Below are positions 1 to 44,281 of a stretch of 44,281 bases of DNA, in pieces. The notes beneath the pieces are model-generated. The model was not told the DNA's origin and ran no database searches. It saw only the letters and a program-made list of their open reading frames with translations. Every line of letters starts with the position of its first letter. The stretch's first letter is position 1. The stretch spans positions 1 through 44,281 of the forward strand of contig JAGGZI010000014.1 in the NCBI GenBank assembly GCA_021162085.1, written 5' to 3'. This DNA is from Candidatus Aenigmatarchaeota archaeon. Lineage in GTDB: Archaea > Aenigmatarchaeota > Aenigmatarchaeia > PWEA01 > JAGHBM01. A program made the position numbers and the translations under genes.

Positions 1-4
1 AGAT

Positions 5-337
5 TTGACCTCGTACGAAAGAAAATTAAACTCTCTCAGAAGAAGATTAGTATCACTGAGAAAGAAGCCATCATCTCAGATAGAGAAAATAAAGAAATTT
101 GATAAAGAAATAAAGAAAATAGAAAGGAAAATAGAAGATGTAGAGAAAAATGCAATAGAACTTGAGAAGGAAACAAAAATAATAGAAAGAAAGATGAAGA
201 AAAAATCCCCCGAAGTCAAGGAGATGAGGAGCGGATTGTCAAAATTTTTCAAAAGAATAGAATTTTTACATAAAAAGAAATCTAAAATAGAGAATAAAAC
301 TAAGAGGATAAAGAAAAAAATTAAAAAGATGAAGTGA
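5..337 (+). CDS. Lys/Glu-rich coiled-coil protein, probably 5'-truncated by the window edge
   Basis: Highly charged helical ORF that ends 4 nt before the pilus ATPase start. Confidence 0.6.
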   Translation: MTSYERKLNSLRRRLVSLRKKPSSQIEKIKKFDKEIKKIERKIEDVEKNAIELEKETKIIERKMKKKSPEVKEMRSGLSKFFKRIEFLHKKKSKIENKTKRIKKKIKKMK

Positions 338-341
338 TCTT

Positions 342-1925
342 ATGCCCAAGTCAAAGGAGAAAGAATATGAAATATCCGCAGATAATGTGAAGGCAATAGT
401 AAGGATATACAGTAAAAAGGAGGACTACGTCCCAACCTATGAGCTCATAAGACCTATCATAAAGGAAGCCACCTCAGCAGTGTTAAACTCCATAAGAGAA
501 AAACTAATAAGGTCCATTGGAATAAGTGGCAGGGAGATACTTGATCCAAAGGTCATAGAGGATATAAGAGAGAGATCTCTTAAGGAAGCGGACAAGCTCA
601 TTGCAGAACACATGCCACACATATCCAAGGAAAAGAGGGACATTCTCGCGGGACAACTTGTTCATGAGATGTTTGGACTTGGAGATATAGAACTCCTTTT
701 AAAGGATGATGACTTAGAAGAAATAGTTATAAACAACTCTGAAGAGCCTGTATGGGTTTATCATAAAGAGTATGGATGGCTGAAAACAAACATAAAACTA
801 AAAAGCGAGGGAGAAATTTACAACTACGCATCCATGATTGGAAGAAGGATTGGAAGGCAAATTACAAACCTAAATCCATTGATGGATGCTCATCTAACGA
901 CTGGGGACAGGGTAAATGCCACGTTGTTTCCCATATCAACACAGGGAAACACAATAACCATAAGAAAGTTTGCAAGAAATCCATGGACAATTGTACACCT
1001 CATAGACCCTGAAATAAAAACATTGTCTCCTGAGGTTGCAGCACTATTGTGGTTATCAATAGAATACGAACTAAATGTGATAATTGCAGGGGGTACCGCA
1101 TCTGGAAAAACATCTTTGCTTAACGCATTAACCCCTTTCATGCCACCAACTCAAAGAATCATATCAATAGAGGATACCAGAGAGCTTCAACTTCCTGAAT
1201 TCCTTCACTGGGTTCCCATGACCACAAGAGAGCCAAATCCTGAAGGAAAGGGAGAAGTCAGCATGCTCGAACTTATGGTGAACTCACTGAGAATGAGACC
1301 TGATAGGATAATAGTTGGTGAAATAAGAAGGCAGAGACAGGCTGAAGTTCTTTTCGAGGCAATGCACACTGGACATTCGGTTTATTCGACCCTTCATGCA
1401 AATACCGCCGATGAAGTTAGGAGAAGAATGATAAATCCACCCATATCATTGCCAGAAAGTATGCTGGAGGCACTGCACCTTACAGTTGTTCAGTTCAGGC
1501 ACAGGAGGCTTGGCATAAGAAGGACATTTGAGGTTGCTGAATTCGTTCCATCAATGAGGCCAGGAGGAAAATCAAAGGTAGATGTTAATGTTCTTTATAG
1601 CTGGGACCCAAGGAAAGACGTTATCGAGAGGGTTAGACCCAATGCTAAACTGAGAGATATAAGCATGAGACTTGTTGACGAAATAAGAATGCACACTGGT
1701 ATGTCAGACAAGGAATTTGAAGATAACATAGAAGAAAAGAAAAAAATACTTCAATGGATGCTAAAGCAAAACATAAAGACCGTTAATACTGTTGGTAAGG
1801 TCATTGCAGATTATTATAGAGATAAAGATTACGTATTGAATCTCGTCAAAAAAAATAAAACACCTAAACAGATATTTGAAAAGAAACTATTGGATGAGAT
1901 GAGAGCAAGAGGATTAATAAAATGA
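342..1925 (+). CDS. Type II/IV secretion or pilus assembly ATPase (CpaF/TadA/VirB11 family)
   Basis: Walker A GGTASGKTS, Asp box SIEDTRE, LRMRPDRIIVGEIR, His box TGHSVYSTLHA. Confidence 0.95.
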   Translation: MPKSKEKEYEISADNVKAIVRIYSKKEDYVPTYELIRPIIKEATSAVLNSIREKLIRSIGISGREILDPKVIEDIRERSLKEADKLIAEHMPHISKEKRDILAGQLVHEMFGLGDIELLLKDDDLEEIVINNSEEPVWVYHKEYGWLKTNIKLKSEGEIYNYASMIGRRIGRQITNLNPLMDAHLTTGDRVNATLFPISTQGNTITIRKFARNPWTIVHLIDPEIKTLSPEVAALLWLSIEYELNVIIAGGTASGKTSLLNALTPFMPPTQRIISIEDTRELQLPEFLHWVPMTTREPNPEGKGEVSMLELMVNSLRMRPDRIIVGEIRRQRQAEVLFEAMHTGHSVYSTLHANTADEVRRRMINPPISLPESMLEALHLTVVQFRHRRLGIRRTFEVAEFVPSMRPGGKSKVDVNVLYSWDPRKDVIERVRPNAKLRDISMRLVDEIRMHTGMSDKEFEDNIEEKKKILQWMLKQNIKTVNTVGKVIADYYRDKDYVLNLVKKNKTPKQIFEKKLLDEMRARGLIK

Positions 1926-1935
1926 GAAGATTAAC

Positions 1936-2811
1936 ATGAAGAGAATACCACTTATCCCTGTTCCTATAGAAAAAGCAAAGAGTATATCGAGAAGACTTAG
2001 ATGGATTAGTAAATCTCTTGTTGTTCTTGTGCCAGGATTGAAGAGAGACCTATATCAAAGTGAAATCAACATCAAGCCAATAGAGTACATGGGAATAGTT
2101 CTATTCTCATCAATCTTTTATTCTGTATTATTGGGAGGACTAACATCACTACTCAGCGTAATCTTCAGGGGGGTATTAGATCCAATGGGTATTATAATTG
2201 GCTTATTCTTTTTCTTTGTCACATTTTATTTTCTGAGCTTTTATCCACACATCATTACGAAGAGAAGAGTTAAGAGCTTGGAGATGAACCTTCTTTTTGT
2301 CCTAAGGCACATCCTCATAGAAGTTAGAAGTGGTATACCCCTGTTCAATGCCATGGTTGGTGTGAGCACGGGATATGGTGAAATATCAAAGGAGTTTGAA
2401 AAAGTTGTAAAGGATGTAACCGGAGGATTGGATGAGGTGGATGCTCTGAATAAGATAGCAGAGAGAAACCCATCAATCTATTTCAGAAGGGCAATATGGC
2501 AAATAGTGAATGCCCTAAAGGCTGGGAGTGACATCGGAGATACACTCGAAGCCATAACGGACGATTTTTCTCAAAAGCAAATTACAGAAATAAAGAGTTA
2601 TGGCCAGCAACTAAACCCATGGACAATGCTGTATATGATAATAGCTGTCATAGTACCCAGCCTTGGTCTGACATTCCTCATAATCCTCTCATCATTTTCT
2701 GGAATTACGATACCAAAAGTTATCTTCTCACTTATATTTGTTGGTTTATTTCTATTTCAGATATTTTTCATGGGATTCATTAAAAGCAAAAGACCTTCAG
2801 TTGTGATTTAA
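1936..2811 (+). CDS. Type II secretion system F family membrane platform protein (TadB/TadC-like)
   Basis: TM segments flank an RSGIPLFNAM...ALKAGSDIGDTL T2SSF-like domain; follows the ATPase. Confidence 0.85.
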   Translation: MKRIPLIPVPIEKAKSISRRLRWISKSLVVLVPGLKRDLYQSEINIKPIEYMGIVLFSSIFYSVLLGGLTSLLSVIFRGVLDPMGIIIGLFFFFVTFYFLSFYPHIITKRRVKSLEMNLLFVLRHILIEVRSGIPLFNAMVGVSTGYGEISKEFEKVVKDVTGGLDEVDALNKIAERNPSIYFRRAIWQIVNALKAGSDIGDTLEAITDDFSQKQITEIKSYGQQLNPWTMLYMIIAVIVPSLGLTFLIILSSFSGITIPKVIFSLIFVGLFLFQIFFMGFIKSKRPSVVI

Positions 2812-3801
2812 ATGAGAAGAATATATAGAGTGTTTGGACAATTCGCACCTTACAAGAGATCTTTAAAGAATATACTAAGGTATGCGGGGATAGAAGACAT
2901 TTCATCATTGGAGTTTTCAGGATTTATGATATTGTATTCCTCTATACTTGCCATGATAAGCTTTTTGTTGGGATTGTTCCTATTTGATTTTCTTACTTCT
3001 GTTATTATTGCGATAAGCGCTTTCTTCGGGTTCCAGTTGTTCCTTTACGTCATCTTAAGTCTTGTTGTGGATAGTCGGGCAAGACAAATAGAAGAGGTCT
3101 TACCGGATGCGTTGCAGCTGATGTCCGCCAACATAAGAGCTGGGATGACTCTTGACCGAGCATTGTGGCTTGCAGCAAGGCCTGAGTTTGGGCCTCTGGA
3201 AGAAGAAATAAAAAGGTTTGGAAAGAACGTATTCGGTGGGAAATCCATGATTGATTCCTTAAAGGAGATGGGAACCAGAGTCAGGTCAGATATATTGGAT
3301 AGAACCATAAAGCTCATCCAGGAAGGTATAGAATCCGGTGGAGAGATGGCACATTTGCTTGAAGAAACTGCAGCAGATATAAGAAATATAAAGGCGATGA
3401 AACAGGAGATTAAAAGTAACGTTATGATGTATTCTATGTTCATAATATTCGCATCCGTTATAGGGGCGCCTGTTCTTTTCGCGGTTTCCGTTTATTTCAT
3501 AGAAGTTATAAGTGGTTTGTGGAGTGCTCAGACATCTCAAATAGGAAAAACACCATATTATCAAACAGGTATGATAAAAATGAAAGGCCCTCAAGTATCG
3601 AGTGGTGATATGCTCTTATTTTCTGTGTCATCAATAATACTCACCACAGTATTTGGGGCACTCATAATTGGTTTGATACAAAGTGGTAAAGAAAAAAGAG
3701 GATTGAAGTACATACCATTTCTCACAGGCGGTGCCCTCCTGATTTTCTTTGGAGTTAGATTCGTCATATCGTCCATGTTTAGTAGCTTTTTAGGATTTTA
3801 G
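2812..3801 (+). CDS. Type II secretion system F family membrane platform protein (TadC-like)
   Basis: LPDALQLMSANIRAGMT...FGPLEEEI...ESGGEMAHLLE motifs, multiple TM helices. Confidence 0.9.
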   Translation: MRRIYRVFGQFAPYKRSLKNILRYAGIEDISSLEFSGFMILYSSILAMISFLLGLFLFDFLTSVIIAISAFFGFQLFLYVILSLVVDSRARQIEEVLPDALQLMSANIRAGMTLDRALWLAARPEFGPLEEEIKRFGKNVFGGKSMIDSLKEMGTRVRSDILDRTIKLIQEGIESGGEMAHLLEETAADIRNIKAMKQEIKSNVMMYSMFIIFASVIGAPVLFAVSVYFIEVISGLWSAQTSQIGKTPYYQTGMIKMKGPQVSSGDMLLFSVSSIILTTVFGALIIGLIQSGKEKRGLKYIPFLTGGALLIFFGVRFVISSMFSSFLGF

Positions 3802-3854
3802 TTCATTGATAATCTTTATAAATGACTATTCTCTAAATATTCTTAGGTGAAAAC

Positions 3855-4319
3855 ATGTTCGGACGAAAAGGACAATCAGCACTAGAGTACTTGATGACCT
3901 ATGGATGGGCTATATTAATAATAATAGTAGTAGGAGGAGTTCTTTACTACTATGGTGTGTTTTCTCCAGGAAAGATCGTTGGAGAAAGCAAAACAGGATT
4001 CAGCAAAGTCCAGGTAGATACATGGGGAATAGATACTAGCGGCAACTTACAATTAGTACTTGAAAACAGGGTAGGTAGCGATATAAACATAACCCAAATA
4101 GAAGTAAAGTCAGGAACAAAGACAGATACTTATACACCTACAGGTGGTATACCACTAACGGCTGGACAAAGGAGTGATCTTGAAACTGTAACACTAACAA
4201 ACAACAAGCTGAATGCTGGTGACACATATAAATTCGATGTTACAATAACTTACTACTTACAGGATTATGGCCCTGGAACAACGTTCAGAAGTACTGGAAT
4301 GCTGTCAGGAACAGCTTAA
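3855..4319 (+). CDS. Archaeal type IV pilin (class III signal peptide)
   Basis: RKG/QSALEYLMTYGWAILII prepilin cleavage motif, hydrophobic helix, beta-rich body; GGTGA RBS. Confidence 0.9.
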   Translation: MFGRKGQSALEYLMTYGWAILIIIVVGGVLYYYGVFSPGKIVGESKTGFSKVQVDTWGIDTSGNLQLVLENRVGSDINITQIEVKSGTKTDTYTPTGGIPLTAGQRSDLETVTLTNNKLNAGDTYKFDVTITYYLQDYGPGTTFRSTGMLSGTA

Positions 4320-4394
4320 GCAAACTATTTTCCTTTTTTTTATTTTAATTTTCTATTAATTTCTAGCGTTACATAACCCATTTTCGGTGAGAAG

Positions 4395-4532
4395 ATGATT
4401 GGAATATGTAAATCATGTGGGAAAGTTGCCGAGCTTCGCACATGTCCTGTGTGTGGTGCCTTGGTTTGCTCGAATTGCCTCATACCTGGTGATGGCTGCA
4501 AATTGTGTCACAGTAGAAAAACTATAAAATAG
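4395..4532 (+). CDS. 45-aa zinc-finger microprotein (4x CxxC), not in the ORF track
   Basis: Hand translation MIGICKSCGKVAELRTCPVCGALVCSNCLIPGDGCKLCHSRKTIK*; GGTGA RBS upstream. Confidence 0.8.
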   Translation: MIGICKSCGKVAELRTCPVCGALVCSNCLIPGDGCKLCHSRKTIK

Positions 4533-4541
4533 AAAGAAAAA

Positions 4542-4721
4542 TCAGGCATTCTGCTTGTATATATCCATTTTTTCTTCGTCTGTCAATTCAAATGGTGTTC
4601 CATCTAATCCTTTATAAAGTTTATCTAAACCACTGCCATATGTTATTCTTTCCAATATAACCACTTTTTCATCTGGTCCTAAAGAACTACTTCCTAAAAC
4701 AGCATCAACTTCTCTACTCAT
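4542..4721 (-). CDS. 59-aa acidic hypothetical microprotein, not in the ORF track
   Basis: MSREVDAVLGSSSLGPDEKVVILERITYGSGLDKLYKGLDGTPFELTDEEKMDIYKQNA*; strong GGAGGTG RBS and a TTTATATA box upstream. Confidence 0.7.
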   Translation of the reverse strand: MSREVDAVLGSSSLGPDEKVVILERITYGSGLDKLYKGLDGTPFELTDEEKMDIYKQNA

Positions 4722-4820
4722 CTCAACACCTCCTTAAAGTATTACTAATATGTAGTTAATACTATATAAAGTTAACTATTTAGTTTTATTGGGTTCAAGG
4801 TATATGTAAGGTGCTGTTTT

Positions 4821-5399
4821 ATGAGGTTTGGAGCGCTTGAAATTCTTACGAATGATGAAGTTTATGAGCCAAGGGGAGATAGCTTTCTTTTAGCTGAATT
4901 TCTCGAAGGGATGAAAGACCTTGGTGATGTTCTGGATATGGGAACTGGCTCTGGTATTCAGGCACTAGTGGCATCAAAAAATGCAAAAAATGTTTTAGGT
5001 GTGGATGTAAACCCTGAAGCTGTGAAACTGGCAAGAAAAAATGCAAAAATAAATGGCATAAGAAACGCCTCCTTTGTGGTAAGCGACCTATTTGAAAACG
5101 TTAAAGAAAAATTTGACCTGATAATCTTCAATCCACCATACTTGCCAGTTGATGACAAAATAAAAGGAGCAGAGCAATGGTCTTGTGGAAAGAATTTAGA
5201 GATCATAAAAAGGTTTGCAAGAGATGCAAAAAATCACCTGAAGGAGAATGGAAATATCCTAATGGTCATATCTTCCATAACTGGCTTGAAAGGGGTTAAA
5301 AAAATTTTTGAAGAATTTGAATTTAAAGTTGAGGCTGTAGGAAAGAAAAAAATTCCATGGGAAACTCTATATATCCTCGAAATAAAAATTAAAAGTTAA
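4821..5399 (+). CDS. prmC: HemK2/PrmC (MTQ2-like) release factor glutamine methyltransferase
   Basis: VYEPRGDSFLL, VLDMGTGSG SAM motif, NPPY motif. Confidence 0.9.
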   Translation: MRFGALEILTNDEVYEPRGDSFLLAEFLEGMKDLGDVLDMGTGSGIQALVASKNAKNVLGVDVNPEAVKLARKNAKINGIRNASFVVSDLFENVKEKFDLIIFNPPYLPVDDKIKGAEQWSCGKNLEIIKRFARDAKNHLKENGNILMVISSITGLKGVKKIFEEFEFKVEAVGKKKIPWETLYILEIKIKS

Positions 5400-5416
5400 A
5401 AATCAATTTATTTCTT

Positions 5417-6244
5417 ATGCCAACGAATCTTCCAGCTGAATGGTACATTGTCAAAGAAGAATACGGCAGAGCCACAGGAAAAGAGAAAATTGAAAAGTTA
5501 AAAAAACTTCTTTCAGTGACACCAACACACAAAGGAGCTGAAAAACTCAGGGCACAACTGAAAAAGAAATTATCTGAGCTGAAAAAGGAGGAAATGAAGA
5601 AAAGAAAATTGAGCAGGAAATCCATGAGCATCCCAAAGGAAGGGTGTGCACGCGTATCAATAATAGGGCTACCAAATTCCGGAAAGTCAACATTTTTGAA
5701 GAAGTTCACAGGTGCAGAACCTAAGATAGCTGAGTACCCTTACACAACAACCAAACCGGAGGTTGGTATGTTCAAGCACAGGGGAATTCTAATACAGATG
5801 ATAGAGATCCCGTCAACGCTCACAAGAGAAGTTCTCTCAATAGCGCACTCATCAGAATTAGTCCTGTTCCTTGTGGGAAAAAACATCGATGAAGCTCAGC
5901 AGTTGAAGGAACTTAGAAAAATAATAGAGAAGGAAAATTTTAAGAGATACATATTCGTCAAGAGTGATATAATGGAGGAAGAGCTATTCAAAAAAATATG
6001 GAAGAAGCTTGATTTGATTAGAATTTACACAAAGGAACATGGAAAGAAAAAAATTGATAATCCTATCATAATGAAAAAAGGCTCAAAGGTGATCGACCTA
6101 TGCAAAAGATTACATAAAGATTTCCTAAGATACTTTAAGTACGCTAAGATAAAAGGACCCTCTGCAAAATTCGATTGGGAGAGAGTTGGGATAGAGCACG
6201 AGCTGGAAGATGGTGACATTGTAGAGATTCATATGAAGGAATAA
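5417..6244 (+). CDS. DRG/Rbg-like GTP-binding protein with TGS domain (shortened)
   Basis: MPTNLP...HKGAEKLRAQLK N-terminus, GLPNSGKST, YPYTT, C-terminal TGS (VGIEHELEDGDIVEIH). Confidence 0.88.
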   Translation: MPTNLPAEWYIVKEEYGRATGKEKIEKLKKLLSVTPTHKGAEKLRAQLKKKLSELKKEEMKKRKLSRKSMSIPKEGCARVSIIGLPNSGKSTFLKKFTGAEPKIAEYPYTTTKPEVGMFKHRGILIQMIEIPSTLTREVLSIAHSSELVLFLVGKNIDEAQQLKELRKIIEKENFKRYIFVKSDIMEEELFKKIWKKLDLIRIYTKEHGKKKIDNPIIMKKGSKVIDLCKRLHKDFLRYFKYAKIKGPSAKFDWERVGIEHELEDGDIVEIHMKE

Positions 6245-6285
6245 TAAAGTTTTTTATTTATTTGGAAATTGAACATTATTTTAAT

Positions 6286-7275
6286 ATGAAAATAGCATTC
6301 TTTGAGACAAAAAAATGGGAAAGAAACTTCTTGAAAAGAAAATTAAAGAATCATAAAATTAAATTCTTTGAGGAGCGACTGAACCCAGATAATGTGGAAG
6401 AAATAAAGAACTTCGATGTTATATCAGTTTTCATTTATTCTAAAATTAATAAAACAATTCTTCAGAGACTTCCAAAACTGAAGTTAATAACTACAAGGTC
6501 AACCGGATATGACCACATAGACTTAAAAGAATGTAAGAAAAAAGGTATAACCGTTTGCAATGTCCCATTCTACGGTGAGAATACTGTAGCAGAGCATACA
6601 TTTGGCTTGATATTATCTCTTTCAAGAAACATATGCAAGTCATATATAAGGACAATTAATGGAAACTACTCAACCGAAGGCTTAAAGGGATTTGATTTGA
6701 AGGATAAAACACTTGGTGTCATGGGGGCAGGCCATATAGGGCTACATGTCATAAGGATCGCCAAAGGATTTGGAATGAACGTATTGGCATATGATGTAAA
6801 ACAGGATATGTTGCTATCAGAAGTACTTGGCTTCAAGTACGTATCTCTTGGAGAACTTCTTAAAAAGTCAGACATAATAACACTTCATGTTCCTCACAAC
6901 AAATACACACATCATCTCATAAACAGGAAAAATATAAAATTGGTTAAAAGAGGTGCCATACTTATTAACACGTCTCGCGGTGCCGTGGTGGAAACCGAAG
7001 CACTTATAGAAGGGCTAAACAAGAAGATACTGCATGGTGTTGGATTAGATGTCATAGAAGGTGAAGAAGTGATAAAAGAAGAGAAACTTCTCGAGGAGAA
7101 GAAAAGAGAATATATGAAAGACCTTATAAAGAATCAACTCTTGAACAGAGAAAATGTTGTATTCACTCCACATATAGCATTTTACAGCCAAGAGGCTTTA
7201 GAAAGGATTTTAGAGACTACAACAAAAAACATAAATTCCTTCGTCTCAGGCAATCCAGAAAATGTTATTGAGTAG
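6286..7275 (+). CDS. D-isomer-specific 2-hydroxyacid (D-lactate-type) dehydrogenase
   Basis: TRSTGYDHID, GAGHIG, INTSRG, TPHIAFYS motifs; ATG at 6286 preferred over TTG at 6262. Confidence 0.9.
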   Translation: MKIAFFETKKWERNFLKRKLKNHKIKFFEERLNPDNVEEIKNFDVISVFIYSKINKTILQRLPKLKLITTRSTGYDHIDLKECKKKGITVCNVPFYGENTVAEHTFGLILSLSRNICKSYIRTINGNYSTEGLKGFDLKDKTLGVMGAGHIGLHVIRIAKGFGMNVLAYDVKQDMLLSEVLGFKYVSLGELLKKSDIITLHVPHNKYTHHLINRKNIKLVKRGAILINTSRGAVVETEALIEGLNKKILHGVGLDVIEGEEVIKEEKLLEEKKREYMKDLIKNQLLNRENVVFTPHIAFYSQEALERILETTTKNINSFVSGNPENVIE

Positions 7276-7276
7276 T

Positions 7277-7795
7277 TCACTGCACAGATATATTTGCTTT
7301 CTTCATTATGAATTCTGTCCATCTCTCGGGGTCGCCAACCCCTTCCAACACCATAGATTCTGGATCCCCAGGTGTCTTAAACTTCAAATCTGCAGTACCT
7401 AGGATTCTCTGAGCAAGAGTCCTTTTTGTATGAAAGTAGTCTATGTGATCGTAGGAGACATCCCTTATATCAGTTATAAATATTCCGACTTCCCTGACAA
7501 CTCTATCATCATAGAACACATATTTAATCCTAAATCTTTTAACCTCTGCAATAAAAACGAGAAACATCCCAAAAATAAAAAGTGGTAGGGAAATTGAATG
7601 TATAAACCTCATAGAAGTTAAAGATATGTTGGAGGAACTTACAAGGCCGCTTAAGTAATTGGAAACCAGTTCCCGTGTGGTTAAATTATAGTTAGCTAAT
7701 ATTTTATACAAGAAAGGCACCATTAAGATAAATCCAATGAGATAATACTTGAAAAGTTTTGGCCACAACCTTGAGGGTCTAATTGCAACTTCCAT
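7277..7795 (-). CDS. Membrane protein with bacterial PH (bPH_2) domain
   Basis: Two TM helices then Y...DRVVREVGIF...I...RTLAQRILGTADLKF pattern. Confidence 0.75.
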   Translation of the reverse strand: MEVAIRPSRLWPKLFKYYLIGFILMVPFLYKILANYNLTTRELVSNYLSGLVSSSNISLTSMRFIHSISLPLFIFGMFLVFIAEVKRFRIKYVFYDDRVVREVGIFITDIRDVSYDHIDYFHTKRTLAQRILGTADLKFKTPGDPESMVLEGVGDPERWTEFIMKKANISVQ

Positions 7796-7889
7796 TCAAA
7801 CCAATAATAATTGGAGTATTTTATTTATAATAATTTTTATTTGGAGATCTCGTACCTGAGTTGTATGTATTCCATCATTTTCCATAATC

Positions 7890-8228
7890 CTAAATAATGC
7901 TAATTGAAAAAATTGTTATAAAGATTATTAAGAATATTAGTATTTCTTTTCTGAACTCCTTTTTGCCTCTGATTAAATCATATGTATAAACTATAAGACA
8001 AGATATTATCTGCCAATAAACCACAAGAACCAGGAGATAAAGTATCACACCAAAAAATGCTCCTATTTGCATATAACTCACCAAATGAATTAGAAAAAAC
8101 ACCTCCATTGTTCTACCGTAAATCATACCCGTAACAGAAAAAAGCAATATTGCTGTAAAAACAATCCCCTTTCTCCAATCAGGTCTTATAAAATCTTTAA
8201 CAAATTTCCAGTCCATATTTAATTTCAT
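7890..8228 (-). CDS. Small hypothetical membrane protein
   Basis: Hydrophobic ORF (FIRPDWRK then TM helices). The track start at 8291 lies inside tRNA-Met, so a start at 8228 or 8216 is more likely. Confidence 0.65.
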   Translation of the reverse strand: MKLNMDWKFVKDFIRPDWRKGIVFTAILLFSVTGMIYGRTMEVFFLIHLVSYMQIGAFFGVILYLLVLVVYWQIISCLIVYTYDLIRGKKEFRKEILIFLIIFITIFSISII

Positions 8229-8267
8229 TCTTCTTCGAATTATTAAACTTAATTTCTTAAATATTCT

Positions 8268-8470
8268 TGGTGCCTGGGGTGGGTCAACCATTTCCCCAGA
8301 AAACGCTTTGCGTCTTCAAGTTTTGGGAAGTACAGAGACCTTTTTTGAAAAAGGGATCTGTTTTCGAACCCACGACCTCTAGATTTCTCACCATATCATA
8401 ATCCTCTCAGACTCATCACTCATAACTTTTGTTATGAGTCTAGCGCTCTAACCAACTGAGCTACCCAGGC
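8268..8470 (-). tRNA. tRNA-Met(CAT), elongator type, 2 introns (37/38: 8385-8432; T-loop ~59/60: 8285-8362)
   Basis: Spliced GCCTGGGTAGCTCAGTTGGTTAGAGCGCTAGACTCATA/ATCTAGAGGTCGTGGGTTCGAA/ACCCACCCCAGGCACCA; BHB helix CUCA/UGAG at the anticodon intron. Confidence 0.88.
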
Positions 8471-8533
8471 ATCTGAGATTCTAATTAGAGTTTCTTTTCA
8501 TACAACACTTTTCTTTGTGAAAGAAAAGGTTGT

Positions 8534-8796
8534 TGGTGGACCCGGGGAGATAAGGGAAACTTGAAAAGTTTCCAAGTTCTTTCCCTTGAGGCTTTCTTTT
8601 GAAGAAAGGCTCATTTGAACTCCCGACCTCTACGTAGCCCTTTTCCGCATACGCACAGAAGCGTTAACGGAAAATTTATCAGCGTAGCGCTCTAATTACC
8701 CACACTTTTCTTTTTCTCACAAACTTGACTGAAGTTTCTTTTCCCACAGTCTTTTCTTTGTGAAAGAAAAGCTGTTCCAAGCTGAGCTACGGGTCC
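8534..8796 (-). tRNA. tRNA-Ile(GAT), 3 introns (D-loop: 8696-8776; 37/38: 8636-8676; 59/60: 8551-8613)
   Basis: Spliced GGACCCGTAGCTCAGCTTGG/TTAGAGCGCTACGCTGATA/ACGTAGAGGTCGGGAGTTCAAA/TCTCCCCGGGTCCACCA forms a complete cloverleaf. Confidence 0.88.
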
Positions 8797-8949
8797 ATTG
8801 TAAATTAATTTTTATGCAATCTATAAAAAAGTTTCCCTTCCATTCAAGGCAATGTATACTCAAGACCTGAGAAAGAAATAAGGATAAAAATCGATGCCTT
8901 ACTACACACCGACATTTAAAAACAAAAAATTTTGGTGGACTTGTCGGGA

Positions 8950-9100
8950 CTCTCTCGAACCTGCAGGGGGCAAGCCCCCTTCAGTTTTACGGTATTCCTG
9001 ATATCTTCCCTTCCTTTTAAAATTGGCAAACTTTCAGTTTGCCCAAAATTGTTTCTTTGGGAAATACAAAAACCTTTCTTTCAAAAGAAAGGGATTTGTC
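8950..9100 (-). repeat. T-loop intron of tRNA-Ala, near-identical to the tRNA-Arg T-loop intron (42244-42397)
   Basis: About 100 consecutive identical nt from ttcagttttacggtattcc to aaaacctttcttt. Confidence 0.95.
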
Positions 9101-9133
9101 TTTGAACCCGAGACCTCCGCCGCTCTCAGACCA

Positions 9134-9287
9134 TTCACCAAGCCAGTTTCCGTTGACGTCTTGAGATTTTATCTCAAGTATTTGGAACATTGAGTTCCAA
9201 AACTTTACGCCGAGTAAAGGGTCATCCAAGTTTTCTGACTTCACCAAGCCAGTTTCCGTTGACGCTTTACGCCGAGTAAAGGGTCAT
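9134..9287. repeat. 48-bp direct repeat inside the tRNA-Ala anticodon intron (9240-9287 intact; 9134-9225 interrupted by a 44-bp insert at 9159-9202)
   Basis: ttcaccaagccagtttccgttgacg|ctttacgccgagtaaagggtcat is present twice. Confidence 0.95.
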
Positions 9288-9393
9288 GCGAAGGCGGCGC
9301 TCTTCCAACTGAGCTACAAGCCCATAATTAATTTTTCCTATCAATAATAGTTTTCTTTCGTACAACTCTTTCTTTTTCTAAAAGAAAGGTTGT

Positions 9394-9662
9394 TGGTGGG
9401 CCCGCCGAGATCTCCACGATGACGTACACTTCGTGCACGTCAAGCTATCTTTGAATTCCCGACACCCTTTCTTTTTTTCACAGTCTTTATCAAAGTTTTC
9501 TTTGACCGTAGACGACTTTCTTTTGTGAAAAGAAAGGAGTCTCTCGGGTCGCCAGCACCCCAAGCTGAAATGCTAGACCACTCCAGGGGACACCTACGGT
9601 TTCCCCTTAGGGTAACCTCTTCCCTTTCTAGAGCGCTAAGGGCTTAGCTACACCACGGGCCC
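9394..9662 (-). tRNA. tRNA-Pro(GGG), 3 non-canonical introns (D-loop: ~9581-9646; 53/54: 9456-9542; 59/60: 9411-9449)
   Basis: Spliced GGGCCCGTGGTGTAGC/TGGTCTAGCATTTCAGCTTGGGGTGCTGGCGACCCGAG/TTCAAA/TCTCGGCGGGCCCACCA; BHB helices CCCG/CGGG and UUCA/UGGA. Confidence 0.85.
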
Positions 9663-9747
9663 ATGATTAAATTTATGATATTTTTCTAAATATATTGATA
9701 TAGAAACATTTTTAAATCAATTCGCACTATTTTTATTAGGTGAAAAA

Positions 9748-10410
9748 ATGGCAATGGGAGCTTTAACAACGATAGGAGCAAACCTTTGGTATTCGTTCCT
9801 GGACTTTCTCCCGAACCTAATAGGAGCAATAATCTTACTAATAGTGGGCTACATAGTAGGAAAAATCAGTGGAATAGTGGTCAGAGAGATTCTAATAAGA
9901 GTTGGTGTAGACAAGTATCTCCAAAAGGAAGAACATATTAAATTCAAGACAAGTACAGTGTTCGATGTGATAACAAGATGGTTCTTGTATATAGTATTCA
10001 TCAATGCAGCGATAGAAGTACTTGGTATATCATCCCTAGTGGATGTAATGCATACAATAATATACTTCATACCAGGAGTAGTTGGAGCAGCAATAATAAT
10101 AATTGCAGCATACGGAGTTGGACTGTACATAAAGGAAGAAATACTATCATCAAAAACAATATACTCTGATATAGTAGGGAAGACCATATTCTTCTTAATA
10201 GTGTATCTTGGAGTTGCAGTGGCACTACCGTTGGTTGGAATTAATCCAACTATAGTAAACGACATACTCTTAGTGATAATAGGTTCGCTTGGACTAGGAC
10301 TAGCAATAGCACTTGGACTTGGATTAAAGGATGTCATAAGGGACATGGCAAAGGATTACGCAACTGAGTTCAGGGCGAAGAGAAAGAGGATGAATAGAAG
10401 AAGGAAGTGA
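9748..10410 (+). CDS. TM_helix-repeat membrane protein (CmpX/MscS-transmembrane-like)
   Basis: FLPNLIGAIILLIVG and FIPGVVGAAIII repeats, C-terminal AIALGLGLKD. Confidence 0.8.
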   Translation: MAMGALTTIGANLWYSFLDFLPNLIGAIILLIVGYIVGKISGIVVREILIRVGVDKYLQKEEHIKFKTSTVFDVITRWFLYIVFINAAIEVLGISSLVDVMHTIIYFIPGVVGAAIIIIAAYGVGLYIKEEILSSKTIYSDIVGKTIFFLIVYLGVAVALPLVGINPTIVNDILLVIIGSLGLGLAIALGLGLKDVIRDMAKDYATEFRAKRKRMNRRRK

Positions 10411-10500
10411 GAATTCTTTTTCCCTTTTTTTAATTTTTATTTCAATTAGAATTAAATATATAAACTATTTTATTGTTTAATAAAATTAAGATGTGATTTT

Positions 10501-12894
10501 ATGTTACCTAAGAAATATGATCCAAAGTCTATTGAAGACAAATGGAAAAAAATGTGGGAAGAGATGGGAATATATAAATTTAACCCCGATTCTGATAAAC
10601 CCGTATTCAGCATAGATACACCGCCAAGATATGCTTCTGGATACCTTCATATGGGTCACGCCAAGAACTACATAGAGTTTGAAATAATTGCAAGGTTCAT
10701 GAGAATGATTGGATATAATGTGTTCCTTCCAAATGGTTATGATGATAATGGACTTCCAACAGAAAAATACGTTGAAGAAAAACTGGGAATGAACAAAAAG
10801 GATGTTGATAGGAAAACTTTCATAGACAAATGTAAATGGGCCGCAGAAAGATTGGAAGAAAGAATGACAAAGACGTTCAAAGATATAGGATTCTCATGTG
10901 ACTGGTCTACGCTGTACAGAACCATAAGTGACTATGCTGTGAAGATGGCTCAAATGTCATTCATAGAGCTTTATAAAAAAGGAGAGATATACAGAAAGGA
11001 GGAACCAACTCTATGGTGTCCACACCATCAAACGGCACTCGCCCAGGCAGAGGTTGTGGACCTACCAAGGAAAACAAAACTAAATTACATATTATTTGAA
11101 TTGGAGGATGGAAAGAAAATAGAGATAGCAACCACCAGACCCGAGCTACTACCATCCTGTGTTGGGATATTTGTTAATCCTGATGATGACAGGTATAAGG
11201 ATCTTGTCGGGAAAAAAGCTATTGTACCCATATTCGGCCAGAAGGTCCCAATAATGGCTGATAAAAAAGTTGACAAAGAATTTGGTTCTGGAATAGTCAT
11301 GATTTGTACATTCGGAGACACTACAGATATAGAGTGGTGGAGGGAGTACAACCTTCCCATGAAGATATCAATAAATAAGGACGGTACCATGAACGAACTT
11401 GCAGGAAAGTATGAGGGACTAAAAATAGAAGATGCAAAGAAAAAAATAATAGAAGACCTAAAAGAATCTGGTTTACTAATAAAACAAGAAGACTTGGAAC
11501 AAACTGTTGGATGTTGCTGGAGATGCGAAACTCCAATAGAATTCATACCAACAAAGCAGTGGTTCATAAAAACCTTGGAACATAAGGATAAAATGATTGA
11601 ACTTGGTAGAAAGATAAATTGGAGACCAGAATATTACAGAAAACGATACGAGGACTGGGTGAGAAACCTCAAGTGGGACTGGTGTATATCAAGGCAAAGA
11701 TACTTCGGTGTGCCTTTCCCATTGTGGTACCGAAAAGATACCGGTGAGGTAGTTCTTGCCAAGGAAGAGGACCTTCCAGTCGATCCAAGAATCCAGAGAT
11801 GCCCATATGACAATGGTGATTCAGAGTGCATACCGGAAATGGATGTTATGGATACGTGGATGACTTCATCACTCACCCCACAAATAGTATCCAAGTGGAA
11901 AATTGATGATAAATTCTTTAATAAAATATTTCCAATGAGCCTTAGGCCTCAAGCACATGACATAATAAGGACATGGGCATTTTATACCATCCTCAAATCT
12001 TATCTTCATAATAATTCAATACCGTGGAAAGACATAATGATATCTGGATACGTTTATGTTGATAAGGGACTTGCCATGAGTAGCAGTAAGGGAATAGGTG
12101 ATGACCCTGAAAAAATAGTTGAGAGAGACGGGGCAGATGCCCTTAGATATTGGACAACTGAGGCAAGCCTTGGAGAAGACCTCATATACAGGGAAAAGGA
12201 TATAATAAGAGGTAAAAAAATTCTCATAAAATTATGGAATGCGTCAAGATTCGTGGAAATGCATCTTAAGGACTACAAACCAAAGGAAGTGAAGCTCAGA
12301 GTAACTGATAAGTGGATACTGAATGAAATGTACAAGGCTGCTGAAGAAAGTAAGGAAGCATTTAAAAATTATAATCCTAACAAAGCCCGTAAGGTCATAG
12401 AAATTTTCTTCAAAAATATCTTCTGTGATTTCTATCTTGAGATGGTGAAGCACCGACTGTATAACGATGTTGAAAAAGAATCAGCTCAATATACGCTTTA
12501 CAACGGCCTCTTGGGAATACTCAAAATGTACGCACCTATAATTCCCTTCATAACGGAAGAGATTTATCAGAATATGTTCAAAGAAAACGAAAAAGATAAA
12601 TCCATTCACACATCAAGGTGGCCAGAGACAGGAGAGATAGACGAAGAAGTAATTGAAATAGGCAGACTTGGTGTTTCCATAATCACTTATTTAAGGCAGC
12701 ACAAAACAAAAAATAATCTTCCATTAAATCAAGAATTAAATGAGATTGTAATAGAATGTGACAAGGAAACTGAGAAGAAGATAAAGCTCATAGAAGATGA
12801 CATAAAATGGACGATGAAGATTAAAGAAATAAAATTTGAAAAAACAAAGAATGGAATAGGAATTGGTTCTCTGAAGATAGAGGTTAGAGAATGA
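10501..12894 (+). CDS. valS: Valine--tRNA ligase (archaeal type)
   Basis: FSIDTPP..SGYLHMGH, ATTRPELL, DWCISRQRYFG, LRPQAHDIIRTWAFYT. Confidence 0.96.
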   Translation: MLPKKYDPKSIEDKWKKMWEEMGIYKFNPDSDKPVFSIDTPPRYASGYLHMGHAKNYIEFEIIARFMRMIGYNVFLPNGYDDNGLPTEKYVEEKLGMNKKDVDRKTFIDKCKWAAERLEERMTKTFKDIGFSCDWSTLYRTISDYAVKMAQMSFIELYKKGEIYRKEEPTLWCPHHQTALAQAEVVDLPRKTKLNYILFELEDGKKIEIATTRPELLPSCVGIFVNPDDDRYKDLVGKKAIVPIFGQKVPIMADKKVDKEFGSGIVMICTFGDTTDIEWWREYNLPMKISINKDGTMNELAGKYEGLKIEDAKKKIIEDLKESGLLIKQEDLEQTVGCCWRCETPIEFIPTKQWFIKTLEHKDKMIELGRKINWRPEYYRKRYEDWVRNLKWDWCISRQRYFGVPFPLWYRKDTGEVVLAKEEDLPVDPRIQRCPYDNGDSECIPEMDVMDTWMTSSLTPQIVSKWKIDDKFFNKIFPMSLRPQAHDIIRTWAFYTILKSYLHNNSIPWKDIMISGYVYVDKGLAMSSSKGIGDDPEKIVERDGADALRYWTTEASLGEDLIYREKDIIRGKKILIKLWNASRFVEMHLKDYKPKEVKLRVTDKWILNEMYKAAEESKEAFKNYNPNKARKVIEIFFKNIFCDFYLEMVKHRLYNDVEKESAQYTLYNGLLGILKMYAPIIPFITEEIYQNMFKENEKDKSIHTSRWPETGEIDEEVIEIGRLGVSIITYLRQHKTKNNLPLNQELNEIVIECDKETEKKIKLIEDDIKWTMKIKEIKFEKTKNGIGIGSLKIEVRE

Positions 12895-13439
12895 TAATTG
12901 AAAAGGTTAGAGAGTTCGTCACCAAGTCCTGTGAGGATGATGAAGTAAAGCATCTCGAACGAACATTATACTGGATTAAAGAGTTAAAAAGTTGTGCCAA
13001 TGAAGCACTAAAAATAGCCGCCTTAACTCATGACATTGACAGATGTTTAAAGAATGAAGGATGTGCGGATGACTTTAAAAAAGTAAGACACTCTCCAAAC
13101 TCAAAATACTACATGGAACATCAGAAAAAATCCGCAAGAATAGTCTCAAATTTTTTAGAAAACATTAATGCCGATGAAAACTTAATTAAAGAAGTGACAT
13201 TCCTAATAGAACATCATGAATCTGGTGGAACTCCTGAAGCTGATGTACTAAAAGATGCAGATAGCTTGAGCTTCTTCGAGAACAATGCATATTCGATCCT
13301 TGAAAAGTTTGCTAAATTAGATAAAGAAACTGTGAAAGAGAAGTTTGACTTCATGTTCAATAGAATATCGTCTGAGAAAGCCAAGAATATAGCAAAGCCC
13401 ATGTATGAAAAATTAATTAAGAAGTTGGAAGAAATTTAG
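12891..13439 (+). CDS. HD-domain protein (DUF4202-like)
   Basis: H...AALTHDIDR...H...HHE...LKDADSLSFFE. Confidence 0.75.
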   Translation: MIIEKVREFVTKSCEDDEVKHLERTLYWIKELKSCANEALKIAALTHDIDRCLKNEGCADDFKKVRHSPNSKYYMEHQKKSARIVSNFLENINADENLIKEVTFLIEHHESGGTPEADVLKDADSLSFFENNAYSILEKFAKLDKETVKEKFDFMFNRISSEKAKNIAKPMYEKLIKKLEEI

Positions 13440-13476
13440 TAATCTTTTTTAATTTAATTATTACTTTTCTATTAAG

Positions 13477-14691
13477 GTGTTAACTATGGAAGAAAAGAAA
13501 TACAAACTTAAAAAAATCGTGGACGAGCTTAGAGAGAAGAGCGGAAGACATACAGAATTAATTAGTCTTTACATTCCTCAGGGATTTAATCTTAACGAGA
13601 TAAGCAACCTTATATCGCAGGAAATATCACTCACACAGAACGTGAAGAGCAAGACTGTGAGAAAAAACGTTATCTCCGCCTTAACGAAAATACAACAATA
13701 TTTAAAACATTACAGACAAACACCACCAAACGGTCTTGTGATTTTTTGTGGAAATGTCTCAGAGAAGGAAGGTGAGACTGACATAAAGATATGGGCTCTT
13801 GAGCCACCGGAGCCGATAAAGATGAAACTATACTGGTGCGATCAAAAATTTGAATTGGGCCCATTGGAAGAAATGATGAAGGAGAAAGATGTTTATGGAC
13901 TCATAACCCTTGATAAAAGTGATGCGACTCTTGGGATACTAAGAGGGAAAAAAATAAACATAATCAAGAGGCTTCATTCAATAGTTCCTGGTAAAACGAG
14001 AGCAGGTGGCCAGAGTTCTGCAAGGTTTCAAAGAGTTAGAGCAGGACTTCTTAATGACTTCTTAAAAGAGATTGGAGAGAACTTCAAAAAAGTTTTTTCT
14101 GAAGAAGATATAAAAGGGATAATCGTAGGTGGCCCCGGACCAATAAAAGAAAAATTTGTTAATGAGAACTACATACCAGAAAATTTAAAGAAAAAAATAA
14201 TTGGAATAAAAGATATTGGATACAGTGACGAATATGGACTTGAGGAATTATTAAACAGGTCACAAGACCTTTTAAAAGAGGCTGAAGTGGCAAAAGAGAA
14301 AGAATTGTGTGAAAAATTCTTTGACGAGCTGAAGAGAGATACGGGCAAAGCAACATATGGATTAGAAGATGTAAAGAAAGCAATAGAAATGGGGGCTGTC
14401 GAAACTGTCCTTATCTCAGAAGGACTTGAAATTGAAGAAGTTGAATACGAATGCTCATGTGGTTATAGAGAAAAGAAGTTCGTGAAAACTAATGAGAAGG
14501 AAAATCAAAAATGTCCTAAATGTGGTGATACCATGAAAATAATTGGAGAGGCCGATATAGTTGATGTACTCGAGGATATGGCAAAGGAAACAGGTGCTAA
14601 AATTGAAATAATATCAAGAGATACATCAGAAGGAGAAAGACTGTACCTGATGGGAGGAATTGGAGCAATACTGAGATTTCCTATAGAGTAG
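13477..14691 (+). CDS. prf1: Peptide chain release factor aRF1
   Basis: GRHTELISLYIP, NVKS (NIKS-like), YWCD, GGQSSARF, Zn-ribbon insert; start may be ATG 13486. Confidence 0.96.
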   Translation: MLTMEEKKYKLKKIVDELREKSGRHTELISLYIPQGFNLNEISNLISQEISLTQNVKSKTVRKNVISALTKIQQYLKHYRQTPPNGLVIFCGNVSEKEGETDIKIWALEPPEPIKMKLYWCDQKFELGPLEEMMKEKDVYGLITLDKSDATLGILRGKKINIIKRLHSIVPGKTRAGGQSSARFQRVRAGLLNDFLKEIGENFKKVFSEEDIKGIIVGGPGPIKEKFVNENYIPENLKKKIIGIKDIGYSDEYGLEELLNRSQDLLKEAEVAKEKELCEKFFDELKRDTGKATYGLEDVKKAIEMGAVETVLISEGLEIEEVEYECSCGYREKKFVKTNEKENQKCPKCGDTMKIIGEADIVDVLEDMAKETGAKIEIISRDTSEGERLYLMGGIGAILRFPIE

Positions 14692-14709
14692 TATGATTAC
14701 TACCTTTCT

Positions 14710-15183
14710 CTACTTCTTTAAGTTCTCCACATAGTCTGCTGCATTTCTCAAGGCAGTTGAAAATCCTGGATTAACTCCTATAACTACAACCTTCTTTCCA
14801 TACTCCTTCGCCTTAAGCACAACAGGCATGAAATCCGCATCTCTTGTTGCAATTGCAATTATATCAACGTTTGGATTGAAGACACCTTCCATAACAGATG
14901 CCCCCATCGATGCATCTACATCACTCTTTTGCTCGTTCTTTTCTCCACCCATCTCTATTATTGGTTCAAATCCCTGACTTGCAACAGCCTCTATGAGCTT
15001 TTCAGAGGCAAATTGATTAAGGAAAACCTTTGCTATTATTATTCTCCCGTATTTTTCAAGCTTTTTTCTAAGGTTCTCAAGATCCAAATTAAACTCCTTT
15101 CTAAGCAGATTTGGTCCATCAACATAGAGAGCTATATTCCTTTCTGACCTCTTATGAACTTTTTCCTTAACAATACCCAACAT
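14710..15183 (-). CDS. NYN domain protein (TIGR00288 family)
   Basis: VDGPNLLRKEF, DVD, TRDADF, GFSTALRNAADY. Confidence 0.9.
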   Translation of the reverse strand: MLGIVKEKVHKRSERNIALYVDGPNLLRKEFNLDLENLRKKLEKYGRIIIAKVFLNQFASEKLIEAVASQGFEPIIEMGGEKNEQKSDVDASMGASVMEGVFNPNVDIIAIATRDADFMPVVLKAKEYGKKVVVIGVNPGFSTALRNAADYVENLKK

Positions 15184-15218
15184 TATAACACCTCTTCAAA
15201 TTATTATGTATTTCTTCC

Positions 15219-15980
15219 TTATAACTCTATTGGAAGATTGAAGAATTTAACTGCATTTCTTCCACATGTTCTCCATACCTCTTCAAAATCCAACTTCTTT
15301 ATATCCGCAATTTTTTCTGCAACCTTCTTTATGGTCAGTGGCGTGTTCCTTCCTCCATCTGGAGCAAGCCATGGTGAATCAGTCTCAAGCATTATTCTAT
15401 CTAATGGCATATCTCTTATTATCTTCTTATGATTTTTGCTTCTAAGAATGATCGCATTCATTGATATGAACCATTGATTCTCAATAACCCTGCTCAGGAG
15501 CTTTCTACCACCAAACATATGAAGGTCAACTCTCCTTGCTCCCTCGTTCTCTAGTATTTCTATACAATCCTCATAAGAGTCACGAGCATGAATAACCAAT
15601 GGTTTTTTGAGCTCTTTTGCCAATCTTATCATTTCTCTGAAGAGTTCTCTTTGCTTCTCTCTCCATTCTTCCTCTTTAACCCAGTAGTAATCTAATCCCG
15701 TTTCCCCTATCGCAACTACATGGTCCTTGTTATCCCTTATTAGATTGAAATATTCCTCTTTCTCTTCCTTGGTCATATCTTTTATGTAAATGGGATGAAT
15801 CGAAAATGCACCAAAGACAAAATTTCTATACTTCCTTATCAAATCCATTGTTAAATTGTAATTCTTTGGGTTTGCACATGACGTTATGACTGCCTTGAGT
15901 TCTTTTTTACACTCTTTTATCACATCATCTCGGTCCTTGTTGTAATCTTCATTCTCAAGATGGCAATGAACATCTATCAT
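15219..15980 (-). CDS. tatD: TatD family hydrolase
   Basis: DVHCHL, AIGETGLDY, VIHARD, LETDSPW. Confidence 0.93.
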   Translation of the reverse strand: MIDVHCHLENEDYNKDRDDVIKECKKELKAVITSCANPKNYNLTMDLIRKYRNFVFGAFSIHPIYIKDMTKEEKEEYFNLIRDNKDHVVAIGETGLDYYWVKEEEWREKQRELFREMIRLAKELKKPLVIHARDSYEDCIEILENEGARRVDLHMFGGRKLLSRVIENQWFISMNAIILRSKNHKKIIRDMPLDRIMLETDSPWLAPDGGRNTPLTIKKVAEKIADIKKLDFEEVWRTCGRNAVKFFNLPIEL

Positions 15981-16417
15981 TTTTTCACCTTTACCTCAGC
16001 TATATCGCCTATCGTGAGAGTATCCCCCTCCTGACGACCTGAAAATGATTCTTCCGTGTACTCCATGATTAGTTTTACCCCAAAGAATCTTTCGAGTTTT
16101 TTTGCTAAATCCATTGTTGGGGTGAGTTCACCTCTTTCTATTCTTGCTATGACACTTTCCCTTTCCTTTAATTTCTCTGCAAGCTCTTTTCTTGTCAGCC
16201 CAAGTTTTTCTCGCTCCCTCTTTACTATCTGTGGGCAACGCGGATCGATGTACTTCGAATTGTCCGATATCTCAACCTTTCTTTTCTTTGGTTTTATTTG
16301 AACCGTTTCATTGACCACTTCACCCAGTTTTGCGCACTCGTCACATACATCCAATAGAACTCCATCTATTATGGCTTTCTTTGTAGCTTTTCTACCACAA
16401 ATTTCGCAATCAGTCAT
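15977..16417 (-). CDS. Multiprotein bridging factor aMBF1 (Zn ribbon plus HTH)
   Basis: CEICG...VCDECAKLG, Cro-type HTH, C-terminal LTIGD. Confidence 0.9.
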   Translation of the reverse strand: MTDCEICGRKATKKAIIDGVLLDVCDECAKLGEVVNETVQIKPKKRKVEISDNSKYIDPRCPQIVKREREKLGLTRKELAEKLKERESVIARIERGELTPTMDLAKKLERFFGVKLIMEYTEESFSGRQEGDTLTIGDIAEVKVKK

Positions 16418-16535
16418 AAGGACACTCTTTGCAGAAGGATATAAAATCTATGGTGACTTAAATTTAAATGTTTATCATACGCGTCTTTTAAAGATTTAAA
16501 TAAAATTCTATTAATAAGAGTTATAAGGTGAATTT

Positions 16536-19500
16536 ATGTACGATCCCCGGAAAGTAGAAAAGGAAATGTTGGAATTTTGGGAGAAAAACAAGATATTTGA
16601 AAAGCTTGCTAAGAAAAATAAGGGCAAGAAGAAGTTCAGATTCATAGACGGACCCATTACTGCCAACAATCCAATGGGAGTTCATCATGGCTACGCTAGA
16701 ACTTTAAAAGACCTTTATCAGAGGTACAAAGCAATGCAGGGGTTTGATGAAAGGTTTCAAAATGGATTTGACTGCCATGGACTCCCAATAGAGGTTGAAG
16801 TCGAAAAAGAGTTAGGACTGAAGAGCAAAAGGGATATAGAAAAATATGGAATAAATAATTTTATAGAAAAATGCAAAGAAAGGATAAACAAGATAACGAA
16901 AATCCAGACAAAACAGTCAATAAGACTTGGTCAATGGATGGATTGGAAAAATTCATATTACACGATGAGCGATGAAAATATACTCCACATATGGTATTTC
17001 TTGAAAAAATGTTATGAAAAGGGTTGGATTTATAAGGGTCATAAAGTTCTGCCATGGTGCCCAAGATGTGGCACGTCACTCTCTCAACATGAGGTATCAG
17101 AAGGTTATAAGACCCTGACACACAAAACGGTTTTCGTGAAATTTCCTCTTATTGGAAAGAAAAATGAGTATCTTTTGGTGTGGACAACAACTCCATGGAC
17201 ATTATCATCAAATGTAGCAGCCGCGGTCAACCCAGACATCATGTACATAAAGGCAGAAAAAGATGGAGAGATATATTACCTTTCTAAAAAAACATCGAAG
17301 GTGCTTGGAGAACACAAAGTGCTTGAAGAATTAAAGGGAAGTGAAATGGTTGGATGGAAATATAATGGGCCTTACGATGAATTGGAAGCTCAAAGAGGTA
17401 TAGAGCATGTTGTTGTTCCATGGGGAGATGTTGGCGAAGAGGATGGAACCGGTATAGTTCATATAGCACCTGGATGTGGTGAAGAAGATTTTGAACTTGG
17501 AAAAAAACTTGGATTGAAAGCAATATCACCTCTTGATGAATATGGTAATTTCATAAAGGGATTTGGATGGTTGACCGGGATGTACGTTAAAGATGTTAGA
17601 GACAAAATATTCGAAGACCTCAAGAAGAAGAAAATGCTCTTCAAGATTGGTGAAATCACCCATAGGTATCCAACATGCTGGAGATGCAAAGAGGAACTTG
17701 TCTTCAGGATGACTGATTCCTGGTTCATAAAAGTTGATGAAATACGAGACAAATTAATTGAGGAAGCAAACAACGTATTCTGGTCACCAGGTCATGGAAA
17801 AAAATTGATGAACGACTGGTTAAAGAACATGGGAGATTGGAATATATCGAGAAGAAGATACTGGGGACTTCCAATTCCGATATGGATTTGCGAAGACTGC
17901 GGAGAGATGACGGTTATTGGAAGTCTCGAAGAATTGAAAGAGAAGGCGATCTCTGGAATGGATAATCTCAAAGACCTACACAAGCCACAAATAGATAACG
18001 TAATACTGAAGTGTCCAAAATGCGGAGGTAAAATGAAAAGAATTCCAGAAGTTGGTGACTGTTGGCTTGATGCAGGCATAGTTCCATTCTCTACCCTAAA
18101 ATATCTTGAAGATAGAAACTACTGGAAGGAATGGTTCCCCGCAGAGTTTGTTTCTGAGATGAGAGAGCAGGTAAGGTTGTGGTTTTACTCTATGCTCTTT
18201 ATGAGTGTTGTACTGGAAAACAGAGCTCCATATGAAAAAGTACTTATGTTTGAAAAAGTTTATGATGAGAAAGGACAGGAGATGCATAAGAGTGGCAAGA
18301 ATGTTATATGGTTTGATGATGCGATTGAAAAAATTGGGGCAGACGTTATGAGATGGATGTACGCCAAGACGAACTTAACACAAAACGTTCTATTTGGATA
18401 CAATATTGGAAAAGAGATTAGAAAAAATCTTGACTACCTAATGAACATATCAAAATACATAAAAACATTCATGAATGGTCCACCAGAAAAAATTGGAGAA
18501 GACTTAGAGAAGGAAGACCGATGGATATTATCAAGATTGGAGAGCACTAAAAAGGTTGTATACGAATCGTTAGAAAACCTGATACCTTACGCTGCTGCAA
18601 GGAACCTAGAAAAATTCTTCATCAACGATATATCGAGAAACTACATAAAACTCGTAAGGGATAGAATTAAAGAAGATAAAAGAGTTCCAAACATTCTTTA
18701 TCTTATATTCTTGGATACTCTGAAGCTTATGGCTCCCTTCACACCATTCATAACAGAATACATATATCAGGACTTGTTCAGAAAGTTTGAAGGGAAGGAA
18801 AGTATTCACCTATTTGATTGGCCAGCCCACGATGACGAAAAAATAGACACTAAGATTGAAGATATGTTTGAAGTTATGATGAAAATAATAGAGACTTCAA
18901 ATGCCATAAGGCAGGAAGAGGGTATAAGACTCAGGCACCCTGTTAAGGAGATGATTATATCAGGACCAGAAAAATTGGAAGAGTACGTGAAATATTTAGA
19001 GCCGCTGCTTAAGAGGGTAGGAAATGTAAAAAATGTGAAATTTGAAAAAGCAAAAATGAATTACGAAGTTAAACTGAACTATCCAGTTGTCGGACCTAAA
19101 TACGGAAAGCAAGTTAAAGATATGGAGAAAGCGCTTAAGAACATGAATGGCGAAGAAATAGTTAATGAAATAGAGAATAACAACTTTGTAAAGATTCTTG
19201 ATAAAAAACTTAAAAGGGAAGACCTTGTTATAAGGGTATCCTCACCAGAAGAAGGTAAGGGATTCATAGTGAATGAAGTGAGTGGTGTGGTGTTCTTAGA
19301 CCTTGAGGAAACCCCGGAAATTTTTGAAGAAAGGCTGATAAAGGAATTGATAAGAAATGTTCAACAGGCAAGAAAAGACAATAAGCTAACAATTGAACAA
19401 AAGATAAAACTAATATTATCCTCGGACGAGAGTACGGAAGATGTAATAAAGGGATGGTTAGAAAAAATCAAGAAGTCTACTGGAGCCATTGAAATATTAT

Positions 19501-19577
19501 TTGAAGAACCTTTCAATGGTAAACTTTTAAGATATAAAGACAGGAAAATAAAATTTGAAATAGAAGTGATCAAATGA
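16536..19577 (+). CDS. ileS: Isoleucine--tRNA ligase (IleRS2-type)
   Basis: DGPITAN, GFDCHGLPIE, WTTTPWTL, GTGIVHIAP, DWNISRRRYWG; signature motifs GVHH and EMHKS. Confidence 0.95.
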   Translation: MYDPRKVEKEMLEFWEKNKIFEKLAKKNKGKKKFRFIDGPITANNPMGVHHGYARTLKDLYQRYKAMQGFDERFQNGFDCHGLPIEVEVEKELGLKSKRDIEKYGINNFIEKCKERINKITKIQTKQSIRLGQWMDWKNSYYTMSDENILHIWYFLKKCYEKGWIYKGHKVLPWCPRCGTSLSQHEVSEGYKTLTHKTVFVKFPLIGKKNEYLLVWTTTPWTLSSNVAAAVNPDIMYIKAEKDGEIYYLSKKTSKVLGEHKVLEELKGSEMVGWKYNGPYDELEAQRGIEHVVVPWGDVGEEDGTGIVHIAPGCGEEDFELGKKLGLKAISPLDEYGNFIKGFGWLTGMYVKDVRDKIFEDLKKKKMLFKIGEITHRYPTCWRCKEELVFRMTDSWFIKVDEIRDKLIEEANNVFWSPGHGKKLMNDWLKNMGDWNISRRRYWGLPIPIWICEDCGEMTVIGSLEELKEKAISGMDNLKDLHKPQIDNVILKCPKCGGKMKRIPEVGDCWLDAGIVPFSTLKYLEDRNYWKEWFPAEFVSEMREQVRLWFYSMLFMSVVLENRAPYEKVLMFEKVYDEKGQEMHKSGKNVIWFDDAIEKIGADVMRWMYAKTNLTQNVLFGYNIGKEIRKNLDYLMNISKYIKTFMNGPPEKIGEDLEKEDRWILSRLESTKKVVYESLENLIPYAAARNLEKFFINDISRNYIKLVRDRIKEDKRVPNILYLIFLDTLKLMAPFTPFITEYIYQDLFRKFEGKESIHLFDWPAHDDEKIDTKIEDMFEVMMKIIETSNAIRQEEGIRLRHPVKEMIISGPEKLEEYVKYLEPLLKRVGNVKNVKFEKAKMNYEVKLNYPVVGPKYGKQVKDMEKALKNMNGEEIVNEIENNNFVKILDKKLKREDLVIRVSSPEEGKGFIVNEVSGVVFLDLEETPEIFEERLIKELIRNVQQARKDNKLTIEQKIKLILSSDESTEDVIKGWLEKIKKSTGAIEILFEEPFNGKLLRYKDRKIKFEIEVIK

Positions 19578-20155
19578 AGGATAAACCAAAATTAAAAGAT
19601 CTCATAGAATTAGCAGAAAAAATAAAAGACAAAGACCTGAGAGAAAAAACCATAGAACTTCTAAAGGACCCAAAATTATCAAACAATTGGGAATACAAAG
19701 CTACGAACATTGAAAGGGTGCCAGCATGGATCGGCGCGCATCATGACTATGCTGGAGGTTTGATAGAACACACCCTCTCAGTCACAGAGTTGTCCATAAT
19801 GGCAGCAAATTATCTAAAAGAAAGGTATGACAAAAAAATAAATATGGACTTTGTGATAGCAGGAGCGCTCCTCCACGACATTGGAAAATTATTTGAGATG
19901 AGAGAAGAGAACAATGAATTCAAATTCAACGAATTCTTAATCGACCACATAAGACTTGGGGGCTCCGAGTTATATGCCCGCGGATTTCCAGAGGAAGTTG
20001 TACACATAGTTTTTGCCCATGCTGGAGGAGATGTACCGAGAACGATTGAGGCAAAGATAGTTGACATCATGGATAACCTGGACTCGACTGTTGAGAGTTT
20101 CGGTAAAGAAACACATTCACTCATTTACTTGTTGGGAGATAGTCTGAATGTTTAG
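19574..20155 (+). CDS. HD-domain phosphohydrolase (YhaM-like HDIG)
   Basis: HHDYAGGLIEHT, ALLHDIGK, PRTIEAKIV..MD. Confidence 0.85.
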   Translation: MKDKPKLKDLIELAEKIKDKDLREKTIELLKDPKLSNNWEYKATNIERVPAWIGAHHDYAGGLIEHTLSVTELSIMAANYLKERYDKKINMDFVIAGALLHDIGKLFEMREENNEFKFNEFLIDHIRLGGSELYARGFPEEVVHIVFAHAGGDVPRTIEAKIVDIMDNLDSTVESFGKETHSLIYLLGDSLNV

Positions 20156-21212
20156 ACAAGGACTCCTTGAGAAAGCGCTAAAGTTCATATCTTTGCTGGA
20201 AAATTACTCTCTAGTATATCACAAGGATGCTGATGGCGTTTGTTCCGCGGTACTACTGTCTAAGGTAAAAAATCCAACCCTGTCGTCTCCAAACGACTCA
20301 AATGGAATTAAAATATCTGATTCGTTGATGGAGAGACTAAATGAATTACCAAAAGCAGTTTTTACAGATCTACCCGTGGACCAGATGCCATACGAAAGAA
20401 TAAAGGTAAAAACTCTTGTTATAGACCATCATATTCCCACAAGAGATCTGAACAATTATGATAACTTCATTCATTTGAACCCTAGATTTAAGATGCCAAA
20501 TGCGTATCTTCCAGCATCATACCTTGTGTACAGAATACTGGAAAAAAAATACAAGAACATCAAAAAGTATTCCTGGATAGCCGGTGTTGGTGTGGTGGGA
20601 GATAGGGGAACGAATAGTTGCAGAGATTTGATTGATGTAATAGAAAGGGACTATCCAGAGCTTCTCATAAAAGACAAATATAATCCTAAAAAAATGTGGA
20701 GCAGCGAGCTTGGATTTTTTTCTAAACTAATTGACTCAAGCAAAGGAGTAAAAGGGATAAGGGGAATAATGAAGTCATATGAAATTTTCTTAAATGCTGA
20801 AAAACCAGAGGACATTAAAAATACAGAGTTAATGAATTATTATCGCAGGTTTCAGAGAGAGTTAGAGAATCTCATAATGGACTTCAGATATCACTCAGAG
20901 TTCTTCCCTGAAACAAATGCCTACATGTACAGAATTGAGAGTAAGTACAATATAGAGTCCACCCTATCCACAGTGCTTTCAGAAAAAAATCCTGATGCTG
21001 CCATATTTGTCTACAGAATTAAAAATGGATTACATATCAGTGCGAGATGTCAGACAGGAAGAATAAATGTCGCAGATGTCCTTAGAAATTTGTCAGAGGG
21101 GATTGGCTCTGGTGGCGGACATCCACAGGCAGCAGCAGCAAGCATCAGGAAGGAACATGCAAATAGATTTCTTGAGAGACTAAGAAACTATCTGGAGGGA
21201 ATGAAAGGTTAA
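20148..21212 (+). CDS. DHH/DHHA1 family phosphoesterase (RecJ-like)
   Basis: HKDADG, TD, IDHH, SAR, GGGHPQAA. Confidence 0.9.
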   Translation: MFRQGLLEKALKFISLLENYSLVYHKDADGVCSAVLLSKVKNPTLSSPNDSNGIKISDSLMERLNELPKAVFTDLPVDQMPYERIKVKTLVIDHHIPTRDLNNYDNFIHLNPRFKMPNAYLPASYLVYRILEKKYKNIKKYSWIAGVGVVGDRGTNSCRDLIDVIERDYPELLIKDKYNPKKMWSSELGFFSKLIDSSKGVKGIRGIMKSYEIFLNAEKPEDIKNTELMNYYRRFQRELENLIMDFRYHSEFFPETNAYMYRIESKYNIESTLSTVLSEKNPDAAIFVYRIKNGLHISARCQTGRINVADVLRNLSEGIGSGGGHPQAAAASIRKEHANRFLERLRNYLEGMKG

Positions 21213-21871
21213 AATCTTCCTAGAATAAATGCGTGGTCCTTTTCATACGGGTCCAGTTTCTTCCAGTCCATTACTTTAACTCCATGGGACTTGAGTTTTT
21301 CGATCTCGCTTTTATAAACTTCATCAGGAGATTTTGTAACATCTATACTTCTTGACTTGACTGCAAGCATGATATACTCACCATGATCAAGAAACATATT
21401 ACAATTCCTTATAGCTATTTCTGTTTCATCTGGTTGCGCTATATCACAATAAACGACGTCAACTTTCTCAATCAAATCCTCATAACTGCTTGGTTTTCTT
21501 GCATCCGCTAGAATTGGAATTAAATTTTTTCTTTGCTTACACAACTTTAAAAATTCTCTCATCATTCTTTCTGAAAACTCAACAGAGTAAATAATCCCTG
21601 TTTCACCAACTATATCGCTTATGTGGGACGGAGTTGTCCCGGTTGCAGAACCAAGGTAAAGAACTTTCATTCCCTTGCTAAGTGGTACTTGCTTTAGTCC
21701 CTTCTTTATTGCCGCAGCTAATTTTGACCTGATTGGCACCCATTCCCTGTATTCATCCTTCCCTATCTTTATCAAACTCTCGCCATACACTCTTTGTCCA
21801 GGAACGAGGTTCTTCGTAAATATTTTTCCTGAAGACTTGTCAAGAAAGATTCCATAAGAAATTTCCTTCAT
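21209..21871 (-). CDS. flpA: Fibrillarin (box C/D 2'-O-methyltransferase)
   Basis: VYGE, RSKLAAAI, VLYLGSATGTTPSHISD, DIAQPD. Confidence 0.96.
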   Translation of the reverse strand: MKEISYGIFLDKSSGKIFTKNLVPGQRVYGESLIKIGKDEYREWVPIRSKLAAAIKKGLKQVPLSKGMKVLYLGSATGTTPSHISDIVGETGIIYSVEFSERMMREFLKLCKQRKNLIPILADARKPSSYEDLIEKVDVVYCDIAQPDETEIAIRNCNMFLDHGEYIMLAVKSRSIDVTKSPDEVYKSEIEKLKSHGVKVMDWKKLDPYEKDHAFILGRF

Positions 21872-21879
21872 AGAGACAC

Positions 21880-22062
21880 CTATTTGGCATGCCTCTTCAG
21901 GTTAACTATGTATCCAGCTATCTTATTTCTCAATTTCTTTGATTCTATAAGATCTTTAAGAAATTCCTTGTTGCTTATGAAATCTGAGCCAAGATCATCT
22001 GGATACATATTTAGGAGTTCCCTACTTATGTTCTTTATCGAAGTTGTTCTTATCCTACCCAT
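21880..22062 (-). CDS. rps17e: 30S ribosomal protein S17e
   Basis: MGRIRT...DF..NK...SKKLRNKIAGY. Confidence 0.93.
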   Translation of the reverse strand: MGRIRTTSIKNISRELLNMYPDDLGSDFISNKEFLKDLIESKKLRNKIAGYIVNLKRHAK

Positions 22063-22173
22063 AGAGTCACCTTCCTGAGTATCTTAGATTAATTTTAAAA
22101 ATCATCTATATATAGATTACATTTAAATTTATTTTCTAAACTTTTTATACGTTTGACTGCATTATTGATTAAT

Positions 22174-23214
22174 ATGCTGTACATAACTTATTCATTGTTG
22201 GGTATCTTCGCACTTGATCAGAGAAAGAATATTGTAGAGTACAGTCCTTTCCCGAAGAAACCAGAAAAAATAATACAGAGACTCGAAGAAGTTAAAAGAG
22301 GTGAAATAGTTCCAGAACTTGAGAAAATTCTTGGAAGGATAAAAGACAAAAACATAGTCACAAATATTCCATTTAAGCATAATAACTTTCATATTGAGTA
22401 TAAAGAAAAAATCTCCTCGATAGAATTCTTAAAATCAAGAGATACCGCCCTGAAACTTGGCTTCGTGAACAGTATTGAGGAATTCAACAAACTTCTTTCT
22501 GATATACAAATCACAAGAACAAAGAATGAAATAAAACTAATGGAAAGAAGGGATAGGATAGCCATGCAGGTGGTTTCTGCTATAGATGACTTAACAGACA
22601 TAACAAACAGACTATCTGAAAGACTTCATGAATGGTATGGTCTTTATTATCCAGAACTTGAAAGAAAGATAAAGGACAACAAAAAATATTCAGAAAGAAT
22701 ATCAGAGAATCCAATAAGAGACTATGAAAAAACCATTGGTATGGAATTTGAGAAGGGAGATATTGATGCCATTGAAAAATTTGCTAAAGAAACAAAGAAC
22801 ATATTTGGGCTAAAAACAGTCCTGGAAAAATATATAGATGAACTGATGTTAAGTATAGCGCCAAATGTCACATCAATAACAGGATCCATACTTGGGGCAA
22901 AGCTAATATTGCTTGCAGGTGGACTTGAAAAATTAGCAAGGTTACCCTCTTCAACTATACAGCTTCTGGGAGCAGAAAAAGCTCTGTTCAGATTTATGAA
23001 ATCCAAGAAAAAAAGTAGGCCACCCAAGTATGGTGTTTTATTCCTTCACCCCGAAGTAACCAATGCTCCACCGGAGCTCAAAGGAAAAGTAGCAAGAATA
23101 ATAGCAAGTCTTATTTCAAAGGCAGCAAAGACGGACTTTTATGCAAAGGAAGATAGGTCAGAAATTTATAAAAGAGAATTTGAGAGAAAAATGAGAGAAA
23201 TTAAAGAGAATTAA
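22174..23214 (+). CDS. nop5: Nop5 (Nop56/58) box C/D RNP protein
   Basis: ERLHEWYGLYYPEL, APN, PSSTIQLLGAEKALF, PPKYGVLF; ATG 22174 preferred over TTG 22153. Confidence 0.93.
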   Translation: MLYITYSLLGIFALDQRKNIVEYSPFPKKPEKIIQRLEEVKRGEIVPELEKILGRIKDKNIVTNIPFKHNNFHIEYKEKISSIEFLKSRDTALKLGFVNSIEEFNKLLSDIQITRTKNEIKLMERRDRIAMQVVSAIDDLTDITNRLSERLHEWYGLYYPELERKIKDNKKYSERISENPIRDYEKTIGMEFEKGDIDAIEKFAKETKNIFGLKTVLEKYIDELMLSIAPNVTSITGSILGAKLILLAGGLEKLARLPSSTIQLLGAEKALFRFMKSKKKSRPPKYGVLFLHPEVTNAPPELKGKVARIIASLISKAAKTDFYAKEDRSEIYKREFERKMREIKEN

Positions 23215-23223
23215 CATTTATGC

Positions 23224-24015
23224 TCATTTTATTCTTATCAATGTACCCACATTCTCTCCTAACAATGCTTTCTCTGTCGTACCTTTCTTGCTTGCATTAT
23301 ATACTACACTTTCTATGCCCTTCACATCTTTTATCAACTTATTTAATTTCTCCTTCATACCACCCGTCACATCAACAGAAGTAGAACCAGAGACCATGCC
23401 AGGAATGGTTTTGTAATTTCTGTTGTTTATTTCCTTTATCAAACTGGCGCCTTTAAACAACTTTGGGTCCTTGTCAAAAATTCCATCCGTGTCTGTTCCC
23501 ATTAATATTCTCCCTGCACCTAACTTTCTAGCAAGATGGGGAACTATATCATCTCCCGATATAATCGAGGTACCTCTACTCAAATCAACAACCATATCAC
23601 CATACAAAAGAGGTATTACATCCATTTTGAGCAAATTTTTTATATGTTCCGTTTCGAAGGAGATTATGTTTCCATTGTTTTGAACTACGCAACTCATTGG
23701 ATGTATTGGAACAGAACTCACATTACTCTTTAAAAACTCCTCCCATATGATCCTGTTCAAATCTTCAACAAGTTTGTGAACCATCGCCATTCCGAACTTC
23801 GTCTTTTCGTCCTTTATTCCGTATTCAAGTCCGTATCTTCTTACAGGCATGTGACCAAAGCTTCCAGCGCCATTGACAAGAATTAGCTTAAATTTTCCAT
23901 TTTCCTTGGCGTTGATTATCTCCTTAACGAGTCTCTTTATGACCTTTCTCCTTGGAGTTGCGTATCTATCTTTATCCGTTATTACACTTCCTCCTAACTT
24001 TAAGATCTGTAACAT
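23224..24015 (-). CDS. ipk: Isopentenyl phosphate kinase
   Basis: LKLGGSVITDK, GAGSFGH, GDMV, SGDD, DVTGGM. Confidence 0.92.
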   Translation of the reverse strand: MLQILKLGGSVITDKDRYATPRRKVIKRLVKEIINAKENGKFKLILVNGAGSFGHMPVRRYGLEYGIKDEKTKFGMAMVHKLVEDLNRIIWEEFLKSNVSSVPIHPMSCVVQNNGNIISFETEHIKNLLKMDVIPLLYGDMVVDLSRGTSIISGDDIVPHLARKLGAGRILMGTDTDGIFDKDPKLFKGASLIKEINNRNYKTIPGMVSGSTSVDVTGGMKEKLNKLIKDVKGIESVVYNASKKGTTEKALLGENVGTLIRIK

Positions 24016-24020
24016 AATAA

Positions 24021-25016
24021 TCAGAATAGGTGTTTTTTGCTTAAATAAGCTCCTCTTCCAGGTCTTGCCTCAACCAATTCTTTAATTGACTTTAGTTCCT
24101 TCAATCTTTTCTTTATCTTCTTGACATCTTCCTTCAAGCAAAGAACCTTAACATTTGGTCCAGCATCTATGGTGAAGTAGCACTCCAATCCATCCCTTCT
24201 TAACTCCATCACTTTATGCATCACCTCCAGCGTGCTTGGCATCCAGTATATCAGAGAAGGTACTGTAGAAATCATCAAAGCATGCATCTTCAAACAATTA
24301 TGTTCCGACGTTTTCCCCAAGTTTGTGAAATCTCTCTTCCGTATTGAACTCTTAACAATTCTTAAATCATTTTTTATTGTTTTCAGCCATCCTGTATAAA
24401 ACGGAGAAGTTTTCACAGTATATCTCATTCCATCGGCACTACTGATTTTTTTCTCTAAGGTCGTCAATATAGATACCAATATCCTAAAATCTTTCCAATG
24501 TGTCTCATTTGCTATCTGTTCTGCATAACTATCTGATCCATCACTTCTCTTTCCTCTATGCCACTCAACGAAACCTCCAAACAAAGACCTTGCAGCTGAG
24601 CCTGATCCAGACATACGAGCCAAAATTGATACCTCTCTATCACTAAGATTCAAGTCCAGTGCATTTGAGCATGCTAAAGCCAGAGCAGAGAACCCAGATG
24701 CACTGCTTGCAAGCCCGGCCGCTGTAGGGAAATTGTTTTCACTCACAACTCTAACAGGAGATTCTTCACCGGAGATTCTTCTTATAAAATTGATAAAATT
24801 AAGTGCTCTCTTGAGTTTCTCACCAGTCACTCTTTCTCCGTTGATTACGATTTCATCCTTTTTGTAATCCCTGGAGAACTCTACGGTAGTCTTGGTTAAA
24901 AGCTTATCCAGAGTTACGGATATACTCCCGTTGTATGGAAGAACAAGTTTGTCATCTCTTCTACCCCAGTACTTAATCAATGCTATGTTAGATGGCGCTA
25001 CTGCAGTTACTTTCAT
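24021..25016 (-). CDS. mvaD: Diphospho-/phosphomevalonate decarboxylase (GHMP family)
   Basis: NIALIKYWG, NNFPTAAGLASSAS, SGSAARS, TIDAGPNV. Confidence 0.9.
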   Translation of the reverse strand: MKVTAVAPSNIALIKYWGRRDDKLVLPYNGSISVTLDKLLTKTTVEFSRDYKKDEIVINGERVTGEKLKRALNFINFIRRISGEESPVRVVSENNFPTAAGLASSASGFSALALACSNALDLNLSDREVSILARMSGSGSAARSLFGGFVEWHRGKRSDGSDSYAEQIANETHWKDFRILVSILTTLEKKISSADGMRYTVKTSPFYTGWLKTIKNDLRIVKSSIRKRDFTNLGKTSEHNCLKMHALMISTVPSLIYWMPSTLEVMHKVMELRRDGLECYFTIDAGPNVKVLCLKEDVKKIKKRLKELKSIKELVEARPGRGAYLSKKHLF

Positions 25017-25086
25017 AGTCTCTTGATTACTTGAATATTGTATTTAAAAATAACTACGACGAATGTCTTGAAAATCGACAAATTAT

Positions 25087-25408
25087 TGGTGCGGAGGGCC
25101 GGATTCTCACACGACTCACAGGAACCATAGATTCCAGTTCTCCCTCACTCTTGACCACTCCTTCAAAATTGTTAGGAAAACTCTTTTCGAGTTTTCCAAG
25201 TTCTTTCCTTTGATGCTTTCATATTTTGGTTGGGTTGCCCGGACTGGTCCAGACTATGGAACCCAACCTATATTACGAAAGGCTCATTCGAACCGACGAA
25301 CCCACTAAGGGACCAGATCTTGAGTATCACCTATCATCTGAGTATCAAAACTCAAGACTGAAGCTGGCGCCTTTGGTCCACTTAGATTGACCACTTGGCT
25401 ACCTCCGC
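25087..25408 (-). tRNA. tRNA-Leu(CAA), 3 non-canonical introns (D-loop: 25373-25386; 30/31: 25326-25363; 59/60: 25104-25286)
   Basis: Spliced GCGGAGGTAGCCAAGTGGTCAA/AGGCGCCAG/ACTCAAGATCTGGTCCCTTAGTGGGTTCGTCGGTTCGAA/TCCGGCCCTCCGCACCA; long variable arm; BHB helices GGUC/GACC, CGCC/GGUG, UUCG/UGAG. Confidence 0.88.
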
Positions 25409-25445
25409 ATTAATAAAAAGAATTATAGAAATAGAAATAAATAAT

Positions 25446-25928
25446 TTATTTAATTTGGGCAAGTTCACTTCTCAAGTGTTTTAGTTCCTCTTCTAATTCG
25501 TATATTTCCTCACCAACTCTCGACTCTGGTTCTTGAGGGAATTTGACCTTTCCTGGTTCTACAAATATTTCGTCCAAAGAAATCAATGTGTTGGTAAATT
25601 CGGCAGTAGTATTCTTTATTCTTGTTATTAAGTCGGACCTTATTCCATCCAACTCATTTGAGAATGATATCAATCTTGTCAAAGTCTTCAGGTAAGTTTT
25701 CAATTCACTTAATTTTTTTATGACATCTTCATACTTGTCTATTTTAACGAATAAGGGAGCAAAAGATTTTGGAGCCTCTTGAATCTGCTTGTTTAAACGA
25801 ACTGGCTGAGAAACCTGTGGTGGAGTAACTTCTGGAGGTGGCGGAGGAGGTAAATTCTTGTTTTCAATCTTATTCTTTATATCCTCTATCTCCTTGCTTT
25901 TCTCGTTACTCTTCTTCCAGAAAGCCAT
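25446..25928 (-). CDS. Hypothetical coiled-coil protein with Pro-rich linker
   Basis: PPPPPP linker, APLFVKIDKY motif, coiled-coil C-terminus. Confidence 0.75.
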   Translation of the reverse strand: MAFWKKSNEKSKEIEDIKNKIENKNLPPPPPPEVTPPQVSQPVRLNKQIQEAPKSFAPLFVKIDKYEDVIKKLSELKTYLKTLTRLISFSNELDGIRSDLITRIKNTTAEFTNTLISLDEIFVEPGKVKFPQEPESRVGEEIYELEEELKHLRSELAQIK

Positions 25929-25990
25929 ACTACCACATAATAATTTAAAAAATGATTATATAAATCTTTTTCTTTTTATTTTGATAAAAT

Positions 25991-26228
25991 TGGTGCGCCA
26001 GCCGGGACTTCCACCCTACGGAGGGACACCAAGGTTTCCCTCCTTATGGGTATATTCTCCCTTCCTTTTAAAATTGGCAAAAGCGAAGCTTTTGCAAGTT
26101 CTTTCCTATTGCCCTTTCTTCTGAAGAAAGGCAATTTTGAACCCGGGTCTCGAGCTGTCTCCACTCCAACTCATTTGACTGAGTAAATTGCTTGGGAAGC
26201 TCGGGTCCTACCACTAGACTACTGGCGC
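25991..26228 (-). tRNA. tRNA-Gly(CCC), 2 introns (37/38: 26157-26192; 59/60: 26008-26135)
   Basis: Spliced GCGCCAGTAGTCTAGTGGTAGGACCCGAGCTTCCCA/AGCTCGAGACCCGGGTTCAAA/TCCCGGCTGGCGCACCA; BHB helices UUCC/GGAG and UUCA/UGGA. Confidence 0.92.
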
Positions 26229-26273
26229 ACAACAAATATTTATAATTTTCTCTTTATTATATCTTAGGGTGTT

Positions 26274-27362
26274 TTGTTGAGAGTAAAAACAAAAGATGGT
26301 GTTAGAGATTACAGAACTGTTTGGTTTGATGAAAAAATTAATAGTTTAAAAATGATAAATCAGCCACTTCTCCCACATAGGTTTGATATAGTTTCTCTTG
26401 AAAATTATAAAGAAACTGCATCCGCAATTAAGAATATGGTGGTTAGAGGTGCCGGCGCAATAGGTGCAACGGCTGCGTATGGATTAGCTCAGGGTTGCTT
26501 GGAATACAAAGGTAATGACATCGATGAGTTATGGAAGCATATTGAAAAGGTTTATGAAACTCTTAAAAATACGAGGCCAACTGCTGTAGACCTAATAAAT
26601 GGAATGAATTATGTGAAATCCAAAATGGAAGAAGGTAACTCAGTAAGAGAATTCAAGGAACTCTCATTAGAGGCTGCACAGAAATTCGCAGATAAACAAG
26701 TTGAAGAGTGTAAAAAGATAGGAAATTACGGAGAAAAACTTATAAAAGACGGTTCAAGAATTCTCACACATTGTAATGCAGGTTGGCTTGCATTTGTGGA
26801 CTGGGGTTCTGCAACTGCACCGATGTATCATGCAAAAAGAAATGGAAAAGACATATTTGTTTTTGTTGATGAAACCAGACCAAGACTCCAAGGTGCAAGA
26901 TTGACTGCATGGGAATTATCACAGGAGAGTATAGAACATGACATAATAGCCGATAATGCAGCAGGGTATTATATGAAGAATGACGAGATAGATATGGTAA
27001 TAGTTGGTGCCGATAGAGTCATCGGAAAAACTGGTGATGTTGCGAACAAGATAGGCACATATGAAAAGGCTGTGTTGGCAAGAGAAAATGGAATTCCATT
27101 TTACGTAGCTATACCAATGAGCACGATAGATTGGAATTTAAAATCTGGTGATGAAATACCAATTGAAGAGAGAGATGAAAAGGAAGTTCTCTACGTGTGG
27201 GGCATAGACGACAATGGAAATAGAAAGAGGGTGATGATAGCAAACAAGGATAGCCATGCTCGAAATCCAGCGTTTGATGTAACTCCTGCAGAGTACATCA
27301 CTGGTATAATAACATCCAAAGGAGTGTTCAAGCCTGATGAACTAATAGAATTAAAGAAGTAA
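26274..27362 (+). CDS. mtnA: S-methyl-5-thioribose-1-phosphate isomerase (eIF-2B alpha/beta/delta family)
   Basis: MVVRGAGAIG, TRPTAVDL, LTHCNAG, ETRPRLQGARLTAWEL, NKIGTY, NPAFDVTP. Confidence 0.92.
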   Translation: MLRVKTKDGVRDYRTVWFDEKINSLKMINQPLLPHRFDIVSLENYKETASAIKNMVVRGAGAIGATAAYGLAQGCLEYKGNDIDELWKHIEKVYETLKNTRPTAVDLINGMNYVKSKMEEGNSVREFKELSLEAAQKFADKQVEECKKIGNYGEKLIKDGSRILTHCNAGWLAFVDWGSATAPMYHAKRNGKDIFVFVDETRPRLQGARLTAWELSQESIEHDIIADNAAGYYMKNDEIDMVIVGADRVIGKTGDVANKIGTYEKAVLARENGIPFYVAIPMSTIDWNLKSGDEIPIEERDEKEVLYVWGIDDNGNRKRVMIANKDSHARNPAFDVTPAEYITGIITSKGVFKPDELIELKK

Positions 27363-27656
27363 TTAGCTGAAAATTCCTCCAAATCCTTCCATCGCTGATT
27401 CTTCCATTTCTTTCATTTTCTTTATGACCGTTTCCTTTTCTTCTCCATCAAGCTCTTGAGCAAGTTCCCTAAGTCTTTCTTCTGCCTCTTTGCATGCTTC
27501 TTCGGAGCCATCTATTAATAAATAGTCCCCCTCTTTTTCTAGACCCAGAGACACATTATCTCTAAATGTTATGCTTTGCCTTCCTATTGGATCTTCCTTA
27601 ACAACATCTTTTACCTTGTTTAAATTTTCCTTTTCAACGAAAAATACTACCTGCAT
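27363..27656 (-). CDS. Hypothetical acidic protein
   Basis: 97-aa ORF with GAGGTG RBS, ends in GFGGIFS. Confidence 0.75.
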   Translation of the reverse strand: MQVVFFVEKENLNKVKDVVKEDPIGRQSITFRDNVSLGLEKEGDYLLIDGSEEACKEAEERLRELAQELDGEEKETVIKKMKEMEESAMEGFGGIFS

Positions 27657-27685
27657 GCTAACACCTCTAAAAATATAAGATTATT

Positions 27686-28846
27686 TCATTTATAAACTTT
27701 TAATGACTTCTTTATTCTTTTGATTGCTTCATCCAGTTCATCTATTGTTGCATTTCCACAGGAGAATCTCATATGTCTTTTGCCTCCTGGGCCGAAAGCG
27801 CTTCCTGGAACACCGGCAACACCATTCTTTATCAAAACATCTGAAAATTTCATATCATCAATATTGTCGGGAAGTTTTGGAAAGACATAAAAAGTTGAAT
27901 CCGGCTTTTGGACCTTAAATCCCAAGTCCTCAAGTTCATCGGATAAATGATTCACGTTCTTCTTGTAGCGCGGAAGGACATCATCTGTATATCTCTTTAT
28001 TAATCCATTTTCAAGAGATCTTGCATACGCATGCACGACCGATGATGGAGCTGAAGGATTTATTATTTGAACCTTTGGCAACAATTCTTTAATTCTTTCC
28101 CCATTTTTTGATGAGATCCATCCAAGCCTCAGGTCTGGCATGAACTTCTTTGATGCTGAATTTACCTGAATGGCGTTGTCGTCATATGATAATATTGAAT
28201 GATGCTTCCTACCATCAAAAATCAGTTCATCGTAAACTTCATCCGAAACAATTCCAAATTCATAATCATTGGATAGGTCTGATATGAGTTTCAATTCTTC
28301 TTCTCCATATCGTGTTCCAGTTGGATTGTTTGGTGTTGCGAAGACAAACATCTTTGGTTTTTCTTTCTCGACTTTTTTCTTCAAGTCTTCCTCATCAAGA
28401 GAAAAATCTGGATTTGTTTTAACATACCCTACTTTTATTCCCTCAGGCATCATATCGCTAATGGATTTTATCTGCCCTTCGTAAAGCAAGAATGTTACAT
28501 CAGGAAGAAGAACAGTGTCTCCATCCTCGAGGTAAGAAACAAAAATTGAAAAGAGCGCTCTGCTTGCACCCCCATCCATTATGCAGAAATTTTCCTTTGG
28601 AATATCGATGTCATGTCTTTCTTTGTAATGTTTAGAGAAAACTTTTCTTGAGTAATCCGAACCACATGTTGGTGCATAACCACCATTATCGACTTCATTA
28701 ATATACCCATAAAATTCCTCTATCATATCTCTCTTGGGTTTCTCCGGGTCCCCCCTCGCAAGACTTATCGTACCGGGAGGCATATCAGAAATTATCTTCC
28801 TTATTATCGTTTGGGATCTTCCCTTGTAGTCGTAGTTTGGCCTCAT
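27686..28846 (-). CDS. Class I/II PLP-dependent aminotransferase
   Basis: TPNNPTG, SDEVY, SASKKF..LRLGW, PGSAFG..RFS. Confidence 0.92.
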   Translation of the reverse strand: MRPNYDYKGRSQTIIRKIISDMPPGTISLARGDPEKPKRDMIEEFYGYINEVDNGGYAPTCGSDYSRKVFSKHYKERHDIDIPKENFCIMDGGASRALFSIFVSYLEDGDTVLLPDVTFLLYEGQIKSISDMMPEGIKVGYVKTNPDFSLDEEDLKKKVEKEKPKMFVFATPNNPTGTRYGEEELKLISDLSNDYEFGIVSDEVYDELIFDGRKHHSILSYDDNAIQVNSASKKFMPDLRLGWISSKNGERIKELLPKVQIINPSAPSSVVHAYARSLENGLIKRYTDDVLPRYKKNVNHLSDELEDLGFKVQKPDSTFYVFPKLPDNIDDMKFSDVLIKNGVAGVPGSAFGPGGKRHMRFSCGNATIDELDEAIKRIKKSLKVYK

Positions 28847-28891
28847 ATCAAAAATAATGAACGTAAAATTTTAAATAGATGGAATTAGAAT

Positions 28892-29130
28892 TGGAGCCCC
28901 GGGCCGGACTCTCACCCTACGGAGAGACAAAACGATGGACTTAGGCAGAGCCTAAGTCAGTTTGTCGTTTCCCTCCTTATGGGAATATCCTCCCTTCCTT
29001 TAAAAAATATAGGAAAACTCTTCGAGTTTTCCAAGTTCTTTCCCTTGAGGCTTTCTTCTGAAGAAAGGCTCATTTGAACCGGCGATCTTCCGCTTACGAG
29101 GCGGACGCATTACCACTATGCTACCGAGGC
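28892..29130 (-). tRNA. tRNA-Thr(CGT), 1 long T-loop intron (59/60: 28909-29072)
   Basis: Spliced GCCTCGGTAGCATAGTGGTAATGCGTCCGCCTCGTAAGCGGAAGATCGCCGGTTCAAA/TCCGGCCCGGGGCTCCA; BHB helix UUCA/UGAG. Confidence 0.93.
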
Positions 29131-29171
29131 ATTGAAAATAATATATAGTAACTTCCTAAAATATTTATTAT

Positions 29172-30224
29172 ATGATTTCGATGAAGCTCAAGGAAACCAT
29201 GATATATGAGAAGCTAGGCAATGGTAGAGTTAGATGTGGTATATGCTCTCAGAGATGTGAGCTTTTACCTGGTCAGAGAGGGTTGTGTAAGGTTAGAGAG
29301 AACAGAAGAGGGAAATTATATTCTCTGGTTTATGGAAAAGCTGTTGATGTGGCGATAGATCCAATAGAGAAAAAACCTTTTTTTCACTTCGCACCAGGCA
29401 GTAGAGCATTTTCTGTGGCAACGGTTGGTTGTAATTTCAAATGTAAGTTTTGTCAGAACTGGGAGATATCTCAGGAATTTAAGGAAATACATGGAAAGAA
29501 CTATTCACCAAAAGACCTTGTGACAAAAGCAAAGAATTGGTACTCCGATGGTATAGCATACACTTACACGGAACCTGCTGTCTTTTACGAGTATGTTTAT
29601 GACACGGCAAAGGAGGCGAACCCTGAACTATACAACGTACTTGTCACGAACGGTTACTTCACTCCGGAAGCCATAAAAAAAATCTCAGGGTACATAGATG
29701 CAGCAAATGTAGACTACAAAGGAGACTATGTATTTTATAGAAAGTACTGCGGAGCAACAAGAGGCGATGACCCAGTTAAAGAGGCCTTAAAAACTTTCAA
29801 GAAGGAGAAGATTTGGGTGGAGATAACAAATCTCATAATACCTGGACTGAATGATAGCGAAGGATGGATTAGAACTATGTGCAGGTGGATAGTTGAAAAT
29901 CTTGGAGATGAAGTACCACTCCACTTCTCAAGATTTTATCCAAGCTACAAGATGTCCAACATACCACCAACTCCAGTGGAAACCCTTGAAAAGGCGTGGA
30001 AGATAGCAAGAGATGAGGGAATTAAATATGCCTACATAGGAAACGTGTTTGGCCACAAGTATGAGAGCACCTACTGTCCAAGCTGTGGGAATTTACTGAT
30101 AAAAAGGCGCGGACTTGAGATAGAAGAGTTTAATATAGATAAAAACTTAAGATGTAAGTATTGTGGTGAGAAGATACCAATAAAGGGGAAGGAATGGATC
30201 AATCAAAATTTGTTTAAAGAATGA
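29172..30224 (+). CDS. amrS: AmmeMemoRadiSam system radical SAM enzyme
   Basis: N-terminal CxxCxxxC, DPIEKKP, GCNFKCKFCQNW, LHFSRFYP, YIGNV..H...TYCPSC. Confidence 0.9.
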   Translation: MISMKLKETMIYEKLGNGRVRCGICSQRCELLPGQRGLCKVRENRRGKLYSLVYGKAVDVAIDPIEKKPFFHFAPGSRAFSVATVGCNFKCKFCQNWEISQEFKEIHGKNYSPKDLVTKAKNWYSDGIAYTYTEPAVFYEYVYDTAKEANPELYNVLVTNGYFTPEAIKKISGYIDAANVDYKGDYVFYRKYCGATRGDDPVKEALKTFKKEKIWVEITNLIIPGLNDSEGWIRTMCRWIVENLGDEVPLHFSRFYPSYKMSNIPPTPVETLEKAWKIARDEGIKYAYIGNVFGHKYESTYCPSCGNLLIKRRGLEIEEFNIDKNLRCKYCGEKIPIKGKEWINQNLFKE

Positions 30225-30225
30225 G

Positions 30226-30663
30226 GTGATGTTCATGCATGAAGCTGAGATAAAGGATAAGATTAAGAAAGGTTGGATTAAATGCTGGTCTATGATTGAA
30301 GTTATGGCAACTGATAAAAAAACCACGGAACAATCACTGAAGAATCATATAGAAAAACTCAAGAAGGAAAAAGGAATAATAGTTTACAAGGAAAAATTTG
30401 ATTCCATAGAAGAGGTCAAGTCGCCATTCAAAAACATAGAAAAGGCATACTCACAGGTTGTTGAGATAGAATTCATTATTGAAAATTTTAAGAATCTAGT
30501 TGATTTCGTAATTCTCTATGGCCCCTCAACTGTAGAGATAATGGAACCAGATAAGATAGAAACTAAGATAGGAGATGCCCAGGAAATATTGAACAGGCTA
30601 TCCACGTTGCTTCATAAATTCGCAGCAGCCGGTATAGGAGGAATGCTCATATCCCCTAAATAA
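30226..30663 (+). CDS. Conserved hypothetical protein (ferredoxin-like fold probable)
   Basis: IEV...YS.VVEIE...YGPSTVEIMEP pattern; coupled to the upstream gene. Confidence 0.75.
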   Translation: MMFMHEAEIKDKIKKGWIKCWSMIEVMATDKKTTEQSLKNHIEKLKKEKGIIVYKEKFDSIEEVKSPFKNIEKAYSQVVEIEFIIENFKNLVDFVILYGPSTVEIMEPDKIETKIGDAQEILNRLSTLLHKFAAAGIGGMLISPK

Positions 30664-30690
30664 ATATATTTGAAAGACTAATTATTTATC

Positions 30691-31602
30691 ATGGATGGTA
30701 AGTTGCTGTTTTTTGTAGTAATACTCTCTATTATATCAGTACCACAAATGGTTAAGGCAACGAATATAGAATATTATGAATCTCTTGTGAATCTAAACTC
30801 AAGCATCGCTGACTACACACTAACCTTTGTTTTTAGCAAACCTCCAACAGGAGAATTTGAATATCCGCTACAATTTCACATAGACAACTTGAAAACCACA
30901 TCGAACTTTAAGAACTATACATGCGTTCCTGAATCTGAGTCGTGGGGAACATTGATAAAGTGTGATTTCAGTAGAGCGACTAAAGAGGGAAGGGCCATAA
31001 GTATAATGTTTGACACAAAGGACAACATAAAGAAATATGATAACGTATTCTACTTTTCAACTAGGATTAGTGTACCGGAGAATGTATCAAGAATGACAAT
31101 AAAAGCCGTTTTAGACAAGGGATTTGTACTTATAGAAAAATCAAATGAGCCAACTGCATTGATCCCGTTCCTACCCAAAGATGGACACGAAGGCTCTGAC
31201 GGAAGACACATTTACATTGTGTGGGAAAGAGATAATCTGGAAAAGGGTGACGTTGTAGATGTGAGCATATCCTATGAAAGAATAATTCCAGAAACCAATG
31301 ATAATTATCTCTTCCCATTGATAGGAATTCTCATACTTATAACCGCACTCATCACTTGGGCCAAGGTGAAAAAACAAGCACCAAGCAATTCAGAGATAAG
31401 TGTACTGATGGAAGATGAAAAAAGGGTTATAGATATTTTGAAAGAACATAATGGGATGTGTAAGCAAAGGGATCTCGTCAAGGAAACTGATTTTAGCAAA
31501 GCAAAAGTTAGCAGACTTGTAAAAGATCTGGAATTAAGAGGTGTTATAAGAAGTGAAAAAACCGGAAGAACAAAGAACATTTACTTGAATATAAAACTTT
31601 AA
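30691..31602 (+). CDS. Membrane-anchored protein with extracellular domain and C-terminal winged HTH
   Basis: Signal peptide, one TM, EDEKRVI...QRDLVKETDFSKAKVSRLVKDLE.RG. Confidence 0.85.
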   Translation: MDGKLLFFVVILSIISVPQMVKATNIEYYESLVNLNSSIADYTLTFVFSKPPTGEFEYPLQFHIDNLKTTSNFKNYTCVPESESWGTLIKCDFSRATKEGRAISIMFDTKDNIKKYDNVFYFSTRISVPENVSRMTIKAVLDKGFVLIEKSNEPTALIPFLPKDGHEGSDGRHIYIVWERDNLEKGDVVDVSISYERIIPETNDNYLFPLIGILILITALITWAKVKKQAPSNSEISVLMEDEKRVIDILKEHNGMCKQRDLVKETDFSKAKVSRLVKDLELRGVIRSEKTGRTKNIYLNIKL

Positions 31603-32252
31603 TCTGAGAATAGTACTCTTTCTATTTTTTCCTTTGGGGTTAATCCCTGAAATACGTACTTCTCATTGACTATTATTGCGGGCATCTCTGTTATATTATA
31701 TTTAGACTTTATGACATCCACACTGAGTATGCCTATATCTGAAGGAATTGGTATGAGCATCATCGAAGGACCATACTTCTCCTTTAATTCGAGCAGGGCT
31801 GCTCCTTGAATCTTTTGCGTCATCCCTAAACTATTGTTGTAATAGGAGTAAAGATAAACAACCGTGCTGTAATTGAAATGGCATATCTTCTTTAATCTTA
31901 TGGAATTAAACCAGAACTGCATCTGAAGGAGAGCATATCTTTTTTTCTGAAGAATCAGATCTGGAGAAAACCTATTAACTCTTTCATATCTATCTATTTT
32001 TTTCCCCTCCTCATATATCTCCTTGTTGAACTCGAGGTTTCCTTTTAGTGCAGAATTACAAAAATCTGTTCCATTGGAGAAAGTTTGATAATAAAGACTC
32101 TGTAGCCTGGCATCATTCCATGCTAAGTCTATTCCACTCAACTCCTTTTTAACCTCTTCCGTTCTCATGTTGTCGAACCATATCCCAGCAAAGAAACCTA
32201 TGAGTAGAAAGACTAGAGTTAAGAGTGATGTTATTGCAAGAGTTCTTTTCAT
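31599..32252 (-). CDS. Membrane-anchored protein with thioredoxin-like C-terminal domain
   Basis: N-terminal TM; YNITEMPAIIVNEKYVFQGL cis-Pro thioredoxin-type motif; no CxxC. Confidence 0.7.
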   Translation of the reverse strand: MKRTLAITSLLTLVFLLIGFFAGIWFDNMRTEEVKKELSGIDLAWNDARLQSLYYQTFSNGTDFCNSALKGNLEFNKEIYEEGKKIDRYERVNRFSPDLILQKKRYALLQMQFWFNSIRLKKICHFNYSTVVYLYSYYNNSLGMTQKIQGAALLELKEKYGPSMMLIPIPSDIGILSVDVIKSKYNITEMPAIIVNEKYVFQGLTPKEKIERVLFSD

Positions 32253-32303
32253 ATGAACACTTTTTTCATCCTGTATATATAAATATTCCTCTCTCTAAGA
32301 CTG

Positions 32304-32343
32304 CCAAAAAATAAAAGAAAAAGGTTACCGGCTTTCACCGGTA
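32304..32343 (-). terminator. Hairpin plus U-tract terminator of the S-layer gene
   Basis: TACCGG-TGAAAG-CCGGTA (32326-32343) followed on the minus strand by CCTTTTTCTTTTATTTTTT. Confidence 0.6.
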
Positions 32344-32361
32344 TATTTAAGTTTTTATTTC

Positions 32362-34776
32362 TTATTGTGCTGGTGTTGTGGTTGTCGTTTCCAACGGTGC
32401 TGGATATATGTATTCAACACCGGTTGTACCAGCCATGTCAGCCTGTATCTTTGCACATGCTGCTGTTGTATCCTTTGCCTCTACACCGAAAACGACTAAG
32501 GCATACTTTCCTTGTGCGAAAGCGTCCTTGACCAATTTGATCATATAGCCGTTCTCAGGTATTCCTAAGCTGTTTACTGTAGCCATACCACATGCTGGAT
32601 ATGTCAATCCTAGAGCGTCTGCTGTTAGTTTGTTGACACATGGACCACCAACCAATATAAGGTTGTTGTTAGTCTTTTGTGCATCAGTTACCTGTGTATC
32701 CACAGCACCAACTGGCGTTTTTATAACACCTGTCCTTGTTACTTCGCCACTTGTTGTAGTAGCAGTTGCTGTTGCAGGTGCCATATATACGTCAGCTATT
32801 GCCTTCTTTTCTGGGTACGATATGGTCAAATCAGTTTTGTCTTTTGAATCCCAAGACATCAATGCACCCCAGTTTGCTGCATCCAGACCCCACTTTGTAT
32901 CGGAGTCTGTATTTTCTTTTAGGGTTGCATCACTTGTCTGTATCTCCATATCGTCACTTGACTCTAAGAAGTCAAAGCTGAATAATGCACCATCTGTGTC
33001 ACCTGTGTCGTCATACAATGTTACTGTTGATTTTGTTCCATCGTATGCTATGTCAACTTCCCCTGAATAAGATGTTTTGAAGTCGGATGTAGCTGCATCT
33101 CCGTTAGTTACAAAGTCATTTATCTTTGTCATCTCTATCCAATTTCCTGTCTCATTTACCTTTACTTGTATGTTCATAAATCCTCCTAAACTTATTGTAT
33201 CTGCTGTAGTACCGTCCGTGTGGGTATAGTCTTTGTTATCCCACTCTTCTCCTGTGGTATCATCTCTTATGTCTATTTGATGGTTTGCTGTATCAATGTC
33301 CTTTATTTCTAAAATTCTTGCTTCACCACCACTGTTAACTGCAAGGAATTTTACTCCTTCACAAGCAGTTATAGCTGACGTTCCTGTACATTTGTCAGTG
33401 TTTGCTATCATTAAGTTACCAGAACTTGCATGTCCGTCTGCTGTTATTGTGTAACCGCTTGCCAACTCATCACCTGGGAACCCGTGTCCATCCTGTGTCG
33501 GATCTATTATGAATGGTATTTCCAGGTTGTTTCCTGCTATGTCTGTTACTTTTAATGTTCCATCATCTCCAGACGCACTTGCCTTTATGTCTTCGGTGGT
33601 CTTTTCTATTCCCGTGAACATTAGCTTCCATGCACCGAATATTGGGTCTGTCCATGATTCACCTTCACCAATCCATATCTTGTTCTTTGGTGTTACTGTA
33701 AATGATATCTTTGATAGCTTGCTTGACGAACTTGTTATAGTTACGCTACTGTCATAGTCATCCAAAGATTTTCCATTTACCTTTATGTCCTGTCCACTTT
33801 CCAATGTTATCTTTTGTGCACCCACGTAGAATGTGACTGCACTTGTCTTTGATTCCTTTGTACTGAAGAGAATGTCTCTTACGCCAATCTCTGTTCCATC
33901 TGCCAATTCATATGTGTCACCAACGTTCATACTGTCTGTTGTTTCTGATTCCCCATTGTACGATACTGTGAATGTCACCGAAGAACTACTATATACACTT
34001 GGTGTTATTGTGTAGTCAACACCATTTACAGTTACAGTTATCGATGTTTCATCATCTACTGTCTGCTCAGATGCTCCACCGAGCAACTCTAACTTTGTTA
34101 CTGCACCACCACTGACTGTTGCCTTCGAAATGGTGTATGTTTTACCCTCTATCTCTATCTTTGTATTTTCCAAATCTGCTTCATCTGCAACATCCACATC
34201 ATTCCCGAACTCCAACGTATATGTGTACATTGTGGTGGTATCTGGGAAGTACAGATATGTGCCGACTGGCTTATTGTCCAGGTTATCATTCGTGTCAAAT
34301 ACTATCTCTCCAACTGTTGCTGAGTTGGTGAAATCTATTTCTTGTGTGTATGTGTAGTCATTCTTGTTTGTTCCTTTGTCGTCGTGATATGTGTCTTTTT
34401 TCAACATTGTTGGAAAGTCCGTGTTTGTAAATCCTGTTGGCTTTACCGTGTATATGTTATCTCCATAGTTGAAATCTTCTCCTGGAGATGCTATTTTTAC
34501 TCCTTCACTGACAGTTGTTCCTACTGTTCCTCCTGTCGTTGTTACGGTCTCACCACCAAGTCTTGCAGCTATGTTTATAGCACCAACCATATCGGATGCT
34601 ATTCCTGCTGCTGTTCCTCCACTTCCTACAACTATGAGGAAGTTTGGTGTACCGTTTTCTACGAATGGTGCTGGGAAGTCACTTAATGTGTAGTCTGCTG
34701 CTAAAGCTGCTCCTGCCATGGATACTCCAGCCATTAAGGCACCGAGTGCCATAGCTCCAATTTTTCTCAACTGCAT
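32362..34776 (-). CDS. S-layer protein
   Basis: Signal peptide, L.DFPAPFV..G...IVVG N-terminal motif, NLILVGGPCVN C-terminal motif, Thr/Asp-rich; GGAGG RBS. Confidence 0.9.
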   Translation of the reverse strand: MQLRKIGAMALGALMAGVSMAGAALAADYTLSDFPAPFVENGTPNFLIVVGSGGTAAGIASDMVGAINIAARLGGETVTTTGGTVGTTVSEGVKIASPGEDFNYGDNIYTVKPTGFTNTDFPTMLKKDTYHDDKGTNKNDYTYTQEIDFTNSATVGEIVFDTNDNLDNKPVGTYLYFPDTTTMYTYTLEFGNDVDVADEADLENTKIEIEGKTYTISKATVSGGAVTKLELLGGASEQTVDDETSITVTVNGVDYTITPSVYSSSSVTFTVSYNGESETTDSMNVGDTYELADGTEIGVRDILFSTKESKTSAVTFYVGAQKITLESGQDIKVNGKSLDDYDSSVTITSSSSKLSKISFTVTPKNKIWIGEGESWTDPIFGAWKLMFTGIEKTTEDIKASASGDDGTLKVTDIAGNNLEIPFIIDPTQDGHGFPGDELASGYTITADGHASSGNLMIANTDKCTGTSAITACEGVKFLAVNSGGEARILEIKDIDTANHQIDIRDDTTGEEWDNKDYTHTDGTTADTISLGGFMNIQVKVNETGNWIEMTKINDFVTNGDAATSDFKTSYSGEVDIAYDGTKSTVTLYDDTGDTDGALFSFDFLESSDDMEIQTSDATLKENTDSDTKWGLDAANWGALMSWDSKDKTDLTISYPEKKAIADVYMAPATATATTTSGEVTRTGVIKTPVGAVDTQVTDAQKTNNNLILVGGPCVNKLTADALGLTYPACGMATVNSLGIPENGYMIKLVKDAFAQGKYALVVFGVEAKDTTAACAKIQADMAGTTGVEYIYPAPLETTTTTPAQ

Positions 34777-34819
34777 TTTTATCCCTCCTTTGAGTTTTTA
34801 TTGTTATAAAATAGTAAAA

Positions 34820-34855
34820 TCTTATATATATTGTTGACCTGAAACGGTTTCACTG
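34820..34855 (-). promoter_or_regulatory. S-layer promoter region (TATA box plus adjacent palindrome)
   Basis: TATATATAAG at ~34821-34831; TGAAAC-G-GTTTCA inverted repeat at 34840-34852. Confidence 0.45.
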
Positions 34856-35054
34856 ATGATTTTAAAGGAAGAAAATCAACTATTTTTTAGTTGTAACCAA
34901 TACTTTTTAATGTTTAATTGTTCCAAAAGCGATTTAAGGTGATTTTATAAAAAAATAAGCCATTTCCCTCCCTTTTAATTGAACGATTTAAATACCATAA
35001 AAAATGCATCGTAATTCTTAAAATATTAATACTGATGTATGACATTTATAATTC

Positions 35055-36278
35055 ATGGCGATAGTAATTGACATACTTTATCTCATATTTGTAATGGTTA
35101 CCTTATTCCTGACTCTAATGTTTTTCGTTCTTTATTGGGACAACAAAAAGAATTTATTCAAGATACCAAAGATGAAAAAATTTCCATCATTGAGTATTCT
35201 CATCCCTGCCTATAACGAAGAGAAAACAATTGCTGACACAATAAAAAAGGTTAAGGAGATGGAATATCCAAAGAAGTTTGAAATTATCGTGATAAACGAC
35301 GGGTCAACTGACAACACAAGTGAGATAGCAAAAAAATTTAAGGGGGTGAAGGTTATAGACAAAACAAACGGCGGAAAGGCAAATGCCCTCAACCTCGGAC
35401 TTAAGTATGCCAAGGGGAAAATTATCGCGGTGGTTGACGCAGATTCTTACCCCGGGAAAAAATCGCTCATAAATGCTGTTCCCTTCTTCAAAGAAAAAAA
35501 TGTTGCCGCCGTGACCACATCAATATTTGTCAAAAACCCGAAAAATATTATAGAGAGGCTGCAGAGGATAGAATACATAATGATAGTGTGGGCGCGAAAA
35601 CTTCTGGAATCTATAGACAGCGTATATGCTACACCTGGTGTCCTGAGCCTTTACAGAAAGAGCGCATTGAAAAAGGTGGGTGGTTTTGATGAGAAAAACC
35701 TGACGGAAGATATAGAGATAGCGTGGCGGCTTATTTACAACGGCTATAAGATAAAGATGTCGCTGAACTCTGAGAATGAAACAAAAGTTCCCAACAACAT
35801 GAGAGATTGGTGGAAACAAAGATTAAGATGGAATGTTGGCGGCTTACAAACATCTGTTAAGTACCTCCACACGTTCATGAAAAAAGATTTCAAGAGTTTG
35901 GGAATGTTCATACTGCCGTTCTTCTCATTCTCCTACATATTGTCATTACTTGGGTTGGGGCTCTTAATCTTCATCTTTGGAAAATGGGCAATCGACAATA
36001 TAACGTTTACCATAGGTGCTTACTCTGTGGGTGTTGCACCATCCCACCACCTCTTCTCATTGATGTACATCCCTGATATGTTCACAGTATTTGGTATCAC
36101 TATATTTTTAATTTCTCTTATATGGATAAGCATAAGCTTTAAAACTGTTAAGAAGAGAATTGGCTGGCCGAAGGGCATTTTTGACCTTCTTCTATACTTA
36201 ACAATTTATATAACAATATTCCCATTTAATTTAGTACAGTCTACAATAAGGTTATTGAGGGGTAAGTATGAGTGGTAA
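35055..36278 (+). CDS. Processive GT2 glycosyltransferase (PgaC/cellulose-synthase-like)
   Basis: IPAYNEE, DGSTD, GGKA.ALN, DAD, TED, QRLRW; flanking TM helices. Confidence 0.92.
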   Translation: MAIVIDILYLIFVMVTLFLTLMFFVLYWDNKKNLFKIPKMKKFPSLSILIPAYNEEKTIADTIKKVKEMEYPKKFEIIVINDGSTDNTSEIAKKFKGVKVIDKTNGGKANALNLGLKYAKGKIIAVVDADSYPGKKSLINAVPFFKEKNVAAVTTSIFVKNPKNIIERLQRIEYIMIVWARKLLESIDSVYATPGVLSLYRKSALKKVGGFDEKNLTEDIEIAWRLIYNGYKIKMSLNSENETKVPNNMRDWWKQRLRWNVGGLQTSVKYLHTFMKKDFKSLGMFILPFFSFSYILSLLGLGLLIFIFGKWAIDNITFTIGAYSVGVAPSHHLFSLMYIPDMFTVFGITIFLISLIWISISFKTVKKRIGWPKGIFDLLLYLTIYITIFPFNLVQSTIRLLRGKYEW

Positions 36279-36528
36279 AAATTACAAGGCCTTTGTAATT
36301 TTATTTCTTCTCATAAGCATTGTCATATTCTCCTCCGGTTGTTTGAACAATGAGTGTAAGGATTTAGAAAAGGAACTGAGCGAAAAGAATCTAACATGTC
36401 ATTGTATGAAAGGACATATAGTACCTGATATAATGAAGAACAGAACCGATATAAAACCAAAGTGTTTTTGCGTTTGTAACATAAATGGAAAGTGGGAAAA
36501 CATAAGCATAGTTCAGGCTACACCGTAA
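36268..36528 (+). CDS. Small Cys-rich lipoprotein
   Basis: Hydrophobic leader plus SSGC lipobox; C, CHC and CFCVC motifs. Confidence 0.65.
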   Translation: MSGKNYKAFVILFLLISIVIFSSGCLNNECKDLEKELSEKNLTCHCMKGHIVPDIMKNRTDIKPKCFCVCNINGKWENISIVQATP

Positions 36529-36543
36529 GTGACTAGCAAGAAA

Positions 36544-37302
36544 TCACCATAAATACCTGCTCACCAAATCATACACGTTCTCCTTGTCTACCAATCCAAG
36601 TAATGTTATATCATAAGCGTCCTTTGTTATCCTTAGTTCCCTAAGTAGTTTCTGTACCTCATCACTCCAGAATCCATCATCCTCTATGTGAGATACAACC
36701 TTTGCCCTTATATCATCAACTACCTTTCTTCCTTTGGCTGGTTCCTGATATATTTTTTTCTTCATGGTCGATAATCTGTTCCTGAGATACTCTTTATCGT
36801 TTTTACAGTTATCTAAAGACCTTTCTAGTTTTCCAATCACTATATCACTTATTGACTCTACGTTTATATCATATTTTTCGACTGAATTGTCCAGAATATC
36901 ATTTATCCTGTTTCTCTGAGATTCGTACTTTTTTTCAGTGAAGTGAGGTATGTGTATAGAAAATCCTCCTCTATCATCCTCAAGCTTTATTTCAAAGCAG
37001 GTTCTCTTTGAATTGAAGGCAATCGTGTAATCATCTGGAATCTCTGATGTAATTTTTTTAGATATGTAATCCTCGATGACACGAAAATCCGATTTTCTTA
37101 CCCTGTTCTTAGTTATCACATCTAAGTCTGTTGTACCCCTTAAATATCTTGGTCCAAGCTTTTCGTTTGCCCATATCTGAGAAGGTATCCCTCCAACACT
37201 TGAATAATCCCCCACCAACTTCTCCATTCTTGACTCATTAAATCCCTTCAATATCTCTACAGATTCCTTAACAATTCTATCATTTACTGTGTACCCGAAC
37301 AT
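36544..37302 (-). CDS. Hypothetical protein with nucleotidyltransferase-like N-terminal motif
   Basis: VGG...YLRGTTDLDV, later DIVIGKL and KDAYDI. Confidence 0.6.
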   Translation of the reverse strand: MFGYTVNDRIVKESVEILKGFNESRMEKLVGDYSSVGGIPSQIWANEKLGPRYLRGTTDLDVITKNRVRKSDFRVIEDYISKKITSEIPDDYTIAFNSKRTCFEIKLEDDRGGFSIHIPHFTEKKYESQRNRINDILDNSVEKYDINVESISDIVIGKLERSLDNCKNDKEYLRNRLSTMKKKIYQEPAKGRKVVDDIRAKVVSHIEDDGFWSDEVQKLLRELRITKDAYDITLLGLVDKENVYDLVSRYLW

Positions 37303-37355
37303 ATAACCATGTAATATATGGGAATTATAGTATTTAAATTTTCACTTATAAGTAG

Positions 37356-37700
37356 TTACTTCCAAAGAGGCAAGGAACCCGTGATTTTATCTATGTCTTT
37401 TTCCTTTGCTGGCCCAATCCCAAGGCACGTTATCGTCCCACTTGGAAGTTCGGTTCTTCCCGCATCACTTATGAGCACATGTGGAAGTTTCATCTTCTCT
37501 GCCTTCTTTTTCAAATCCAACAACCCTTTCTTACCATTAACACTTAGAACAACTTTTTTCTCTCCCTCAAGCCTCCATATGCCTCTCACCAGCTTATTAG
37601 ACTTTCTCCATGAGCCAAGCGATGCATGTGCAACCTGGGCAGCAAGTTTTCCTGGACTCAAATTCAAATCTTTTCTCACAACTATGACCTGTTTGTACAA
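37356..37700 (-). CDS. pth2: Peptidyl-tRNA hydrolase Pth2
   Basis: KQVIVVRKDL..SPGKLAAQVAHA, DAGRTEL..GTITCLGIGP. Confidence 0.95.
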   Translation of the reverse strand: MYKQVIVVRKDLNLSPGKLAAQVAHASLGSWRKSNKLVRGIWRLEGEKKVVLSVNGKKGLLDLKKKAEKMKLPHVLISDAGRTELPSGTITCLGIGPAKEKDIDKITGSLPLWK

Positions 37701-37715
37701 TTTACTCCACCTACT

Positions 37716-37810
37716 TAATTAAAGTTTTCTTTTCTAAAGTCTTTTCTTTTGATTTGCGACTAAAGTCGCAAATTTTGGGATGCAATCCCAAAATGAAAAG
37801 AAAAGCTTTA
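37716..37810 (-). repeat. Intergenic copy of the tRNA-intron hairpin module with a nested twin-hairpin insert
   Basis: taattaaagttttcttttc-taaagtcttttcttttg[insert 37752-37793]tgaaaagaaaagcttta; matches 8482-8533, 8734-8775 and 9350-9393. Confidence 0.8.
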
Positions 37811-38599
37811 CGGAACCATCATTCCAACCTTCAGCATATCCCTCGTGCCGAGGGCAAGACCCAAAATTAATATTGCTATCTTTAGCCAATTTCTGAATCC
37901 CTCATCCTCCACGTACTTATCTATCAAGTAAAGCACTGGCCAAACTATGAAAATTTTTAATGGAAACATTATCCATGGTCCAGTGAATCCAATTAGGAAC
38001 GTTGGAAGAACGTGCTGTTCTGCATAACCAAAGAATGTTAGCGCAACAAACGTGGAGCTCCCATCAAATAAATGTGAAACCAGTATTGAATAGTTCATCC
38101 TTGAAAGGTATTTTGGAAATTTAAGATGAATTGGAGCAAAAACTGCTGCCCACATACCCACAAGACCTAATATCATCAAAACACCTCTCCAATTTCTCAA
38201 TCCAAATAAAAAAACCTCGTAAAGGTTGAAAGCGCACAGGATGGTTCCAGTTATCAACATAGTCTTCCAATAATCGAACTTGAATTTCTTTTGAATGAGC
38301 GCTGAAATAATCAAAATAGCAAGTGTCACAAAAAACAGAGTTACGTATATACCAGGAGAGACAAAGAAATACCCGTGATAAAATCCTGCATCTTCCAGAG
38401 CCCTCATTATGCCTCCAAGAAATATGAATGGAACCAATGAAAGGATAAAATTCTTATCAACCTTCATTTTCATTTTTTTAAGTATGTACTTGTAAACAAG
38501 AAATACTGCTACAACAAAAATCAGTGCATAAACTATGGTGGCCGGGAGAGTGTAGTAATGCCCCATTGGCTGCAAAAAATATTTCTCTATGAAACCCAT
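37808..38599 (-). CDS. DUF63 family membrane protein
   Basis: Y...TIVYA, GGIMRALEDAG, VSPGIY, HLFDGSST, Y.EQHVLP, LGLA.GTRD. Confidence 0.88.
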   Translation of the reverse strand: MGFIEKYFLQPMGHYYTLPATIVYALIFVVAVFLVYKYILKKMKMKVDKNFILSLVPFIFLGGIMRALEDAGFYHGYFFVSPGIYVTLFFVTLAILIISALIQKKFKFDYWKTMLITGTILCAFNLYEVFLFGLRNWRGVLMILGLVGMWAAVFAPIHLKFPKYLSRMNYSILVSHLFDGSSTFVALTFFGYAEQHVLPTFLIGFTGPWIMFPLKIFIVWPVLYLIDKYVEDEGFRNWLKIAILILGLALGTRDMLKVGMMVP

Positions 38600-39183
38600 C
38601 AGTCACCACCAAAGAAGGGAAGTGGAACCAGATTGTTTTCTTTTGTTTTTTCTTTTTCCTCTTCGTCCTTTATTTCTATTTCCTTCGGTTCTTTCTTTTT
38701 TTTGCGCGGCTTCCTAACCCTAAAACTACTCATCATCAGTACAGATGAAACTATGAGCCAGCCAGAAACTATGTACACATCAAAGAAGTTGAAGATGTAT
38801 ATAAATGGTATTATGAATCCGTTTACAAGAGTTGGCATCCCACCAATCTTTGAAATCCTGACGGCACTAATCAACATGAATATCAAACCAAGTGTTAAAA
38901 CTACAAGTTGCATCAGAACGTTCAGATTGGAGAAATAAATTACAATGAATAGTGCCGATGCAATTCCAAAGGGTGTCATTCTCCCCAATGAAATTACAAC
39001 CTTGAATATATCCGTATCTATCGTGAGCAATCTCACCAACACGTGATTTACGATATCAATCGATGCTGCCAGTATTAAAATGTAAGCCCCATAATCAAAC
39101 AACCCCCTTATGAAAAAAAACATGGAAAGAAATCCAAGCGATATGTTTAAAAGTGACAATACCTCTACAACCCTTCCTTTCAT
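38599..39183 (-). CDS. Degenerate CDP-alcohol phosphatidyltransferase-like (PssA-like) membrane protein
   Basis: PssA-like layout (LSLLNISLG, AVRISK, GMPT) but the catalytic Asp motif is eroded. Confidence 0.6.
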   Translation of the reverse strand: MKGRVVEVLSLLNISLGFLSMFFFIRGLFDYGAYILILAASIDIVNHVLVRLLTIDTDIFKVVISLGRMTPFGIASALFIVIYFSNLNVLMQLVVLTLGLIFMLISAVRISKIGGMPTLVNGFIIPFIYIFNFFDVYIVSGWLIVSSVLMMSSFRVRKPRKKKKEPKEIEIKDEEEKEKTKENNLVPLPFFGGD

Positions 39184-40026
39184 CTAATCACCAAATATCC
39201 TCTTGAATGCTTCTATTGTATCTTCCGGTTTATATTTAAGATATTCTTCGGAATCCTTTATATTAAATTCTCTATCTTTAAATGTTGTTCTTATGAATCC
39301 AGATAACTGCGGTATAAACTTTCCAATGCCTATGAGTATTTTGGGAATGTAAATCTGATTTATTCCAAGGTCATTCTTCAGGACATTGGATATGTCATTT
39401 ATCTTAACAGGCTTCCTGTCTGCAATATTGTAAAACCCATTTCTTTTACACTTAATTGAATTTAAAAAAGCCCTTATGAGAGGCTCCTTGAAAGTTGGGT
39501 GGAATTTGAAATCTATTCCAAGTTTGGGAAATATCCTGTATTTCTTCAGTGACCTGAATCTCTCTTCATCGTACACAAAAGACGGCCTTATGGTTATAAC
39601 ATTAATTTTGTTGGAGTATCTTTTAACAACTTCCTCTGCCATCCTTTTTGACAACCCGTATATCGTCATATCTTCGTATATAGCACCAACCGAACTCACA
39701 AAAATTATCTTCTTCACGGAATTCTCTATACCGGCCCTCAGTACGTTCTCAGTCCCATCAACATTAACCTCAAAGAATTTTTCCTTGCTAACTCCAAATC
39801 CCTTTCTCTCCGTTATTCCAGCAAGATGATATATGTAGTCAACATCCTTTGTGGCGTTCAACATGCTCTTGTAATCTGTGATGTTTCCCTTAACAAACTC
39901 AAAGTCTTTTGATTTCTTACTCTTCCTTGTGAGAACCTTGACGTTGTATTTATCTCTAAGTCTATCAACCAAATCAGATCCTATGTACCCTGTTCCACCT
40001 GTAACAAGAATCATAGATATCTCCAC
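39184..40026 (-). CDS. NAD-dependent epimerase/dehydratase
   Basis: LVTGGTGYIG, HLAG, NVDGT, SS, YGLSK. Confidence 0.9.
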   Translation of the reverse strand: MEISMILVTGGTGYIGSDLVDRLRDKYNVKVLTRKSKKSKDFEFVKGNITDYKSMLNATKDVDYIYHLAGITERKGFGVSKEKFFEVNVDGTENVLRAGIENSVKKIIFVSSVGAIYEDMTIYGLSKRMAEEVVKRYSNKINVITIRPSFVYDEERFRSLKKYRIFPKLGIDFKFHPTFKEPLIRAFLNSIKCKRNGFYNIADRKPVKINDISNVLKNDLGINQIYIPKILIGIGKFIPQLSGFIRTTFKDREFNIKDSEEYLKYKPEDTIEAFKRIFGD

Positions 40027-40559
40027 GCATGATAAAATCTTTCAAAAAATGAATATATACCTATTAAAAGTACTATAAGTACTGCGTAATAAACTTGGGA
40101 AAATAAAAGCCCAAAAAACATGACTGACAATCGGACCGCCCTCATACTGAGTTTTTCACCAACCTTGCTCTTTGTCCCAGACTCGATAACCGAACTCTCA
40201 TAACTTGCCATGTACACAAAGAAAATTGTCGTGAAGGCAATCACGGCACTCACATATCCACCAAGAAATGTTGAGAATATTAGTACAAAATCTGAAATCC
40301 TGTCACCAACCCTATCGAAGAACATCCCAAACTTGCTCGTTGTCTTATGAAACTTTGCAACTGTTCCGTCCAGCAGGTCAAGGAAACCTGAAATGAAAAG
40401 GAACAAGGCACCAAGGACTATATTTGATAAAAAAATTTCATAGCCACATAAAAACATAAAAATTATTGCAAGAAGTGTTATTATGTTCGGATTTACATTC
40501 AATCTCTTTGCAACGGGAACCAGAAACGATTCCACGTAGTCCTTTGAATCAGCAATCAT
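40011..40559 (-). CDS. CDP-alcohol phosphatidyltransferase
   Basis: PNIIT; DLLDGTVAK...FGMFFDRVGDR signature. Confidence 0.92.
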   Translation of the reverse strand: MIADSKDYVESFLVPVAKRLNVNPNIITLLAIIFMFLCGYEIFLSNIVLGALFLFISGFLDLLDGTVAKFHKTTSKFGMFFDRVGDRISDFVLIFSTFLGGYVSAVIAFTTIFFVYMASYESSVIESGTKSKVGEKLSMRAVRLSVMFFGLLFSQVYYAVLIVLLIGIYSFFERFYHAWRYL

Positions 40560-40660
40560 AATATAAGTATAAATTATTTATTTAAAATATTTTCAACCAA
40601 AGTGTGTACTTCTTCCACAGAGCCTGCGCCTTTTTTGAATCAAGTATTATGTTGTGGCCA

Positions 40661-41344
40661 TCACAACCTTCTTGTTATTGACCTCAAAACCTTTTTAGTT
40701 GCCAACCTCATCTTACTATAAAATCCAAATGGTTTTCCCTTTATGATAACCTTCCCTTTCTTTATTGCCTTTAAAACTTCATCTACGTCCGAGCCACAGT
40801 TAATTATGTTGTATATGGTGCCTACGTCCTTCCAGTAGTGTGCATCAGAACCTCCCGTCATAGGATAATTCAACTCCCTGGCAACGTCGTACGCCTTCTT
40901 GTTTTCCTTCCATCTAATTCCACCATTCAATACTTCAATTGCATCAAACCTGTATTTTCTTATGGCATCCCCAACTCCAGATGTTCTGGGAAATCCAACA
41001 TATGGGTGTACTGCTATTGCTATTCCACCAAGCTCATGAATTTTATCTATGGTCTCCTGAACAGATAATCCTTTCCTGACATTCTCCTTTATTCCAAGTG
41101 CGAGTATGTGCCCGTCTGCAGAGCTGACCTCAGAACCAGGAATTAAAACGAAGTTCTTTATTTTCTTTGAGTACTTTAGTCCCTCAATGGAACCTTTCAC
41201 TGAATCGTGATCGGTTATTGCAAGTCCATTCAAGCCCTTTGACATTACCATCTTTATCATTTCTTTGGGGGTTCCGAATGCCTCATCACCCCATATCCTG
41301 TGTCTTGAATAAACAGAATGCGTATGTATATCTGCGTATATCAT
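40661..41344 (-). CDS. PHP domain protein
   Basis: DIHTHS, ITDHD, GSE, GH, HPY, GGSDAH; ATG 41344 preferred. Confidence 0.9.
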   Translation of the reverse strand: MIYADIHTHSVYSRHRIWGDEAFGTPKEMIKMVMSKGLNGLAITDHDSVKGSIEGLKYSKKIKNFVLIPGSEVSSADGHILALGIKENVRKGLSVQETIDKIHELGGIAIAVHPYVGFPRTSGVGDAIRKYRFDAIEVLNGGIRWKENKKAYDVARELNYPMTGGSDAHYWKDVGTIYNIINCGSDVDEVLKAIKKGKVIIKGKPFGFYSKMRLATKKVLRSITRRL

Positions 41345-41348
41345 TGTA

Positions 41349-41888
41349 TCACCATGGAACTTTCTTTGCACCGATCTTATGACCTATTATGGAAGCTATC
41401 ACATGAATTATTGGAGTTATTATAGTTATCAAAACGAAGGACAGAGCCGTTAATTTCATTACAAGAGAAGCAAAGAAGAACGCACCGAACACGAAGTCCA
41501 ATTGATCAAGAAGCGGTGCTGGCTCACCGCTCTCTATATCTACCCTCCTCTTTATGAATGAACCTACAAGGTCCCCAACCATTGCCCCAAATGAAATTAA
41601 AAATACTGAGAGTAAAGACAGTCGAGGCACCGTGAGACCTTCCTTCAGCAAAGCTACACTCACGTAAGGATAAAGAGCCATCTCAATCAAGCCGACAACT
41701 ACCCCAACGAATATTGCAAATACGAAGCCTTCCCAAGTCTTTCCTTTCCCAAATATGTCTCTGCCATCTGAGAATTTTTTTCCAAAGTCCATTCTTCTCT
41801 TCCCATGTGCCAACGGTGCAAAACCATTTGCTGCATAGGCAGGAATAATTATCCATAATCCTATTATTAACTCCGGTAAAAAGCTCAT
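41349..41888 (-). CDS. carS: CDP-archaeol synthase
   Basis: PAYAANG, DGR.IFG.GKTWEG, GDLVGSFIKRR, PLLDQLDF, K..PW; ATG 41888 preferred. Confidence 0.93.
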   Translation of the reverse strand: MSFLPELIIGLWIIIPAYAANGFAPLAHGKRRMDFGKKFSDGRDIFGKGKTWEGFVFAIFVGVVVGLIEMALYPYVSVALLKEGLTVPRLSLLSVFLISFGAMVGDLVGSFIKRRVDIESGEPAPLLDQLDFVFGAFFFASLVMKLTALSFVLITIITPIIHVIASIIGHKIGAKKVPW

Positions 41889-41921
41889 GAACTTTTTTAA
41901 ATAAAACAACAATATATAACT

Positions 41922-42221
41922 ATGTTTTCAGGAACTCCCGGAGAAATTCTTGTGGCCATTGGACTGATTGTAGGTATGCCAGGAGTTCCTGACTTCGGAA
42001 TCCAGCTGACACTAGCCATAATCATCGGTATGCTTCTTCCGGAAAGCGTCATAAAACCAATTAATGTATTTCTGATAGAAATTCTCCCTCCAATGAACTC
42101 ATTTGAATACAAGTTGAGGAAAATCCCAAGAATTAAGACGATAATACCAAGAATAATAGCAGGTTATTTATTCACATTTGTAATAGGACTCGTGCTGATA
42201 GCAATTGGATTGTTGATTTAA
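41922..42221 (+). CDS. Small hypothetical membrane protein
   Basis: 99-aa hydrophobic ORF filling the gap between carS and tRNA-Arg. Confidence 0.65.
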   Translation: MFSGTPGEILVAIGLIVGMPGVPDFGIQLTLAIIIGMLLPESVIKPINVFLIEILPPMNSFEYKLRKIPRIKTIIPRIIAGYLFTFVIGLVLIAIGLLI

Positions 42222-42226
42222 TAATA

Positions 42227-42529
42227 TGGTGCCCCTGCCGGGACTTTCACGAACCCGCAAGGAACCTACGGTTCCTTTCAGTTTTACGGTATTCCTGATA
42301 TCTTCCCTTCCTTTTAAAATTGGCAAACTTTCAGTTTGCCCAAAATTGTTTCTTTGGGAAATACAAAAACCTTTCTTTTGAAAGAAAGGGATTTGTCTTT
42401 GAACCCGGGTCCCAGCCTTTCTACTTTGCGCTGAGTAAAGGGCCACTTCTACAAGCCAGTTTGATGAATCTTTATGCCGAGTAAAGATTCTCCGCAGGGC
42501 TGTATCCTATCCAGCTAGACTACAGGGGC
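42227..42529 (-). tRNA. tRNA-Arg(GCG), 2 composite introns (37/38: 42419-42491; 59/60: 42244-42397)
   Basis: Spliced GCCCCTGTAGTCTAGCTGGATAGGATACAGCCCTGCGG/AGGCTGGGACCCGGGTTCAAA/TCCCGGCAGGGGCACCA; BHB helices CUGC/GUAG and UUCA/UGAA. Confidence 0.9.
42244..42397 (-). repeat. T-loop intron of tRNA-Arg, near-identical to the tRNA-Ala T-loop intron (8950-9100)
   Basis: Direct alignment; differences are confined to hairpin tips and the splice-junction end. Confidence 0.95.
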
Positions 42530-42582
42530 ACTAAACTATAAATATATATAGTATAGAATTTAATAAAGTTCAAGGTGTAATA

Positions 42583-42744
42583 ATGTTAAAATGCACATCA
42601 TGTGGAAAAATATTGACAAGTGAAGACAACTTCACGAAGTTTAAGTGTCCATCCTGTGGGAAGACTGAAATAGTCAGATGTAAGAGTTGCAGGGTGAGAA
42701 AAGTTCCATACAAATGTGAAAAATGTGGATTTATTGGCCCATGA
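42583..42744 (+). CDS. Zn-ribbon protein DUF1610/HVO_2753 family (53 aa), not in the ORF track
   Basis: MLKCTSCG...[16 protein letters not shown]....[11 protein letters not shown]; AGGTG RBS. Confidence 0.9.
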
Positions 42745-42753
42745 GGTTTTAAC

Positions 42754-43179
42754 ATGCCTGGAATGTTTTCAGCCAGAAGATTAAAAGACGTAAGAAGGAA
42801 GATGAGATGGAAGAAGGTTAGCTACAGGAATAGAATTTTAAAGCTTAAGAAGAAAAAAGATCCTCTTGAAGGAGCGCCCCAAGCAAGGGGAATAGTTCTT
42901 GAAAAAAGATTCATAGAGCAAAAACAGCCTCACTCTGGTTTGATAAAATGTGTTAGGGTTCAATTGATTAAAAATGGCAAACAGATAACCGTCTTTTGCC
43001 CGAGGGATGGCGCCATAAAACATATAGACGAGCACGACGAGGTGTTAATAGAAGGAATTGGTGCTTCACAGGGCGGAGCAAAGGGAAGTATGTGGGGAGT
43101 TAAGTGGAAGGTTGTTAAAGTTAATGGAGTCTCCCTGGAAGAATTAAGAACTGGAAGAAAGCAAAAACCAACAAGGTGA
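42754..43179 (+). CDS. rps12: 30S ribosomal protein S12 (uS12)
   Basis: [45 protein letters not shown]. Confidence 0.95.
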
Positions 43180-43183
43180 TCTC

Positions 43184-43783
43184 TTGAATGAAATAAAGCT
43201 TTACAATAGGTGGTCTACGAACGTTGAAGTGAATGATCCAGGACTAAAAAATTACATAAATCTTAAACCTGTTATAGTACCAAGGAATTCACATGGAAGA
43301 CACGCCAAGAAGAAATTCTACAAGAGTAACATGAACATAGTTGAGAGACTCATGAACCATTTATTTGTTCCAGGACATAAGGGCAAGAGGCATAAACTAA
43401 CGTCCGGAAAATGTGTGGGAAAGAGTTTCAATGCTTACGACACCGTAAAGGAATGCTTTGAAATAATTGAAAAGAAAACTAAAAAGAATCCAGTTGAGGT
43501 TTTTGTGAGGGCTTTGGAAAATGCCGCCCTTAGAGAAGAAGTCTCGTCTTATCAAATGGGATCGATCATAGCAAGGAAGGCTGTTGTAACATCACCGCAA
43601 AGAAGAGTTGACCTGGCCCTAAGGTACTTCGTCCAGGGAACATACAAAAGGTCATTTAAAAGCAAAAGATCCTTGGCGCAGTGTCTTGCAGAGGAAATCC
43701 TTGCAGCATACAACAACTCAAAGGATTCAAATGCAATTCAGGAAAAGGAAAGATTGGAGAGAGAGGCTGAAGGAGCAAGGTAA
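43184..43783 (+). CDS. rps7: 30S ribosomal protein S7 (uS7)
   Basis: DPGLKNYI, IVERL, SPQRRVDLAL, LAEEI, KE..ER.A..AR. Confidence 0.95.
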   Translation: MNEIKLYNRWSTNVEVNDPGLKNYINLKPVIVPRNSHGRHAKKKFYKSNMNIVERLMNHLFVPGHKGKRHKLTSGKCVGKSFNAYDTVKECFEIIEKKTKKNPVEVFVRALENAALREEVSSYQMGSIIARKAVVTSPQRRVDLALRYFVQGTYKRSFKSKRSLAQCLAEEILAAYNNSKDSNAIQEKERLEREAEGAR

Positions 43784-43784
43784 A

Positions 43785-44281
43785 TTATTTTTTCTTTTTT
43801 ATTATCCTTCTTAAATTGTCTTTATAGCTCACTTCTTTGGGGAACATTCCTTTTGTCACATATTTTATTTCCTCGACGGAATAGAAGGCCCTTGGATTGA
43901 ATCTCTTTATGGAAGAAACAATTTTATCCATGTCCCTTCTCTTGACAACTGTCAGAATTATGTTATTGGACTTTCCGCTGTATCCAGTTGCACCAACTAT
44001 AGTAGCACCATAACCATGCTCCCTTAGATATTTCACAAGCTCGTCTAGCTTCTTTTTTGTTATTATCCTGACTATGTAATTTCCAACTGCAAGTTTCTCC
44101 TCCAAATACAATCCCACATATGTTCCAGCAGCAAATCCCCCCGCATAAGCTATGTAGTTCACGAAATTGGTTAAATTCTGCATTATCTGGCTTATTGCCA
44201 ACAGCCATATTAAAACCTCAAAGAATCCCAGCACCGGTGCAATGTTTTTCATTCCCTTCGTTATGAAAACCAGTTTTATGG
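43785..44281 (-). CDS. DUF2179/DUF5698 (UPF0316) membrane protein, 5' end outside the window
   Basis: LGFFEVLIWLLAI, AYAGGFAAGTYVG, GYGAT, PII-like C-terminus; the frame stays open to the window edge. Confidence 0.85.
   Translation of the reverse strand, partial: IKLVFITKGMKNIAPVLGFFEVLIWLLAISQIMQNLTNFVNYIAYAGGFAAGTYVGLYLEEKLAVGNYIVRIITKKKLDELVKYLREHGYGATIVGATGYSGKSNNIILTVVKRRDMDKIVSSIKRFNPRAFYSVEEIKYVTKGMFPKEVSYKDNLRRIIKKKK

Follow-up and report, generated by a model that had tools for sequence, protein, structure and literature searches.

The tRNA-Arg(GCG) gene of the archaeal genome under study (G000) is interrupted between nucleotides 37 and 38 by a 73-nt insert, which is best explained, with a probability of about 0.7, as one composite bulge-helix-bulge (BHB) intron with a repeat-derived interior in a functional tRNA gene. 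Judging from the sequence, the insert is most likely removed in one piece and not as two separate introns. The window analysed is an entire contig of 44,281 nt from this genome, which counts 790 kb in 58 contigs, has a G+C content of 37% and is 87.6% complete.

The gene lies on the minus strand at 42529-42227, as do all the features within it described below, and consists of three exons and two introns, with an encoded CCA at 42229-42227. Exon 1 (42529-42492, tRNA nt 1-37) comprises the acceptor strand GCCCCUG, the D arm, the anticodon-stem strand CAGCC (42502-42498) and the loop sequence CUGCGG, in which C32 U33 G34 C35 G36 G37 fall at 42497-42492 and thus define the anticodon as GCG. Exon 2 (42418-42398, nt 38-59) contains A38, the stem strand GGCUG, a 4-nt variable region, the T-stem strand CCGGG and UUCAAA, and exon 3 (42243-42227, nt 60-76) supplies U60, CCCGG, CAGGGGC, A73 and CCA. 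Sequence reading, folding and in-silico splicing placed the 73-nt intron at 42491-42419; sequence reading and in-silico splicing placed a second intron of 154 nt at 59/60 in the T loop (42397-42244). The intron begins with an A, as does exon 2 at nt 38, and the 37/38 boundary is for this reason ambiguous by 1 nt. Once joined in silico, the three exons yielded a 76-nt molecule that ARAGORN recognised as tRNA-Arg(gcg), removal of the insert between nt 37 and 38 restoring a canonical tRNA-Arg. The unspliced gene was missed by both ARAGORN and the Rfam tRNA search, and an ORF search returned no convincing ORF across it. An A/T-rich, TATA-like stretch 5' of the tRNA start (42550-42535, minus strand) may act as promoter, and the region upstream of the gene is 93% identical in a relative of the same genus (G001), as far as the tRNA start.

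The exon-intron junctions were then considered with respect to the splice motif. Loop nt 32-35 (CUGC, 42497-42494) can pair with GUAG through C-G, U-A, G.U and C-G, and would provide the 5' strand of the central 4-bp helix. Its 3' strand would be the GUAG of the hexamer GUAGAA at the very end of the insert (42424-42419), the remaining AA forming a 3-nt bulge together with A38 (42418). The minimum-free-energy fold of the arm (-22.4 kcal/mol) contained the anticodon stem, the CUGC/terminal GUAG helix and the 3-nt 3' bulge, which was followed by GGCUG paired to CAGCC. No outer helix was present in the arm fold, where intron nt 2-6 find no partner in the nucleotides preceding the terminal GUAG, and the structure departs from the strict hBHBh' form. 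Intron nt 1 leads instead into a local hairpin, H1, and G36 and G37 are themselves paired in the minimum-free-energy fold; the motif is therefore of a relaxed (hBH-type) kind, and the splicing endonuclease would need to accept a relaxed, non-canonical 5' side.

In the mechanism that we propose, nt 32-35 of the precursor would pair with the terminal GUAG, the anticodon stem would close beneath the 3-nt bulge, and G36, G37 and the first A of the intron would lie above the helix, adjoining the 9-bp hairpin H1 that begins at intron nt 2. A single alpha-type endonuclease would cut after G37 and before A38, and RtcB would ligate the exons. The T-loop intron would be excised likewise at 59/60, where UUCA and UGAA form a clean helix and a 3' bulge made up of AG and the U beyond the junction adjoins the T stem. 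Both enzymes are encoded in the genome: EndA on contig C51 is a single alpha-type splicing endonuclease matched by PF02778 and PF01974 (95 and 67 bits), and RtcB on contig C25 scored 584 bits. The match to the EndA catalytic domain extends over 93 residues where the profile has 85 positions, so that an insert could be accommodated. A second EndA candidate (C5, 13 bits) was set aside, being a 265-aa ORF unlike an endonuclease subunit.

The interior of the insert is built from two units, as had been proposed from the letters alone. The hexamer GUAGAA occurs not only at the 3' end but also at 42452-42447, and this internal copy divides the 73 nt into 45 and 28 nt. Unit 1 opens with H1 (42490-42466), which starts at intron nt 2, has a 9-bp stem and a 7-nt loop and appears in the minimum-free-energy fold; it continues with a linker conserved in the family alignment, AUCAAACUGGCUU (42465-42453), and with the internal GUAGAA. 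Unit 2 is truncated and holds a second hairpin core, H1' (42440-42424), so that the 17-nt core is found twice, at 42486-42470 and 42440-42424. The GGCC flanking H1' (42444-42441) has no partner strand. Kinship with the Ala intron was likewise borne out, the 11-nt word AAACUGGCUUG (42461-42451) recurring there at 9149-9139 and 9255-9245, and a degenerate relic, UUUACUCAGUCAAA, was recovered in the Gly(CCC) intron near 26160-26200. Compared with introns of a further relative, from another genus of the same family (G003), unit 1 matched the tRNA-His intron at 41/50 positions and the Arg intron at 33/42, and by this measure it appears at least as close to the former as to the latter.

Sequences of this type are widespread in one Aenigmatarchaeota-like family (f1). 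The exact 15-nt H1 word was found in 7 of its 8 genomes and in none of the 143 other genomes of the class, and a reversed-word control gave 0. It occurs 11 times in G000, where the 17-nt core is present twice each in the Ala(CGC) and Val(CAC) 37/38 introns and once in Arg(CCU), with two further copies in a gene fragment at the terminus of contig C48. Two inserts of the G000 16S rRNA gene likewise contain H1, one of them as a 4-U/4-A stem variant (15-nt word). The element further occurs in an intergenic array and directly 3' of a tRNA end. The Ala(CGC) and Val(CAC) introns are identical at 162/167 positions although the tRNAs differ. Over 20 distinct family contexts the outer stem of H1 covaries, with the variants GAAU/AUUC, GAAG/CUUC, UAAG/CUUA and AAAU/AUUU, and with GAC/GUC or GGC/GCC around a C.C mismatch; these compensatory changes indicate that the hairpin is selected as RNA. 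A possible pairing of its loop (ACUCRGC) with a downstream GCUKGRU word would involve 4-7 of 7 positions and shows no covariation. A degenerate 17-nt H1 word compared with genome contigs gave, among the matches listed, mostly bacterial chance hits and three or four useful archaeal loci.

All parsed tRNA copies of the family sit at 37/38, the non-tRNA copies being those in 16S and intergenic DNA. The family had been described as specific to the anticodon site, a definition that proved too narrow in view of the copies outside anticodon loops listed above. Tandem and nested arrangements are also found, H1 lying within H1 on contig C43 of G003 and in the Thr gene of G007; no convincing 4-bp helix with 3-nt bulges could be drawn for these nested copies. 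The 154-nt T-loop intron belongs to a second repeat family, with 89% identity to the T-loop intron of the Ala gene and 94% identity to an intron in a tRNA-Gly of G001.

The internal hexamer was placed in an alignment of the family. It comprised ten members, the Ala row being left out, and the block corresponding to the internal GUAGAA reads G(G/A)UG(A/G)(A/G) in 9 of the 9 other members. Single-unit introns carry this block and then 3-12 nt more before their real 3' strand. The internal GUAGAA thus aligns with an internal motif of the family and not with the end of a unit, and one or two substitutions would turn the motif into GUAGAA. The complete short introns of G000, such as those of His (42 nt) and Arg(UCG) (44 nt), run in the order hairpin, AUCAAAAC, a few nt, the 4-nt strand and 2 nt.

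The composite intron may be described as a splice frame with cargo. The cargo would consist of one full and one truncated copy of a repeat of about 45-60 nt, ordered as H1, then AUCAAAACUGGCU and what follows it, then G(G/A)UGAA, which would have multiplied in RNA genes of this one family and would occupy splice frames whose loop-matching strand is the site's own. The internal GUAGAA would then be either a G000-specific variant of G(G/A)UGAA or a small duplication of the 3' junction, in both cases dispensable for splicing and probably unused.

Syntenic tRNA-Arg(GCG) genes were identified in five relatives, flanked on opposite sides by the gene for a 53-aa zinc-ribbon protein and by a membrane protein gene. 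Their 37/38 introns differ greatly in length. Those of G001 (57 nt) and G003 (96 nt) belong to the same family as the one in G000 and contain a second H1 copy, degenerate and only H1-like in G003; that of G004 measures 46 nt and has no H1 core word; G002 carries a mini-intron of 14 nt, and G005, whose contig ends in the T loop, has none. The second copies in G001 and G003 indicate that the two-hairpin layout is old in the Arg(GCG) gene, and the H1' segment is shared with the G001 ortholog at 19/22 positions. The orthologs keep the exons, with compensatory changes, and the same splicing rule restored an ARAGORN-recognised tRNA-Arg in silico in G001, G002, G003 and G004. The terminal strands GUAG (G000), GCGG (G001) and GCAG pair with CUGC, GCGA pairs with the UUGC of G002, and contigs of a further relative have a terminal GCAG that also pairs with CUGC; the G003 strand pairs at only 3 of 4 positions. 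At the internal site both G001 and G003 read GGUGAA opposite an unchanged loop CUGC, with which GGUG cannot pair.

This last result bears directly on the proposal of the sequence-only reading that the insert represents two tandem introns and that the internal GUAGAA acts as a second 3' splice site. Under such a scheme CUGC would pair with the internal GUAG, the 45-nt unit would leave and its ends would be joined, and the loop would afterwards pair with the terminal GUAG for removal of the 28-nt unit, whether strictly stepwise or by alternative routes. Identical hexamers at the two sites, an exact repeat seldom met in shuffled sequence, agree with this view, and unit 1 has the layout of the complete short introns of G000; its closeness to the tRNA-His intron of G003 also counts on this side. 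Other genes with a doubled 3' strand are Arg(UCG), Gly(CCC) and the Gly(UCC) gene of G003; GGC (42444-42442) could pair with the GCC of the anticodon stem if a 4-nt bulge were accepted; and, as the mature tRNA is identical by either route, cleavage at the internal site would do no harm. We nevertheless consider stepwise removal unlikely. The proposal had been staked on conservation of the internal GUAGAA in related genomes, and the GGUGAA of G001 and G003 therefore tells against it, as does the alignment of the hexamer with the internal family motif.

Folding points in the same direction. A forced helix with the internal GUAG gave -18.0 kcal/mol, 4.4 kcal/mol worse than the minimum, and the pair probability in the arm fold was 0.60 for the terminal and 0.001 for the internal GUAG. 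The internal site has no proper helix beyond its bulge, the downstream sequence allowing no more than 3 bp (the GGC with the anticodon stem) behind a 4-nt bulge, and the minimum-free-energy structure of the 45-nt arm left after removal of unit 1 is not a BHB. In a fold of the whole 303-nt precursor neither candidate helix rose above a probability of 0.004, and thermodynamics therefore decides little. The DNA contigs of four runs contained no form lacking a single unit; the only joint among them was found in a relative's contig, where 65 other letters replace 42463-42532.

The recurrence of the hexamer was also compared with chance. When the intron interior was dinucleotide-shuffled 20,000 times, the exact terminal form reappeared in 1.1% of the sequences; some 4-mer able to pair with CUGC was present in 59% of shuffles. 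An exact repeat is thus mildly unusual, a second loop-compatible strand is not. A census was taken of 18 tRNA genes of G000 with intact 5' halves, four further candidates having been dropped as non-tRNA; it was used in place of a looser earlier census of 678 candidates, most of them false. Among the 13 introns at 37/38 in this set, internal loop-compatible 4-mers numbered 22 against 19.6 +/- 2.9 in dinucleotide shuffles, 24.5% of which reached 22, and such strands are therefore not above the level expected from shuffling, a further point against stepwise removal. Pairing between host nt 32-35 and the 4 nt before the final two intron nucleotides extends over 4/4 positions in 8 of the 13 introns, over 3/4 in 4 and over 2/4 in 1.

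A related idea, which we hold to be somewhat less probable still than stepwise removal of the Arg insert as such, makes the H1 unit a mobile mini-intron that would insert into 7-nt hairpin loops just after their 6th base, its targets being anticodon loops and one or more 16S loops. Landing on an already occupied 37/38 site would generate tandem introns, the younger and intact copy next to the 5' junction, each with its own loop-matching 3' strand and removed by recursive BHB splicing, and the tRNA-Arg insert would be such a case.

The composite-intron reading assigns the loop-matching strand to the site instead, and the 16S rRNA gene illustrates the point. A 16S hairpin with the stem GCGAA(G/A)G / C(C/U)UUCGC carries an insert in G000, G004 and G007, located between the 6th and 7th loop base, which is the geometry of 37/38. 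The frame UCAC ... GUGG A(G/A), followed by U across the junction, is kept in the three genomes with a compensatory stem change, and its interiors are three different sequences, only that of G000 being of the H1 type. At the Arg T-loop site, similarly, 154 nt in G000 correspond to 12 nt in G001 with a similar 3' end. We infer from these sequence comparisons that the site has a resident frame, of which the loop-matching strand is a part, and that the repeats can be exchanged within it as cargo. The earlier suggestion that the 3' end of the family adapts to each host loop thus holds in so far as full pairing is found in 8 of the 13 introns, but the pairing strand looks like part of the resident splice frame and not of the repeat. 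For the first 16S insert (C4, about 9826-9880) a convincing 4-bp helix with 3-nt bulges was not found.

A third possibility concerns the origin of the internal hexamer, which could be one half of a direct repeat created by insertion or slippage, 22 nt having been added before the 3' strand and a 6-nt target copied, leaving a scar. The identical hexamers indeed flank a 22-nt repeat-derived segment, and short tandem doublings in the region of the 3' strand, repeating every 9 nt in Arg(UCG) and every 5 nt in Gly(CCC), are known. Four GCAG-bearing words, three of them AUGCAG, lie in the intron of L262, an unrelated tRNA-Arg(GCG) from a metagenome; this gene emerged from a search of metagenomes with a 16-nt exon 1 word, in which all the other loci among 120 matched by chance within coding sequence, and which gave no additional ortholog. 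G001, however, carries the H1' unit at the same place between GGUGAA and GCGGAG, two flanks that share only 3 of their 6 positions, and the perfect repeat therefore postdates the unit; the left hexamer, moreover, aligns with the motif in family members that have no second unit. We regard the scar as improbable. Finally, a decayed pseudogene or an assembly artefact with an insert devoid of splicing logic is hardly credible even though the gene lies amid repeats at which contigs of G000 break (as at the end of C48) and is missed by standard tRNA finders, given that the exons restore a canonical tRNA, that no other Arg(GCG) gene is among the 18 of the census, that the syntenic orthologs retain their exons with compensatory changes and that independent contigs of two runs, possibly the source samples, span 42349-42559 with no differences.

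How archaeal tRNA genes gain introns is unsettled, and to our knowledge sequence evidence for intron copying has so far come from Thermoproteales. The DPANN lineage described here, Aenigmatarchaeota-like, would represent a second, independent case, in which a small repeat with a hairpin occupies the splice frames of tRNA anticodon loops and of a 16S rRNA loop. With lengths of 0, 14, 46, 57, 73 or 96 nt, the Arg(GCG) intron would also allow gain, loss and exchange of the interior to be compared across few genomes. Two separately spliced introns would be new if real, and the evidence presented here speaks against them. Most tRNA genes of G000 are interrupted and escape standard finders, which explains why ARAGORN, with introns allowed, returned only 2 tRNA genes in the whole genome; the Rfam tRNA model exceeded its cut-off only twice.

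In Thermoproteales, related tRNA introns have been copied between tRNA genes in a process termed "large-scale intron transposition" (Fujishima et al. 2010, cited in PMC4090602; 10.64898/2026.10.13.758758). As far as these accounts go, the two systems share very similar introns in different tRNA genes of one genome, here the Ala and Val pair (162/167), a retention constrained by the BHB motif and a lineage-restricted family. They differ in the host, here a DPANN family, and in the location of the copies, which in tRNA genes all occupy 37/38 and not many positions, extend to 16S rRNA loops, an intergenic array and the DNA after a tRNA 3' end, and are found in tandem and nested form. The papers searched contained no account of the H1 intron family, of tRNA introns in Aenigmarchaeota or of archaeal tRNA introns in tandem or nested arrangement.

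Relaxed splicing motifs have precedents among small archaea. The cited reports describe the epsilon2 enzyme of ARMAN-2 as a splicing endonuclease of broad specificity (PMC3239211) and attribute broad specificity to loop-bearing alpha4 endonucleases of DPANN (PMC5829648). G000 resembles the multi-intron, relaxed-motif DPANN organisms of these reports in its small genome, its mostly interrupted tRNA genes and its single alpha-type EndA. BHB introns in 16S rRNA genes are described for Thermoproteales (PMC4496867); the G000 16S hairpin-loop insert is likewise framed by a 4-bp helix and 3-nt bulges and differs, within the scope of that account, in being a mini-intron of about 57 nt that has no open reading frame and whose interior is common to tRNA introns.

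A strand complementary to the anticodon loop may also occur inside an intron for a reason other than splicing, as in the archaeal tRNA-Trp intron that, according to the cited account, houses a box C/D guide RNA (PMC4090602). A guide of this kind was ruled out for the Arg insert, because on the minus strand its 73 nt lack both the C box (RUGAUGA) and the D box (CUGA) and gave no Rfam match at E <= 10. The tRNA-Trp intron of G000, in turn, carries CUGGAGC, which could pair with nt 31-37 and precedes UUGA (replaced by CUGA in G003 alone), and this loop-complementary strand, of the box C/D guide type, is kept in 6 of the 6 family genomes examined, which indicates that internal loop-complementary strands can have other causes.

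The ARAGORN search, with introns allowed, returned only 2 tRNA genes in the whole genome of the Aenigmatarchaeota archaeon (G000), and the Rfam tRNA model was found above its cut-off twice in the same genome. Our custom census of this genome recovered 18 tRNA genes whose 5' half is intact; an intron at position 37/38 was present in 13 of these 18, with a further insert in the T-loop in most.

Some of the 37/38 introns contain H1 units, repeat units of about 45-60 nt bearing a hairpin with a 17-nt core. The intron of tRNA-Ala(CGC), 164 nt long (window 9123-9286, minus strand), was compared with the 167-nt intron of tRNA-Val(CAC) (G000 contig C16, about 5220-5390, minus strand), and the two were identical at 162 of 167 positions. 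In both, a plain H1 unit precedes a second unit with a two-hairpin insertion, and this second type of unit was also observed alone in a tRNA-Gln from the MAG titled Pacearchaeota ex4484_71 (L076). In an unrelated organism represented by a metagenome contig (L262), the 37/38 intron of a tRNA-Arg(GCG) contains four GCAG-bearing words, three of which read AUGCAG, and the GCAG of each of the four can pair with the loop sequence CUGC. The L262 intron is a further example in which the 3' splice strand has been multiplied.

The second intron of the tRNA-Arg gene, 154 nt inserted at position 59/60 in the T loop (window 42244-42397, minus strand), belongs to a second repeat family, whose members start with GACAAAUCCCUUUC. 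Its identity was 89% to the Ala gene's own T-loop intron (8933-9110) and 94% to a T-loop intron in a tRNA-Gly of G001, a genome of the same genus. Pieces of about 50 nt of this repeat family were also present in other families of the class (genomes G022 and G031). In the T arm of the tRNA-Arg ortholog of G001 (C20; L034 368-430), two mini-introns, one of 13 nt at 53/54 and the other of 12 nt at 59/60, take the place of the 154-nt intron. The acceptor stem of this ortholog, GCUCCCA / UGGGAGC, differs from that of G000, and despite this difference the intergenic DNA 5' of the gene, up to the tRNA start, is 93% identical in the two genomes.

Three short inserts were also found in the 16S rRNA gene of G000 (C4, plus strand). 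The first (9814-9893, plus strand) is of H1 type, without a clear bulge-helix-bulge (BHB) splice motif, and occurs in the relatives G004 and G007 as well, the G007 copy carrying an extra two-hairpin insertion. The second (about 9925-9975, plus strand) forms a hairpin resembling the beginning of T-loop family members. The third (10419-10493, plus strand), again of H1 type, lies in a 7-nt loop within a clean BHB frame that is kept in G004 and G007, where the interiors are different.

H1 units were further observed at other loci. At a contig end of G000 (C48 25740-25917, minus strand), a fragment with an anticodon-loop-like UUCGCA at its end is followed by two H1 units; 3' of these units, no 3' tRNA half can be recognised and protein-like sequence is present. 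The locus may represent one half of a split tRNA, a copy that has decayed or a break in the assembly. In the relative G003 (L024, C43 1880-2120), an intergenic array of three H1 units with no tRNA exons nearby includes one H1-type unit within the loop of another H1 hairpin, and the same nested layout recurs in a second genome, within the tRNA-Thr(CGU) intron of G007 (L023, C1). A composite of a plain unit and a two-hairpin-insertion unit (L022, G005 C47, about 4030-4161) starts 3 nt 3' of the terminal CCA of a tRNA gene that is interrupted in an odd way, and extends as far as the end of the contig.

Finally, guide-like strands were found in two introns. The tRNA-Trp intron (G000 C21 1806-2009, minus strand; with loci L166-L170) retains CUGGAGC, a box C/D-like guide that is complementary to nucleotides 31-37 and followed by UUGA, or by CUGA in G003 only; counting from this box, C34 is the target position. 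The 5' part of this intron is a repeat that differs between genomes: G000, G001 and G007 have a His-intron-type hairpin there, and G002, G003 and G004 have the 5' part of the T-loop family. The tRNA-Met(CAU) gene (window 8351-8463, minus strand) has a 48-nt intron at 37/38, in which UUAUGAG is complementary to loop nucleotides 32-38, the words GUGAUGAG and CUGA are box C/D-like, and UGAG occurs three times as internal copies.
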